A stretch of 63,024 nucleotides of DNA, counting the filler, from Asterionella formosa (lineage: Eukaryota), in NCBI GenBank assembly GCA_002256025.1. It is 13 parts of 13 records of this genome, joined end to end, with 100 filler letters (N's around TTAATTAATTAA, not from the genome) between each part and the next. Parts side by side here need not be neighbours in the genome. Positions count along the whole stretch, not along the records: positions 37,826 to 54,879 come from NKIB01004578.1; 12 more parts are not named here. One strand, 5' to 3'. Within the stretch, counting starts at the first letter, position 1. Every line of letters starts with the position of its first letter. This document shows positions 1-63,024 of this stretch, one piece after another. The notes under the pieces were generated by a model. It saw only the letters and a program-made list of their open reading frames with translations, was not told the origin of the DNA and searched no databases. A program made the translations under genes and the position numbers.

Positions 1-302
1 CCTTGCAGCCGGCCCGATACCATATCGCTGTGATTAGGTATGAATGATGGAGAATATGTCATGTATACAGAAAAATGATACATATATCCATTTTGCTACC
101 TTCCAGAAACAGAATTGAATGCTGCCTGTCTACTCTGCAATAGTATTCTAATCAAGAAGGTGGGAAACCAGCATGACACATGCCTGTGAAAAGGTCCTGT
201 GCTAGCTACTTATAATCCACAAATGGAGGAATACCAGTTGGACAGAATCTGTGTGGAACTAACCAAAAGTGGATCAGGACAAAGTGATGAGGAAGTACAA
301 AC

Positions 303-914
303 TTACTGCTGTGAGCACATGGAATTGGCCTCCAAGATGCATTTACCTAATAAGTGGCTGACCTCAAAAGGTATGGAAGGGAGTAACAAGAAATATTTGA
401 ATACAGATTTATTCGAGTTATGGATATTGTAAACTAGTGAGACTGGGTATGCTGCTTTTGCATAGTGCAACAACTGTGATTGGCCCCTGTGTTTGAGGAA
501 CATTGCTTTGAACAGAATCAGCAATGCTTTGTTCCAGCCGTTGCACACATTGAACTTTTCCAACAAATTGTGGTGATTGGAAGTATGTACCAGGACACCA
601 CACACCTCTTTTCCAGACTTCCAGATCAGATCAATTGCAGCAAAATTGCATTTTTGGGGTACATACATTCCATCCTTATCCATGATTTGTGGCAACTGGT
701 TTTGAACAGAATTAGCAACACTTCGTTCAGGACTTAAATAAAGCAAATAAATCGTCTTGAACTTTGTAAGCCATCCCGCCTTTTTACACATTTCTGTAAA
801 CTTTTTCAGTACATTGAGATGTTTGGAAACATGTACCTGGACACCACACACACTATCGCCACACTTCCAGTTCAGATCAATTGCAGGAAAATTGGAGTTT
901 CGGGGAACATACAT
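303..914 (-). pseudogene. Crinkler/RHS-type restriction-endonuclease-fold (CR-REase-like) fragment, two tandem degenerate copies
   Basis: The ORF contains the motif MYVPxxxNF(P/A)AIDLxWK-x4-VCGVxVHxSxH twice, resembling the P..NFP.ID...Q.T....H REase domain of CRN-like proteins. The second copy degenerates and the contig is only 1065 bp. Confidence 0.5.
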
Positions 915-1065
915 TCCATTTAAATCATAATTTCTGGAAACATATTGGAGGAATGGGTATCTATCAAGGGAAAGGAACTCTTTGGGGGAAATGTTTCAAT
1001 GAGATTGCATTTCTTCAATGCCGAAAATCCTTTCAAAAAAGTAACATTTGCATTGATTGAGCAGT

Positions 1066-1165
1066 NNNNNNNNNNNNNNNNNNNNNNNNNNNNNNNNNNN
1101 NNNNNNNNNTTAATTAATTAANNNNNNNNNNNNNNNNNNNNNNNNNNNNNNNNNNNNNNNNNNNN
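1066..1165. other. Artificial contig linker (N44-TTAATTAATTAA-N44), repeated 12 times in the window
   Basis: The same 100-nt spacer with stops in all six frames starts at 1066, 18235, 19400, 20565, 37726, 54880, 56044, 57208, 58372, 59536, 60700 and 61862. Confidence 0.97.
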
Positions 1166-1949
1166 CAGTGAGTACTCCTTTGAAAATGCTTTAAGGAAAC
1201 TACAGGAGACTGATATGATACATACAACGCCCACGTTTGGTTGGATATGGCATGCTCTGTTTAAGCCTTCTCCAGGTCTTGAAAGATACCTTCAGAAAAG
1301 CAGAAATGCCATGAATTTGACCAAAGGTGGGTACACCGCAATACATATACGATTGCATTATCCAACTCTGACGAAAGAAGCCAAGGAAAATGGTCTGAAA
1401 CTGAAATCCCTTGATGATCCAGAGAAGTTCAAGAAATATGGGTTTGACAAAGGTGATAGTGGCATTGTTTTCAAGGGAGACGGAAAGAAGTTCGCTGTCG
1501 ACATTGGGCTTCATGCAGTGCAATGTGCAAGAAAATTGACCAAAGGCAGTGCAGAACCCTTGTATTTAATGTCCGATGCAAATTATTTGGCAGCATACCT
1601 TGGTAAAAATAGTGGTGCTGGCAGCCAAAATAGGTTAGCCAGCAAAGATCCACTTGATCACCATACCAACAAAATGCTTTCTAAGGTCACCATAGTGACT
1701 CGACATGACATACATAGGAGAAATTATCACATTGATGGACACATGGGCAATGCTACAGATTTTTTTCCAGTTTTTGCTGACTTATACCTTGGAATGGAGG
1801 CACGATGTATTACCTTTGGGTATGGAGGTTTTGGACGATTTGCAAGGCAACTTACTAACAACACATGCTACTCACAACACCAGCTATATATTTATAAGGG
1901 AATTTGGTATAAAGGGCATTCTCTCAATGACAAAACCCATGTGTGTTAG
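1166..1949 (+). CDS. Putative GT-B fucosyltransferase-like glycosyltransferase, copy 1 (5' truncated by contig end)
   Basis: Near-identical to the C-terminal half of the ORFs at 8910 and 13123. Carries motifs YTAIHIRL, LYLMSD and FADLYLG..CITFGYGGFG. Confidence 0.7.
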
Positions 1950-3981
1950 CAGTGTACAACTCATTTATCCTTGTTCATGAGATAAATCATTTAAAGAATA
2001 TTGTATAGATACAAAAAGCGCTTGCTAAAGAATGTTAAAGATACTCATAGTACCAGTAGGTGGTTGGATGGAAATAGACCAGCATGTTCCTAAAAAGGAT
2101 CTATCTTTTGTATGACCTTATTTTAGTCACGTTAAGTTTTACAATAATGGGAAATTATTTTACAAACATTGCTTCCAATATCTTCAGACATATAGTCAAT
2201 GTCAAGAACCCAAAGCCTGCCTCTGTCCTCCAAACCATATTGCTCATAATAGAAATGTTGGTATTTTTAACGTCCGACTTAAATCCTATTACAATTATAA
2301 GTTTCACACAAATGATTGCGAAGATCCACTTGATACAGTGCATCCCAACACTGAATTGCCAACTACCGGTAGTCTACTAGACTAGTAGTTGTCAATTCAG
2401 TCTTTGTTTAGTAAAAAAAACCGACCTTGCATTTCAAAATTAATAAAGCAAGCAAGGACATAGTACTACTTCAGGTGCAGATCCGCCTGCAACAAGATAC
2501 ATATCATGATTTTTCGACAAACACTGGACTTAATCATTCAGGTGCAGACCCTGCAACAAGTTACATATGATATTCAACCAACGACAATAGCAGCCCCCCC
2601 CCCCCGGCAATGATATCAATCATGAAAAATCTCATAACTTTCTATCAACACTGCAGGACATCCAGACAGTACCTTCAACCCTGACACTAGTTGCGTCTGC
2701 AAATAGAAAACATCATGTTCATATGACCCATCTTACAATGATAATCATATGATCATAGCATTTCAATATATCATCTAATAAGTACGATAATTATCGTCGT
2801 AAATTAAATAGTGAATGGTTTCGACTATGTATATTCAATTATTATCATGTGTATTGTTTCTGTTACTATGTTCATGTATTTAAGTTTCCTCATAGGATGA
2901 TGTACCAGCAGCAGGTCGGCAATAAAAAGGAAAATGTACACAATCATTTCTTGAATTCAGGAAACACAATCCATTTGTTCTGTTTCAAGGTCATCAGCTC
3001 ACCAAATCCATGAAATTAAATCCTTGTTTTTCTGTGATTATTCAAGTGAGTTCCTCAAGGGAATCAAAGCTCCCTCACTTGGTGCCTGAGCTCGCCTTGT
3101 TTCTACCGCAGGGATACAACAATCATATGAATCTTTTACCTTATTGTCACTCTGTTTCCTGGTATCAGCTTCACTGCAATGGTCCCTGAAAATGCAATCG
3201 AAATTTCGTATGGGATCCGAAATATTTTCCTGAAGAAAAATCGGTCCTCTTGCTCTGAATTTCTTTGCTTGAGATGGCCAGCCCTTTTAATTGTAAGTGA
3301 AAATCGAAAATCCCAAAATTTTCTTTTTGAAACGTAGTTGCCAATTGGTTAAAATTTACCATTTATATATTACAAATGTATCTATACCTTCTGTGAGCAT
3401 CTTAGTAGGGCAATTGAGCCGAAGAATATCGTAGGAGTCGCTCGAAATTGCCCATGAGAAGTTTTAAGAATCAATGCAAACGAGACCCCCCAATTTATCG
3501 TACTCCCAAATTGGTTGAGCATCTAAGTGACTTGCATACAAATCCAGAGTCTAGGGGCCATTCTTATCATTCCGAATTTGCTGTATTATTTCCGGGTTAT
3601 CAAATTTTAAAAAATTATCATGCAATGGCTACTCGATTTGAATTGAAAAAATCCATTCTCATCAACAACAACAGCAACAACAAAAGTGTCACCAGAAAGT
3701 ATCACGAAAATTCAACGGTTACAGGCTGGCAACAACCATGTGCATATCCCTTCAGGCTTTCCTCCAGACTATTTTGATAATTTTCTAGTACTAAAACCAT
3801 GTAGGAAATCTACACGCATTTTGTAGTAGTATAGAACTTATAGTGGATAAATCTTCTAAATTCGTGATCAGCAATGAGTCGAAGCTCAGGTGCAAGGTTG
3901 TCTTCACACTTCTTCTCAAGACTTCCGCTTGCTTGTGATCCCCTCCTTCCAGGTTTACAACACCAAGCAATCATATAATCA

Positions 3982-5430
3982 TCAGTGCACAACGAAGAAC
4001 AGGTGAACTAATATGTCACCAAAGGTGTCGTGATCATCAACAATGACAACAACGATGATCAATATTGGACCAAAGGTGTTGTGAACATCAACGATGATAG
4101 TGATGATGATGGTGACGATGTAAATGTCGATGTTGTCAGTCATCAATTCTTTGTTAGTTACAACACCCATCAATTCTTTGATGATGATGAAAGTCATCAA
4201 TTCTTTATCCTTTATTATCTAGCTCTGGAGGCTGAAAAGACATTAACAAAATGGAAGACTAAATTGGAGCATGAGAGACTGTCATGGCATTTCCATGCCA
4301 AGAAGCTGTGTCACAAGGACGCTGTTGAAAGTTTTGAAAGAACTTATAGAACGTCTCCCTAGCCTTTTAAGAAGTTGGTTTACTTGCTAGTAGAGAGTGA
4401 GGTTATTGGGAATTTTTCCAAGTGCGGTACAGCTACTCCAATTTACCCAGAAATTGTGTTGGCCATGATTGGCATCCGATGGTTGGCTGGAGGCAGCTAG
4501 TACATTGACATTCTTCATGCCTATGGATGTAGCATATCTTCAATCTATAGATGCCGAGATTTATTTCTTGAAGCTTTGCGTAACTGTGATTGTCTCAAAT
4601 TTTTATTACCGGAAACAAAGAGTAATTTGTTGAAATTGGCAACGGCTTTTGAAGAAAAGAGAACAGAAGGGTTGATCAGAGGGTGTGTTGGTGCCATTGA
4701 TAGTTCTTTAGCCACAATTAGCCGCCCTATGCTATGTGACTGTGGAAACAATCCAGGTGCTTTTCATTCTGGACATAACATGACTTATGGTATCAATGTT
4801 CAGGCTATCTGTGATGTTGAGGGTAGATTTATATTTTTAGGGGTTATATGCTCTTTTGGGGTAGTGCGTGATTGCTCCTGGATGATGCAGTGATCAAGTT
4901 GCATTTGAGAGAACTGGCCCTACCAAACAAAACTGCATTAGTTGACGCTGGTTTCTATCTTGTTGGTGATGCAGCATATACATTTTCAGATGTCATGTTA
5001 GTTCCAGGCTATCTGTGATGTTGAGGGTAGATTTATATTTTTTGGGGTTATATGTTTTGGGGTGATTGCTCCTGGATGATGCAATGATCAAGTTGCATTT
5101 GAGAGAACTGACCTATCGAACAAAGCTGCATTAGTTGACGCTGGTTTCTATCTTGTTGGTGACGATGCAGCATATACATTCTCAGATGTCATGTTAGTTC
5201 AATTTGTTGGTTCTCAGCGTGATGGCCCAAGACATGATGTCTATAATTTCTTTCTGTCGCAGCAACGGATCAGGATAGAGATGACATTTGGTTAGTTACA
5301 AACAAAATGGGCTGTTCTAAGAAGAAACTTAACAACTGGCTTGGAAACAACCGCAAAATTTCTTGAGGTATGTGCACGGTTGTACAATTCCGTCATAGAC
5401 GAGAAGAGAGTTGATAATGTTGCATGAACT
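3982..5430 (+). pseudogene. PIF/Harbinger (DDE_Tnp_4-like) transposase, disrupted
   Basis: Fragments IRWLAGGS, GCVGAID, YGINVQAICD..GRF, FYLVGDAAY and YNFFLSQQRIRIEMTFG*LQTKWAVL are spread over several frames with stops. Confidence 0.85.
4801..5200 (+). repeat. Tandem duplication of about 200 bp inside the Harbinger transposase
   Basis: caggctatctgtgatgttgagggtag...gatgtcatgttagttc occurs at 4801-5004 and again at 5005-5200, with GTTC microhomology at the junction. Confidence 0.9.
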
Positions 5431-6454
5431 CGTAGAAGAGTTTCAATCTTTCTTTTTAAGTTCTTCCAGTTCTCCCGTGCAACTCTTAGTCGGACCTTAT
5501 ACTTATCGAAGACATCCCGCCGATCATTTTCTCTCTGTGGTGCACTCGCAGACTCTAAAAGTTTAAGTTTTGCAACATCTGACTTCTTGAATGATTTCAA
5601 TGCACTTGCATGTTTATCAGAAAAGGATGTAGGTTTTTGCGTCAAGATTGCATGCTTTCCCTTCTTTCTAACACTGAAATTACTTGAAGATTTTAAACAT
5701 GATGTAGTGGCAGTATCCTCAATGTCAATACTCTCACAGAAGGCATAATTTGCTAACAGTGGTACAGCAAAATTCAAGAGATACGGAACCTGATACAACC
5801 AAAGATGGTAGTAATTTGGAAATGATGTGATCCAACAAAGAAGTTGACAAAATCATCATGACTTCCTGATTTTTTGTTTTTTCGATAAGCAACAACTATA
5901 TAATCATGATTGATGTATCATCCCATTACAATCGAAAACTCTTTGGAAGTCAGGACATCATATATTTTTGTGTTGTCAGCATCTATACCACTTTGGCCCC
6001 AGTATTCATTGTTGGGAAATGCTAGAAGGATGGAGTCGTCATCCTCATCATCAATATATGTGACAACAAGTCTATCAAAAATGAAATTGTGACAAACTCT
6101 TCTTGCATCAAGTTCAGACATAGTTGGTGGCTGACCTACTAGACGCAAAACATCAGTGCGCTGCTTGTTTCACATGTAGGCATTAATGACACGGAAGTCT
6201 GTGTTGCTGCAGCTCGCTCACAGCATCTGGGGGGGATCTTTATTTATATTTTTAACCAACCTGCTCTTCAAAATGTGGATCGACATCTTCATCATTGTCA
6301 CGAAGGCCCATAGAATCCTGTGGCTGCATTGCTGTTGCCTCTTGAAATTTTTCGTTCCTTTCATCACCTTTGCAATCTTTGTCGGCTTTGAATTCCTCAT
6401 CACCAGCTTTGTCATTAACTTTGTTATCACTATCGAATTTAATGTTTGATTCAT
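5400..6454 (-). pseudogene. Probable decayed second (accessory) ORF of the Harbinger element, convergent with the transposase
   Basis: Successive minus-strand ORF pieces (6218-6454, 5918-6148, 5292-5798) abut the transposase 3' end. A two-ORF layout is typical of Harbinger. Confidence 0.4.
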
Positions 6455-6838
6455 TTACATTGAAAGATCTATACTATATTTTATATGTTTCCTATATTCT
6501 CATCAAAAATTGCCGAAGGTCCGCCTGATATTGCCCATTATTAAAAATATATTTTGTATATTTCGTATGTTCGCATTTTGGCAAGACAACTGACGCCAAT
6601 TCCCTTCAGTTTTTCAGCCCTGGGATTGCCGAAATCGGCAAGGGGTCTACTTAAGGAAACCATTTTATGTACCGGTATTCTATAGATTTGATCATTAATT
6701 ATCTCGTATTCACCTCGATTTTGCGTGTTGCCAGAAAACTGACTCTGGCAATTCACCTTTCACCATGATGCTGATCATCGTCCTCGAAAACGTCGCTAGG
6801 GTTGTAAAAAGAGCATGGAACAGGGAGTTTCCTACTAT

Positions 6839-7456
6839 GAATTCAAATCAACCAATCAGAATATGTGTAGTGACACGGCAACTTACCATGGAGTCTTTTC
6901 GGACTGAGAATTATGCAGCAGAACATACCTACGCAAGACTCTAAGTCTATAAGAACGTTTTTGCACGTGCAAATTCCGATTCCAATATTTTTGCGACTGT
7001 TGAAAAAGCCGATCGGGTAGACTTTTTGGAGGATGATTGCTCTACCACATCTACGGGGCTTCATAAAGAATAAAATAGATAGCCGTGTACCCTGCTCTAA
7101 CTTCAGCCAGCAGGAGTTAACTTCTGCAGAGAAGTGGCAGCTATCCCCCATAGATTCTTTAAAAGCTTCATATCCTGCCCTTTATTTGGGATAGTTACAA
7201 TTCCTAGGGGCGGGATAACTGCCACTTCTCTCCAGAAAAGAAGTCCTTACCATATCAGAATATAGATCATACCCGTAGTAAGTCGAGAAATGACTATACA
7301 TAAGAATATGTCAAGTAGTCGTATTGGTGAAAGCTAATTTGACCTATAACTATTTTATTTAGTTGTACATACTGTGTAGTAGATTGAAGTACATCATAAA
7401 AAAATATTTTGGAAAAAAGACCTCACAATGTGTAACTGCGGGGCTGCAACCTTAAT
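6839..7456 (+). repeat. Dispersed non-coding repeat family A (about 600 bp); second copy inverted at 29254-29829
   Basis: caaccaatcagaatatgtgtagtgac...catacctacgcaagactctaagtcta...aaaagccgatcggg...tgtaactgcggggctgcaacctta matches the reverse complement of 29254-29829. Confidence 0.85.
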
Positions 7457-7871
7457 TAATGGATATTCCAGTCATATAGCCTACATGTGTACGTGGTACT
7501 AAAAATAACCATGCATGATTTAAGCTAAACTTTAACGCTTACTTTGTATACGTTATAATATTATTGCTGTAGACTCGGTATCATTTTTACGAGCCCAGAA
7601 TGTTAAAATTATATCATTCACAGACATATTGATTGATTTTACCTGTGCCCGATTTCGTCCTCACTATTGTAATTCTCACTCTATCCTGACTGTTGTTGCT
7701 CAATTCGGGCTTTCGACTTTCTTATGAGGCCATAGTCAGCTGCGTGTTACGTTTGTTAGCGCGGATTGGTGAGTACAACAGTGAAACACTGAATGTGATC
7801 GTAGATACGATTGTCGAATTTCCAATTTGATTACTTCCATAGTCCATTTTGATCGCTTCTATCGTTGTTTT

Positions 7872-8115
7872 TCGTTCCGCACTGTCGTTTTGATTCGATT
7901 GTAACTATCCAGACAGGGGCCGATGTATTTATCAATGCCTACTCTTTGAAGATGTATTGTTGTTGATCTTATTTGTTGATCAGTATAGTCGTTGACCATG
8001 ATGTCAATATTGCTGCCAAGCAATGCTTTCTTTTACTAACACGCTTTGCTATATTTCTACTACAAGTTCGTATCAAAAGCTATGTATCAATATTCAGCTA
8101 GAAAGAGTCGATAGT
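7872..8115 (+). repeat. Dispersed repeat family B; second copy at 20665-20904
   Basis: Both copies share cgttccgcactgt...tatcaatgcctactcttt...atgatgtcaatattgctgccaagcaatgcttt...aatattcagctag..gagtcgatagt and stop at the same base. Confidence 0.85.
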
Positions 8116-8909
8116 GCTGGAGCAGCGTGATGGTCATACTCAATCAGAATGGATTGGACTGGAATGATCAGAGTTAGGATACTACAGCGATGTGCATGGT
8201 TGCAGCAACCAGATCATCTATGCTACATAATGATGCAAGTCTAAATTGGGCTCAGCTTTCTTTCTTCTTATTTCGGTCTTCGATTGTGTGGTGATGGAAA
8301 GTCAAGCAATGTTGCCTGGTGTGTAAGGACTACAATGTTTCACAATGCATATGTCTCCATTGAAACTCCTTTTTTTTACTTCATTTCTATCCCAAAACAA
8401 CTTTTTCTATTCTCATTTGATGCTACTTATTACATTGCATTTCATACTTTGGTTGCTCCAAGCATCATGTTCAATTTTCATTGATGTTGCATGTTACAAT
8501 CATTCTCGTGTGTTTGACGAATGTTGTACCATCTCTACGCATATTACCGTTATTCTGGCTGTCTTGCTAAAATCGGCAAGGTGCCCCATGTTGCCCTTAA
8601 ATAAAATTTACTTAAGAGATTACTTAGAGCCTAAAAATTACTTAGAAGTACCCGAATGGCAAGACGATAGCTGGAGCGGGAATTGCTGATATTTTGTCCG
8701 GGAGATTTGAACTGGCTGATGCTGTGGTTTCATCGCCTTTCTCAATGATGACCAAACTCATGACTTGCATGGACAATACATGCGGTGGGTGAGACGAGAC
8801 GAGAGGGCTAGACACGGTTGCCTCGTATCCTTTGCTTCCCCTTCATGTCTTATCATTGCAAAATCTCGGATACATCTCATCACCTCTTTTGGCAAAAATT
8901 TCGAAGATA

Positions 8910-10460
8910 ATGTCATTACACGCAATAGTCATGGACGGACCGAGAGTGAAGAAGGAGAGAGTGACGAGTGCTTCATTCAAGTGGCTTTTCAGAATCACGC
9001 TTCCTTTCACATTTCTTTGTGTATTGGGAACACGACCCTTTCATGAGCTACAGTATTATCTCACAGTACGGGGGGTCACCAAAGAAGGCTTGACCACTCA
9101 TTACGAAGTCAGTGGTTACCCTCAGAATCTGAAGGGCGTGATGGACACAAAGGACGACATTTTGGAGTATCCCTGGAATCGTACGTTAAACGGGTGGGAA
9201 CCCCCAAGCTGGATTACTAACTATATCGAATGGCACAGGCAACTGCGATCGACTCATCCTGCATTCAACGGTGACAATGAAGCACCAATTCCCCCTCTGT
9301 ATGTTGTACATTGTCGAGTCGACCGCGGATCATTTGCAGCGAAAAGAATATCAGACTGTGGAGGCCTCCATGATCGGCTGGGTTCACTTCCTTTCGACTT
9401 GTATATCGCGAACCAAACGAAACGACTTCTCCTCTATGTTTGGGAAACCCCCACGTCTCTTGAGACGTTTCTTGTGCCGAATCTTCTGAATTGGACCCTT
9501 GATAGCAGGAATCGCCCAGATCTCCGACTGCTACTAGAGACTGCGCCGAATCTGTTCACAAAGACTACAAAAGCATATGCAAAATCTGGGGGTGTGTGGA
9601 CCCAGATGCCTGAAGCTATTAGTCGTGGTATGAACCATAGTGTTCCTATGTATGTCTCTTTTGTAATTGGTCATCACAGTGAGTACTCCTTTGAAAATGC
9701 TTTAAGGAAACTACAGGAGACTGATATGATACATACAATGCCCACTTTTGGTTGGATATGGCATGCTCTGTTCAAGCCATCTCCAGGTCGTGAAAGATAT
9801 CTTGAAGCAAGCAGAAACGCCATGAATTTGACCAAAGGTGGGTACACCGCAATACATATACGATTGCATTATCCAACTCTGATGAAAGAAGCCAAGGAAA
9901 ATGGTCTGAAACTGAGATCCCTTGATGATCCAGAGAAGTTCAAGAAATATGGGTTTGACAAAGGTGATAGTGGCATTGTTTTCAAGGGAGATGGTAAGAA
10001 GTTCGCTGTTGACATTGGGCTTCATGCAGTTCAATGTGCAAGAAAATTGACCAAAGGCAGTGCTGAGCCCTTGTATTTAATGTCCGATGCAAATTATTTG
10101 GCAGCATACCTTGGTAAACATAGTGGTGCTGGCAGCCAAAAAAGGTTAGGCAGCAAAGATCCACTTGATAAACGGGTCAACAAAATGCTTTCCAAGATCA
10201 CCATAGTGACTCGACATGACATACATAAGAGAAATTATCACATTGATGGACACATGGGCAATGCTACAGATTTTTTCCCTGTTTTTGCCGACTTATACCT
10301 TGGAATGGAGGCACAATGTATTACCTTTGGGTATGGAGGTTTTGGACGATTTGCAAGGCAACTTACTAACAACACATGCTACTCACAACACCAGCTTTTT
10401 CTTAATAATAGCACTTGGTACAAAGGGCATTCTCTTCATGATATAACTCATGTTTGTTAG
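8910..10460 (+). CDS. Putative GT-B fucosyltransferase-like glycosyltransferase, copy 2 (type II membrane protein, 516 aa from first ATG)
   Basis: Intronless ORF with an N-terminal hydrophobic anchor (WLFRITLPFTFLCVLG). CGGLHDRL, YTAIHIRL, LYLMSD and FADLYLG..CITFG resemble motifs shared by alpha-1,2-, alpha-1,6- and O-fucosyltransferases. Confidence 0.7.
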   Translation: MSLHAIVMDGPRVKKERVTSASFKWLFRITLPFTFLCVLGTRPFHELQYYLTVRGVTKEGLTTHYEVSGYPQNLKGVMDTKDDILEYPWNRTLNGWEPPSWITNYIEWHRQLRSTHPAFNGDNEAPIPPLYVVHCRVDRGSFAAKRISDCGGLHDRLGSLPFDLYIANQTKRLLLYVWETPTSLETFLVPNLLNWTLDSRNRPDLRLLLETAPNLFTKTTKAYAKSGGVWTQMPEAISRGMNHSVPMYVSFVIGHHSEYSFENALRKLQETDMIHTMPTFGWIWHALFKPSPGRERYLEASRNAMNLTKGGYTAIHIRLHYPTLMKEAKENGLKLRSLDDPEKFKKYGFDKGDSGIVFKGDGKKFAVDIGLHAVQCARKLTKGSAEPLYLMSDANYLAAYLGKHSGAGSQKRLGSKDPLDKRVNKMLSKITIVTRHDIHKRNYHIDGHMGNATDFFPVFADLYLGMEAQCITFGYGGFGRFARQLTNNTCYSQHQLFLNNSTWYKGHSLHDITHVC

Positions 10461-11499
10461 TAGTGCAAAAGGGATTTATCCTTGTTCATGAGATAAATCA
10501 TTAAAAATACTTTGGATAAATTGCAATGATTGAAGTTCAGAGGTCCTATTGGTACCTATATAAAACATCAACAGCAGTATGAAATGAACAATATTTCATC
10601 GTCAACCAAAAACCTGCCTCTTTCCTCCAATCCATATTGTTTGTTATAGAAATATTGATATTTTTAACATGACTCCAACTTTCATCCCATTCCAATTATA
10701 AGTTTCACTCAAGTAATCGTGAAGATCCATTTGATATAGTGCATCTAAACACTGAATTGACAACTTCACAACTCAACTTTATATTTCAAAATTAATGCAA
10801 GCACAGACTCAGTAGTACAGGTGCAGACCCTGCAACAAGATACATATGATATTCGATAAACAACAGTACTAGCACAGATGATAACAATAATGAAAAAACT
10901 TACAACGTTTTATCAATACTGCAGGACATCCATACAGTTACTTCCAACTTAACACTATTTAGCAAGCAAGTTGTGGTCATTTTCCTGAAATGGACAAGCA
11001 ATGAGGTGTCAGGCGCTTCTGTCATCAAATGTACGAAACGTCATGAATTTATGTTAGGACAAGTCAGCGAAATATTAGTTAAATTCTTCCTAACCATAAC
11101 AACGAAATCACATCTTCCACCCCATCCCTCCTACCACACTGGTGAAGCAAGCCAGTTTCACAGTTAAAAATGGGAAACCCCATAAGTCAAGACACAACTA
11201 TAAAAAAGTCATGAATGATAATTCGGATGAAATTTTCATGGAGAACAAGTATCAACAGACCTCCAATACCTTTTCCAGCAACAATTCAAGAAGACAAAAA
11301 TGAGTCCTTATCTACAGAGGGCCTCACATGGCTCAATAGACCAAAAGGTCTCAAATACGTCCTGCAATGAAGGTACCAAATATACCTGACAAACGAGTCT
11401 GGTGCTGCTGTATCATGTTGTGTGGAATGGATGAAATTCAAGGGAAGAATGGATGAGTTTTATATAGTTTCTTGTAATCACTGTGTACCAGTCAGGATA

Positions 11500-12466
11500 G
11501 CCAGAAAACATATATTGGCTTGTTAATTATTGAACCAAGAACCAAAAGGAACCAGAAACTTCAGTTGATTGACTTGTATTGGGAGAGTGGAGGAGCAACA
11601 GTTGTTGGGAGAAGAAATGCAAGGATCCTTGAAAAATAGGGGGACCATGGATGTTTTGTATAAAAAGATCCTCACGTTTGATATTTCAAGACAGCAACGA
11701 TCAAATTTGGCAGTATTCGAAAATGATGTTACCAGTTTCTTCAATAGAATTATTGTCAACATAGCAATGGTGTGTGCGCAGCGACTTGGGTCCCAAAGGA
11801 GGCAATCCAGGCTCATTCTGACACTATGAGATATATGAAATACATGATCACGACAGTATATGTGGTGGTGCATTGCCGACAGTCTGGCTCTCCTCGATAT
11901 GCATAGTTCTCCTCTCAGTATATGCAGCAAACACAGCAACACAAAGAATACAGCTCACTGATCCAAGCAAAGAAATGATATCTTCAAGGAAAGCGGATGC
12001 ATTTGTGGATGACACGTCCTTGGGCTTCCAGGGAAAAATGTCAAAGACACCATGGACGTAATGTACATGATGAAAACACAGACAGAATGTGCGCAGCGGT
12101 GGGAGACTCTTCTGTTCTCATCAGGATTTCTTACATTTTAAACAAAGGCTTGGCAAATGGCATTCGGAACCATCCATGCAGTGGGCTCACATGTTACATC
12201 CTCTACCAACCAAGCAAAACTCTCTGGATTTTCTCACAGGAAATGAAGACGTGGCAAACCTATCAAGCAGCGCTCAACTAAGCAGCAGGGGCAGGGGAAG
12301 CAACAAATGGGCAGTTCAATGGACAGGTGTAGTGATGGAGGTGTGGCAAATTGCGATTCGCAGATGGAATATTCGGAGATCAATTTTGGAAATGGCATTG
12401 CATGCAAATCACCTAGCAAATGGCCTACAGGTCCATCAGATCGTCAAAGTTACTCAAAACATATGA
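11500..12466 (+). mobile_element. Decayed non-LTR retrotransposon reverse-transcriptase remnant (resembles diatom Ambal-type elements)
   Basis: Frameshifted fragments KILTFDISRQQRSNLAVFENDVTSFFNRIIVNIAMVCAQRLG, ADAFVDDT (RT YxDD box) and AQRWERLLFSSG. Confidence 0.7.
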
Positions 12467-13122
12467 TAGTATCTAATCATTAATTCCTATTGTTATTAAT
12501 CATTATACCTGTTATTGCTTAGTTCACCAATGCAACCAGAAGCACCACCATTGTCAATCAGCTGCTTGATTTAACATTGCTAGCAGTTTTCTCATGCTAT
12601 ATTGTGCTCGAAGGTGTCTTAATGGCCGATTTTTCCAAAATAAGAAAGGAGTAACATAAGTACCACGGTACCAGGACTTAGGCATTTGTTGAGAGGCTCC
12701 ACTAAAACTTCGGTGAAACTCGAAAAAGAAGTTTTACATATACATACGAAAAGCAAACAGGCTAAAACATCCCGGAAAATACAAACGTTTTACTATGGCG
12801 AAGTTTGCATGTGTATTCGAGAATAACGAAACATGATGCATTGTGACGTCACATAGTGATGGGATTCACTGCACAGAGATGCTGTGATTCAGTGCAGCGC
12901 GTTGTGATTCACAGCGCAGAGTTCTGATCTGAATCTTTGACTTTTTTGTATTTCTTTTTTGTTTCTCCCAACATTTGTTTTTAAAGTGGTGCTCACAATA
13001 AAAAAAATCAGACTCTATGTGCTAACAACGCATAATAGCTATTGTCTCAATTCGCATGAGCCTCTACCAGTTCAGGTAGATTCCCTCACTCATTACCGCT
13101 TTTGGCGAGAATTTCGAAGATC

Positions 13123-14676
13123 ATGTCATTACACGAAATAGTCCAAGACGGACCGAGAGTTAATAAGGAGAGAGTGACGAGTGCTTCATTCAAGTGGCTT
13201 TTCAGAATCACGCTTCTAATCGCATTGCTTTGTATATTGGGAACACGACCCTTCCATGAGCTACAGTATTATCTCACAGTACGGCGGGGTGTCGCCAAGA
13301 AAGACTTGACCATTCATAACGAAGTCAGTGATTGCCTTCAGAATCTAAAGGGGGTGATGGACACAAAGGACGACATTTTGGAATATCCCTGGAATCGTAC
13401 GTTAAACGGTTGGGAACCCCCAAGCTGGATTACCGACTATATAGAATGGCACAGGCAACTGCGATCGACTCATCCTGCATTCAACGGTGACAATGAAGCA
13501 CCAATTCCCCCTCTGTATGTTGTGCATTGTCGAGTTGACCGCGGATCATTTGCAGAGACAAGAACATCAGATTGTGGAGGCCTTCATGATCGGCTGGGCT
13601 CACTTCCCTTCGACTTGTATATCGCGAACCAAACGAAACGACTTCTCCTCTATGTATGGGAAACCCCCACGACTCTTGAGACGTTTCTTGTGCCGAATCT
13701 TCTGAATTGGACACTTGATAGCAGGAATCGCCCAGATCTCCGACTGTTACTAGAGACTGCGCCGAATCTGTTCACAAGAAGTACACAAGCATATGCAGCA
13801 TCTGGTGGGGTTTGGCCCCACATGGCCGAAGCCATTAGTCGTGGTATGAACCATAGTGTTCCTATGTATGTCTCATTTGTAATTGGTCATCACAGTGAGT
13901 ACTCCTTTGAAAATGCTTTAAGGAAACTACAGGAGACTGATATGATACATACAACGCCCACTTTTGGTTGGATATGGCATGCTCTGTTTAAGCCATCTCC
14001 AGGTCTTGAAAGATATCTTGAAGCAAGCAGAAATGCCATGAATTTGACCAAAGGTGGGTACACCGCAATACATATACGATTGCATTATCCAACTTTAACT
14101 GAAGAAGCCAAGGAAAATGGTCTGAAACTGAGATCCCTTGATGATCCAGAAAAGTTCAAGAAATATGGGTTTGACAAAGGTGATAGTGGCATTGTTTTCA
14201 AGGGAGATGGTAAGAAGTTCGCTGTTGACATTGGGCTTCATGCAGTTCAATGTGCAAGAAAATTGACCAAAGGCAGTGCTGAGCCCTTGTATTTAATGTC
14301 CGATGCAAATTATTTGGCAGCATACCTTGGTAAACATAGTGGTGCTGGCAGCCAAAATAGGTTAGCCAGTAAAGGTCAAATTGATCAACATGTCAACAAA
14401 ATGCTTTCTAAGGTCACCATAGAAACTCGACATGACATACATAAGAGAAATTATCACATTGATGGACACATGGGCAATGCTACAGATTTTTTCCCTGTTT
14501 TTGCCGACTTATACCTTGGAATGGAGGCACGATGTATTACCTTTGGGTATGGAGGTTTTGGACGATTTGCAAGGCAACTTACTAACAACACATGCTACTC
14601 ACAGCACCAGCTTTATATTTATAAGGGAACTTGGTATAAAGGGCATTCTCTCAATGATAAAACCCATGTTTGTTAG
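13123..14676 (+). CDS. Putative GT-B fucosyltransferase-like glycosyltransferase, copy 3 (517 aa from first ATG)
   Basis: Full-length paralogue of 8910-10460 with the same motifs and TM anchor. Confidence 0.7.
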   Translation: MSLHEIVQDGPRVNKERVTSASFKWLFRITLLIALLCILGTRPFHELQYYLTVRRGVAKKDLTIHNEVSDCLQNLKGVMDTKDDILEYPWNRTLNGWEPPSWITDYIEWHRQLRSTHPAFNGDNEAPIPPLYVVHCRVDRGSFAETRTSDCGGLHDRLGSLPFDLYIANQTKRLLLYVWETPTTLETFLVPNLLNWTLDSRNRPDLRLLLETAPNLFTRSTQAYAASGGVWPHMAEAISRGMNHSVPMYVSFVIGHHSEYSFENALRKLQETDMIHTTPTFGWIWHALFKPSPGLERYLEASRNAMNLTKGGYTAIHIRLHYPTLTEEAKENGLKLRSLDDPEKFKKYGFDKGDSGIVFKGDGKKFAVDIGLHAVQCARKLTKGSAEPLYLMSDANYLAAYLGKHSGAGSQNRLASKGQIDQHVNKMLSKVTIETRHDIHKRNYHIDGHMGNATDFFPVFADLYLGMEARCITFGYGGFGRFARQLTNNTCYSQHQLYIYKGTWYKGHSLNDKTHVC

Positions 14677-15337
14677 CAGTGCAAAAGGCATTTATCTTTG
14701 TTCATGAGATAAATCGTTTAAAGAATATTGCATAGATACGTATAGTGCTGGCTAAAGAATGATGTTAAATGTACTCCTGCTAGAAAGATCTTTGTATAGG
14801 TGGATGGAGCTTTCAGTCTTTTTATTGCAAAAAGGAATGGGAATAGACCAGCATGTCCCATAAAGGGATGTAGAAATTTATGAGATAGGTAGCTAGGTCT
14901 ATAAAAATATGCCTTTTGTATGACCTTTTTTTAGTCAGCATAAGTTTTACAATGATATGAAATCATTTGAGAACACTGTTTTCAATATCTCATTTACAAA
15001 TGAACTTCAGATGTCAACAATTGATTCTAGTTATGGAATAGATCATGATCTAGATGTTGACCAATTTTTTTGATACATTTAATATGTGGCATCAATCATT
15101 TTCAGATCTGGATAGCCTATAATTCTTGTGCTGTTACTGGAGATACTTGTACTCTCTTCAACAAATAAATTATAGGTGGTATGATCTTTCAAAAAGACAT
15201 GGGTAAAAGCAGGAAACAACAATAAATGAATGCATAGGGGTTAAATAAAATATGGTGAATTGGTAAGATCAGAAGAAGTCCTGATTTAATGAAATGCAAA
15301 CCAAAAAAAAGCTGCTCCCCCAATTTAAATCTGATTA

Positions 15338-17042
15338 TCAACGAAGTAGTAGAGAATTATCAATGATGTGTATAATGCCTTGATCTGCAAAGATATCCGC
15401 TTGGATGATTGTGACATTACCATTAATGGTGGTAGTCATGATCAAATCAATATTGTTTTTGTCGATTATGTCATCGTGCTTATTGAAAATGTTGTGTGCA
15501 TTATTTTCCGTGTTGACATGGTCCAATTTAGTAATCACGAGATTGAGTGTTTGTCCAATTCGAGACACAACTGTTAGTTCAGTATCACTGATTTGCGTCC
15601 CCATTGGAATTGTTTTCCAACAACATGTTGCAATGTTCCCTGACACGACATGATTGAGTACAAGATCCAATAGTGTATACCCTTCAGGTATTAACATAGT
15701 CAAATCATTAAAGGCTCTATTCGTAGGAACAAAAATTGTTGTGGCAGCATCCCTCCCTACTTCCACGAGCTGTTGCAGAAGATCAGGTATGGTATTGATG
15801 AAACCAATAAAGACGGATATGTCACCACGGCGGTTGGCATTGAGTTCCAATAATACATCCATCATGGAATGGTTCACCCAAGGGGCCAATGGATCAGGAT
15901 AGTGCAAAAGATTGTGAACGATACCATTGTTGACATGCACATTCCTTGTTGCTACTATGACATTGTTGACTCGAAACGATGGATCCGTTTGAATTATGAT
16001 TGGATTTCCTACCATGGACGGTATTGTCATCCCATCGTAGTTACGTAGTCCTTGTTCGTCCAATGCTTGCCCCTCGATAGTGAGACCCTCCAGTATATTG
16101 AGCTGAACCAACAAACCATGACAAAGTAATAAAACATGCAAAAGTGCAATTATAATACGAAACACATTTGGGTGAGTTTTCCAAAAATACGCCATGCAAA
16201 ACGAAACGAACAATTTCTCTTGCACAACGTACCACATGCCCATTCCATAACGGCGAACGAAACTTTTTCAGGATGGATTCGTCAAGAAAAATAGCATCGC
16301 TTGATACTCCAAAAAAGGTGAAATTTGTATCTGTTCGATTAACGATAGTGTCGAGAAATAATTGTCCACCTTTTGACGAGGTAATGGATGGAAATGACTG
16401 TCCAGTTGCTATATAATCTGCAATGGAGCAACATTCACTATAATCGACGATACCAACAGATTCAGGAGCAGTGGAGACAGGACGAGTGGTGGTATGAGTA
16501 AACGTAGGAGTGGCGGTAGGAGGAAATGTAGTAGTTGCAATGGAGGAAGGTATATAGGTAGTACCGATGGGAGAAGGAGAAGAGGTAGTATCAGAAATCG
16601 ACGCCCAAGAGGGAGCTGGGTTTTTGATCTGAAATCCAGTCATAGATGCAAGTATGTGAGATGTTTGCGCAAACTTGTCATTTTCTGTGGCCATTCTGCA
16701 CTGCGGTAGGAATCAAAGCAGCATTGGAGGTTGTTGCAGGCAACTTACAGGTATTCTCATTTCCACTCCGATAACTGAATCAATGTCATTTAACTTCGCC
16801 ATGCCACCATTGCCAATGGATATCATCCTCGTCATTGTCATTGAATCCTTCATTTTGACAACCTTCAATTTGCCTTTGCCCGAGTCCTTCTTACTATTGC
16901 GTAATGTTCTGTGATGCTCGAAAGGGTTACTTTCATCACCTCTCCTCGGATGAGAGGAGCGGATGGATGATGCAGCCATGATGAAGCATTGCAACACGAC
17001 AAGGGACAAGGGCGACGACCCCAAGGCCTTCATGTTGGTCAA
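15338..17042 (-). CDS. Secreted fasciclin (FAS1)-domain protein, three predicted exons (17042-16749, 16700-16233, 16102-15338)
   Basis: Signal peptide, Thr/Pro-rich linker and FAS1 motifs (NFTFFG, NVHVNNGIVH, TTIFVPTNRAF, ADIFADQGIIHIID). GT..AG introns at 16748-16701 and 16232-16103 join the three ORFs in frame; the first intron is only 48 nt. Confidence 0.8.
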
Positions 17043-17712
17043 TTCAAATGCACTCTAAATGATGGCCAAGGCCAATACGTGTGCATCAACAACGCATGCA
17101 TGGCACCTTCAATGTTTCTATATAGCTGGTACACATGACGCACATTATTGGTTATGTAGGAAGAGGATATATTTGTACATATCGTATACCGGTATACCTA
17201 ACGGCAAGTACCGGTAGTAAAGGTAAAAGAAATTTTATTCGTACCGTTGTATTTATACATACAGTGAATCTGATTTCTATGTATGTGTACGCAATTTCCA
17301 GATATCTGCATATCGGTAGATCATTGGGAGCAGAAGTGAAACAACGACATGTGTTCGATATGTCATATTATTTATTAATGTGCACGTTTATTCTTATGAT
17401 CACGAACCGGAATACTAGTACTGGCAGTCTTGCAGCAAATCTACGGGTATAATGCGGGAGGGCCTGTTTGTTTGACACGGCCGACAAGCAGAAATTTCCC
17501 TCATTTGAATTTGACATGCACTCGGTACCAGAACCAGGTACAAGGTACCCTGGAAAGGCGGTATGCATCATAAAATGAATAAATATACCGGTATACGTGT
17601 AGAAATTGTTTTTTATTCGCTCATATGGTAGCACCTGGTACTCCCTCCCTGATACCAGTATTACTTCGTCAGATCGCTCGGTCTCCTTGGTGACAGTATA
17701 CCGGTTTGTCAC

Positions 17713-18234
17713 ATGACAATGGCGACAGACTGCAAGGACGAGATCAACAATGACAATGCAATGGCGCATAAATCACTTCACATTGCTCCCATGCTCAACG
17801 TTTCCAATCGCGAATTTCGACAATTGTTCCGCATTTTATCCAAGAAATGCGTGTTGTGGACGGAAATGGTGGTCGATGAAACGATTGCCTATTCCGATCA
17901 TTTAGATATGTGGTTGGGGTATGATCCAAATACGCATCCCATTGTTTGTCAAATAGGTGGCAACAATCCACACTTCTGCAGTCAAGCTACACGGATTGTT
18001 TTAGACAACTATGGGTACGATGAAATCAATCTTAATATGGATTGTCCCAGTGATCGTGTGGCAGGACAACGGGAATTCGGTGCCATCCTTATGAAGCGTC
18101 TCGATATAACCTTGCAGGTGTTGCAGTCCATGAAGGAGAATGCTTCATCCAGCACCCCAATTTCGGTCAAATGTCGGATAGGGGTCGATGAGTATGATGA
18201 TTTGGACTACGCAGCACATGTCATTCGAACGTTA
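17713..18234 (+). CDS. dusA: tRNA-dihydrouridine synthase, DusA-like (3' truncated by contig end)
   Basis: Motifs IAPML, WTEMVV, PIVCQIGG, GYDEINLNMDCPSDRV, FGAILM and PISVKCRIGVD. Confidence 0.85.
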
Positions 18235-18411
18235 NNNNNNNNNNNNNNNNNNNNNNNNNNNNNNNNNNNNNNNNNNNNTTAATTAATTAANNNNNNNNNN
18301 NNNNNNNNNNNNNNNNNNNNNNNNNNNNNNNNNNGTCCACTTCAGCATGACAATCTCGCCAATCAACCCGTAAACAGACACATTCTACCGGTACTTGTTC
18401 TCGTTGAAATT

Positions 18412-18634
18412 TTCAATTCTCACATGATACTACATCTACTATTTCGATTCAGCATAGAAGGAGATACGAAAATGTGCGTAACAGACTACTGTCCACATAG
18501 CTATAGTTATAGAATGATTCTGATTAGAACGCATTTCATTTTCATATCGCTTGCTCGTTTCTGCATTTGGCATACTTCAATTCTCACATGATACTACATC
18601 TACTATTTCGATTCAGCATAGAAGGAGATACGAA
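18412..18634 (+). repeat. Direct repeat of about 58 bp
   Basis: ttcaattctcacatgatactacatctactatttcgattcagcatagaaggagatacgaaa at about 18412 and about 18577. Confidence 0.9.
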
Positions 18635-19499
18635 ACTCCTCTACTGAATTATTGAACGACTATGCGAATCTTTATGTGCCAGTTGTTCAATAATTCATTA
18701 TAAATACAGCAGCAGCTGGCAGCATGACAAACAGCACGCCAAGGCACACTAACAACTCATGATTTACGGAGCCCTGTTATCATATGACATTAACACAGAA
18801 TCAGAAAGCAACAACACTCAATCCTGGATTTCATCCGAATGCTCCTGAATTGAAAGGGTTTGCTGCAATGTCAATTGAATCCTCAACTCAAATAAAAGAA
18901 CTCTGCAATACAGTTGAATGGTGAGTGTGTTCTTGTTGTTTACCTAAATGCTAGTATGGCTTGTCAGCTCACGCATTGTTGTTGACAACAGGCAGGGACA
19001 ATGAGGTCCGGAATGAACTGTGTGTTGCTTTCTGCTGTTGCTAGTTCTATCATATACATTACTGACACACTGTTGTTATGAAAATCTCTGCAGGTCAATG
19101 AAGAAGTCATTTCAAGTACAAGAAGGAAATCAGTGTGTGAGGATGCATTCATGTTGCAACTTCGTAGAATGATGCCTGTTCAAGAATGAATAATTTCCCC
19201 CTTCTGAATGAATGGCTTCTCCTCGTCTTGCAATGTCCTTACAGATGTCTCATAATGCCTGCCTTCTCAAGACTGAAGATTCCATTCTGATAGAACAGCT
19301 TTGTTTGATTGCATATCGAGATTTGTTTCCCATGTAATGTGAAATACCGGTTGTTGAATTAGTAATCAACATTATTTGATAGTCCTTTTAAATTACGTAN
19401 NNNNNNNNNNNNNNNNNNNNNNNNNNNNNNNNNNNNNNNNNNNTTAATTAATTAANNNNNNNNNNNNNNNNNNNNNNNNNNNNNNNNNNNNNNNNNNNN

Positions 19500-20564
19500 G
19501 CTTGATTGTGTGCTTGTTACTTGCTTGTTGATCACGAACTTACTCTGCAAACGCTGTTCTTTGTCTACAGACAATCAATCTGTTGAGCGAGAGATTTGTT
19601 GGGAATCAGGCTGCGGCATGGTAGCTAAGCACAACGAAAATGATGCCTTTGTAACGATTGTTTGTTCATGAACTCACTCTACGATTGTTGTTCACTGATT
19701 GCAGACAATCATATGATCAGGGCTGGGTTGGCCATTGGGGAACATGGTAAGGAGCACAGCAGAAACGAAATCATGGCTTCGTAACTTTTTTTCTCATCAA
19801 CTCACTCTGCAAATGTTTCCCTCTTTCTACAAAAGACAATCAATCCGAGCAATGAGAATGAGCAGCCGGCTCATTTGCTATGAATTGATCTACCGGTAGT
19901 AGTAACATGGATTCCTGCAAGTACTATGAGTAGCCAAGCAATCTTGCGTTAAGTTACAGCATCCAGCTGCAAGAATGAACATCCATTGCTTGTCGTATTG
20001 GTTTGAGAATCACGTTCTATAGAAAGTACCGGTATCAATATAAACTATATAGCGAAGCGATTAATTTGATTGATTTTGCGATTGTAGAATGAAATTGAAA
20101 AAGTGAATTGGTTACACATAATTATTTGTTTGACTAGCATATATATTTGTTTAACCTTTAGGTATTAATGTGATCAAAGTAAAGATAAAATGGGAGCAAA
20201 CTAACAGAATTAATGGTAGTCAGAGTGAAGAATATTTGTGAACGGAAATGTTGCGAATTGTCGAGAAAAGTACCGTATTATAGAGATTATTACTGAACAA
20301 ATTTTTCTTCGTGTCGCCAGAAAATATTGTCAGTTGGCCCCAAAAATTATGTGGGTTTCTAAAATAATTATGGAAGTTGTCGAAACTATTTTAGTTCACT
20401 CAGTCCATATATATATTGTATCATGCATCATATTTTTTTGTGATGTCATACCCTTAAATTATGTACGTAGCTAAATTCGTCATATTGGGCCACCCAAATA
20501 ATTAATTTGGGTGATCATATTTGACTAGCGTTTTTTTTGTGGCGGCTGTACCAGTAATCGGCGT
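19500..20564. repeat. Contig that is a near-identical reverse complement of contig 58472-59535
   Basis: Same two end points and only a few substitutions or homopolymer differences. Confidence 0.95.
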
Positions 20565-20664
20565 NNNNNNNNNNNNNNNNNNNNNNNNNNNNNNNNNNNN
20601 NNNNNNNNTTAATTAATTAANNNNNNNNNNNNNNNNNNNNNNNNNNNNNNNNNNNNNNNNNNNN

Positions 20665-20904
20665 TTGTCGTTCCGCACTGTATTTTTGGTTCTATTGTAT
20701 CTATTCACACATAATCCGATGTATGTATCAATGCCTACTCTTTAAAAAAGTATTTTTGTTTATTTTATTTGTTGATTTGTATAGTTGTAGAATATGATGT
20801 CAATATTGCTGCCAAGCAATGCTTTTCCTGTACTAACGCGCATTGCTACCTTTCTACTACGAGCTCTACGTATAAATATTCAGCTAGTAGAGGGAGTCGA
20901 TAGT
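20665..20904 (+). repeat. Repeat family B copy, abutting and truncating the copia integrase
   Basis: Matches 7872-8115; the integrase frame of the adjacent copia ends at its boundary. Confidence 0.8.
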
Positions 20905-23659
20905 TGGATCAAGTGTTCATAGATTGTAGGTTGTTTCCTATACCATAGCCAATCAGGACACTTGATATTTCTTGAATTCGAAACCACATTTGTCACTTGA
21001 GTCATTGTGTTGTCACATTCTGCCCAAAGAAGTCCTTGAAACTCATCATTTAGCTTTGCATTGATCATAGCAGCACAGCTTCTATCACGTATGGTGACAA
21101 ACTTGCGCTCAACAACACCGTTCTGCTGAGGTGTATTTGGTGCCATGTATTCAATCTGAATACCATGCTTGGTGCATACAGATGACAAATTTTCGAGATT
21201 TTCACCTGCATCATCACATCATAGATACTTGATGACATGATTTGCTGCAAATAGCTTGATAAGTAGCTTGTCCACAATTTTGGATAGTAATTTCTTCTTG
21301 TTAACAAAAAACTCCATGACTTTCCAGAGAATTGATCAACCACAAGTATCCAGTAATTGCTTCCCACAATGGACTTTTTGTATGGCCCTGAAGTGTCCAC
21401 GAAAATCCGTTCACCAGGTAGTATAGCCTGTACAGTCGACACTTTTGAAACTGCCTTTGCTTTCGTCTTTGCCTTAGAGCATCCATCACAGGACCGGAGG
21501 GTTTGGGTAAGTTAAATCTTCAGTGCTTTGAACGTAGCACGTACTGTGGCTTCCCCAATATGCCCGTAGATATCGTGTGCCTCATTGATGTCCAGTGACT
21601 TCATTTTGTCTTCCCCACTCATAACTGTATGGGTATTTGTAGACAAGTTTTTGGTACTATCGGCCCCCTGGGAAAATGGGGCAATAACCATGATGGATAT
21701 GACATCGGCATAACTCGCGCGACTTTCCTTTAAAATAATAGAGAACTCCATTGGTCTCTCTGTTAAATGAAATATGTCCTCCACGACCTTTCTTAACTGT
21801 CATTGTAGACCCCTTGACTGAAAGGTCAAAACCGTCACGGATTAGGACGCCCAAAATGACGATGTTCTTGTGAAGCTTAGGCGTGTATAGGACATCCTTC
21901 AATGTCATAGACTTTTCTCCGTTGGTGAGCTTGATGTCACCGCGTTTTGTGCATTTAATTTCAAACAACGAATGTGACACTGACTGGGCGTACATTTGTC
22001 ATACCAACGTCACTCATTGTGATATGGGCAGTAGCTCCAGTATCAGCGAGCCAATTCTCCTGTAGGGCAATAGAGCAAGGAGCAACAGCAGAGGCACAAA
22101 ACTCTTTATTATTAATTTTTACATCACAATCATCAATAATTTCCTCGCAAATACCAATGAAAGTCGTCGTTCTCGTTGAACTTGTCATTCGTATCTTGTT
22201 TATTTTCGTTTGCTTCGATGTCTTCGTAGTATATCGTACACATGCCAACAAACGTGACTGTCTCTTTCGTTGTACTAGTACGTTCTCATTTGGGTTCGCT
22301 CGGGGCAATCTTTTGCGATATGTCCGGCATGCTTGTTGCAATTGAAACACTTGACGCCTTTCGGAGGAGATCTGTTTCCGTCGCCATGCGTCTTGTTCTT
22401 GACTCGAGAATCGGCTGCCTTGTGTCCTTGCTTGCCACAAGAGCGGCAGAGTCCTTTGAACTTGGTTCGAAAGGCAGCAAGAGCAAGTTCGCCATCCGAC
22501 TTTTCGTTCTTAAACTTGCGTTTGAAGAACGCGCGTATCTTGGCCTTAAGGTCTTATGGTGTCAGGGAGGGAATAGCCTCAACCATTGTTACCACTTCTG
22601 AGTACTCCTTAGGTAGTTTGTCAAGTATGTGGGCAATCATCTCGAGATCCTTCTTTTCGTAGGCAGAATCAATCGTCGCCATTCGATTCCTCAACAACTC
22701 GAGTTGGATGAACCATTCGTCTGGGTCTTGCGTCTTCCCCTCACAGATGCACTTGTTGAACTGTCCTGAAAGTTGGATTAGGTCACTTGTAGCGTTAGGA
22801 ACATAGCGAGCCTTGAGGTAGCTAGGTCCAAGCAAGGAACAATGCATCGCTGTCTTGATGATTCTTTGTCTTGGCTTGGTTAAGCAAACCGAACGCAATC
22901 CCAGTGCAACTCATAACCAGGAGCTGGTATGCGCAATCGTTAATCTCGTAGATCTTCTTGACATTGTCTTTGTCTGTAGTTTCGTAGACAGCATCGCTGC
23001 ATGGATTGGTATCCTTCATGTAGTACGCATTCTTGAATCCTCTTGTCTTGTCTTGGCCAGCTAGTGCCAGTGTCTTCACACTCCACTCATGCGAATTGGC
23101 GTCCTCGCCATCAAACTTCACAAGGCGAATGGTCTCACCTTTGTCTTCAGTCATATTGCAGAACGAAGTTGATCTGCTTGTAAGCGTGTTATATTCTTTT
23201 GCAGTCTGACTGCTTGGCTAGCTCTTTCTAGACAAGCTCAGTTTATTAAAAACCTTCTGTTCGTATCCCACCTTATTGTGAGCTTATTTGATCTATCTCT
23301 GTAATCGCTCACATGACCAATTATTAAGGTTCTCTTCCCAAATTTGTATATGTATATTCATTGTGTTGTTAGACAGCATTCAATTCTCAACTGACAACAA
23401 CTCAACTCCACTCACTTACTATTAGAACAATCATGAATATTCAATGCTATCTGCATTGCATATAGACTTTCCTTCATTGAAATATTGATTACTTAGAACA
23501 TTCTCCAGTCGAATATTTACCTTGGTTTGCTGATATAGTTCTTGGCAATCAATGCTGTTCAAATTCTCACAGCATTTCAATACGGGATTTTGGCTGGAAT
23601 ATTATTCAAGATTGATTAGTTCGACTGAACTAATTTGCACGCAGTACTAAATCTTGACA
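20905..23659 (-). mobile_element. Decayed Ty1/copia LTR retrotransposon: 5' LTR, gag, protease, integrase (RT not in the contig)
   Basis: Gag IRLVKFDG and DPDEWFIQLELLRNRM, two CCHC-like knuckles, protease WLADTGATAHIT, HDIYGHIGE, and integrase ERIFVDTSGP, ILVVDQFS and APNTPQQNGVVERK. Many frameshifts. Confidence 0.92.
23187..23659 (-). repeat. Probable 5' LTR of the copia element (TGTCAAGA...TAACA)
   Basis: The minus strand begins TGTCAAGA, like the LTR at 37188, and ends AACA just before CGCTTACAAGC and the gag ATG at 23154. The partner LTR is not in the contig. Confidence 0.6.
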
Positions 23660-23861
23660 AGACTACACCTAGCCCACGGACTCCTGTCGACATCAACAGC
23701 CTAACAAACACATTCTGACAATTCGTTGACTGACCTCCTCGCAAGCAGCAGCGCCTTTTTGCACAGCATTTTGCATCCTCATTTTGATCAACCATATCTC
23801 TCCATCGCTTAGTCTGTGTCCCCGCCACAATCTTCCAAAACAATACACCCTACTCGATAAA

Positions 23862-25163
23862 ATGGTTCAGGGACTGGCATTCTTGTCCAAGAAATCTTGG
23901 CATGTCAAAAACATGAATAATCAAGAAAAGGTCTGGATGGCAGAACAGCGCAAGGCGCACGAAGAGTCCAAAACAAAGGAGCTCGCTCGCCAGATTCAAC
24001 AAGAAAGGGAACGGGACGAGATTGACGCGATATCTGGCAAGAAATCGAGCCATTTAGATAGAGGTATTGCTTGGATGCACGAAGGGGGCATGGGTGAAGC
24101 GGCCAAGGAAGACCGGCGAAAGCAAGATGAGGAGTATTTGATGGGCAAGGAATATCTTGCCGCAGGTGTCAAGGGAGGCGATTTTGCCGTCGACGAAGTA
24201 AAGGACGGAGTTAATGCTGTAATAGCAAGTGCTGCAGGTGCTATGCCTACATACGCGCTCCCGTCTCAGTCTGGGCCAACCGTTGCGGACAAGAATGAAT
24301 CGTTTCGGATGCGCTATGAAGACCCTATGTTTCTTGTAAGCAAAAGGCACCACGAGCAGCAGGCTAAGGTGGAAAAGACGAAGGCTTTGTATGAAAGAGT
24401 TATTGGACGGCGGGATGTCGCCATTGAGGAAGGCCATCAGGAAGGTCAAGAAGCCAAGCATGCAAAGAAAGACCGCAAAAAAGATCGAAAACGGCGACAT
24501 CGCGATGACGACGATGGGGACCGCAAGCATCGACACAGATTGCGTAGTCAAGACCGCCACGATTTCGAAGAGGATCGCAAAAGTCGCAAACTCCGAAAGC
24601 GTTCTCGGAGTCCAAGTTGTAGTGACGAAACGGATCGAGGATCAAGTCTTCAGCATGACCGACCAGAGCGTCACAACAGTTGCGGGAGCGATTCCGATCG
24701 AAGCCGAGACTTCAAACGCGACAACAGAATTTCTGAAAATATTCCTCGATATTCAAAACACTGGAAATATGGTCTGCAGGGATCCTTTTGTAGGGATCGC
24801 CCCACTCATGACCTTGGCCCAAGTCGCGAGTTACTTGCCCAGAAAAGACAATTACGGGAGGAAACAAGGCATAGTATGAGAGACAGAGCCTCGAACCGCA
24901 ATAGAAGATCTGAGGAGGAACGATACAATGCATTACTAATCATGCAGAATGATGCAATTCAACGAATAGATGTCTCGCGCCATTCGTCCAAGTCCGACAT
25001 TGACAATGATAATGGAGAAGCCCAACCCAGAAGTTCAGCGACATTTTTGAGTGACATGAAACAACAAATTCACGGTATTCAAGCAAATCATACCCACTCC
25101 TTGTCTTCGCGTATGAGAGAGAATCGGCATAGAAGCCAAAATCTTGAGGCATCATTCCTATAG
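23862..25163 (+). CDS. CWC25: CWC25/CIR1-family pre-mRNA splicing factor
   Basis: N-terminal Cir_N motif LAFLSKKSWHVKNMNNQEKVWMAEQ, then EDPM and an Arg/Ser/Asp-rich tail. Confidence 0.85.
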   Translation: MVQGLAFLSKKSWHVKNMNNQEKVWMAEQRKAHEESKTKELARQIQQERERDEIDAISGKKSSHLDRGIAWMHEGGMGEAAKEDRRKQDEEYLMGKEYLAAGVKGGDFAVDEVKDGVNAVIASAAGAMPTYALPSQSGPTVADKNESFRMRYEDPMFLVSKRHHEQQAKVEKTKALYERVIGRRDVAIEEGHQEGQEAKHAKKDRKKDRKRRHRDDDDGDRKHRHRLRSQDRHDFEEDRKSRKLRKRSRSPSCSDETDRGSSLQHDRPERHNSCGSDSDRSRDFKRDNRISENIPRYSKHWKYGLQGSFCRDRPTHDLGPSRELLAQKRQLREETRHSMRDRASNRNRRSEEERYNALLIMQNDAIQRIDVSRHSSKSDIDNDNGEAQPRSSATFLSDMKQQIHGIQANHTHSLSSRMRENRHRSQNLEASFL

Positions 25164-26793
25164 ATATCATGCACTTCGCAAAAAGCTGAAATCATTTTCA
25201 CAAAATGTTGCTTGAATTGATCTTGATAAATCATATTAATCCCATCGGAATGTCCTGTCTTCATTTATTTTCTCGCATTGTGGTCTTTCGTTCACTTGTA
25301 ATTTCAGCACGATGGAGGAGCTTCACCTAAGATGGTCATCTAATATTTTTATACCTGCAAGTTGAGTTAAATTATTGTTATATCAAGCCGTGCTACCTAT
25401 GTACAACTTCGTGCCCGCAAAAGTATGTGGTACAACCAGCATGATAGTGTGGCCACCAAGCAGCATAATTTCGCCATTATACTGTCGTGATCGCTTTTGT
25501 TGGTTGATAAATATTGTCGCAAACCCATATAATTACAAGTGTGATCACATAATTATTTGATAAGTAAAATAAATTTTGGTTTGACCAAAGCAAATTAAGG
25601 AAAAAGCAACATTAAATTTTAGAAAAGTAACTTAGAGATACTTCAGGAATAAATCCGAAAAGTGCTGTAAATGGCGTCTTAGATGTATCATAGTGCGGGG
25701 GGGAAGACAAATCCACAGCAAGATGCATAGCTTGCTTAGTACAATAATTCTTAAAGTGCACTGGATTTCAAAGTGATGCATTTCTTGGTTTTACAATCAT
25801 AGTCTGACTCCACTACTAGTTTAGTATGCGTATGGAAGTTTTCAGGGTTAGAGATGATTCAGTTTTTGATTGAGTAATTTAGATGCTACAGGGTATGAAT
25901 TCCTAGCAAGGATGATAATTCAATAATAGAACTAAATTAATTATTTCTGACTTACTAGTTAGACTTCCTCAAACAGTGAATATTGGATGGCCATGTGACA
26001 TTGTACTTTAACACATTATACTAAGGCCTCAAACACTGCCCTCTGTTTATCCACACCATGAAAGAATCGGTCAACAAGTATTTTGAAGTTGGTACAAAGC
26101 CTATGCATACTTGTGTACAGGAGGGAGCATCAGGCTAATAACATACAATCAGCAAGGAGCCCATGTGGCTACTATTAGAGTGTGGAGGAGAAATATTTTG
26201 TAACTGTTTGTTGTAATAGGTGTGAGTCAGGCAAGGGGCCTATGTGGGTTTTAGAGTATGGTGATTATATTGAGCAAACTTGATTTAATGAGTGAGGATA
26301 GAACTGACAACATAACATGTCAGAACAGCTTTAAAGCAGGAGTGTTTGCAGAAAAACTTGAATAGATATGTAATTTGTGGTTTGCATCAGAATAAGGAGA
26401 GAGAGATATTGATGAATATATTGGAAGCTATGAATGATGAAATCGATAATTTATCAATAATCAGATAAATGAAATGCTGCAGTCAAAATGAATTGATAGC
26501 TAGAGGAATTCTGGAAGTTTGTTCAAGGCAGCTTGTTTGATTTGCTGGTAATCGAAATGATAGAAAAAACACTGGGATATAGGCATATTATTGCTGGAAC
26601 GGAGGTCTTGAAAGTGCTGGAATTGACTTGTTCTGAGGTGTCATTGACTGAAATCGGAGTGGTGACAGGCTTAGACAATAAATAAATTAGCAATACTTGA
26701 TGAAACGATGAATTCAATGGTAGATTAGTAGTTGAGAGAAGAGACGCTTGGATTTCCAATGCAGTAGAGAGATCAGAGGAAAGTTAAATTCTT

Positions 26794-27670
26794 ATGGCCT
26801 TTGGTCCCAGATGGCAGAGAGTGTGGGCGGCAGCAATAGAAAACAGTTTTTTGGATTTTCCGGAGGGTTTAGGGGTCCTTCAGGTAACTATGAGAGGACT
26901 GACCTACCTTGGATACTCAGAGGGTCAAGAAGCACCATCTGTGGTCCCCTATGAAGCACCTCCTTCATCTGATACCAAAGCCCCAGAAATTGATTCTCCA
27001 ACTTGCTTGGTCTCTGATGTATAATAAAGGAGAAAATTGGTGTTCCCCATGAATGGAGATGATAACTGACAGGAAGAGATCGCTACGAGCCGGAACGAAG
27101 GGCAATTGGTCTCACATTGCTGATGATACTACCGCTGACGAGGATATGGAACCCAACTCCAACCTTATTCCTCTTTTTGAAAATCCATTTCGGAACCTCC
27201 ATAATACAGTCCAACAATCAGCAAAGAACAGCAAGTAGCTAAGAGCCGAAAATGTGCTTCCTGGGAGTGGATGCCTACCATCATCTTCTCCAGTTCAACA
27301 AGTAGCACGAGAATTAGAAATATATGCACCAACAATCATCCCATGTGAATATAAACTTACCTCATTTGGACCCTCCTTGTACCAGCTTAACTTCGAAGCA
27401 ATAATGAGGCACCTACTGAAACCTTACAATCTTGAGAAGAAATATGCTAAAGAAGAAGGATTGAGGGAACCTGTGATGTGGGCATTCATGTTAGATGGCG
27501 CCAAAATTACAAACAATTTACAGCACCTTTTCGCAGGATGCAAGATTGTCGACAAAAGGGCAATGGATCCACTTACCAATACGCCTTTCCTTTTAAATAG
27601 TAATTATGAAAGCAGGGATAGTTGTTTCTCAATGATCATGCTAATGTCGAATGATAAAAAGGAAGTATAC
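26794..27670 (+). pseudogene. Decayed ORF, possibly a DNA-transposase remnant (family not identified)
   Basis: Frameshifted pieces including VMWAFMLDGAKITNNLQHLFAGCKIVD..DP, a hydrophobic strand ending in DG like the first DDE aspartate. Confidence 0.3.
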
Positions 27671-28812
27671 AAGGTTGTTGTCATTAAGGGAGCCAAACTG
27701 AACAAACGGAGAAAGCGCATTATTGCCACCATCAACATCACGGAAACGAAGATTGATAGACAGTAGTTGATGTTGCCTATCATACGAAAAATTAGAGCCT
27801 CTATCGGCAATTCAAGCCTTGAATTCACCACCCAAATTGTGTATGGGATGAGCAGAACATACCAACATCCTTACAACGTCTGTATGCAAAAGAGGCAGCA
27901 CGTGCTGTGCATCCTCGTTTTGAGGGGCAGGTTCTCTAAAATTCCACCCAAAAAATCGCCGTAGACTTGTTAGCTCACCAGTTGAGACTATTCGAATCCA
28001 GTGCGTATCAGTAGACGTATTCATGCAACTAGTAACAAGGGAGGAAGGTAGGAAAATTTTCAGATGTTGCTGTTTTCTTGGTTGCCACAACCAAAAAATC
28101 ATCATCCCCACCGTCACTTCGTCGTTTTTGCTCATCAATCATCCATTTGTGGAAAAAAGAACCAACATTCCCAGCTAACAGGTTGATTGTGCTGCTTGAT
28201 ATAAATAGAGCCGCTTTGATGATAGGGCTACTATTTACTTCCCTGACACAATGAATGAAACAATAGATCCATTCACTGTAATGACAACTCGCTTTGTTCA
28301 TCCTCTGCTATGTCACTAACTCCATTTGTGTCACTTCTCTTTCTAGTATCTGCCTCAATTGTAATTCCATGTGAAAAGAAAGATTGTTGTGGCTGTAATG
28401 GAGGAATGATAGAATAAAAAATTGTTTTCAAGTCCATCAAGGGACAAACCCAAATCAGAAAACGATTGGAAAGAAGTTCAGGCAACTCAACAATCAATGG
28501 ATCAGCTGGGATATGGGCCGCAAGTTCAGGATAGTCCATTGGTTGACTGCAGTGATGAAGCAGCATCCAACACAAATCTTGATTAGTCTAACTAGGCAAA
28601 GGATTAGTAGGCAACGAAGGTTGTTCATTGATGGCAATGTCCTGAAATGGTGCTACATCCCACAGATCCACCTGATTGACTAACAAACTCGCCTGTTGAT
28701 AGCATAGCCTTAAATGTATCAATGTAGACAGGCTTGTTAGCTATTGACCTACTTTTCAATTCAACAACAGTCGCAAATGTTACCACCATGGTTGTTGAGA
28801 GTCACTAGCTTT

Positions 28813-28998
28813 GGGGGAATGGCTTAGTGGTTAGCACACATGTTGCGGTGGCAGGTTCGATTCCTGCATTCTCCACCTGTCTTTTTCATGTGCGTAGTCC
28901 CTAGGGTTCTGGTGGTGCGGCTGACCAAAAGACAGGTCCCGTTGTACCATACAGACGAATAAAGCTGGTACTAATTGTGTCCATTTATTCATTTATTT
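28813..28998 (+). mobile_element. tRNA-derived SINE-like element
   Basis: Pol III A box TGGCTTAGTGG and B box GGTTCGATTCC. T-stem gcagg/cctgc and acceptor stem ggggaat/attctcc pair, but there is no full anticodon arm. A unique body, AATAAA and an ATTT/ATTC tail follow. Confidence 0.7.
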
Positions 28999-29253
28999 CT
29001 TGGGCACGAGTGCGATTATTGGATAGCTTTAACGTACTAGTATAAGATTTGATTCATAATTTTTTACCGATATCTGGGAAACTGGTACTCCCTCTGTCCA
29101 GTAACAGTTGCATCGATTCGCCGGCACCACCAGTGTCTTTACTGTTCGTATATGAAGGATTATGTAGCCAACATACAAAATTTCTATGTTAGGGTAGGCT
29201 TACTCGAAAAAATGCGTTTTTAATTAGCATTTAAATAAATTAATCGAAACCAA

Positions 29254-29829
29254 TTTAAGGTTGCGGCCCCGCAGTTACACAATACATGATGGACCTCAAT
29301 CCACACATTAAATACAAGTAAAAAAATAGTTAAAGCTAGAATTAGCTTTCACCAATATGACCACTTTGCACATGCTTAGATACAGTCATGGGTCGACTTA
29401 GGGGTATGTTCTATCTTCGGATATGTTAAGGACCTCATTTCTGGAAAGAAACTGCAGTTATGTATCGTAGAATCGTAACTATCGCAAAAATAGTCCAAAA
29501 AAAAGGGGCCACGAAGCTTTCTAAAAATCTAAGATACATAATTGCAGTTTCTCTCCAGAAGTTAACTCCTGACGTTATAGGGTACACGGCTATCTACTTT
29601 AATCTTGATGAAACCCCGCAGATGTAGAGCAATCCTCCTCCAAAAAGTCGACCCGATCGGCTTTTTCAACAGTCGCCAAAATATTGGAATCGGAATTTGT
29701 ATGTGCAAAACGTTCTCGTAGACTTAGAGTCTTGCGTAGGTATGTTTTGCTGCTTAACTCTCAGTCCGAAAAGGCTCCAGGGTACGTTGCCGCGTCACTA
29801 CACATATTCTGATTGGTTGCATTGAATTT
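29254..29829 (-). repeat. Repeat family A, inverted copy
   Basis: Reverse complement of 6839-7456. Confidence 0.85.
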
Positions 29830-30140
29830 ACTTACCTGCTCCTGATTGGCTGAAGCATTCCGGTCTTGTAAAATCACGCCAGCCATGATTCTGTAGCTTA
29901 GAGCAAGCCCCACAATAGGGCAATTGAGCCGGAGAAAATCGTAGGAGTCAAAATGGCCCAGGAGAAATTTGAATTATCGATGGGGGGTTACTAGACAGAG
30001 GGATCATATAAAAATACATATCTACTGTTTTCAGTACCGGTACTCATAAATTAAAATAGCGCCTTCACCACAGCGAAAGGAGGCAGAGCATTTATTACAT
30101 CGTTATTAACAACAAGACTCTGTCGAGGAAGTTTGAAATA

Positions 30141-30827
30141 ATGACATTGACAGTCACTCGCTTTCTTGTGGTCGTTTCATCGTGGCATTTTCTAATAGCT
30201 ATCTCGATGGTCGTGGTCGATGCCTTCGCGGTTCACTCTTCCGTTGCGAGGATGCAATCAACTACCGGTACTTTTCCTGTATATTCAATGAGCTTACATT
30301 CATCAGCACATTCGTCCGATGTTGTCGACCGTCTCGATCTTACTGCTTCCTTCGGCCGCTGGCGCTTCCTGCAGCGCCTTCTCGATGAAGACGCAAAAAA
30401 TACTGATGTCAATCAAGTCCTTTACGCGGTCTTGGTCGGGTTTCTAGAAAGACCACGCAGAAAGGAAGAAGTACCGAACGAAATGGTATCGCCAATTTTG
30501 AATGATTTCAACCGCAACATTATTGAGGGGGTGTTGGTTGTCAATGCTGAATCAGTCGATTTGTTTGGTGACGACAGCACAATCAACGAACATGTACTGG
30601 GAGAACTCGAACGGCTTTTGCCAGACCCCGTTGAGAACGGAGATGCCCACAAGGGTGCATGGGATACTGTGTGCGAGATTCATGGGCGTGGGTCTGTCCA
30701 GGTTAATGAGGGAAAGGCAAGAAAGAGTTGGAAAGCAGTTTCATCGATTGCTCGGTTGTTGATTTACTACGATTTCCTAACACCTGATTGGTATGAGTAC
30801 AAGCGCAAAGCGATACAAGCTAGTTGA
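30141..30827 (+). CDS. Hypothetical protein, probably plastid-targeted
   Basis: 228-aa ORF with a hydrophobic signal ending VVDA|FAV (ASAFAP-like) and a Ser/Thr-rich transit-like region. Confidence 0.7.
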   Translation: MTLTVTRFLVVVSSWHFLIAISMVVVDAFAVHSSVARMQSTTGTFPVYSMSLHSSAHSSDVVDRLDLTASFGRWRFLQRLLDEDAKNTDVNQVLYAVLVGFLERPRRKEEVPNEMVSPILNDFNRNIIEGVLVVNAESVDLFGDDSTINEHVLGELERLLPDPVENGDAHKGAWDTVCEIHGRGSVQVNEGKARKSWKAVSSIARLLIYYDFLTPDWYEYKRKAIQAS

Positions 30828-31133
30828 CTTGAGGAAGATTCAGGAATAAGTGTTGAGCAGGGCGTGGGGAGTCAGTGAGTGGCTACATTCAAATTTCAAT
30901 TAGAGCCTATTCCAGATCTTCTTCCTCCAATCATGCGCGTCTAGTTGGACGATAAGCCGGAAAAGGGAAACAGTGCAACTTCATTTAGAGTAGTTTTGTT
31001 TTTTGCCATCTTATCCCTTCATGACGATGGATAACGTGGCGGAAACGACAGATTTGCAATCAGGCCAAGTTCAAAATGGTAACCATTAGAATCTGGACTG
31101 ACATTCGCTAGGAAGCAAAACGAGCAAATGGAC

Positions 31134-31864
31134 TTAGCATGGAGGCTGAAGAGGGACTGATCCAGGGATAACAGCTTGGAAATAAAGTCCAGCGATTCCA
31201 ATCATAGCCAGACGACCGTTCTTGATCTCGACATCGCGTCCACGAGCCTTGGCCTCTTCGGATTTTTTGGAAGAAAGGCCGAAAGGATCGTAGAGACCAG
31301 GAACCATGTTCTGTTGGAAACAGAAGTTTGTGAATCTTACATTTGACCATTGCGAGGAACATAATAGAAGCAATGTTAAAAACATACCTTTCCTGGGACT
31401 CCTCCACGAAGGTAGTGAGTTCCGCGTCGGGAATAGAAGAGTTCATCGTGGAATTCAATGAGTCCAGCAAACAGAAGGAGCTGAGCTTTTCCCCATCCAG
31501 GAACAGCTTCCCAAGCATCCAAACCCTTGTCAGGAAGTGACGCGAACTCTTGTCCAAATGAAAGCTCACCAGGAAAATGAAGGCCAGCAGCGACAGCCCA
31601 CCATCCAACGAAGGCAGCCATGGCAATACGTCCATGCTTGACCTCGGAATGACGGAACCAGGCAAGGGTTTCATCAGAACCAAGTTCGGCAAGGCCAAGA
31701 GGATCCCAAACTTTTCCAAATTCAATTGTGTTTGGGGAAGCAAGAATCTCCGCCTTGGTCACCATGGACATTGGAATGGATGTTTTTCTGCTCGTGACCA
31801 TTGGAGGAGCAAAGGCAGCAGCGCTGCTAGCAGCAGCGAGGAGAATAGCGGCGGCGATCTTCAT
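31134..31864 (-). CDS. Light-harvesting (fucoxanthin-chlorophyll a/c binding) protein, two exons (31864-31388, 31310-31134), 217 aa
   Basis: AAA|FAP targeting motif, WDPLGLA, RHSEVKHGRIAMAA, YDPFG and EIKNGRLAMIG. A 77-nt GTATGT..CAG intron joins the frames. Subfamily not assigned. Confidence 0.95.
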
Positions 31865-32183
31865 GCTCGAGGTTTAGAAACGATTGAGGCAAAGCAAGCA
31901 ATCAGTCTGTTGCAGCAAGTAACGAGAAACCACAACAACCACGTTTGCTTAAACATTAGGCTCCGATCTTTGCAAAAAGATTGCCTCAAGTTCGACTGCC
32001 TAGACTCCTATCAAATCAAATTCTCAGCAGGCAGGCAGTACCAGGTACCGTACTCAGAAATATTAAAACCGGTACTCATAATATGAATTAAAAACCGTAT
32101 TGGTCACCTGTGACCTGACTTTTGACTTCCACAGTACCAGGTACATAGCGGTATATAGTACATATACCTATATAATAGTCCCG

Positions 32184-32422
32184 AAATTCTACCAAGGTAG
32201 TATTTTCTCGTAGGCCTCGGTAGTCTTCTACTGAGGACAGAAAATACCTCCAAGGTATTGGCAAATATTTACGTGGTCAGTATGAGGTATGTACCAGCTC
32301 AAAATTCTACCTTGTAGAATTTTTGGTAGAATTTTTTCCCTCGTTTGGGTAGTATATTCTACCTCATCATAATAACTAGGTTAGGGTTAACAGTGATATT
32401 TTCCAGGGCGAAAATTCTACCC
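32184..32422. repeat. Cluster of AAATTCTACC motifs in both orientations upstream of the Crypton ORF
   Basis: aaattctacc at about 32184, 32302 and 32413, attctacc at about 32356, and inverted gtagaattt at about 32314 and 32327. Confidence 0.7.
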
Positions 32423-32512
32423 ATTGTATTGTTATCAACCATCACGCCTTGTGAATCAAGAATACCTCCTGTAGCAGATAAGGGCTTACAATAATATAAT
32501 AATATAATCATC

Positions 32513-34578
32513 ATGACAAGGACAAGAGGAATGAACGAGCCTCAACAATGGGCTCAATATAAGAGGATACTAGCTGCTATGATGTCCTATAGAGATGGAA
32601 TGGACTATGATTTCAACTTTGAATTTAGTCAAGAGCAGCTAGCTAGGTAAATTGCAGCCCGAGGACATCTACAAATGGATGGCGTTCAAAGTGTATAGTT
32701 GTCCAGACCCAAATGGCGATGACAATCCAAAATTAGGCCGATCAACTTCCCTGCAGTACTATAAAAAAGCACTGTCATACTTTGTGCCAAACAAACTTGC
32801 CAGTTGGAATAGTCTCATCAGGTGTGGCAACCCAACCAGGTCAATTCCTGTCAATGAACTGATCAAGGCAGTGAAAAGAAAGAGGTGAGAAAACAAGGGA
32901 AAAAATCAGCAGCAGTACGGCGTCTGGAGTCGGATGAGTTCACCAACACTATTACTTGCCTTCGATCATGCTCTGATGGCGTCTGGCGCTACCAGATGCC
33001 TGCACTTTGCACATTCCAGTTTCAAATGGTTGGCCGCATTGATGATTGTTGTCAACTAAGAAAAGAAAATGTACTGCCCTGTGTGCGCTTTCCCTTTGCT
33101 CTGATCTGCCAGCTGTGCTGGTCTAAGAATGTGAAAGAGGAGAGAGAGGCACCCAAACAAATTCTCCTTGGAGCCATATCACCGCTCTATTGTGTTCTTC
33201 TTTCCATGTCGATCCATCTTGAGACGGAATCAATGGACAAAGGCGCATCCCCTGAAAATCCCTGGTCTTCCCTCTTGAAGAAACCAACAATCCAATAGTT
33301 GCGAAAAAGAGGGCAGATGAGATCCTGAAGGAGGAATGGAACAATGGTGAGTTCCAGAGATTAAATAGTGGTCCGTTTGGAACACACAGTCTACGAAAGT
33401 ATCCATCGACATATTCACGACAATGCGGCTGCTCGTGAGACAATATTGATTTTAGAGGGCGCTGGAAACGAACAAAGAAACAAATGGATACTTACATTGA
33501 TGTGGAGCTTCCTTATCCTGATGCAAAGGTTGCTGCTTCTCCTTGCATTGGAGGACCATGTAAGGATGTCCTTGTTGAGAATTGCGGACTCTTGGATGAG
33601 TGGCTTCTGGAATATGTTGTTCCAAATATTTCCCTACAGTATCCACGGGCTGTAGCATTGACGTTGCCCCGCCCACTTTTGTGGGCTTCTTTTGAGTCAA
33701 CCCTACAAGAGTACCTACCACCTGCACTGACGCGCCGAATTCGGTCGGCATACGCATTTGTTCGCCGTCTACCACAAGGCAAAAATCCTGTCAAGAAACG
33801 GTTGGTTGTTGTCACTGGTTCAGAGGCGGAGCTGTATATTGATGAAATTGACACTGAATTTATGCACACAGTTGGAGGACAGGAGGATGGAAGTGGTGGT
33901 GTTGTGGCGCAAGTAGGACTCACAGGTGCAAGAGGGACAGAAATCCGCTGAGTTAGTCAGCAGAGGAACGAACTCCTTGGGCTGTACAGTCAACAGAAGG
34001 AAACACAAAGGGATGTGAAGCAGTTGCAGGCACAAGTCGAATTGATGGCCAAGGATATCCGCAAGCTCAGCATGGCTTTTAACAGATTCTCAAGGATACC
34101 AGGGCAAAGGTTTAGAGGCTCCGGTGTTCCTCCAGTTGCGGTGGTTCCATTGGCTATGACAGCACCAACTACAATTGGAATTGATGCAGATGTAGAGGGA
34201 CAAATCAACAACGAACAAGCCGGTGAAAATTTGCTAGCTGACTTTGGTTCTTTTATGGTTCCAGCCTATAACAGTAGTCTCAGCAAGACTCCAAAGTCAC
34301 TGTTTGTTCTATGGCAGGAGTTTGAAGTCGGAATTGCAGGGAGAAAGGCAGCCAGGCTATTTACAAGGGTTGAGAGGGGGAGGAATAAATTCATTTATTA
34401 TCGGCGCAAGGTTGTATGGGATTCAGTTGCAGAGCAGATAAGACATGGTTACAGTGCTCAGACAGCGATTGACAGAATCTATGAGGTGTATGGTCAAGAA
34501 CTTTCAGTGACCCAAATAATCAACAAAATGCTTATTGATCGATGCACACCAGGTGGAAATCCACAACTACGTATTTAG
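32513..34578 (+). mobile_element. Crypton (CryptonS-like) tyrosine-recombinase transposon ORF with a C-terminal GCR1_C-like domain, disrupted
   Basis: YYKKALSYF and GNPTRS; recombinase residues in VGRIDD, SKNV, GTHSLRK, RGRWK and MDTYID; C-terminal LSKTPKSLFVLWQEF..GRKAARLFT..YYRRKVVWD. Frameshifts near 32650, 32885, 33290 and 33950, and a stop near 33436. Confidence 0.88.
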
Positions 34579-35021
34579 TTAACTAGTACCACATTAACTA
34601 GCATGCACGTTATTACATTCTCATTGTTTCCATTTCATGTTGTTATACATTTGATTTCATTTGCCGATGTGTTAATAATATGTATTGTACACATAGAGTT
34701 AATAATCAATGTACACATATGTACATACTATATATAGCATTGCACGATGAAATACCAGGGTAGTCTAAACGGTACTCCTACCTGATTGTCTTACTGATGA
34801 TCTGGAAACGTTCATGATCAGGTGCTGGCTTTGTACACGGTGCTAGTAAATTACTAGTGCACTAGCTTCCACTACGGGTACCATTCTCTGTCGAATAAAA
34901 AGTGAATACCTATATAATACTAATACTAATACTAATACTAATAGAAGTATCGACAACTATATCATCAGTAAATGTGATGACGATTATATATATTGTTTCC
35001 GCTATTCTGATTGGTGGAGAT

Positions 35022-35200
35022 AATCTTGGGAAACGAAGATTGTTCCTCAAGAAAATACGAAGATTCGCTCTTGGGTCTATGTCGGGGATGACGGCGAACG
35101 AAGATTAAGCAATCTTCGTGATCGAGTCATTTAGCCCCTAAGGGACGAAAATACGAAGATTAAACGCCCAACAGGTATCCGGGCGACTCAATCTTCGTAA
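35022..35200. repeat. Cluster of ACGAAGATT/AATCTTCGT motifs in both orientations
   Basis: acgaagatt at about 35033, 35057, 35098 and 35153; aatcttcgt at about 35111 and 35190. Confidence 0.75.
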
Positions 35201-35456
35201 TTCGGGCACCGTAAGACGGGGCCTTAGTTTCAGATTTCTTTACCGGCCAAAATGTCCTTATCATGGCAAGCAATTCCAGCATATACCGGTACTTAACGTC
35301 TCCACGCTGTTGTCATACCAATATTTCATTACCGGGACTACACCTTTACCGGTACCTATTTTTAGTACCTATAAGGCAGAATGCAACAACCGCGGAAAAG
35401 TCCCACTGCTGGTAAGCTGATTCCACACTTTTTATTCATGAAACGAAAAGAACAAA

Positions 35457-35813
35457 ATGAAGTTCTTCTACTTCGTTACCGTTAGTCTCCTTCTGCTGAT
35501 TGGAAGTGAAGCACACAATGGCCATCACCATGATGGAGACAGGGAGGGAAGTTTGATGAAGAAAAAGAGCCATAATTTGAGGCATTTCTTTAGCCATTCT
35601 CAAGATGGGCACGGACATGTTCACAATTCCCACAAGAATTCTCATGGCAAACACAGTTCTGATGAATCCGCCAGTGCTGAGAAGTCTTCTGATGGCGAGG
35701 ACAGTTCTGATGAATCCACCAGCGCCGATACATCGTCTGATGTAGAGGTCCAAGGCCACCAGGTCGCAGATGCTGATGTTGAAGTGCCTGCAGATGAGTC
35801 TCTCTCTGTGTGA
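35457..35813 (+). CDS. Small secreted protein with a His-rich N-half and a Ser/Asp/Glu-rich C-half
   Basis: 118 aa. Signal peptide MKFFYFVTVSLLLLIGSEA, then HNGHHH..HGHVHNSH and repeated SSDES/SSDG/SSDV units. Confidence 0.75.
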   Translation: MKFFYFVTVSLLLLIGSEAHNGHHHDGDREGSLMKKKSHNLRHFFSHSQDGHGHVHNSHKNSHGKHSSDESASAEKSSDGEDSSDESTSADTSSDVEVQGHQVADADVEVPADESLSV

Positions 35814-37187
35814 ATAAGTAACTCGATATAACCATTTTCCTTTATAAATAATCTATATAATTGAAAACTATGAAAGCAATCTGGGTTCTCTTGATTACAT
35901 GGGTAGAATAGTTGTTGCAGGGGCAGCAATGTGTGATTGCAAGGAGAGGAATAACGGCATATTTTACTTTATGATGGTATCAGATACAGTACATTCTACT
36001 AGTAAGAATAGGTGCAATAGTAAATACTCCAAATCTCCTTTCAAACAAGAAATTATCTCATTGCTTGATCACATGCAACTATGCCTGTACTCAAAATTTT
36101 CCAGTTTTCCAGGTTCATTATTAACGCTAAAACTTGTTTTGCTAGTTTCCCCGAGTTATGGATGAGGCATGTCAATTAACCCCGTGTGTACAAGCATGAG
36201 GATTGAAGACAATGCATGTGAATTCCCATGAATTCCCCCAAGTTTTTGATGAGGCTTGTCAATTAAACCCTATAGTACTTTTTATAACAACTAGTACAGA
36301 GTAATCATTGGTCAACATTCATTGTTTGATACCCCTAAAAATCAATTAGCATGACAAAGCTAGTGACTCTCAAATGACAATGGCGGTAACTTTTAAGACT
36401 ATTACAGATCTAAAAATACCTTAAGAGGCAACATGACTGTCTATTTGGATTCATTGGAAACTTTGTATGACTGTTATAGTAAATGGGTGAGTTTTTCTAC
36501 ACAAACATAGGAACAGTATTGTGGGACCAGAATTTACTAGCTTCATCATGTATTTTTTCATGAATCATGGTATGATGGTATGTCATATTCGCTAGTAAAG
36601 CTGTACTATTTTTAGTCGAAAATCAATCAAACAATCAAATGGTTATTGAGGTGACAATGTAAAGGAGTAGTAGTGTTATGCTAAAACTGTATTTCTTTAC
36701 AAAATTGTAGATGTGATTATCATTTTCCCTTGTGGCAGTTCTTGGCAATGAGATCTTCCAATATCATTGCTTGTCACTATGCTGTTTGCATGATTGTTGT
36801 TTGTTGTTGGTTGTGGGCGCTTATGTGTAGCTACTGAAAGCAGTCTTGTTCTTGCTTGATTTTGTTTATGTTGTTCATTGCTGTTGTGGCACTTGTTTTA
36901 TGATTAAGCATTTGATGCATTGTTGATATTCTTTCCAGGCAGGGGAACAATGGTTCAGTTGGTTGGGCACCATGTTGCTTTTGATTTCAAGTTGTGTGGT
37001 TCAATTCCCACAAAAAAAGTTGAGAAGGAATGGTTGGGTTTTCGACTCCCACACTCTTACCATGGGTCATGCCTGGTATGCGAGAAATAGTCCGTGGGTT
37101 TCCTCCCGATGTACAAGTTGGAGTGGATCAGAGTTTACCATCAGTTACATTTGTTGATATTCCGGTACCTGGTACCAGGTACCAGGT

Positions 37188-37725
37188 TGTCAAGAATATA
37201 GCATCAATGGCTATAATGAGTCACAAGGACTGTGGACTCGACTATAGTCCAATGAGTCAAATGGTGCGTTCCCATGTCAAGAAGCTTGCTAACGAGATTG
37301 ATGTCTTAGATCAATCAGAAGAAGGTTTACATCAACGAAAAGGGAACACGAAGAACAGGTTCTCGAAATGTGATGAATGGGATTGAAACTTAGTTTTAGT
37401 TTAATCTTATAATTAAGAAACAGTGAGAATTGACAGAGTAAGGTCAATAGCGAAAACTAGCACGAAGGCTAGCAGCAGAAAGAAGATAACAATACTAGTG
37501 GTATAACAGGTAAGTTCTACGTAAGAGGAACCCGTCAGACGGGAAGGAGTACGAGACCTTTCAACACGCTTTAAAGCGTTCACTTTAAGGCCACAGGCTA
37601 CTCAGGAACGATGGGAAGTGACGAAGACACGTCAGTGAGGTTGCCGACATTCGATGGGCAAGATGCTAAATGGCACATGTGGAAAGCGAAGTTTCTCGCA
37701 TACGCGTGCTACAAGAACTTTCAAG
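37188..37725 (+). mobile_element. 5' end of a second Ty1/copia element: LTR 37188-37566 and gag start at 37611, cut by the contig end
   Basis: TGTCAAGA...TTTCAACA, then an ATG giving MGSDEDTSVRLPTFDGQDAKWHMWKAKFLAYA, homologous to the gag N-terminus at 23154. Confidence 0.8.
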
Positions 37726-38928
37726 NNNNNNNNNNNNNNNNNNNNNNNNNNNNNNNNNNNNNNNNNNNNTTAATTAATTAANNNNNNNNNNNNNNNNNNN
37801 NNNNNNNNNNNNNNNNNNNNNNNNNGGGGGGGGTGGAACAGCCAGAAACATGGTTATATATAGTCTATACAAGATGCAGGCCTTTATGATATTATTATAT
37901 TTTTGTTACAACTATTATACCTGGTAGAATTACATACCGGTAATATTAAGTCTACCAGTAGTTTGAAAACTTGGCATTTACCTGTATAATTCATTTTCCT
38001 GCCCCCCCCCTTAAGTTGCTGTCCCCCACCCCTCACTGTGATTTTTTTGGGGGTGGCACTAAGCACCCAATAATTTTCTAGACATAGACAAGTAACGTGC
38101 TATAATTCTGTCGGTCCTCGTAGACATTGGTATATAATTATTTAGCTATGATGTTGCGTTTTCTTTGTACATATTAAACACTGGATTAGACAGGTAGCTA
38201 GTGGTTCTAAACAGCCAAAGAATCCTGCATGATGTTGTTGCAACCTTGACCATGACAAAAATATGAATTATCTCGACGAAAATTGAGAAGCTTAGCTACT
38301 TGCTATGTATAGTAAGCACGACATAGAAAATACAATCGTAAAAGAAGTAAAGTAATAACTCTAATAGAGACAGCGAAAATTTAGATCGCCGATAGCAACA
38401 TGAAGTCGTGTTTTTCTTGCAAGCTGAAGAACTTTCTCATTTTTCACTTGATGGAGATAATGATCATATTGATCTATATTTATTGGAAAATGCATGCCAT
38501 CCTGTAGAACCGATAAAATTTTCTACGTGGCCTACTATAATTATTTTTTGATGCAATATTTTTTTAATTTTTAATTACTGGTGGTCATGATATTTTATAA
38601 GGAAATCTGTTCATTGTCCTGCCCCCCCCCCCTCATCAGTAGATTCTGTCACGGCAGTGTGTACATTTGGAGGGGGGAGGACAATGAATTATACGGTATT
38701 CACATACGGTATACTGGAAAACCGGTAACGCGATCTCATTGAAGACTTCGCTCATACGTCGACTACCGGTATTACATTCCGGACATACCGGTATTACCCG
38801 AATACTTTTCGAAAATAATTAAATTAACCGCCGGTACATAATATATAGTATACCGGTATAAGGAAAGAAATAATAAAATGTGGTACAAACAAAATATCCG
38901 GAAAAAACAACCAAGACTGAATTGTACG

Positions 38929-40756
38929 ATGGAACATCGTCACAAAACAGCCAAGGACGGAAACACAATGGCGACTCCATCGCCTCAACTATCTCCTCCT
39001 GTTTCCTTCGGGAAGATCAATGAATCAAATATGATAACCGATGGGCGGATTTTTCCAGGGCCTCCATCGCTTTCGCGAGCAACATCGGTGCGTAAAACTG
39101 GATTTGAACGGTTATGTTTGCCCTTCCATGACATGACGCCTTCCTTGTCGCTATGACAAACAGAACGTGGCTCAATCCTCTTGACAAGGGTGATGGTTAA
39201 AATGCAGATCAATCTGCATCACTAACTTTTGATTTCAATCTTTAGGCAGTCTCGTTTCTGACTCCACTTGGTTTCCGTGTTCTGGCTGATTTGAGTCCGC
39301 GTGCTGATGGAACGAATAAGTACGTGCGATCGATCAATGCAAACTGTTACGTCGTACTTTACAAATATTTAGGACTAAATGTACCTCTTGTGCTTGTCTA
39401 TTTACTACGCATCACAGATCTTCTCTTCTTGTTCTGGACGAAAATCACCAAAACTCGACGAATAACTGCCGCGCCCTGCTTCCTGCATTTTTTGGTAATT
39501 CACCTGCTCCAACTAATGTGCTAATGCGGCGAACTCCAAGTTCCGAGCTTTACAGAAGCATGATGCACCCAACACCTTCTGTAAAGCGAAGCATATTCGG
39601 TCATTCCCCATTCCCACCTGCGGCAATGCGGTCTACTCCAGTTCCGCCTCCATTGAACCGAGGCACGAGCGCTGAGCTGTGGTCTTTAGCTACACAGAAC
39701 GGATTTACTCCGTTGCCATCTCTTCTTGGGCCTTCTCCAGCGGATGAAGAAAAATTTGACTATCTGGTGTTTGCCTCCAGTGCCATTCTGAACGGCTCGG
39801 GAAAGCAAGCGTTGGTAACAACCTCAAACGAAAACACTCCAATGCATTCCTATGCCTACACATCGGACGCCATCGCAAGGATGAATCAACCACTCATCGA
39901 GACACCCATGATTCTTGGCAAAGAAAGACACAATTTTAAAAGGAAAACACAATTCAGTCAGATGTCTGCAATGGAGAAAATACCTTCAAAGAAAAATGTC
40001 GTTGCACGAACGGCGAAAAGCGTTCGGGACAACAAAGAGCTCGACTTGCACCATAATTCATTGTTCAAGGTTGCATCTGGTGGCGAAATCATTCAAGTGA
40101 CCCCAGAGGAGGGCGAGCTCTGGGCCATTGTCGGAAACGAGGAAAATATGCCCCCAAGACATCCATTTGAAGCATGGACGAGTCCAAAATCGGCTCACGC
40201 CTTTGTTCCACCAGTAAGACACCAACCTCAACCGGTTACAGTAGAACCATCCATTTACCATATAGACCGTATATTGAGAAAAAATAAGAACAAAGCATCC
40301 AGTATTGCGGATGTGCCTACTCAAACCAACGCAACAGCTGTAAATGCGGCAGAGAAGAATCGAGTTTGCAGCTGCAAAAATTCCAAATGCTTAAAGCTAT
40401 ACTGTGATTGCTTTTCGTCTTCAGAGTTCTGCAATCCAAACATTTGCAAGTGCAATAAATGTAAGAACAACAAGAAGAACATCGAAGATCGTGACCAAGC
40501 GAGAAAATTTTGCTTGTCGAAGAACAAAAGTGCATTTTCAGGAGACAAAATGACCCGCAAGGAGCAGCGGGACGCCTTGTTGCTATCACAGCCAATTGCC
40601 CCACCACAGCCATGTTCATGTGTGAAATCCAGATGTCTTCGGAAATATTGTGGTTGCTTCTTCCTCGGCTTTTTCTGCTCAGAGAAATGCGGGTGTGTGC
40701 TGTGCGCCAATATCCCCATAACAAAGAATGGAACTATGATTGAAGCGATAGTCTGA
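38929..40756 (+). CDS. Tesmin/TSO1-like CXC (CRC)-domain protein, three predicted exons (38929 or 38968-39087, 39246-39319, 39418-40756)
   Basis: Two CXC domains, CSCKNSKCLKLYCDCF and CSCVKSRCLRKYCGCF. Two GT..AG introns splice in frame to ORF 39518-40756. Confidence 0.85.
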
Positions 40757-40874
40757 GTAGTCTAAACGGCCGTATTCGTTGCGGATAAGATGTGATTCTC
40801 GCCCATGTCGTCACACCGGAAATATACATAATCAACACTACCTTTGATCATCGCCAGGGCAACTTCAGCCGTGA

Positions 40875-43127
40875 TCACGCGTTGCTCGAATTGGAAGCAC
40901 ATCCTATCCCCTTTCCTAATCTTAGTTTAACTGTTGCATTCGAACTTGTAGGCCGAAGGAATAGTCCTGGAAGCAGTTGTTTGTATCTATTACATTCCAT
41001 GCCCGACACGAAAGGGTCATCGCTTGCGTACAAATTGCTATTCCCATTTTGAACTCCACAGTTTCTTACGTCCAGCATGTTTAACGCAAGTCGCTCACCA
41101 AGGGATCGAATAATATTCAATATTGCACGACCTGTACTTCCATCCCCTGAGCTCATAGGAGATTCGTGCGACATGGCCGCCCTGATGATGTCAAGTTGAG
41201 TACAATTTTGGAGACGTAGCTCCAATAGCAACTCATGCCGTTGTTCGAGAAGATCAATGATAGAGGCAGATGTGATTCTGGTGCAAAAGCTTAGATCTAG
41301 TGAGTACAAGTTCCGCATGCTGTTCGCAACGGCATTAACACCGTCGTCAGTAATCCTCTTGCAGTAACGCAAGCATAGATGGTTCAGTGCCGGCATCTTC
41401 TCAGCAATGCCAAAAAGAAATATATCTGTCAACCGGTGACATTCACTGACTATCAAGCTCCTCAGATTATTCATGGACCCTAGAGAAACCGCAGCATCGT
41501 CGAGAAGCGAATAACAACCCCAAAGGTTCAATAGCACTAGATTCCCACAGACGACACTTCGATTTTCACCTGCAAAACTTAAGTGGCTTATTCGGTTACA
41601 GCCCCAAAGAGTCAACTCAGTGAGGTGAGTGCATTTCTCTGTAATAACATCGATACTTTTGTTGGTGAGCATATAGTTATCTCTCGCGTATAGTGCATTT
41701 AGCTGTGGCAAGGATTCACCAATACAGATCGCACCCACGTCAGTAATCGGAATATTAGAAATTTCAAGAACTTTTAAATTGCAACAAGACCGGCAAATTG
41801 AAATCAACCCGTTGTCGGTGACTTTTCGAAGACCTTTTAAGTAAAGCACTTCTAAAGTCTTCTTGAGGTAATTTGCTATCAAATGCATAGTATTATCGTC
41901 GAGTTGTGTGCATCGACTAATGTCAAGAGATCGAAGCTTTCGAAGATGCGGTAAAGCAGGGTGAAGATCTTCCTGGCGTAGATCTTGGAATTGGTTCAAT
42001 AAAAGACTTTGCAAACTGTGATGGGAATGAGCCAAGATACCACGCAGAAATTCCCTGGTAAAGTTAGGAAAGGCCTCATCATTTACGTCAATGGCTTGAG
42101 CTACTCCCCAATTCTTGACCACTAATCGCCAGACCTTGCAGAGCAACTGACACAGCACACGTTCCCTGACTTCAAGGAAGGGCAAAATTATTGGCAGGAC
42201 TATTTCGGATGTCGCCGATCGCAAACGCCACTTCTTCTGCCCTACCGAAATAATACCATTGCTTGAAGCTAAAGGTAATCCATTGGAGATGGCCTGCATT
42301 TGATTGGAGCTCTCAGCTCCTGGGTTCAATTTTGGTGCAACGGGCAAATTGCCAAAATCAAATGTTTCGGTAATATCAGCGATCAACTGGGATCTACCTA
42401 TTTGTCTGGCTTGATTCAGAGTCGACTTGTCTTCTTCTTCATTGTTGCCAAATGCTAAAAAAAATTCACCTTCGTTTTGTTTCCTTGCAATCGCTACTAT
42501 GGCATTCCTGAGCTTCGCCTCGTCCTGATGAAGAGTCGTTCGTCGTCGTAATACTACTCGCTCATGTTCTGCAAACTCAACTGTATGAACCTCTGACTCT
42601 GCAGCTCTTGATTTAAAATCTTCCATAGATTCGAATATAACGTAGCGCACTCTCAGTCGTTTTGAAGTTCCAGGACAAGGATCTCCAAAAACGGCGTTCA
42701 TACTTTGACCATCCATAATAGGAATGAAGTTGCGCTGCTGTCTGCCAGTTAGTCTCACCAGGTCCATTCCCGGAATTCCGTCTATGGTATCAGCTAATCC
42801 AGTATCTGCTAGATTGCTCGTACAATCATTGTCGCTCTCGTCGCCTTCCCGGAGTTTCCGGGCCACAAGCAAGGCACGAAGGAAATGCGTTACATCTCTC
42901 GTGAACGGGATGCGGGCAGTGTCGTCGTTGCTGATCTCTCCAGTGACTAATCTTCGCCCCTCAGAAGGACCATAGGAAGCAGACACTATCTTGATGACAG
43001 TTTCTGGCCGAGACAAGGCTCGTTTCTTAGCCAAACCGGCGCTGTCAATAGTGTTTGCGACAGGGATTCTCAGGCGCTTACTCTGAGTCTGCATTTCTCG
43101 TTCGTTTATCGTCGCCGACGAATCCAT
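40875..43127 (-). CDS. F-box/leucine-rich-repeat protein with an N-terminal SUEL-lectin/DUF3395-like domain
   Basis: IVSASYG..DVT..FGDPCPGTSKRLRVRY, an F-box-like EIVLPIILPFL..CQLLCKVWR, and a run of cysteine-containing LRRs (LxxLDISxCxxL/ITD). Confidence 0.85.
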   Translation of the reverse strand: MDSSATINEREMQTQSKRLRIPVANTIDSAGLAKKRALSRPETVIKIVSASYGPSEGRRLVTGEISNDDTARIPFTRDVTHFLRALLVARKLREGDESDNDCTSNLADTGLADTIDGIPGMDLVRLTGRQQRNFIPIMDGQSMNAVFGDPCPGTSKRLRVRYVIFESMEDFKSRAAESEVHTVEFAEHERVVLRRRTTLHQDEAKLRNAIVAIARKQNEGEFFLAFGNNEEEDKSTLNQARQIGRSQLIADITETFDFGNLPVAPKLNPGAESSNQMQAISNGLPLASSNGIISVGQKKWRLRSATSEIVLPIILPFLEVRERVLCQLLCKVWRLVVKNWGVAQAIDVNDEAFPNFTREFLRGILAHSHHSLQSLLLNQFQDLRQEDLHPALPHLRKLRSLDISRCTQLDDNTMHLIANYLKKTLEVLYLKGLRKVTDNGLISICRSCCNLKVLEISNIPITDVGAICIGESLPQLNALYARDNYMLTNKSIDVITEKCTHLTELTLWGCNRISHLSFAGENRSVVCGNLVLLNLWGCYSLLDDAAVSLGSMNNLRSLIVSECHRLTDIFLFGIAEKMPALNHLCLRYCKRITDDGVNAVANSMRNLYSLDLSFCTRITSASIIDLLEQRHELLLELRLQNCTQLDIIRAAMSHESPMSSGDGSTGRAILNIIRSLGERLALNMLDVRNCGVQNGNSNLYASDDPFVSGMECNRYKQLLPGLFLRPTSSNATVKLRLGKGIGCASNSSNA

Positions 43128-45714
43128 TATTTTTCGTCCTTCTCCTGAATGCCCATCGCACCCGCATTGAAGGAGCTACTGATTGTAGTGGATGCTGAAT
43201 TTAATCATCGGAACGTCATGCAATTTATGTATACATTAAGAAATGTGACAACAAAATCTGTCGAAGTGTGCGTGATGAGCTCATCCCTTTTACGTTTACC
43301 AGTGTACCGGTAGTTAGGACTCACAGTCGAATGAGTCGACTTTGGCTGTACCACCCTCCCACCAACCACATGATGATGTTCTTCTAATACCGGTAAGTGA
43401 ATGAAATTGTATCATGATGAAGTGCAAGTTTCGGTAAATTCGCCGACAAGACCATAAATATGGAAATCGCGGTCGCGGACATTCAAATACCGGTATACTG
43501 ACCAGCTTGACTGATGTACATTGGTCAAATCTGGAGTGACTAGAATACCGGTATTATGTTAGTATACTGTATACGTCAGTGTCCTGGCCTCGTGGCAAGT
43601 TGCTAGACGACCCCCTATACATTTTTCTCGAGGTGGAAACAAACACCCAGTAATTTGCTTTGCATAATTCTGATTGTCCTCCTCGGCACTGATATACCTG
43701 TTAAATAATTTAGTTGAGAAAAACTGATCCTTTTTTGAATTCTGTAAGAAAACACTCAATTGTAATGACATTAGTAGTGGTTGTGAGGAGCTGCAGAATT
43801 CTGCATCATGTCATTGAAAAATAAGAACAACCCTTTGCTATTTAGTACATCTATCAAGAAAAACAGTGAAAAAATAATTGTAAAAGAACTATTGTGATAA
43901 CACTAATCATAGATCTATACAAAAGGTGATATTTTAACAAGTTCATAAACAAATTTTTAGTTTTAAACAACAGAACCATATGTACAGAGCTAACTGAAGG
44001 GAGCTTGATACAGATGTACCAGTGGAGTGAGAATTCACTTGCGCTTGCTAAGGCCAAATGAATTTCAATTTTACTGAAGCAACTCAATTAATCACTGAAA
44101 ATAAAGTGTCTCCCAAGACTTGCTATGATAGGGGGAGTTAACAAGTATTGCACAAGAAATGTTCAATATTATGATATCTATTCTTGAATTTGATACAAGA
44201 TGAATACACATAATCATGCTGGCTGGAATTATATGTAATTGTGTAGCTAAAGATGACAATCAAAAATATGATTGTCTTACTAGATGCTAGAAAATCAGAA
44301 AGGAGGCCACGACAGACAGCAGAACCCTTTTATGGTATAGGTAGACAATGTGATTTTTCAAATTCTTGTTAGGAGTGATCTGAAAACGCAGACACCAAAA
44401 AATATATCATAATTATTTTGTTGTGATTTGATGTATAGTAATCATTATTACAAAGTGAATACCAAATATTTTGTTTGACAATAAATATATTTATCAATAA
44501 TTGAGGACAGTTAAATTGCTTGCTTGTTTAGCAAGAATGTTTTATTTTTCTGTGCCCATATCGTACTTTCATCACTGCACTGATATGCATATCATTTCAT
44601 GGGAGAAATTCTGGAAATTTTGATCTCATTAGACACCTTCATTCTGGATGTGCAGCTGAGCTGGGAACCTTGATAGTTACACAAATGCAATTCAAGATAA
44701 GCAAATCAGGTCCCATTGTTTGTACTATTTTCGTCAAACCCTTTGGTTTTAACAAGAACTAGAATCAAATCTCATTCTTAGTCTATTAGTGCAGGTATTG
44801 ACATGGTGTCCTGCAGTTCTAAAGTTCCTCGCATGGGTGTGGTTATGCAGGAGATGATGCATATATTCAAAACTCCTGACTGATATGGCTATGTTGGGGG
44901 TGTGGTTTGGGACTCTTTGATGCCATTATGATTGACCCCTTTGGTCGAACAGGATCAATCTTATCCAGGATTTCTCTCCCCTTGGTTCAAAATGAAACTC
45001 AAATACTCAATCCCATTCCAATACTGTATGATACACTATTGAAGCTTCGCAATTGAAGAATCAAACCTATATAATATAAAGGGGTACTCGGAGAGCGAGT
45101 ATCTTGTTCTTATTGAATATCAATATCCTTTACTATTGGATAACTGCTGAATGCAAGTGGTGGAGGTCTGCTGATATGGCATATTGATGATATTGACGAT
45201 CATGCATGGTCAAGCATTCTTACAAGGATCCAGCGGTACTTAAAACTTGGTTGCTGACTGCATCAGTTCCAGCCACTGAATTCCCCGTCACCGATGCACC
45301 TACAATGACAGCCCCAGCAACACTGCTAGTGTCTATGTCTGTCACAAAATTACTAAGATATCAAGCCTAATTCTAAGCCTAGCTACCCCCAAGCGTACAA
45401 TCGTACCTACATCAACAAACACCTCCTTCCCAACCTACAGCTGTGTCTGCTGCTCAACCTGCCATCAAGCTTGATCACAGTCTATTATTCCGTTGCACAA
45501 ATTTCTAAGAAATGATCGTCAGCACACTTGAACTACTAGCAACCAGCCATGCAGCAAAATCACCTACATTACTGCAATATGGCTACGTCACTGGTTCCTT
45601 ATTGTTCCTTTATGATCGAACATACGAGCCTCTAATCCAAAATTATTTTAAAATAGCAAGAGCAAAATTCAATCGACATTGCCAATGAGTGATGGGATTA
45701 TTTGTCTGTTCGAG

Positions 45715-47079
45715 CTATATTTCAATTTGTAAGAATGCTTTGATTCCCTTTTCTACCGAGGTGATGATTTTGTCAAGCTTGGTCTGATCCTTAGGCGCTT
45801 TGGGGTTCTCTCCAGGTTTGAGACTCTCAGGGATGACTTCATTGAGGTGCTCGCCGTCTGGAACCAATTCTTCCTCTACCTCCTCGTCAAGTGGTGCGTC
45901 TGGCCCCGAAGGTGGTTTGACTTTCATTTTGACTGATCTTAGTATACCAGCAATGTTTCCAACATCAATACTGCCATAGATGGCTAATGCCCCAATTGAA
46001 ATAGGAATTATAGCCTTGGGGATATGTTTGATAATTCGAATCAAACTTCTACTTTGATGGAGGGGGGCTGTGTCTTCTTTGATCCAATTTGGTGGCATTC
46101 CTTCCAAGGGTCGCCGCAGGCGTTTATGGGCAACAAAAGCAGCAATTTCGGGTTTCATAGCTTTTACTTCGGCTCTTTTATACTTACACTGTCGCACCAA
46201 GATCTGTTCAGTATCCTTATCGACAAACTTCGGGATTGTTCGAATGGGCTCTCCTTCAAGTTCCGAAGACTCTAGTAGTTGTTGGGTCGCCCCTTCCTGT
46301 GGTTGCTCAACAACGTCTTTGTTCCCTTTAAGAAGCTCGTCATTGATGGGAGGAGGTACATCGTCGATTGAGACTCTGTCATCATCATCAGAATCTTCCG
46401 CTCGAACAGTCCCCAGAACAGATTCGCCTTCGTCATAAGCATCGGCAAGTTCTTCCCTGTCGACAAAAGCACTGCTGTCGTCATCAGTGCTAAAAAAATG
46501 ATCACCTGCAGTGTTAGCTGCAACAAATTGTGGCTCCTCCTCTCCTTCGTCAACCGGCCCGTTCAATGCTTCCCACGATTCCACATCTTCCACTTTGACT
46601 ACACGATCCTTCTCCATTGAAAAGACTTCATCGTTAGTTTCTTCAATGTCCTCCATATCCTCACCTTCATCAACGAAATCTGTGTGATCAATGTCGTCTC
46701 GAGATTCTACCTCGTCCGAGGCTTCGAGAGCAGTATCATCCTCCCCTTCAGGCTCATCACCACTCTCGTCCACCTGCTCCTCGTCGTCTGGTTCCTCGTC
46801 GTCGCCTTCATTTGGGGGTTTCTCATTTTCCTCCTCAATTGGAATTGCTTCTTCTGGTACTACCTCCTCAGATTCGTCCTCTTCCTGTTGGATTCCCTCT
46901 AATTCTAAATCGTACTCTTCCCAGTCTTCATCGCCACCGCCTCGCAGGAAAAAGGTAGGAGACCTTCGGCATATGTTCTGACTGCACAATGAGGCACCAT
47001 TCGTCGGAGGGCTCGTAGCGAATGACACCTCCAAGTTTAAAAGGATTGCAAGCACTGCAGACACAACTGCCAGTTTCAT
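45715..47079 (-). CDS. Hypothetical acidic secretory-pathway protein with an LRGG motif and one probable TM segment
   Basis: 454-aa ORF with a signal peptide, FFLRGG, a long Glu/Asp-rich region and hydrophobic AIIPISIGALAIYG. Confidence 0.75.
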   Translation of the reverse strand: MKLAVVSAVLAILLNLEVSFATSPPTNGASLCSQNICRRSPTFFLRGGGDEDWEEYDLELEGIQQEEDESEEVVPEEAIPIEEENEKPPNEGDDEEPDDEEQVDESGDEPEGEDDTALEASDEVESRDDIDHTDFVDEGEDMEDIEETNDEVFSMEKDRVVKVEDVESWEALNGPVDEGEEEPQFVAANTAGDHFFSTDDDSSAFVDREELADAYDEGESVLGTVRAEDSDDDDRVSIDDVPPPINDELLKGNKDVVEQPQEGATQQLLESSELEGEPIRTIPKFVDKDTEQILVRQCKYKRAEVKAMKPEIAAFVAHKRLRRPLEGMPPNWIKEDTAPLHQSRSLIRIIKHIPKAIIPISIGALAIYGSIDVGNIAGILRSVKMKVKPPSGPDAPLDEEVEEELVPDGEHLNEVIPESLKPGENPKAPKDQTKLDKIITSVEKGIKAFLQIEI

Positions 47080-47986
47080 GGTGGTTCTTAAAGGATATGA
47101 CGTATATACCGGTGGGCTGCCAAATCTGTCAAGGCGTCAGTCAACCAATGGTACGACGAGAACTCGACTACTTTTCTACTCAAGCGACCGATGGGACTTG
47201 TTATTTTAGTTTCGGTACGTCAGATTACTGGTATGGTACCTGGTAACCATCAGGTATATAGTATTCAATCTAGTCGTCCGTTGTTTTTTATACAGCTTAT
47301 TATTTATTCATTTAGTTAATAAATGTACGGAGTATTATTATGTATGCTGATGGCTGATGATGGTGATGCAAGAATGTAAAACACGGATGTACGCAGTGGG
47401 GTGTACTGGGTGATGGTACCTGGTACCCGCCATCCATTGGTAACAGTAAAAGCAGATCACAACAAGGTACCGGTACATAAGGAGATGATGATATCTTTAC
47501 ACTTGGCACTCAGCATGGTGCTATCTCCCCATGTTGGGTTCACTGACGTTGGTAATCATGGTGCGTACATATACTGGTATGGATGAACCGGCGGTTTCTT
47601 AACGTCAATATGTAAATAAGTATACTCAATCATGAATATAGGTATATATTTCATACTAATACATGAAGTGGTGATATTACATCCACAACTGGTAACCACT
47701 GGGAGTCTACCGGTACATTAATTGATATTTCTCTCGCCGCCAGAGGCATATTTTATCGATATGATGTGCATATCAATGTGAGGCAGAGGTAGTAGCCATA
47801 TAGAAATAAAAATGCAGCAGTCCTGAAAATGATTCATTGTCATCATCCAAGCAAGAATGGCACCCTTGCTTTGTATTGAAGGAATATAACAATAAATGTG
47901 TAGAACTTGAAGTGATCCTATAATCTATGGGTAATATGAATACATGTATTGATGAGCCACATCAATCCAGAGCCTATGTATGTTAT

Positions 47987-48190
47987 ATCTATGTGTGGAA
48001 TCAGTTTCATCCTATGTGAGAAGGGAAATGGCTTTTGACCATCATTGGAGATCATTTTAATTTCCTTCAGGTTTTATATTATTATTACAGTTTACACTTT
48101 AGATCTATGTGTGGAATAACTAACATCCTACGTGAGAAGTGAAATGGATTGACAATTATTGGAGATCATATCAATTTCCTTCAGTTTTAT
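47987..48190 (+). repeat. Imperfect tandem duplication (about 116-bp period) upstream of queH
   Basis: atctatgtgtggaat...catccta(t/c)gtgagaag...ttggagatcat...aatttccttcag at 47987 and 48103. Confidence 0.85.
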
Positions 48191-48424
48191 TTCATAATTT
48201 TAGTTAACGCTCTACCAGTCTACATGTATTCGCTACGTATTATCAAGTATTCCCAAAGAGGGTACATATCGTTTTCTGGTTAACGTGATTATCCACCTCA
48301 TTTTCACGGTACCAAGCAATTATTAATGATTTACATACTCATATATTCATACATTATATATTATTTGTGCAGATGATTTCATCGATCAGAGCCAGGTCAA
48401 ATAATCCAACAAGCTCCTCCCAAC

Positions 48425-49387
48425 ATGCCTGCAGCCGATTGCGATCAAGGGTTAAAGTATCATGAAGGTGGTGCATTGCCCGACAACGCTCCAATATGGG
48501 CAGTTGCTGCGAGCGAACGAATCAAAACGAAACGAACCATGGGAATTCTGGGTAGTTGTGCCATTCCTCCAAATGGTGTGACTCGGGTTCTACTTCATAG
48601 CTGCTGTGCACCTTGTTCTGGTGCCATGGTGGAGGAAATGTGTGCTTCGAAGCAGTTGGAGGCAGTGGTTGTATTTTTCTACAATCCAAACATCCATCCC
48701 AGAACCGAATACATCATCCGAAAGGAGGAAAACAAGCGCTTTTGTGAAAAACTAGGCGTTGCATTCGTTGATTGTGACTACGATGTTCAGAACTGGTACA
48801 GCCGTGTGAAAGGAATGGAGTACGACCCAGAGAGAGGACGTAGATGCACAGAATGCTTTGACATGAGAATGGAGCGAGCTGCCTTGTATGCCCACGAGCA
48901 TGGATTCCATGCCATCGCCACCACAAACGCTACATCCAGGTGGAAGGATGAAACGCAAGTGGACGAATCGGGATATAGGGCTGCAGATCGGTACGACGGC
49001 CTTCAATATTGGTCATTCAATTGGCAATCGGATGAAATGACGATGCGAAAGTACGAGATTTCGGCTCTCGAACGATTCTACAAGCAGGAATATTGCGGCT
49101 GCTCCTACTCCCTACGGGACTCCAACGAATGGAGGAAAGCAAATGGTATACCAAAAATTCAAATCGGCGGAGAGACCGCAGGTATGGGTGAGCGCTATTT
49201 TTCGGATCCCCTCATTGATGCTGAAGAGGAGTCTCAAGCTGTTGTTGACGAGTTCTTTTCTCAGGCAAACGAGATAGCCAAGGCTGGCAATGATGTTCTC
49301 GATAGGAAAAAAAGGATTGCGGTATACAAAGACCGAAGGAAGATCGAAGCTATTGATGGGGTGTCAAATGGTATTAACAATTGGTAG
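48425..49387 (+). CDS. queH: Epoxyqueuosine reductase QueH (DUF208 family), intronless, 320 aa
   Basis: Signature motifs LLHSCCAPCS, FFYNPNIHP..EY..RKEE, GMEYDPERGRRCTECFDMRME, SRWK and FYKQEYCGCSYS. Confidence 0.93.
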   Translation: MPAADCDQGLKYHEGGALPDNAPIWAVAASERIKTKRTMGILGSCAIPPNGVTRVLLHSCCAPCSGAMVEEMCASKQLEAVVVFFYNPNIHPRTEYIIRKEENKRFCEKLGVAFVDCDYDVQNWYSRVKGMEYDPERGRRCTECFDMRMERAALYAHEHGFHAIATTNATSRWKDETQVDESGYRAADRYDGLQYWSFNWQSDEMTMRKYEISALERFYKQEYCGCSYSLRDSNEWRKANGIPKIQIGGETAGMGERYFSDPLIDAEEESQAVVDEFFSQANEIAKAGNDVLDRKKRIAVYKDRRKIEAIDGVSNGINNW

Positions 49388-49652
49388 CGTTTTACAGGTG
49401 CCGGTTCATCGTTCAACCTCATTCACTAGATTCATTTTCAGGTTCTTCTGTTGTGTACAATGTGTGACAAAGAGTTTCCATAAAATCGTGATAGCAACCA
49501 CTGATGCTTGCAGCAATCTAATGAATAATTTCCCTGGACCCTAGACTTTCACTTCAGCTAGCGATGAAAGTCGATAGGTAACGAGTCTGAGTAAAACATA
49601 ATTTCTAATGAACAAATGAATATCCTCTTAACCTGGAAGAATGAATAGGTGT

Positions 49653-51239
49653 TCAGGAAAAGTCGCGATCTGGGAACAAGCGAGGTGCAGCCAAAGTCCA
49701 AACATAGAGGCCGATTGCCAACCACTGGCTGATTCCAATAATAGCCATGTTGGCTCTGCCAACTGTAGGATTCGCAGCATTATGAGCATCGTTCAATTCT
49801 TCAATTGTTCCCCACCCAGTGAGTGTCATAGCGACCCAGCAGCAAATGAGAGCCATAACGACATTCAACTTCCAAACATCTGAACCTTCCATGCCCGTTG
49901 AAGTTGACTGTTGCATGACCACGCCAGTGGGTTGCTGCCCTTCGGGGTCAAGGAAAGGAACTTCCAAGTTGATAGAGTCAGAGTTATGAGGTGGCAAAGG
50001 TGACATTGCCTTGGTGGATTGAACTCTGAAAATCCAGGAGCGAATGACAGTGTTAGATAAAAGGTAAGCAAAACGACAGGAACCTCCACGGGAACAACTT
50101 ACGCTCCGACAGTAAGACGCCGTTCTGCAGACCAAGCCCATCCAACCCATACGAGAGACACTGAAGTCAAAGCAAGTCCAACAACTATTCCCCATATATC
50201 ATCGTATCCAAGCATTGGGTTGCAGGTACCCTTGGGGTTTTTCGAAACCATTCCATATGCCAAATAGGTTGCGTAAACACTAATAACCGAGGAAGTCAAT
50301 AGACTGCCTTCCGTTCCAGAAAGTTGAAGGATTGTCATTCCAATGATTCCAAGCAATGTAAGGGTAATGATCCAAGTGTTTTCAGGGCAATCATCAAATA
50401 AGCTGTACAACAATGATATTCCAACAACAGAAGCAGAGAACAAGAAGACGCAAGTGGCCAGGATAGCTTGGAGCCACTTCCCGCCGCTTCCGTACGAGGT
50501 TCTGTCGCATTCATTTGATTTTTCAACCCAATCATCATTCCAGTTGTACGCCACATCGATCAAGATAACTTGCTGCAACACGACAAACACCGCAGCTCCA
50601 AATCTAGCCACCCACAGAAAGAACCCACTAAATAAGGGGTAGTTGGGTATGAACATGGTAAAAAAGAGAGCAAAGAGGTAAATCATGTATTTGGCAGGCC
50701 AAGCTTCTCGATTCAAGTGAGGCACCATCTTGGTAGAAAATGCCTGTACCCCAAAGAAGATCGCAGCTACAAACATGGGGCGGTAGACGCCAGCATTTCC
50801 GGCGCACTGGCTGAGCAAATCTCCCTCGTATTTGCTGCATTTTTCGTCTTTCCACGCGTGAAATACTAACTTTCCAGTGCCCGGAATGGCCCTGTATGTC
50901 TTCCAGACCCATCCTTCTTCTTGAACAATAGAAGGTCCGACTTGGTACTGAAACCAGAGAGCAAACGCAATGGCCATGGCGAGAAGCAGGACTGATCGCC
51001 TGCGTCCCGTCGTTCCTTCAGCAGTGGAGCCGAAGCAAGTGGTACAGAGACTTCCAGCTGCCGTGAAGCAGCAATAGGTCAATGCGAGCGACATTGTCGA
51101 TCCCTAGGAATAAAACGACGAGTAGTGAGCGTCAGACAAATCGACACGATTGAACAACGGCAGAACAAAGCCAATAATACCGGCAGGGATAGCTTCTACG
51201 CCGCTTTCTTTCCTTTAACCTTGCCCATGATCTTACCAT
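49653..51239 (-). CDS. SERINC: Serine incorporator (Serinc/TDE family), three exons (51239-51237, 51103-50103, 50025-49653)
   Basis: Multi-TM protein with QVILIDVAYNWNDDW, GSLLTSSVI, AMTLTGW and C-terminal LYVWTLAAPRLFPDRDFS. An ATG-only first exon gives MGST; the 133- and 77-nt GT..AG introns keep the frame. Confidence 0.93.
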
Positions 51240-52168
51240 TGTTTACAGAGAGAGAGCGAGCGAAGATTAAAAAAGTGAATTACCGGTATGTATTCTTGGT
51301 CAAGAAGGAGAGTTCAACGACAAGAAATGCAACATGAACCGATCTGAGGTGTGTTCCTTCTGTTAACTGATGCATACTGGTAGTATCAGGTAACCTGGTA
51401 CCAGGTACCAGGTACAACACGACAGAACAGTACATTACATAGTATTGTTGTTGTAAAGTATGTAACACTGTACAGTTCATTCAGCACTGTGCTCTACATA
51501 GTATTTTGTATGCACGGTTCAATGTACGTACCGGTAGATGTAGACTACGAGTAGGTAGTACCAGGTACCCTGGTACCTGGTAGCAGCACCACGTGCCGAA
51601 CCAGGTACCTTACTCCGCAGCTCCGGAGTACTACGTAGATACCAGGTACCCTGGTACTAGTAAAATGCGCGCATGGATACACCGCCATGTAGAAACATCG
51701 GCACGACTGCCGCCACTGCGATATTTATTTGCATTTGTGTACAAATACATTCCGGTAGCTAAAATAGGTCGAAAATATGTATCGGTAGAAACTTGGTCGT
51801 ACATACAGATCAGTATCATGGTTTGTACATTTGATGCTGTACACAAAGCGAACCACTCTGATTTCAGTCCGTCATAGCTACAATAGAAGTTGTACTGAGG
51901 GCTGTTTGGATACCTTCCCACCTTGTATTATTTACACACCATCCTTCCTCACACAAGAACAAGTCCAATTTCAAAAATCTTTTATGAATTTACATACAAT
52001 TCCTCATACATTTACCGGTATTTGGCTCATCGCCCGTGTTTATACCTTTGACACAACGATTCTCATTTGTTGATGTGTCGCTATGCTCACAAAATTTACA
52101 TCACTCAAATTTCCAAAGAAAACTCCGCTTAATATAATCGAACTCATATCCAAGTTAAACTAACCACC

Positions 52169-52471
52169 ATGTATGCAGCAATTATGGCCACTGTACGTAG
52201 AGATGCTACCAGACAAGCAGCGAGGAATGCAGCAAAGAATAACGGTCCTCCGAAAGTGGCTTCGAATCAACCGGCCCCACGAAGTTACAATACCAATCCT
52301 AAGTCTAGCGTGGCTGCGATGAGCCGTGCCGAGAGAAAGGCTGAATGGGAAAAGTTCCCGATAGATGTAAGCAAGAGTGCTATGTGACGTCGTGGAGTTG
52401 TTTGTGTATATCAAGTAAAACTAATGATTGATTGTGTTCTACAGGAATGGGATCCATGGTTCCCTCAATAG
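52169..52471 (+). CDS. Small hypothetical protein (74 aa), two exons (52169-52366, 52445-52471)
   Basis: ACCACCATG start and an Ala/Arg-rich N-terminus. A 78-nt GTAAGC..CTAAT..TACAG intron gives the C-terminus EWEKFPIDEWDPWFPQ. Confidence 0.55.
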
Positions 52472-53228
52472 TAATAAGGAGATTGTTCTCACCATGGATG
52501 GCTTTATTTCAAGAATTAACTTTACTTTCATATTTCATGTTTCAATCCTTTCGATTACTTACTCCACATTCATATTTGCTGAGCACGAATCATACCAGCG
52601 AGCAACCTAAACTACATTATTTTTCGCAAAACCGACGTAAGCAATAAATTGATAAATAACTACACTCTAGAACAGTGTAGATCGATTGATTAATGCATAG
52701 AAATTGCTACTAGTATCACACTTTTAAAATAGGCAAAATACGAGCATCGCCTTTCCGTGTCGAGAATCACCAGAAAAGGCAAACAATTTTTCTCAACACA
52801 TCAAGTGCACTGCATGCATGCACCAGTTGCTTTAGTGACCATTCATATAAGAAAGGCACCTGTTCAAACACTGACAGCCTCCACCGCAGTCATCAGATCA
52901 TTATACTAATCATCAATCACTCGAATCTGAACGCAAATCAGCCAAAGAAATTCTAAGAAAGAAAGTAGACAATACAATGCAAAAGTAGAAAAGTATTGGA
53001 AAATAGAAAACGATACGACAAATGAACAGATTCTTTATCGCGCATGCTTGATCCGATCCATAATCAGTCGACAAGCAACCAATCAGCATTGGCGAACCCA
53101 GTACCAGTCAAGATACAACAATATTTGCACTCGTACTCGGGTACGACGGACAAAGATAAAGGGACATCACATTGATTTGTGGCCAATAGGGACGTGGGAT
53201 TCTCAATTGTGAACCAAAAACCTATTTG

Positions 53229-54320
53229 TTAGATAGCGTCTTCATCATGCTCATCTGTGTTTTCTGCTTCATCGCTATCATTTTCTTGTTCCTCGGGCTC
53301 ACTTCGATCTTCCGTGGCATGGGCAAATTGAAGTGCTTGCGCTGCCTTCCACCGAACAAGGATATTTAGTGATGACAATAAACACGACCACATGAAGAAG
53401 TATAAGTTCGATCCAGGAACATATGAATAAGAAGTTGAATTTTCCCCGTCTGGTGACTGACAATTGGCACACTGACCACCAATTGAGGACGCAATGCCAC
53501 CATCTGAAGTGAGAATAGCCACACTGACGGAAGGTTATTAAGTTAAAAACAAAAGACACAGCAATTCATATTGACATGTAAGATGCGTCACTTACCCCAC
53601 AGTCCAAAATACGAGACACACTAGGGCAGTTAATGGTTCAAACATGGCTCCTTGCTTTATCTTTGGGAAGAACTTGTAATGCACTAGAATAGTAAAGCAA
53701 GCAATGATCGAGGAACAAATTCCCAATATGATCGCGAAATTGGCTTCATTTTGCTCCTTCTTTCCAGTAAGTCTAGGGTGAACATTCGCAGCCGTTCCCA
53801 TTACTACAAGGGACGAAAAAAAGAGCATGTACCAGGGTTTCAAGGTTGCACTGAGTCCAGTGAGTTCTTGAATGGATAGAATGTCCTTCTCCGCGGACCA
53901 CTTATTCAAGGTATAGACGCATGACGCGAAGGCCATCCAAGAGGCGAAATACATATTCAAGGTCCTGTATGCGGGTCCGTCCGCCCGGGTGATGAAAGCA
54001 ACACCTGCAGTCCACCAAAGCAGACAGAATAGTAGCATATATCCTTCGAATTTCCCATTTAACAATGTCGTGCAGTTGAAGCATTGGAAGCATTGAAATC
54101 GGTCAAAAATGAGAACTAGCAGAGAAATACTAAATGTCACGGCCCCTATGGATATTGCGTATCGCAAGGATGATTTTTTCCCTTCGGACACACTAGGAGC
54201 GGACGCGAATGAGATGAGAGAGGAAAAGAGTATGTAGACATACCCTTTCCATCTCGGATTGTATTCTTTAGGCTTCTGAATTTCTTTCGATTCCGACGTT
54301 TTCACAGTTGCTTTCACCAT
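53229..54320 (-). CDS. Multi-pass membrane hypothetical protein, two exons (54320-53596, 53523-53229)
   Basis: About eight hydrophobic segments in two similar halves (NMYFASW / NLYFFMW). A 72-nt GTAAG..CAG intron joins the ORFs in frame. Confidence 0.8.
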
Positions 54321-54691
54321 TTTGACTTATTCAATGTCTCTCTGATCTTATCCTCTGGTGGATCGATTGTTACAGTAAAAGCGAACTTCGAAGTGTCCCA
54401 TGATGTCGATAAAGAAATACTGGAAGCTGAACACAATAGATCAATCATGCAAAAGCCGGTAGACTACCGGTATACCGTTACTTACTATGCTGTATACCGG
54501 TACTCTATCGTACACTCTACACTCTATGTACTGTGGAATATGTTTACTGGCAGTACAAAATCGTCCTGAGTGCCGGTCTGCATACCGGTATATTGTACTC
54601 CTACCAGGTACTCCGTCAGGTACGGCGGATCATGACGCTAACTGGTACAGTACGAGGAAACAGGGTAGCTGGTACTCGGCAAGATACCAGG

Positions 54692-54879
54692 TGAGCGATC
54701 TTGCGCATCAATACAGATGTATATAGGGTTAGTGTTATATCATATATGTATCAGAACTCAATAATGAGAGAACTCGACTAACCCTCATTGTATACTTTGG
54801 TGTCGACTTGGAGAACGAGTTACACACAAGGATTAACAAATAAGCTCATATATTCAACAAATACTACTACTTCTAGTTA
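54692..54879 (+). repeat. Gypsy-type LTR related to 55092-55281, cut by the contig end
   Basis: TGAGCGATC.TGC.CAT.(A/G)ATACAGA..TATATAGGGTTAG.GTTATATCA...GAACTCGACTA...CATATATTCAAC matches the reverse complement of 55092-55281. Confidence 0.75.
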
Positions 54880-55091
54880 NNNNNNNNNNNNNNNNNNNNN
54901 NNNNNNNNNNNNNNNNNNNNNNNTTAATTAATTAANNNNNNNNNNNNNNNNNNNNNNNNNNNNNNNNNNNNNNNNNNNNCCAGGTATCGTAAAAATTCGT
55001 CATCACGCATCAGCCCGTACCAGGTACCAGGTACCGGTGTCATGTATGACAATGAAGTGATGACAGCAGTACCCTGGTACCAGGTAGCAGG

Positions 55092-56043
55092 TGAAGTATC
55101 TAACTACCGGTAGAAGTATTAGTATTCGTTGAATATATGCTAATTAATCTATGTACAACTTGTTTTCCCAAATTGACATCAAAATATACAACAGGTGTTA
55201 CCGATACCGGTAGTCGAGTTCTGATATATTTGATATAACCCTAACCCTATATATTTCTGTATCAATGTGCAGGATCGCTCACTCTCCCACACTTGAGGGA
55301 AAACCATTTACCTATGAAAAGGTTTGATACGACGAATATTAATTCGTTCTGTAATATGCATAGTGCGTTGAAAAGTAACTGTACCATTGGCATGTACTTG
55401 AAAAATAGTATAAGGACCTCGTCCACAATCATCCAAAGTAGTAGGATTATCCAAAAGTATTAAAATCTCATCACCCACTTTGTAATCATAAGATTGACGA
55501 CAAAAATTAATGCGACGTAAGCGTTTGTCGATTATAACTTGTCAACGTTGATGTATCAATTGTAAATCTGTAAGCAAAGGAATATTTAAAATCATATCAC
55601 GTTGAAAAACCCATGCACCTGGAATAATACATAATATACTATGAATAGTAGTTCGAGCTGCATATGATGCAGTTGCAAAACAAGTATCCACAATATTTTG
55701 GGCTTCAAATTCATTCATTGGAGGATGAGCCTTTAACATAGCTCGTAGACTATTACGGATAGATTGATGTAAACGTTCACAGACACCATTTGCTTGTGGA
55801 TTCTTGACTGTAGTAGTAGTCACATCTTTAATTCCATTCAACACCAACATGTGTAAGAAAGGAGCACCAGTAAATTCACCTCCATTTTCATGTATACAAC
55901 GTTCTGGACATGGATGTCTGGCTAACCAATCATTTTCAAATTTCATTGCAATATATTCTGATGTTTTGTTATTGATACATGAAATTTCTGCCAAATTGGT
56001 AACCGTATCAATACAAGTTAGAGCACGAAATTCAATTAATTGA
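55092..56043 (-). mobile_element. Ty3/gypsy 3' end: decayed integrase, polypurine tract and 3' LTR (55281-55092)
   Basis: IDTVTNL, WLARHP.P..CIHENGGEF, NPQANGVCERLH and GPY..NGTV..ERINIRRIKPF, with an in-frame stop at 55542. GGGAGAG is followed by TG...CA. Confidence 0.88.
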
Positions 56044-56143
56044 NNNNNNNNNNNNNNNNNNNNNNNNNNNNNNNNNNNNNNNNNNNNTTAATTAATTAAN
56101 NNNNNNNNNNNNNNNNNNNNNNNNNNNNNNNNNNNNNNNNNNN

Positions 56144-56250
56144 GACTTGAGGACCGCCTGTAGGCCCATGGCGGCTGCCACATTGACGGCTCGGGCTTGT
56201 TTGCCGGAGATTACTTCAGCATGTGGAGTGAGCTCTTGGAGGCGCGACAT
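56144..56250 (-). CDS. CCT6: T-complex protein 1 subunit zeta (CCT6), N-terminal fragment
   Basis: MSRLQELTPHAEVISGKQARAVNVAAAMGLQAVLK matches the CCT-zeta N-terminal pattern P.AE....A.AVN..AA.GLQ.VL. Confidence 0.75.
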
Positions 56251-57057
56251 GATTAGTGGTGTGTGAGCGAGAGTAGGAGGGAGAGGGTGGGAAGGATAGC
56301 AAACACTTATGTATGAGGCCTGTATATAAATACTAAAGTGATTCAATTTGAATACCGGGTATGATGGTCGACAAAAAAAACTGTGAGTAATAGTAAATTA
56401 AATGTATAAAAACAAAAAAAAACAAGCCAGAAAAGCAATGCGCCATCATGGTGGGTGGAAGCGGGTCGATATTGATCGATGGACGAGTCTGGATTCGAGA
56501 TGAGGGCGAGACGGAAGGACGAATCAAAGAACCCTGTTTTACGACGTAGACAACACCAAAGAATGCATCATGCTTCGAGGTGGGCCAGAGGGACTGACGG
56601 GGGAGCCACAAAAGAAGCAACGACGATTTCAGTATCACACAGATACGAGTGGTAGTCTAGTTACCAGAAATGCTATCGTCATGTCCCATTATGATACCTG
56701 TGTTAGCTACGTACCAAGGGGACCTGGTACCGGTAATCAACCAGCATGAACGAGAGCATACGGGTATCATACATAAGTCCATTTAAAATCTTTGTATACA
56801 TATACCGGTACTTAAGTACTACATAAGTCCATTTAAAATCTTTGTAAATACCGGTACTTATGTGCTACCTGGTACACGGTACCTGGTACCAGGTACCGAT
56901 AGAATGCTGAGGCCTGAGCGATGATACGATGTTTCTTCCACCAGACGACGAAAAAAAATGCATAAATCTTCTATACAAACAAATATAGCTACGTATACCG
57001 CTCATCAGTCCCATTGACACGGCATATTTCAAACTTTCATTGACTTTTCTAATAACC

Positions 57058-57207
57058 ATGTCGCAAGGATCACAGCTTGCTCTCTCCCTAGTACTGCTCC
57101 TTCTCCCACATCTCTCACACTCCTATGAACCCAACTGGGAATCCCTAGATAGTCGTCCTCTTCCTGAATGGTATGACCAATCCAAATTCGGAATATTCAT
57201 CCATTGG
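57058..57207 (+). CDS. FUCA: Alpha-L-fucosidase (GH29), N-terminal fragment
   Basis: Signal peptide followed by [28 protein letters not shown]. Confidence 0.9.
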
Positions 57208-57672
57208 NNNNNNNNNNNNNNNNNNNNNNNNNNNNNNNNNNNNNNNNNNNNTTAATTAATTAANNNNNNNNNNNNNNNNNNNNNNNNNNNNNNNNNNNNN
57301 NNNNNNNATATACGATATTATATAATGTTTTATACTCCAAATTAATATAGCTTCCTTTAACGCTTTTCTTGAGGTGGATTATAATTACGGCGCGATTGTG
57401 TGCGACATCCCAATGTAAACATGCACACTACCAGTACCAGGTACCGGTAGTTCGCACCATAGCAATTCAGTGATTTTGTACTGTCAACATAGATGCATCC
57501 TGAAATGCTCTCGAGACCATCACAATATACCACATTTTCATTTCTCCGGATCTTACAACTTAGTATAATGAACCGAAGAAGTGCCAAACCCCGAGCAAGT
57601 ACAGAGTTATTTGTAAGTCTCTAGATAAGGATTTAGTAAAGCTTGTTCTAAACAACAATGTCAGAGAAGTAG

Positions 57673-58119
57673 ATGCTAGAAAGGCTAGCGGTAGAGGAGT
57701 TGTTTTACCAAGTGGCGCTATTGCTATCTAGATTATTAGTAGCAGACAAAGTTGACACAGTAACGTGGCTAACAAAAGACATGGTGAAGTACCCTTTGAA
57801 GAAATTGAATAATGACAGCAAAGATCTAGTAGTAGGGGGTTTGAATTCTATAGTGCTATTGGATTGTTCCCCAGCAGAACGAATCGAAACTAGCAGTACA
57901 CTTACCTTTGGAACCAGAGCCACCACTACTGCATCGTCCACTTTGACACCAGATACATGTAATGCAGATAAACACAGCAGTGACAGAAACAATAATCTAG
58001 CCGATAGACCGGAACAGCATGAGACTCAACAAACACAACTTTCCGGTGAGAAGGGGGGAAACAAATACAAACGAAAAAAATGTTCAATTGAGACCATGAA
58101 ACTTGCTCCAGCACCATAA
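57673..58119 (+). pseudogene. ORF containing a degenerate kinesin motor C-terminal segment
   Basis: GGLNSIVLLDCSPAERIETSSTLTFGTRA resembles GGNS....CSP....ETLSTL.FG.RA; the rest of the motor is absent. Confidence 0.4.
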
Positions 58120-58471
58120 GCATGTGGTGGGCATCAATCTTGATCAGATGGCTTGCCAGTTGGCGCTATTGGCGATCGCGCAAAATAAGTGGTTCATGTG
58201 GTGGCTGGACGCTTTAAACTGGGAACGGAAGCACTGGACGATATGACTAGGAGAAAAGAAGAGCAGAGTAGAAGGAGAGTGAGAAAGCGAATAAGAAAGT
58301 TATGGATTATAAAGCAACATTGAACGAGGTGCAAGCGATCAGAGCACTCAACAAACGGGCACACAAATGGANNNNNNNNNNNNNNNNNNNNNNNNNNNNN
58401 NNNNNNNNNNNNNNNTTAATTAATTAANNNNNNNNNNNNNNNNNNNNNNNNNNNNNNNNNNNNNNNNNNNN

Positions 58472-59535
58472 ACGCCGATTACTGGTACAGCCGCCACAAA
58501 AAAAACGCTAGTCAAATATGATCACCCAAATTAATTATTTGGGTGGCCCAATATGACGAATTTAGCTACGTACATAATTTAAGGGTATGACATCACAAAA
58601 AAATGTGATGCATGATACAATATATATGGACGGAGTGAACTAAAATAGTTTCGACAACTTCCATAATTATTTTAGAAACCCACATAATTTTTGGGGCCAA
58701 CTAACAATATTTTCTTGCGACACGAAGAAAAATTTGTTCAGTAATAATCTCTATAATACGGTACTTTTCTCGACAATTCGCAACATTTCCGTTCACAAAT
58801 ATTCTTCACTCTGACTACCATTAATTCTGTTAGTTTGCTCCCATTTTATCTTTACTTTGATCACATTAATACCTCAAGGTTAAACAAATATATATGCTAG
58901 TCAAACAAATAATTATGTGTAACCAATTCACTTTTTCAATTTCATTCTACAATCGCAAAATCAATCAAATTAATCGCTTCGCTATATAGTTTATATTGAT
59001 ACCGGTACTTTCTATAGAACGTGATTCTCAAACCAATACGACAAGCAATGGATGTTCATTCTTGCAGCTGGATGCTGTAACTTAACGCAAGATTGCTTGG
59101 CTACTCATAGTACTTGCAGGAATCCATGTTACTACTACCGGTAGATCAATTCATAGCAAATGAGCCGGCTGCTCATTCTCATTGCTCGGATTGATTGTCT
59201 TTTGTAGAAAGAGGGAAACATTTGCAGAGTGAGTTGATGAGAAAAAAAAGTTACGAAGCCATGATTTCGTTTCTGCTGTGCTCCTTACCATGTTCCCCAA
59301 TGGCCAACCCAGCCCTGATCATATGATTGTCTGCAATCAGTGAACAACAATCGTAGAGTGAGTTCATGAACAAACAATCGTTACAAAGGCATCATTTTCG
59401 TTGTGCTTAGCTACCATGCCGCAGCCTGATTCCCAACAAATCTCTCGCTCAACAGATTGATTGTCTGTAGACAAAGAACAGCGTTTGCAGAGTAAGTTCG
59501 TGATCAACAAGCAAGTAACAAGCACACAATCAAGC
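58472..59535. repeat. Reverse-complement duplicate of contig 19500-20564
   Basis: Identical ends and near-identical sequence. Confidence 0.95.
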
Positions 59536-59637
59536 NNNNNNNNNNNNNNNNNNNNNNNNNNNNNNNNNNNNNNNNNNNNTTAATTAATTAANNNNNNNNN
59601 NNNNNNNNNNNNNNNNNNNNNNNNNNNNNNNNNNNAG

Positions 59638-59832
59638 GAATACTGTGTCGTCGATCCGGAAAGTGGGGAACTCATTCGTCTCACAGTAGCCGAAAAGGAG
59701 CGTATCTTTCTGGACGCGCTTCAGTCCTACGATGCCGCTGGAAGGCAAATGCTCAAGGATGACGAGTTTGACCTATTGAAGGAAGATTTGCAATGGAAGA
59801 ACGGATCTGAGCATATACCGGTATATAGCTAA
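59638..59832 (+). pseudogene. PGRL1: PGRL1-like fragment
   Basis: EYCVVDPESGELIRLTVAEKERIFLDALQSYDAAGRQMLKDDEFDLLKEDLQW resembles the PGRL1 FL.ALQS......EFD.LKE.L.W segment. A stop follows soon after, and I recognise no downstream exon. Confidence 0.6.
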
Positions 59833-61639
59833 AACAAGGAAAGACGACACAACAATGAACGTGATGGCTGGTTGTTGAGGATACCTGTAGTATGTGATAT
59901 GCATCAATCCATCATGTCACAAATCATATTATAGTGATGTACATATCAACGCATCCGTATACTTAGATCCTATCCACTGTATAATACTATCATATTAAGT
60001 GTTGACTTTAAGTGTATACATCAAACGACAAACATATATAATAATTAACATACTTTATGATTGCTTGATTTATATTCTATGATGTCTTGGTAACACTTGC
60101 GTACATATTTTATCGTATTTTATTGTCATTGCATTATTTTTACATGATCATATTTTGATCAAAATTATATCATATACATCTTATAAAATCATCATATTTT
60201 TATGATCAATTTATCATAGCTATGTGATGTGCTTTATTCAATATTACGTATCATACTTTGGTGATGTATGCATCGATGTAACCCTATCATGATATCACAG
60301 TATCATCTTATCAATCATGATGAGATGATTGGGAAGCAAATGTATTCTGCGACGTGCTACAGGGTATATTATTATATCACGCAATTTAGTAGCGAAGTCA
60401 CTCCGCCTGTAATGTACTAAAGTCGACAGTGCACATACCGGTACTCAGACGCTAATCAGGTTTGAGGCAACGGACAGTGGTTCCAACGAGCGAATGATGA
60501 TACCACGGGTACCAATTTTTCCAACGAAAGAACTTGTCTCTCTATTGATGAGGATGACACGGACACCGACTTTTCCAGGAGCAAACAACAATGAAGAGAC
60601 CCACTTCGTCTGTGTCGCTCTATTGATGGTAACAAAGATGCGGACAAGTTCAACAGTGAATACAAGAACAACATACCATTGAAAACCAGTCGACAGTGTN
60701 NNNNNNNNNNNNNNNNNNNNNNNNNNNNNNNNNNNNNNNNNNNTTAATTAATTAANNNNNNNNNNNNNNNNNNNNNNNNNNNNNNNNNNNNNNNNNNNNA
60801 TTTGGTTTCCGATCAGCGCTATGATCACGGTTCTAATACTATATCGCAAAACACAAGGCACTGAAGGGAAGCAAAGGGAACCAACCGAGCGCAATCAACA
60901 TGGTGATGGTTGTAACAACAAGAGATTCATCGCGCAAAATATTTAGCTATATTTTTAGAAATAATGGTTTGTACCAGGCCTACTAGAGCTACTATATGTT
61001 CTTCGATCATGCACCCAGCCATATTCCTCGATTGTTCACTCATGTTGTTGCGCCACATACTGCAAAAAATCTGTATCCATCTCAATACCATTAGGAAATG
61101 TTTTCTCAAATTGCGTCTTGACCAATTCCCATAGGTCATACTTTTACTTCAGCAGGTACTGTCACCAGTTCTGCGATAATATTACAACTGCCATTCGAAC
61201 CTCCATGTTTGGAAACCAGCATTCATATAAGTACCTTCAAGTCATTCATGACTTGCAAATACAATACACACATGTCCTAGGTTGGGGCGAGGCAGAAGGC
61301 TTTGATCTTCTAGTTGTTGTGATTTTTTCAGAAAAATATGGAATTTTGTATTACAGAACATGGCAAGTATTATCAGCTCAGGAATTTGGTTTGCATCTGT
61401 ATATATATGGGAAGCACATTAAAAGAAATACTGGTATCCATGAAATATCATCATATTTCCACAAATCACAAGTTCCAAATGAAATTTCTGTTTCAATATT
61501 AGTGTAGTAGGCGATTGAAGGAAATGAAATTCATACCTGATATCGTTCTGTACAATGTACCTGATATCGTTCTGTACAATGATACTGTGTGCCAGGGAAT
61601 TATGTTGATAGCCAAAGTGATTGCTTGTTCAATATTATC

Positions 61640-61861
61640 TTACAGAGTCTCACAAATTCTCATTCTGGCGCCTTGTGCGCAAAGTCTTGCTGTATTTTCT
61701 GCAACTAGCTCAATAGTTCGCAACTGAAGTGCCTTGTTTATCCCCAAGAACCACAGGCCTTCATAAAATGCGAACAAGGGTGCTGTGCTTAAGGCTCCTG
61801 CCAAGGAATCAAAGAGGGCGGGCTTGGCTCCTTCGATCACCACATGACCAAGATGGATTTG
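61640..61861 (-). CDS. Mpo1/DUF962-like membrane protein, C-terminal fragment
   Basis: ILGHVVIEGAKPALFDSL..AL..APLFAFYE matches the GH..E...PAL.D.L..AP.F..E pattern. Confidence 0.65.
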   Translation of the reverse strand, partial: QIHLGHVVIEGAKPALFDSLAGALSTAPLFAFYEGLWFLGINKALQLRTIELVAENTARLCAQGARMRICETL

Positions 61862-61999
61862 NNNNNNNNNNNNNNNNNNNNNNNNNNNNNNNNNNNNNNN
61901 NNNNNTTAATTAATTAANNNNNNNNNNNNNNNNNNNNNNNNNNNNNNNNNNNNNNNNNNNNTATAAATTATGTACGATTGGAGAAAATTACTACTCCTT

Positions 62000-62990
62000 C
62001 TCTATTAATTATCATGAACTCCCTTCTCTCTCGATCATTTTGCCAACACTTTGGCGTAATGCGTTTTCCTACTAACATTGAGGGTAATATGCTTGCCATG
62101 CTTGACTGTACATACAGACGAGTCAAAACAACCACAAAACGTGCGTATCTTACTGGGAAGGTGCGCCATAAACAACGGTTCTCACAAATACCCAAGTACC
62201 GAAACTTGGAACTCTAATAGTCTCATTAACCGAACCTTATCTGGGAGACTACACTGTACTGTGTACTAGGTAGGAATACCTGCAGCTGCCAGTAGATACC
62301 TTCACCATTGTGGACGAAAGCAAGCTCCCCAATATATCTTAGAGCACCTGCAAGTTGCCGTAATTTTGCTTCTTCATGCTGTTCACTCCCAGAACCAACA
62401 GATATTTCCCAACTTGGGAGCTGTTTAGAAATCAAAGTGAAACTTCAGACAGTTTTGCTCCCACTGGCCGAAATAAACAAGACTGGACGAAATTCGATAT
62501 TTTCAGACAATTTGGAATAAACAGGTTCCAACAAATAGAAATTTTTGGTTAAAGTACTCAGGTAAATTTAAGTCTAAGCAAATCGGCTAAACTTGTGCAG
62601 ACATAGTCCTTAATTCCTATGTACATAGCTATGATGTCATCATGGAAAGAATGTAAGTTACTGATGTCTCCTGGTATGTGCAAGTTGTTGTAATCTTGCT
62701 ACATCGACAGCTTAAGTCTTCATGCCAACAAAATAGTGAGTCGAATTCCAAATTGATAAATGTGTATCTTTTTGATTTCTGTTTAATAAACCAACATGGC
62801 CGACTTGGCTGTTTTAATTTATATTTAGCTTTAATTTGATTAAGCGCAAAATATTGAGACAAATCTGTTCTGCTTACTCTGCCATTTTCTTCCATAAGTT
62901 TTGCTTAAAGTTATACTGTTTTACTTAAACTCAGTTTTCCTTAAAGCTGCTTGCTTAAAGTTGGTTTACTTAATTTGTGTTTGCTTAAAG
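62000..62990 (-). pseudogene. Heavily decayed pogo/Tigger-like transposase remnant with upstream GCTTAAAG repeats
   Basis: Fragments VHNGEGIYWQL, RFVVVLT and ILPSMLVGKRITPKCW echo FN.DE.G.FW, R.TV.L and L.P..IGK...PRCF. (G)CTTAAAG occurs several times at 62903-62990. Confidence 0.4.
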
Positions 62991-63024
62991 TAGAAATTTT
63001 AAGCTTAATGATTGATGTCATCAT

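Follow-up and report, generated by a model that had tools for sequence, protein, structure and literature searches.

The nuclear genome of the diatom Asterionella formosa carries an intact gene of the QueH family that is present in poly(A) RNA. The gene probably provides a B12-independent reduction of epoxyqueuosine (oQ) to queuosine (Q), acting after QueA in a route that begins with salvaged preQ1, and having a single ancient origin. It lies in the window, the whole stretch of 63,024 nucleotides that was analysed. The features of the gene and its immediate surroundings are as follows.

47983..48190, plus strand: a unit of about 115 bp present as a tandem pair (repeat families D1 and D2, 85-88% identity)
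48363..48424, plus strand: probable 5' untranslated leader of QueH (RNA contig starts, two studies)
48425..49387, plus strand: QueH coding sequence, no intron (ORF list, Pfam, RNA contigs without a joint)
48425..48586, plus strand: N-terminal extension, aa 1-54 (alignments A1 and A5, structural model; no Pfam match)
48587..49117, plus strand: QueH catalytic core, aa 55-231, with all seven cysteines (Pfam span, PDB alignment, Foldseek)
49118..49384, plus strand: C-terminal extension, aa 232-320 (alignments A1, A2 and A3, structural model)
49388..49652, no strand: spacer of 265 bp that separates the converging QueH and Serinc stops (crossed by RNA contigs X11 and X13)

The initial annotation had described an uninterrupted intronless ORF of 320 aa with CCAPC, CxxC and CGC motifs, about 50 residues ahead of LLHSCC and about 90 after CGC. 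Translation of 48425-49387 on the plus strand bears this out in every point. It gives 320 aa plus a stop with no interruption, the cysteine motifs are C60-C61-A-P-C64, C141-x-x-C144 and C224-G-C226, and 55 residues precede LLHSCC while 94 follow CGC. An in-frame TGA at 48374-48376, 17 codons 5' of the ATG, rules out a longer N-terminal form. The RNA contigs begin in the leader at 48363 and 48367, positions which, being contig ends, cannot prove the transcript start, and the leader contains an out-of-frame ATG at 48373. Further upstream, the tandem repeat lies 235-440 bp from the QueH start, and its core motif occurs 2 times in the window against 0 expected. The segment 47288-48295 lies outside the RNA contigs of both RNA runs and inside the contigs of the DNA runs.

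On the other side of the gene, the annotation had placed a three-exon Serinc gene at a distance of 265 bp and had argued from it against a contaminant contig. The Serinc stop codon was found at 49653, which gives exactly this distance between two convergent genes. Serinc (Pfam PF03348) is recognised on two ORFs with E values of 1.6e-42 and 5.6e-12, and joints in RNA contigs establish the three exons. The first of these lies within the 5' UTR; the ATG is at 51094 and the coding part consists of two exons.

49653..51300, minus strand: Serinc gene (PF03348, spliced joints in RNA contigs, open spliced frame)
49653..50025 and 50103..51094, minus strand: Serinc coding exons (spliced frame of 454 aa, no internal stop)
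50026..50102 and 51104..51236, minus strand: Serinc introns (RNA contig joints, GT..AG ends)
51237 upward, minus strand: Serinc 5' UTR exon (RNA contig joint)

Two joints are seen in the RNA contigs. One links 50025 to 50103 and removes an intron of 77 nt (GTAAGT..CAG, minus strand); the other links 51102/3 to 51236 and removes an intron of 133 nt (GT..AG after a 1-nt shift of the cut). The whole QueH gene is held by contigs of poly(A) RNA from two libraries of two studies. These contigs (X11, 48363-49947; X13, 48367-50025) are collinear with QueH without any joint and cover the spacer. X13 runs from QueH into Serinc with both introns removed, and it is thus derived from RNA. The diatom QueH gene is apparently transcribed, on the evidence of contigs from which level of expression and strand cannot be read.

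Since the QueH gene has no intron, its family is overwhelmingly bacterial and bacterial QueH cores reach up to 44-60% identity, it could be supposed that a bacterial contaminant was misassembled onto diatom DNA, or that a very recent transfer is private to this strain. This explanation, to which we give next to no probability, is already refuted. Continuity across 47000-51300 is confirmed by a single independent DNA contig of 8,084 nt from another study (X2; 22 other letters and 4 gaps), which covers the full 4.3 kb, and a third study (X6) adds contigs over 47934-49333 and 49338-50427. The RNA contigs tie QueH to the spliced Serinc. The base composition of QueH (GC 0.479, GC3 0.483) equals that of its neighbours, with Serinc at 0.481 and 0.497 and six other ORFs of the window at 0.435-0.484 and 0.39-0.467, and this too counts against a contaminant. 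Other proteins encoded in the window are CWC25/Cir_N, tesmin-CXC, fasciclin and LRR proteins. QueH is a genuine gene within a diatom nuclear contig, neither contaminant nor chimera. Its neighbourhood is not a conserved one among the metagenome loci compared, as neither Serinc nor the upstream acidic-protein gene adjoins QueH in any of the 80 loci, of which 14 were diatom-type with at least 1.5 kb of downstream sequence.

The product is a genuine member of the QueH (DUF208) family. Pfam QueH (PF02677) matches residues 55-231 over profile positions 1-174 of 175 with E 2.6e-55 and 187.7 bits (cut-off 23.5), far beyond chance, and alignment with PDB 7lc5/9dco pairs residues 54-235 with chain residues 3-180 (E 9.7e-19). 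The AlphaFold model (pLDDT 85.4, pTM 0.84) displays an adenine-nucleotide alpha-hydrolase-like core, as in solved QueH. Foldseek matches it to Thermotoga maritima QueH (7lc5) over 181 columns with E 2.9e-11, rmsd 2.0 A and a target-normalised TM of 0.90; the folds ranking after it, TilS, TtuA and NcsA, all have E of at least 1.6e-4. The NCBIfam naming models gave 0 families at E <= 0.01, a result which was not weighed against Pfam and fold membership, the library being one for naming prokaryotic proteins. Cysteines 60, 61, 64, 141, 144, 224 and 226 are invariant in all 95 rows of alignment A5 and align with the cysteines of the T. maritima enzyme. C60 pairs with T. maritima Cys9 and C64 with residue 13, which is N in the chain used for the alignment (D13N mutant, entry 9dco); entries 9d86 and 9dco are T. 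maritima QueH mutants at positions 9 and 13. The cysteines of CC(AP)C, CxxC and CGC we take to be the metal ligands of QueH.

The core is flanked by two extensions. The N-terminal one has a diatom-conserved motif, L-x-Y-S/H-E-G..LP..AP.WAVAASER (alignments A1 and A5), is acidic with five acidic residues within the first 31, and is modelled with a helix at 24-39 (pLDDT 82-88). No presequence-like or signal-like stretch could be seen in it by eye. A possible origin of this extension as a relic of the QueA C-terminus was considered, as MAFFT had set its L.YSEG against FLSYGDA of QueA. The candidate was rejected by a search with an HMM of 62 diatom N-termini against 259 QueA-bearing proteins, in which no real match was better than those of the controls (best i-E 2.6 for the real sequences, 0.29 reversed and 2.5 shuffled). 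The C-terminal extension, SLRDSNEWRKANGIPKIQIGG..YFSDP..DAEEESQ.VVDEFF..YKDRRK..NNW, is a conserved feature of diatom QueH and of QueA-QueH fusions (alignments A1, A2 and A3). Its part past IGG is specific to the eukaryotic QueH clade, and bacterial relatives end shortly past IG.KYYG. Helices are modelled at 262-268, 271-285 and 291-300 with pLDDT 80-88, and the final 15 residues fall below 50. The residues D265, E268, E269, V274, F277, F278, Y301, R304, K306, N319 and W320 are invariant (A1 and A3), and the diatom tail matches the clade pattern of ..D..EES..VV..FF.., Y..RRK and a terminal NW. Of 80 bacterial genome loci only one, from Parachlamydiaceae, contains the ES..VV..FF motif, and none of 10 bacterial-type metagenome loci does.

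As bacterial QueH lacks the two conserved extensions, the fold could have been repurposed, to act on another substrate such as a different epoxide or 7-deazaguanine derivative, or in a folate- or pterin-linked redox role. However, the QueH-site cysteines and the core motifs are all invariant and the core superposes on QueH at TM 0.90, and we regard such a change of function as very unlikely.

The gene is not peculiar to A. formosa. Orthologues at 52-88% identity fill the best 120 database clusters listed, and all 8 organism-named rows among these are diatoms. Some orthologues contain introns with GT..AG ends whose removal restores the full frame (101 and 104 nt in locus L118, 228 nt in L103); for that of L147 no GT..AG pair was found within the ranges searched. 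In a tree of 112 rows all 24 eukaryote-type QueH rows form one clade with SH-aLRT 100, and in a careful tree of 55 rows the eukaryotic clade is supported at 100/97 and the diatoms form one group at 94/79. Two loci whose extracted translations were below 180 aa (L022 and L025) were left out. Orthologues across diatoms at such identity, some with spliceosomal introns, and the support of the eukaryotic clade speak further against an assembly artefact or a strain-private transfer. The members of the clade are diatoms, green algae, dinoflagellates and a choanoflagellate. Judged from these trees, diatom QueH is an old gene kept across diatoms, neither isolated nor recently acquired, and it shares one origin with the QueH of the other members. 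The earlier description of a bacterially derived gene thus stands, as a QueH of bacterial ancestry within a diatom nuclear contig, while the idea of a lone or recent acquisition does not. The broad eukaryotic presence that was to remove the novelty does exist, and databases automatically name these proteins 'Epoxyqueuosine reductase QueH'; as to published characterisation, no paper describing or characterising a eukaryotic QueH was found in the literature searched.

A single ancient bacterial acquisition, common to the QueA-QueH fusions of other eukaryotic plankton, would account for this distribution. In diatoms QueH is a separate protein with its own conserved N-terminal helix and the C-terminal tail of the clade. 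A chlamydial donor was tried as one possible candidate. Among 80 bacterial loci, queA beside queH and a tail motif of the eukaryotic type come together in one alone, the Parachlamydiaceae locus L035. The candidate was not adopted, as the careful tree puts this locus among Rickettsiales-like bacteria and not beside eukaryotes; in an AU test the forced union of L035 with eukaryotes gave p 0.347 and was not rejected.

The relatives of the gene point to its partner. QueA (PF02547) and QueH occur in one protein in 10 of the 26 nearest representatives scanned. Named examples come from Pycnococcus provasolii (GHP10294.1, 824 aa), Pseudoscourfieldia marina, Polarella glacialis, Symbiodinium spp. and Stephanoeca diplocostata (EukProt, 856 aa), and the dinoflagellate fusions of Polarella and Symbiodinium have the order FolD-PCD-QueA-QueH. 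On the diatom-type metagenome contig L086 a QueH gene that is 80% identical to Skeletonema QueH stands head-to-head with a QueA gene at a distance of 616 bp. This partner gene encodes a protein of 1,179 aa, NMT1-like-FolD-PCD-QueA, whose QueA domain has E 3.5e-80, and such pairing was seen in 1 of 13 diatom-type loci with at least 1.3 kb of upstream sequence. It is the only diatom QueA that was found. Within the window tblastn revealed no QueA, two database searches with QueA gave diatom-named proteins in 0/120 and 0/120 of the matches listed, and the ESM Atlas searched with QueA and with QueH returned bacterial QueA and QueH clusters only, with no diatom QueA. Diatom-like and dinoflagellate proteins carry FolD and PCD fused to QueA or QueA-QueH, and of the 26 representatives scanned 4 have QueH joined to 5-formyl-THF cyclo-ligase or HPPK. 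Such repeated physical association with enzymes of folate and pterin metabolism would also suit a repurposed fold, but the commonest fusion partner is QueA, the maker of the substrate of QueH.

Because QueA is fused to QueH in the nearest relatives and lies next to it on a diatom contig, the finishing of queuosine without B12, which the initial annotation had proposed, is the best reading on this comparative evidence. In this mechanism the iron-sulfur active site of QueH would most likely reduce the epoxide of oQ, the base 34 of tRNA-Asp, -Asn, -His and -Tyr, and so yield Q. The step would come after QueA in a bacterial-type route, and the route would start from the salvaged precursor base preQ1, not from finished queuine. 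The identity, fold and conserved ligand cysteines of the protein, its presence in RNA libraries, its integration in a eukaryotic genome, its place in the clade and the linkage to QueA in relatives are established by the results above, and we infer the substrate of QueH, its partner enzymes in A. formosa, its cell compartment and the functions of its tails. The compartments of diatom QueH and of the QueA-bearing proteins may not match, for the latter (P0360, P0363, P0361, P0137 and the L086 ORF) have N-termini that by eye are arginine-rich and presequence-like.

An alternative that we regard as unlikely is that QueH works without QueA as a repair or salvage enzyme, on epoxyqueuine or epoxyqueuosine taken up from B12-starved bacteria. 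In this scheme the eukaryotic TGT would insert the base and a cytosolic QueH would reduce it, or the free nucleoside or nucleotide would be reduced. It would agree with the lack of a presequence-like N-terminus in diatom QueH, unlike its QueA-bearing relatives, with the lack of a diatom-named QueA among the matches listed, and with the finding that QueH stands apart from QueA in no more than the diatom branch and a few 'solo' forms. T. maritima QueH moreover binds the free nucleoside queuosine according to the title of PDB 9deu. Against it stand the L086 contig, where the two genes share the 616-bp spacer, and the physical fusion of close relatives to QueA, and no report was found of the uptake of epoxyqueuine by any organism. 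Our preferred reading is the reduction of oQ after QueA. We know of no identified physiological reductant of QueH. A wider proposal, plausible to us though short of probable, is that diatoms, dinoflagellates, some prasinophytes and a choanoflagellate keep a working pair of QueA and QueH of single ancient origin and so make queuosine on their own tRNA from salvaged preQ1 without B12, in which case the NNW tail and the fusions with FolD, PCD, 5-formyl-THF cyclo-ligase and HPPK might reflect a folate- or pterin-linked electron supply or regulation.

Diatoms are major primary producers and cobalamin supply often limits phytoplankton. If QueH is active, the queuosine status of an alga would hang on bacterial precursors such as preQ1 and not on cobalamin, adding an extra micronutrient link between algae and bacteria. 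The gene sits badly with the textbook view of eukaryotes as scavengers of the finished base only, and reviews, in the parts considered here, deny eukaryotes the ability to make queuosine and describe them as dependent on salvaged queuine (PMC5372724, PMC5699537, PMC11695743). A first proposed exception, judging from the available text, is the bacterial-type salvage by BL-TGT, QueA, QueG and YhhQ put forward for the green alga Chloropicon and for the mitochondria of red algae (Genome Biol Evol 2025, PMC12301720), based on the B12-dependent QueG and limited to two small algal groups. The diatom gene points to a second version, B12-independent and kept under selection across diatoms, whose reductase is fused to QueA in several unrelated lineages of plankton. 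The eukaryotic QueH clade is now a defined one and offers features that can be tested, namely its two tails, its fusions with QueA and the head-to-head FolD-PCD-QueA pairing.

Comparison with known systems places diatom QueH among them. With bacterial QueH (T. maritima, 7lc5/7lc7/9deu) it has in common the match to PF02677 over the full profile, the fold (TM 0.90) and the CC..C, CxxC and CGC cysteines. It is 27% identical to QueH of T. maritima and 44-60% identical to the cores of proteobacterial, Bacteroidota, Verrucomicrobiota, Rickettsiales and Parachlamydiaceae QueH. Unlike these it is a nuclear gene of a eukaryote, and bacterial QueH lacks both the diatom-conserved N-terminal extension of 54 residues and the C-terminal tail of about 70 residues, first acidic and then basic, that has NNW at its end. 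Where T. maritima has residue 13 the diatom protein has Cys, as do all 95 aligned homologues. The eukaryotic QueA-QueH fusions, which we know as database entries only, fall in the same clade (100/97), have 52-64% identity to diatom QueH and end, like its NNW, in NNW or ENW, whereas diatom QueH is a separate gene without a QueA domain and has its own conserved N-terminal motif in place of a presequence-like N-terminus. QueG, an epoxyqueuosine reductase that depends on cobalamin and [4Fe-4S] (EC 1.17.99.6), belongs to a non-homologous family, and the reaction predicted for diatom QueH is the same. According to the part of the source that was available, QueG catalyses the conversion of oQ34 to Q34 on tRNA and needs B12, and the cobalamin-independent QueH, so described also by its Pfam naming, replaces it in some bacteria (PMC5372724). 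The closest parallel is the Chloropicon and red-algal route (PMC12301720). As far as the available text goes, there too an alga would use bacterial enzymes for the last, tRNA-bound steps, and QueA, a part of that route, is present in the relatives of the diatom protein. The same text has 0 occurrences of QueH; its route depends on the cobalamin-dependent QueG, whereas the diatom has the B12-independent QueH, and it includes a mitochondrial setting in red algae, whereas diatom QueH has by eye no evident mitochondrial presequence.

QueH of Asterionella formosa is a real, RNA-supported diatom gene that has been kept vertically. It occupies one stretch of the window:

48425-49387, plus strand, QueH open reading frame of 320 uninterrupted codons

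A reading of the sequence places an in-frame TGA 17 codons 5' of the ATG. The protein is a member of the QueH family, which reduces epoxyqueuosine (oQ) to queuosine (Q). PF02677 was matched across its entire profile at residues 55-231 (E 2.6e-55, 187.7 bits against a Pfam cut-off of 23.5 bits), and NCBIfam gave no family for the ORF at E <= 0.01. The intronless 320-residue ORF and the cysteine motifs described in the initial annotation were all found, as C60-C61-A-P-C64, C141-x-x-C144 and C224-G-C226, and none of the seven motif cysteines varies among the 95 aligned sequences. Residues 54-235 align with residues 3-180 of the Thermotoga maritima QueH chain (7lc5/9dco, E 9.7e-19). In this alignment C60 is the equivalent of T. 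maritima Cys9 and C64 corresponds to position 13, where the aligned chain has N (D13N mutant, entry 9dco); mutant structures for both positions exist in the PDB. An AlphaFold model built with 95 homologues as input (mean pLDDT 85.4, pTM 0.84) has the QueH fold, with a target-normalised TM of 0.90 and an rmsd of 2.0 A to 7lc5. The next folds were TilS, TtuA, NcsA and other alpha-hydrolase-like enzymes, at E >= 1.6e-4. Upstream of the gene, the sequence also has an out-of-frame ATG at 48373 within a stretch covered by RNA contigs; its short reading frame (48373-48465) would overlap the QueH start codon. A tandem duplication (unit about 115 bp, 85-88% identity) lies at 47983-48190, 235-440 bp 5' of the QueH start, and its core motif does not occur elsewhere in the window.

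It was proposed in the initial annotation that a three-exon Serinc gene lying 265 bp away argues against a contaminant. Contigs from four public runs were mapped onto 47000-51300, and the whole region was found to be spanned by one 8,084-nt DNA contig (X2) from a different study, which differs at 22 positions and has 4 gaps. Further contigs, from a third study, join the upstream region to QueH and the QueH 3' end to Serinc. The whole ORF lies without a joint on one contig from each of two poly(A) RNA libraries of two studies (48363-49947 and 48367-50025). One of these contigs extends into the convergent Serinc gene (PF03348) and lacks its two introns, 50026-50102 and a 133-nt one at 51103/4-51235/6, each GT..AG-ended on the minus strand. 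Such contigs do not give RNA strand, ends or level, and RNA libraries can contain DNA; the RNA origin of this QueH contig follows from the spliced Serinc joint that it carries. Thus an independent DNA contig and a spliced RNA contig both speak against a contaminant or a chimeric QueH-Serinc join. The three exons and the 265-bp gap of the Serinc gene hold, with the qualification that only two exons are coding, the 5' UTR being interrupted by the second intron; after splicing Serinc is a 454-residue frame with no internal stops. Base composition of QueH (GC 0.479, GC3 0.483) is that of its neighbours, Serinc having 0.481 and 0.497 and six other ORFs of the window 0.435-0.484 and 0.39-0.467, respectively. 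Proteins typical of eukaryotes (CWC25/Cir_N, tesmin-CXC, fasciclin and LRR among them) are encoded elsewhere in the window. The QueH coding sequence shows only two differences from other strains in the mapped runs, 48537 C>G (Thr38 to Ser, in a variable linker) and 48805 T>C (third codon position). The upstream neighbour (45715-47079, minus strand) encodes a very acidic protein of 454 residues with a hydrophobic N-terminus, has RNA contigs over its 5' end and gave no Pfam match.

Orthologues are found across diatoms. The best 120 of 7,995 significant proteins in a word-indexed search are 52-88% identical to A. formosa QueH, and all eight organism-named rows among them are diatoms: Skeletonema menzelii, Thalassiosira profunda, Chaetoceros debilis, C. 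tenuissimus, Seminavis robusta, Stephanodiscus triporus, Proboscia inermis and a Bacillariaceae MAG. Some diatom relatives already carry the automatic database name 'Epoxyqueuosine reductase QueH'. Both extensions are kept in diatoms, N-terminal L.YSEG..LP..AP.WAVAASER and C-terminal ..IPKIQIGG..YFSDP..DA.EESQ.VVDEFF..YKDRRK..GLNNW. In 38 of the 80 retained metagenome loci the match begins at or before residue 21 and ends at or after residue 313, and in several of these loci QueH is broken up over different frames, in two or three pieces. Removal of two GT..AG introns (101 and 104 nt) from L118 (8095-9244), or of one (228 nt) from L103 (353-1519), gives a complete QueH; a search within set ranges of a third metagenome locus, L147, found no GT..AG intron restoring QueH. 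The presence of introns in diatom-type orthologues therefore indicates that QueH resides in the nuclear genomes of diatoms and has acquired introns there. The A. formosa copy happens to have none, unlike some orthologues. Serinc adjoins QueH in none of the 80 metagenome loci, so that the adjacency is not conserved.

An exhaustive search of cluster representatives gave 3,768 matches at E <= 0.001, and among the best 150, which were listed, the closest non-diatom relatives show 55-64% identity. QueA (PF02547), the enzyme acting just before QueH, is on one polypeptide with QueH in 10 of 26 Pfam-scanned representatives. The owners include the green algae Pycnococcus provasolii and Pseudoscourfieldia marina (824 aa), the dinoflagellates Polarella glacialis and Symbiodinium spp., with FolD and PCD domains in front, and the choanoflagellate Stephanoeca diplocostata (856 aa); another cluster bears a TARA ocean label. 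Diatom and fusion proteins have in common a C-terminal tail with a terminal NNW or ENW, whereas bacterial relatives (44-60% core identity) end shortly after ..IG.KYYG. A physical link between queuosine and folate/pterin enzymes recurs: among the 26 scanned proteins QueH is fused to 5-formyl-THF cyclo-ligase (three proteins) or HPPK (one) in P0172, P0212, P0242 and P0202, and the diatom-like and dinoflagellate proteins P0122, P0481, P0496 and P0516 join FolD and PCD to QueA, some of them with QueH as well.

The diatom and QueA-fused proteins have a single origin. In a 112-row tree, from which two of the 80 bacterial loci were left out for their short ORF products and the other 78 kept, the eukaryote-type sequences, 24 in all, fall in a single clade (SH-aLRT 100). 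A careful 55-row tree gave the eukaryotic clade at 100/97, diatoms as one group at 94/79, and sampled bacteria of the same subfamily as the sister of the eukaryotic clade (96/91). The idea of a bacterially derived gene was right in that this is a QueH of bacterial ancestry on a diatom nuclear contig; it is no lone case, being part of one eukaryotic clade with green algae, dinoflagellates and a choanoflagellate. Among the 80 bacterial loci, only that of a Parachlamydiaceae MAG (L035:301-1642) combines a queA directly upstream of queH with the eukaryote-type ES..VV..FF motif in the QueH tail, ..EDESEAVVNQFF.., and no other of these tails resembles the eukaryotic C-terminal extension. In the tree this QueH lies among Rickettsiales-like sequences and is not sister to eukaryotes; uniting it with eukaryotes was neither supported nor rejected (AU test, p 0.347). 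On three bacterial-type metagenome contigs (L153, L155 and L157, about 8900-10700) queH starts at the queA end, adjacent or overlapping, and the two in the tree, L153 and L155, cluster with QueH of the Rickettsiales-like type. Such an arrangement could be a forerunner of the eukaryotic fusion.

Of the possible functions we favour the canonical mechanism, in which QueA would work first on tRNA, within a bacterial-type precursor-salvage route, and QueH would then reduce oQ34 to Q34 on tRNA without cobalamin. The substrate, the compartment and the role of the tails are what we infer, and A. formosa would presumably possess QueA and a suitable TGT. QueA is absent from the 63,024-nt window. Two database searches with eukaryote-type QueA gave no diatom-named QueA among the 120 matches listed in each, and standalone QueA was found in Prymnesium parvum, Galdieria sulphuraria and Aplanochytrium minuta. 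A local scan found QueA on 11 of the 80 metagenome loci: in seven it precedes QueH directly in the same orientation (fusion-type), in three the two genes are bacterial-type neighbours, and the last is L086, a 5,977-bp contig of a Thalassiosirales-like diatom. Here a QueA gene does stand beside QueH (738-5919). This QueH shares 99% identity with diatom cluster P0040 and 80% with the QueH of Skeletonema and Thalassiosira. It is head-to-head, separated by 616 bp, with an uninterrupted ORF of 1,179 aa comprising an NMT1/THI5-like domain, FolD, PCD (pterin-4a-carbinolamine dehydratase) and QueA (E 3.5e-80) behind an arginine-rich N-terminus. Relatives of this ORF are 50% identical without QueH (P0496, P0516 and P0499) and 35% identical in dinoflagellates, where QueH is appended. 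The head-to-head pairing is not general: of the 13 diatom-type loci whose upstream sequence reaches 1.3 kb or more, one has it.

Compartment is a real difficulty for the canonical mechanism. As judged by reading, QueA-bearing proteins open with arginine-rich, presequence-like stretches, whereas diatom QueH opens with a conserved acidic segment. This mismatch is why two other readings are retained. It favours a cytosolic QueH reducing salvaged epoxyqueuine or oQ, which we nevertheless consider unlikely; a repurposed QueH is less likely still.

Reviews describe Q synthesis as confined to bacteria and eukaryotes as salvagers of queuine (PMC5372724, PMC5699537 and PMC11695743). A full-text literature search found no publication on eukaryotic QueH; the original 2017 DUF208, QueH structure and Manna & Harman 2016 papers were outside its scope, and mention of eukaryotic homologues in any of them would reduce the novelty. 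A mitochondrial BL-TGT/QueA/QueG/YhhQ route, self-described as a first report, was proposed in 2025 for Chloropicon and red algae (PMC12301720). Its reductase is QueG, the B12-dependent counterpart, and the paper makes no mention of QueH. As a member of its enzyme family A. formosa QueH is ordinary; what is unusual is a B12-independent reductase belonging to a clade that is eukaryote-wide and has tails and QueA fusions of its own.
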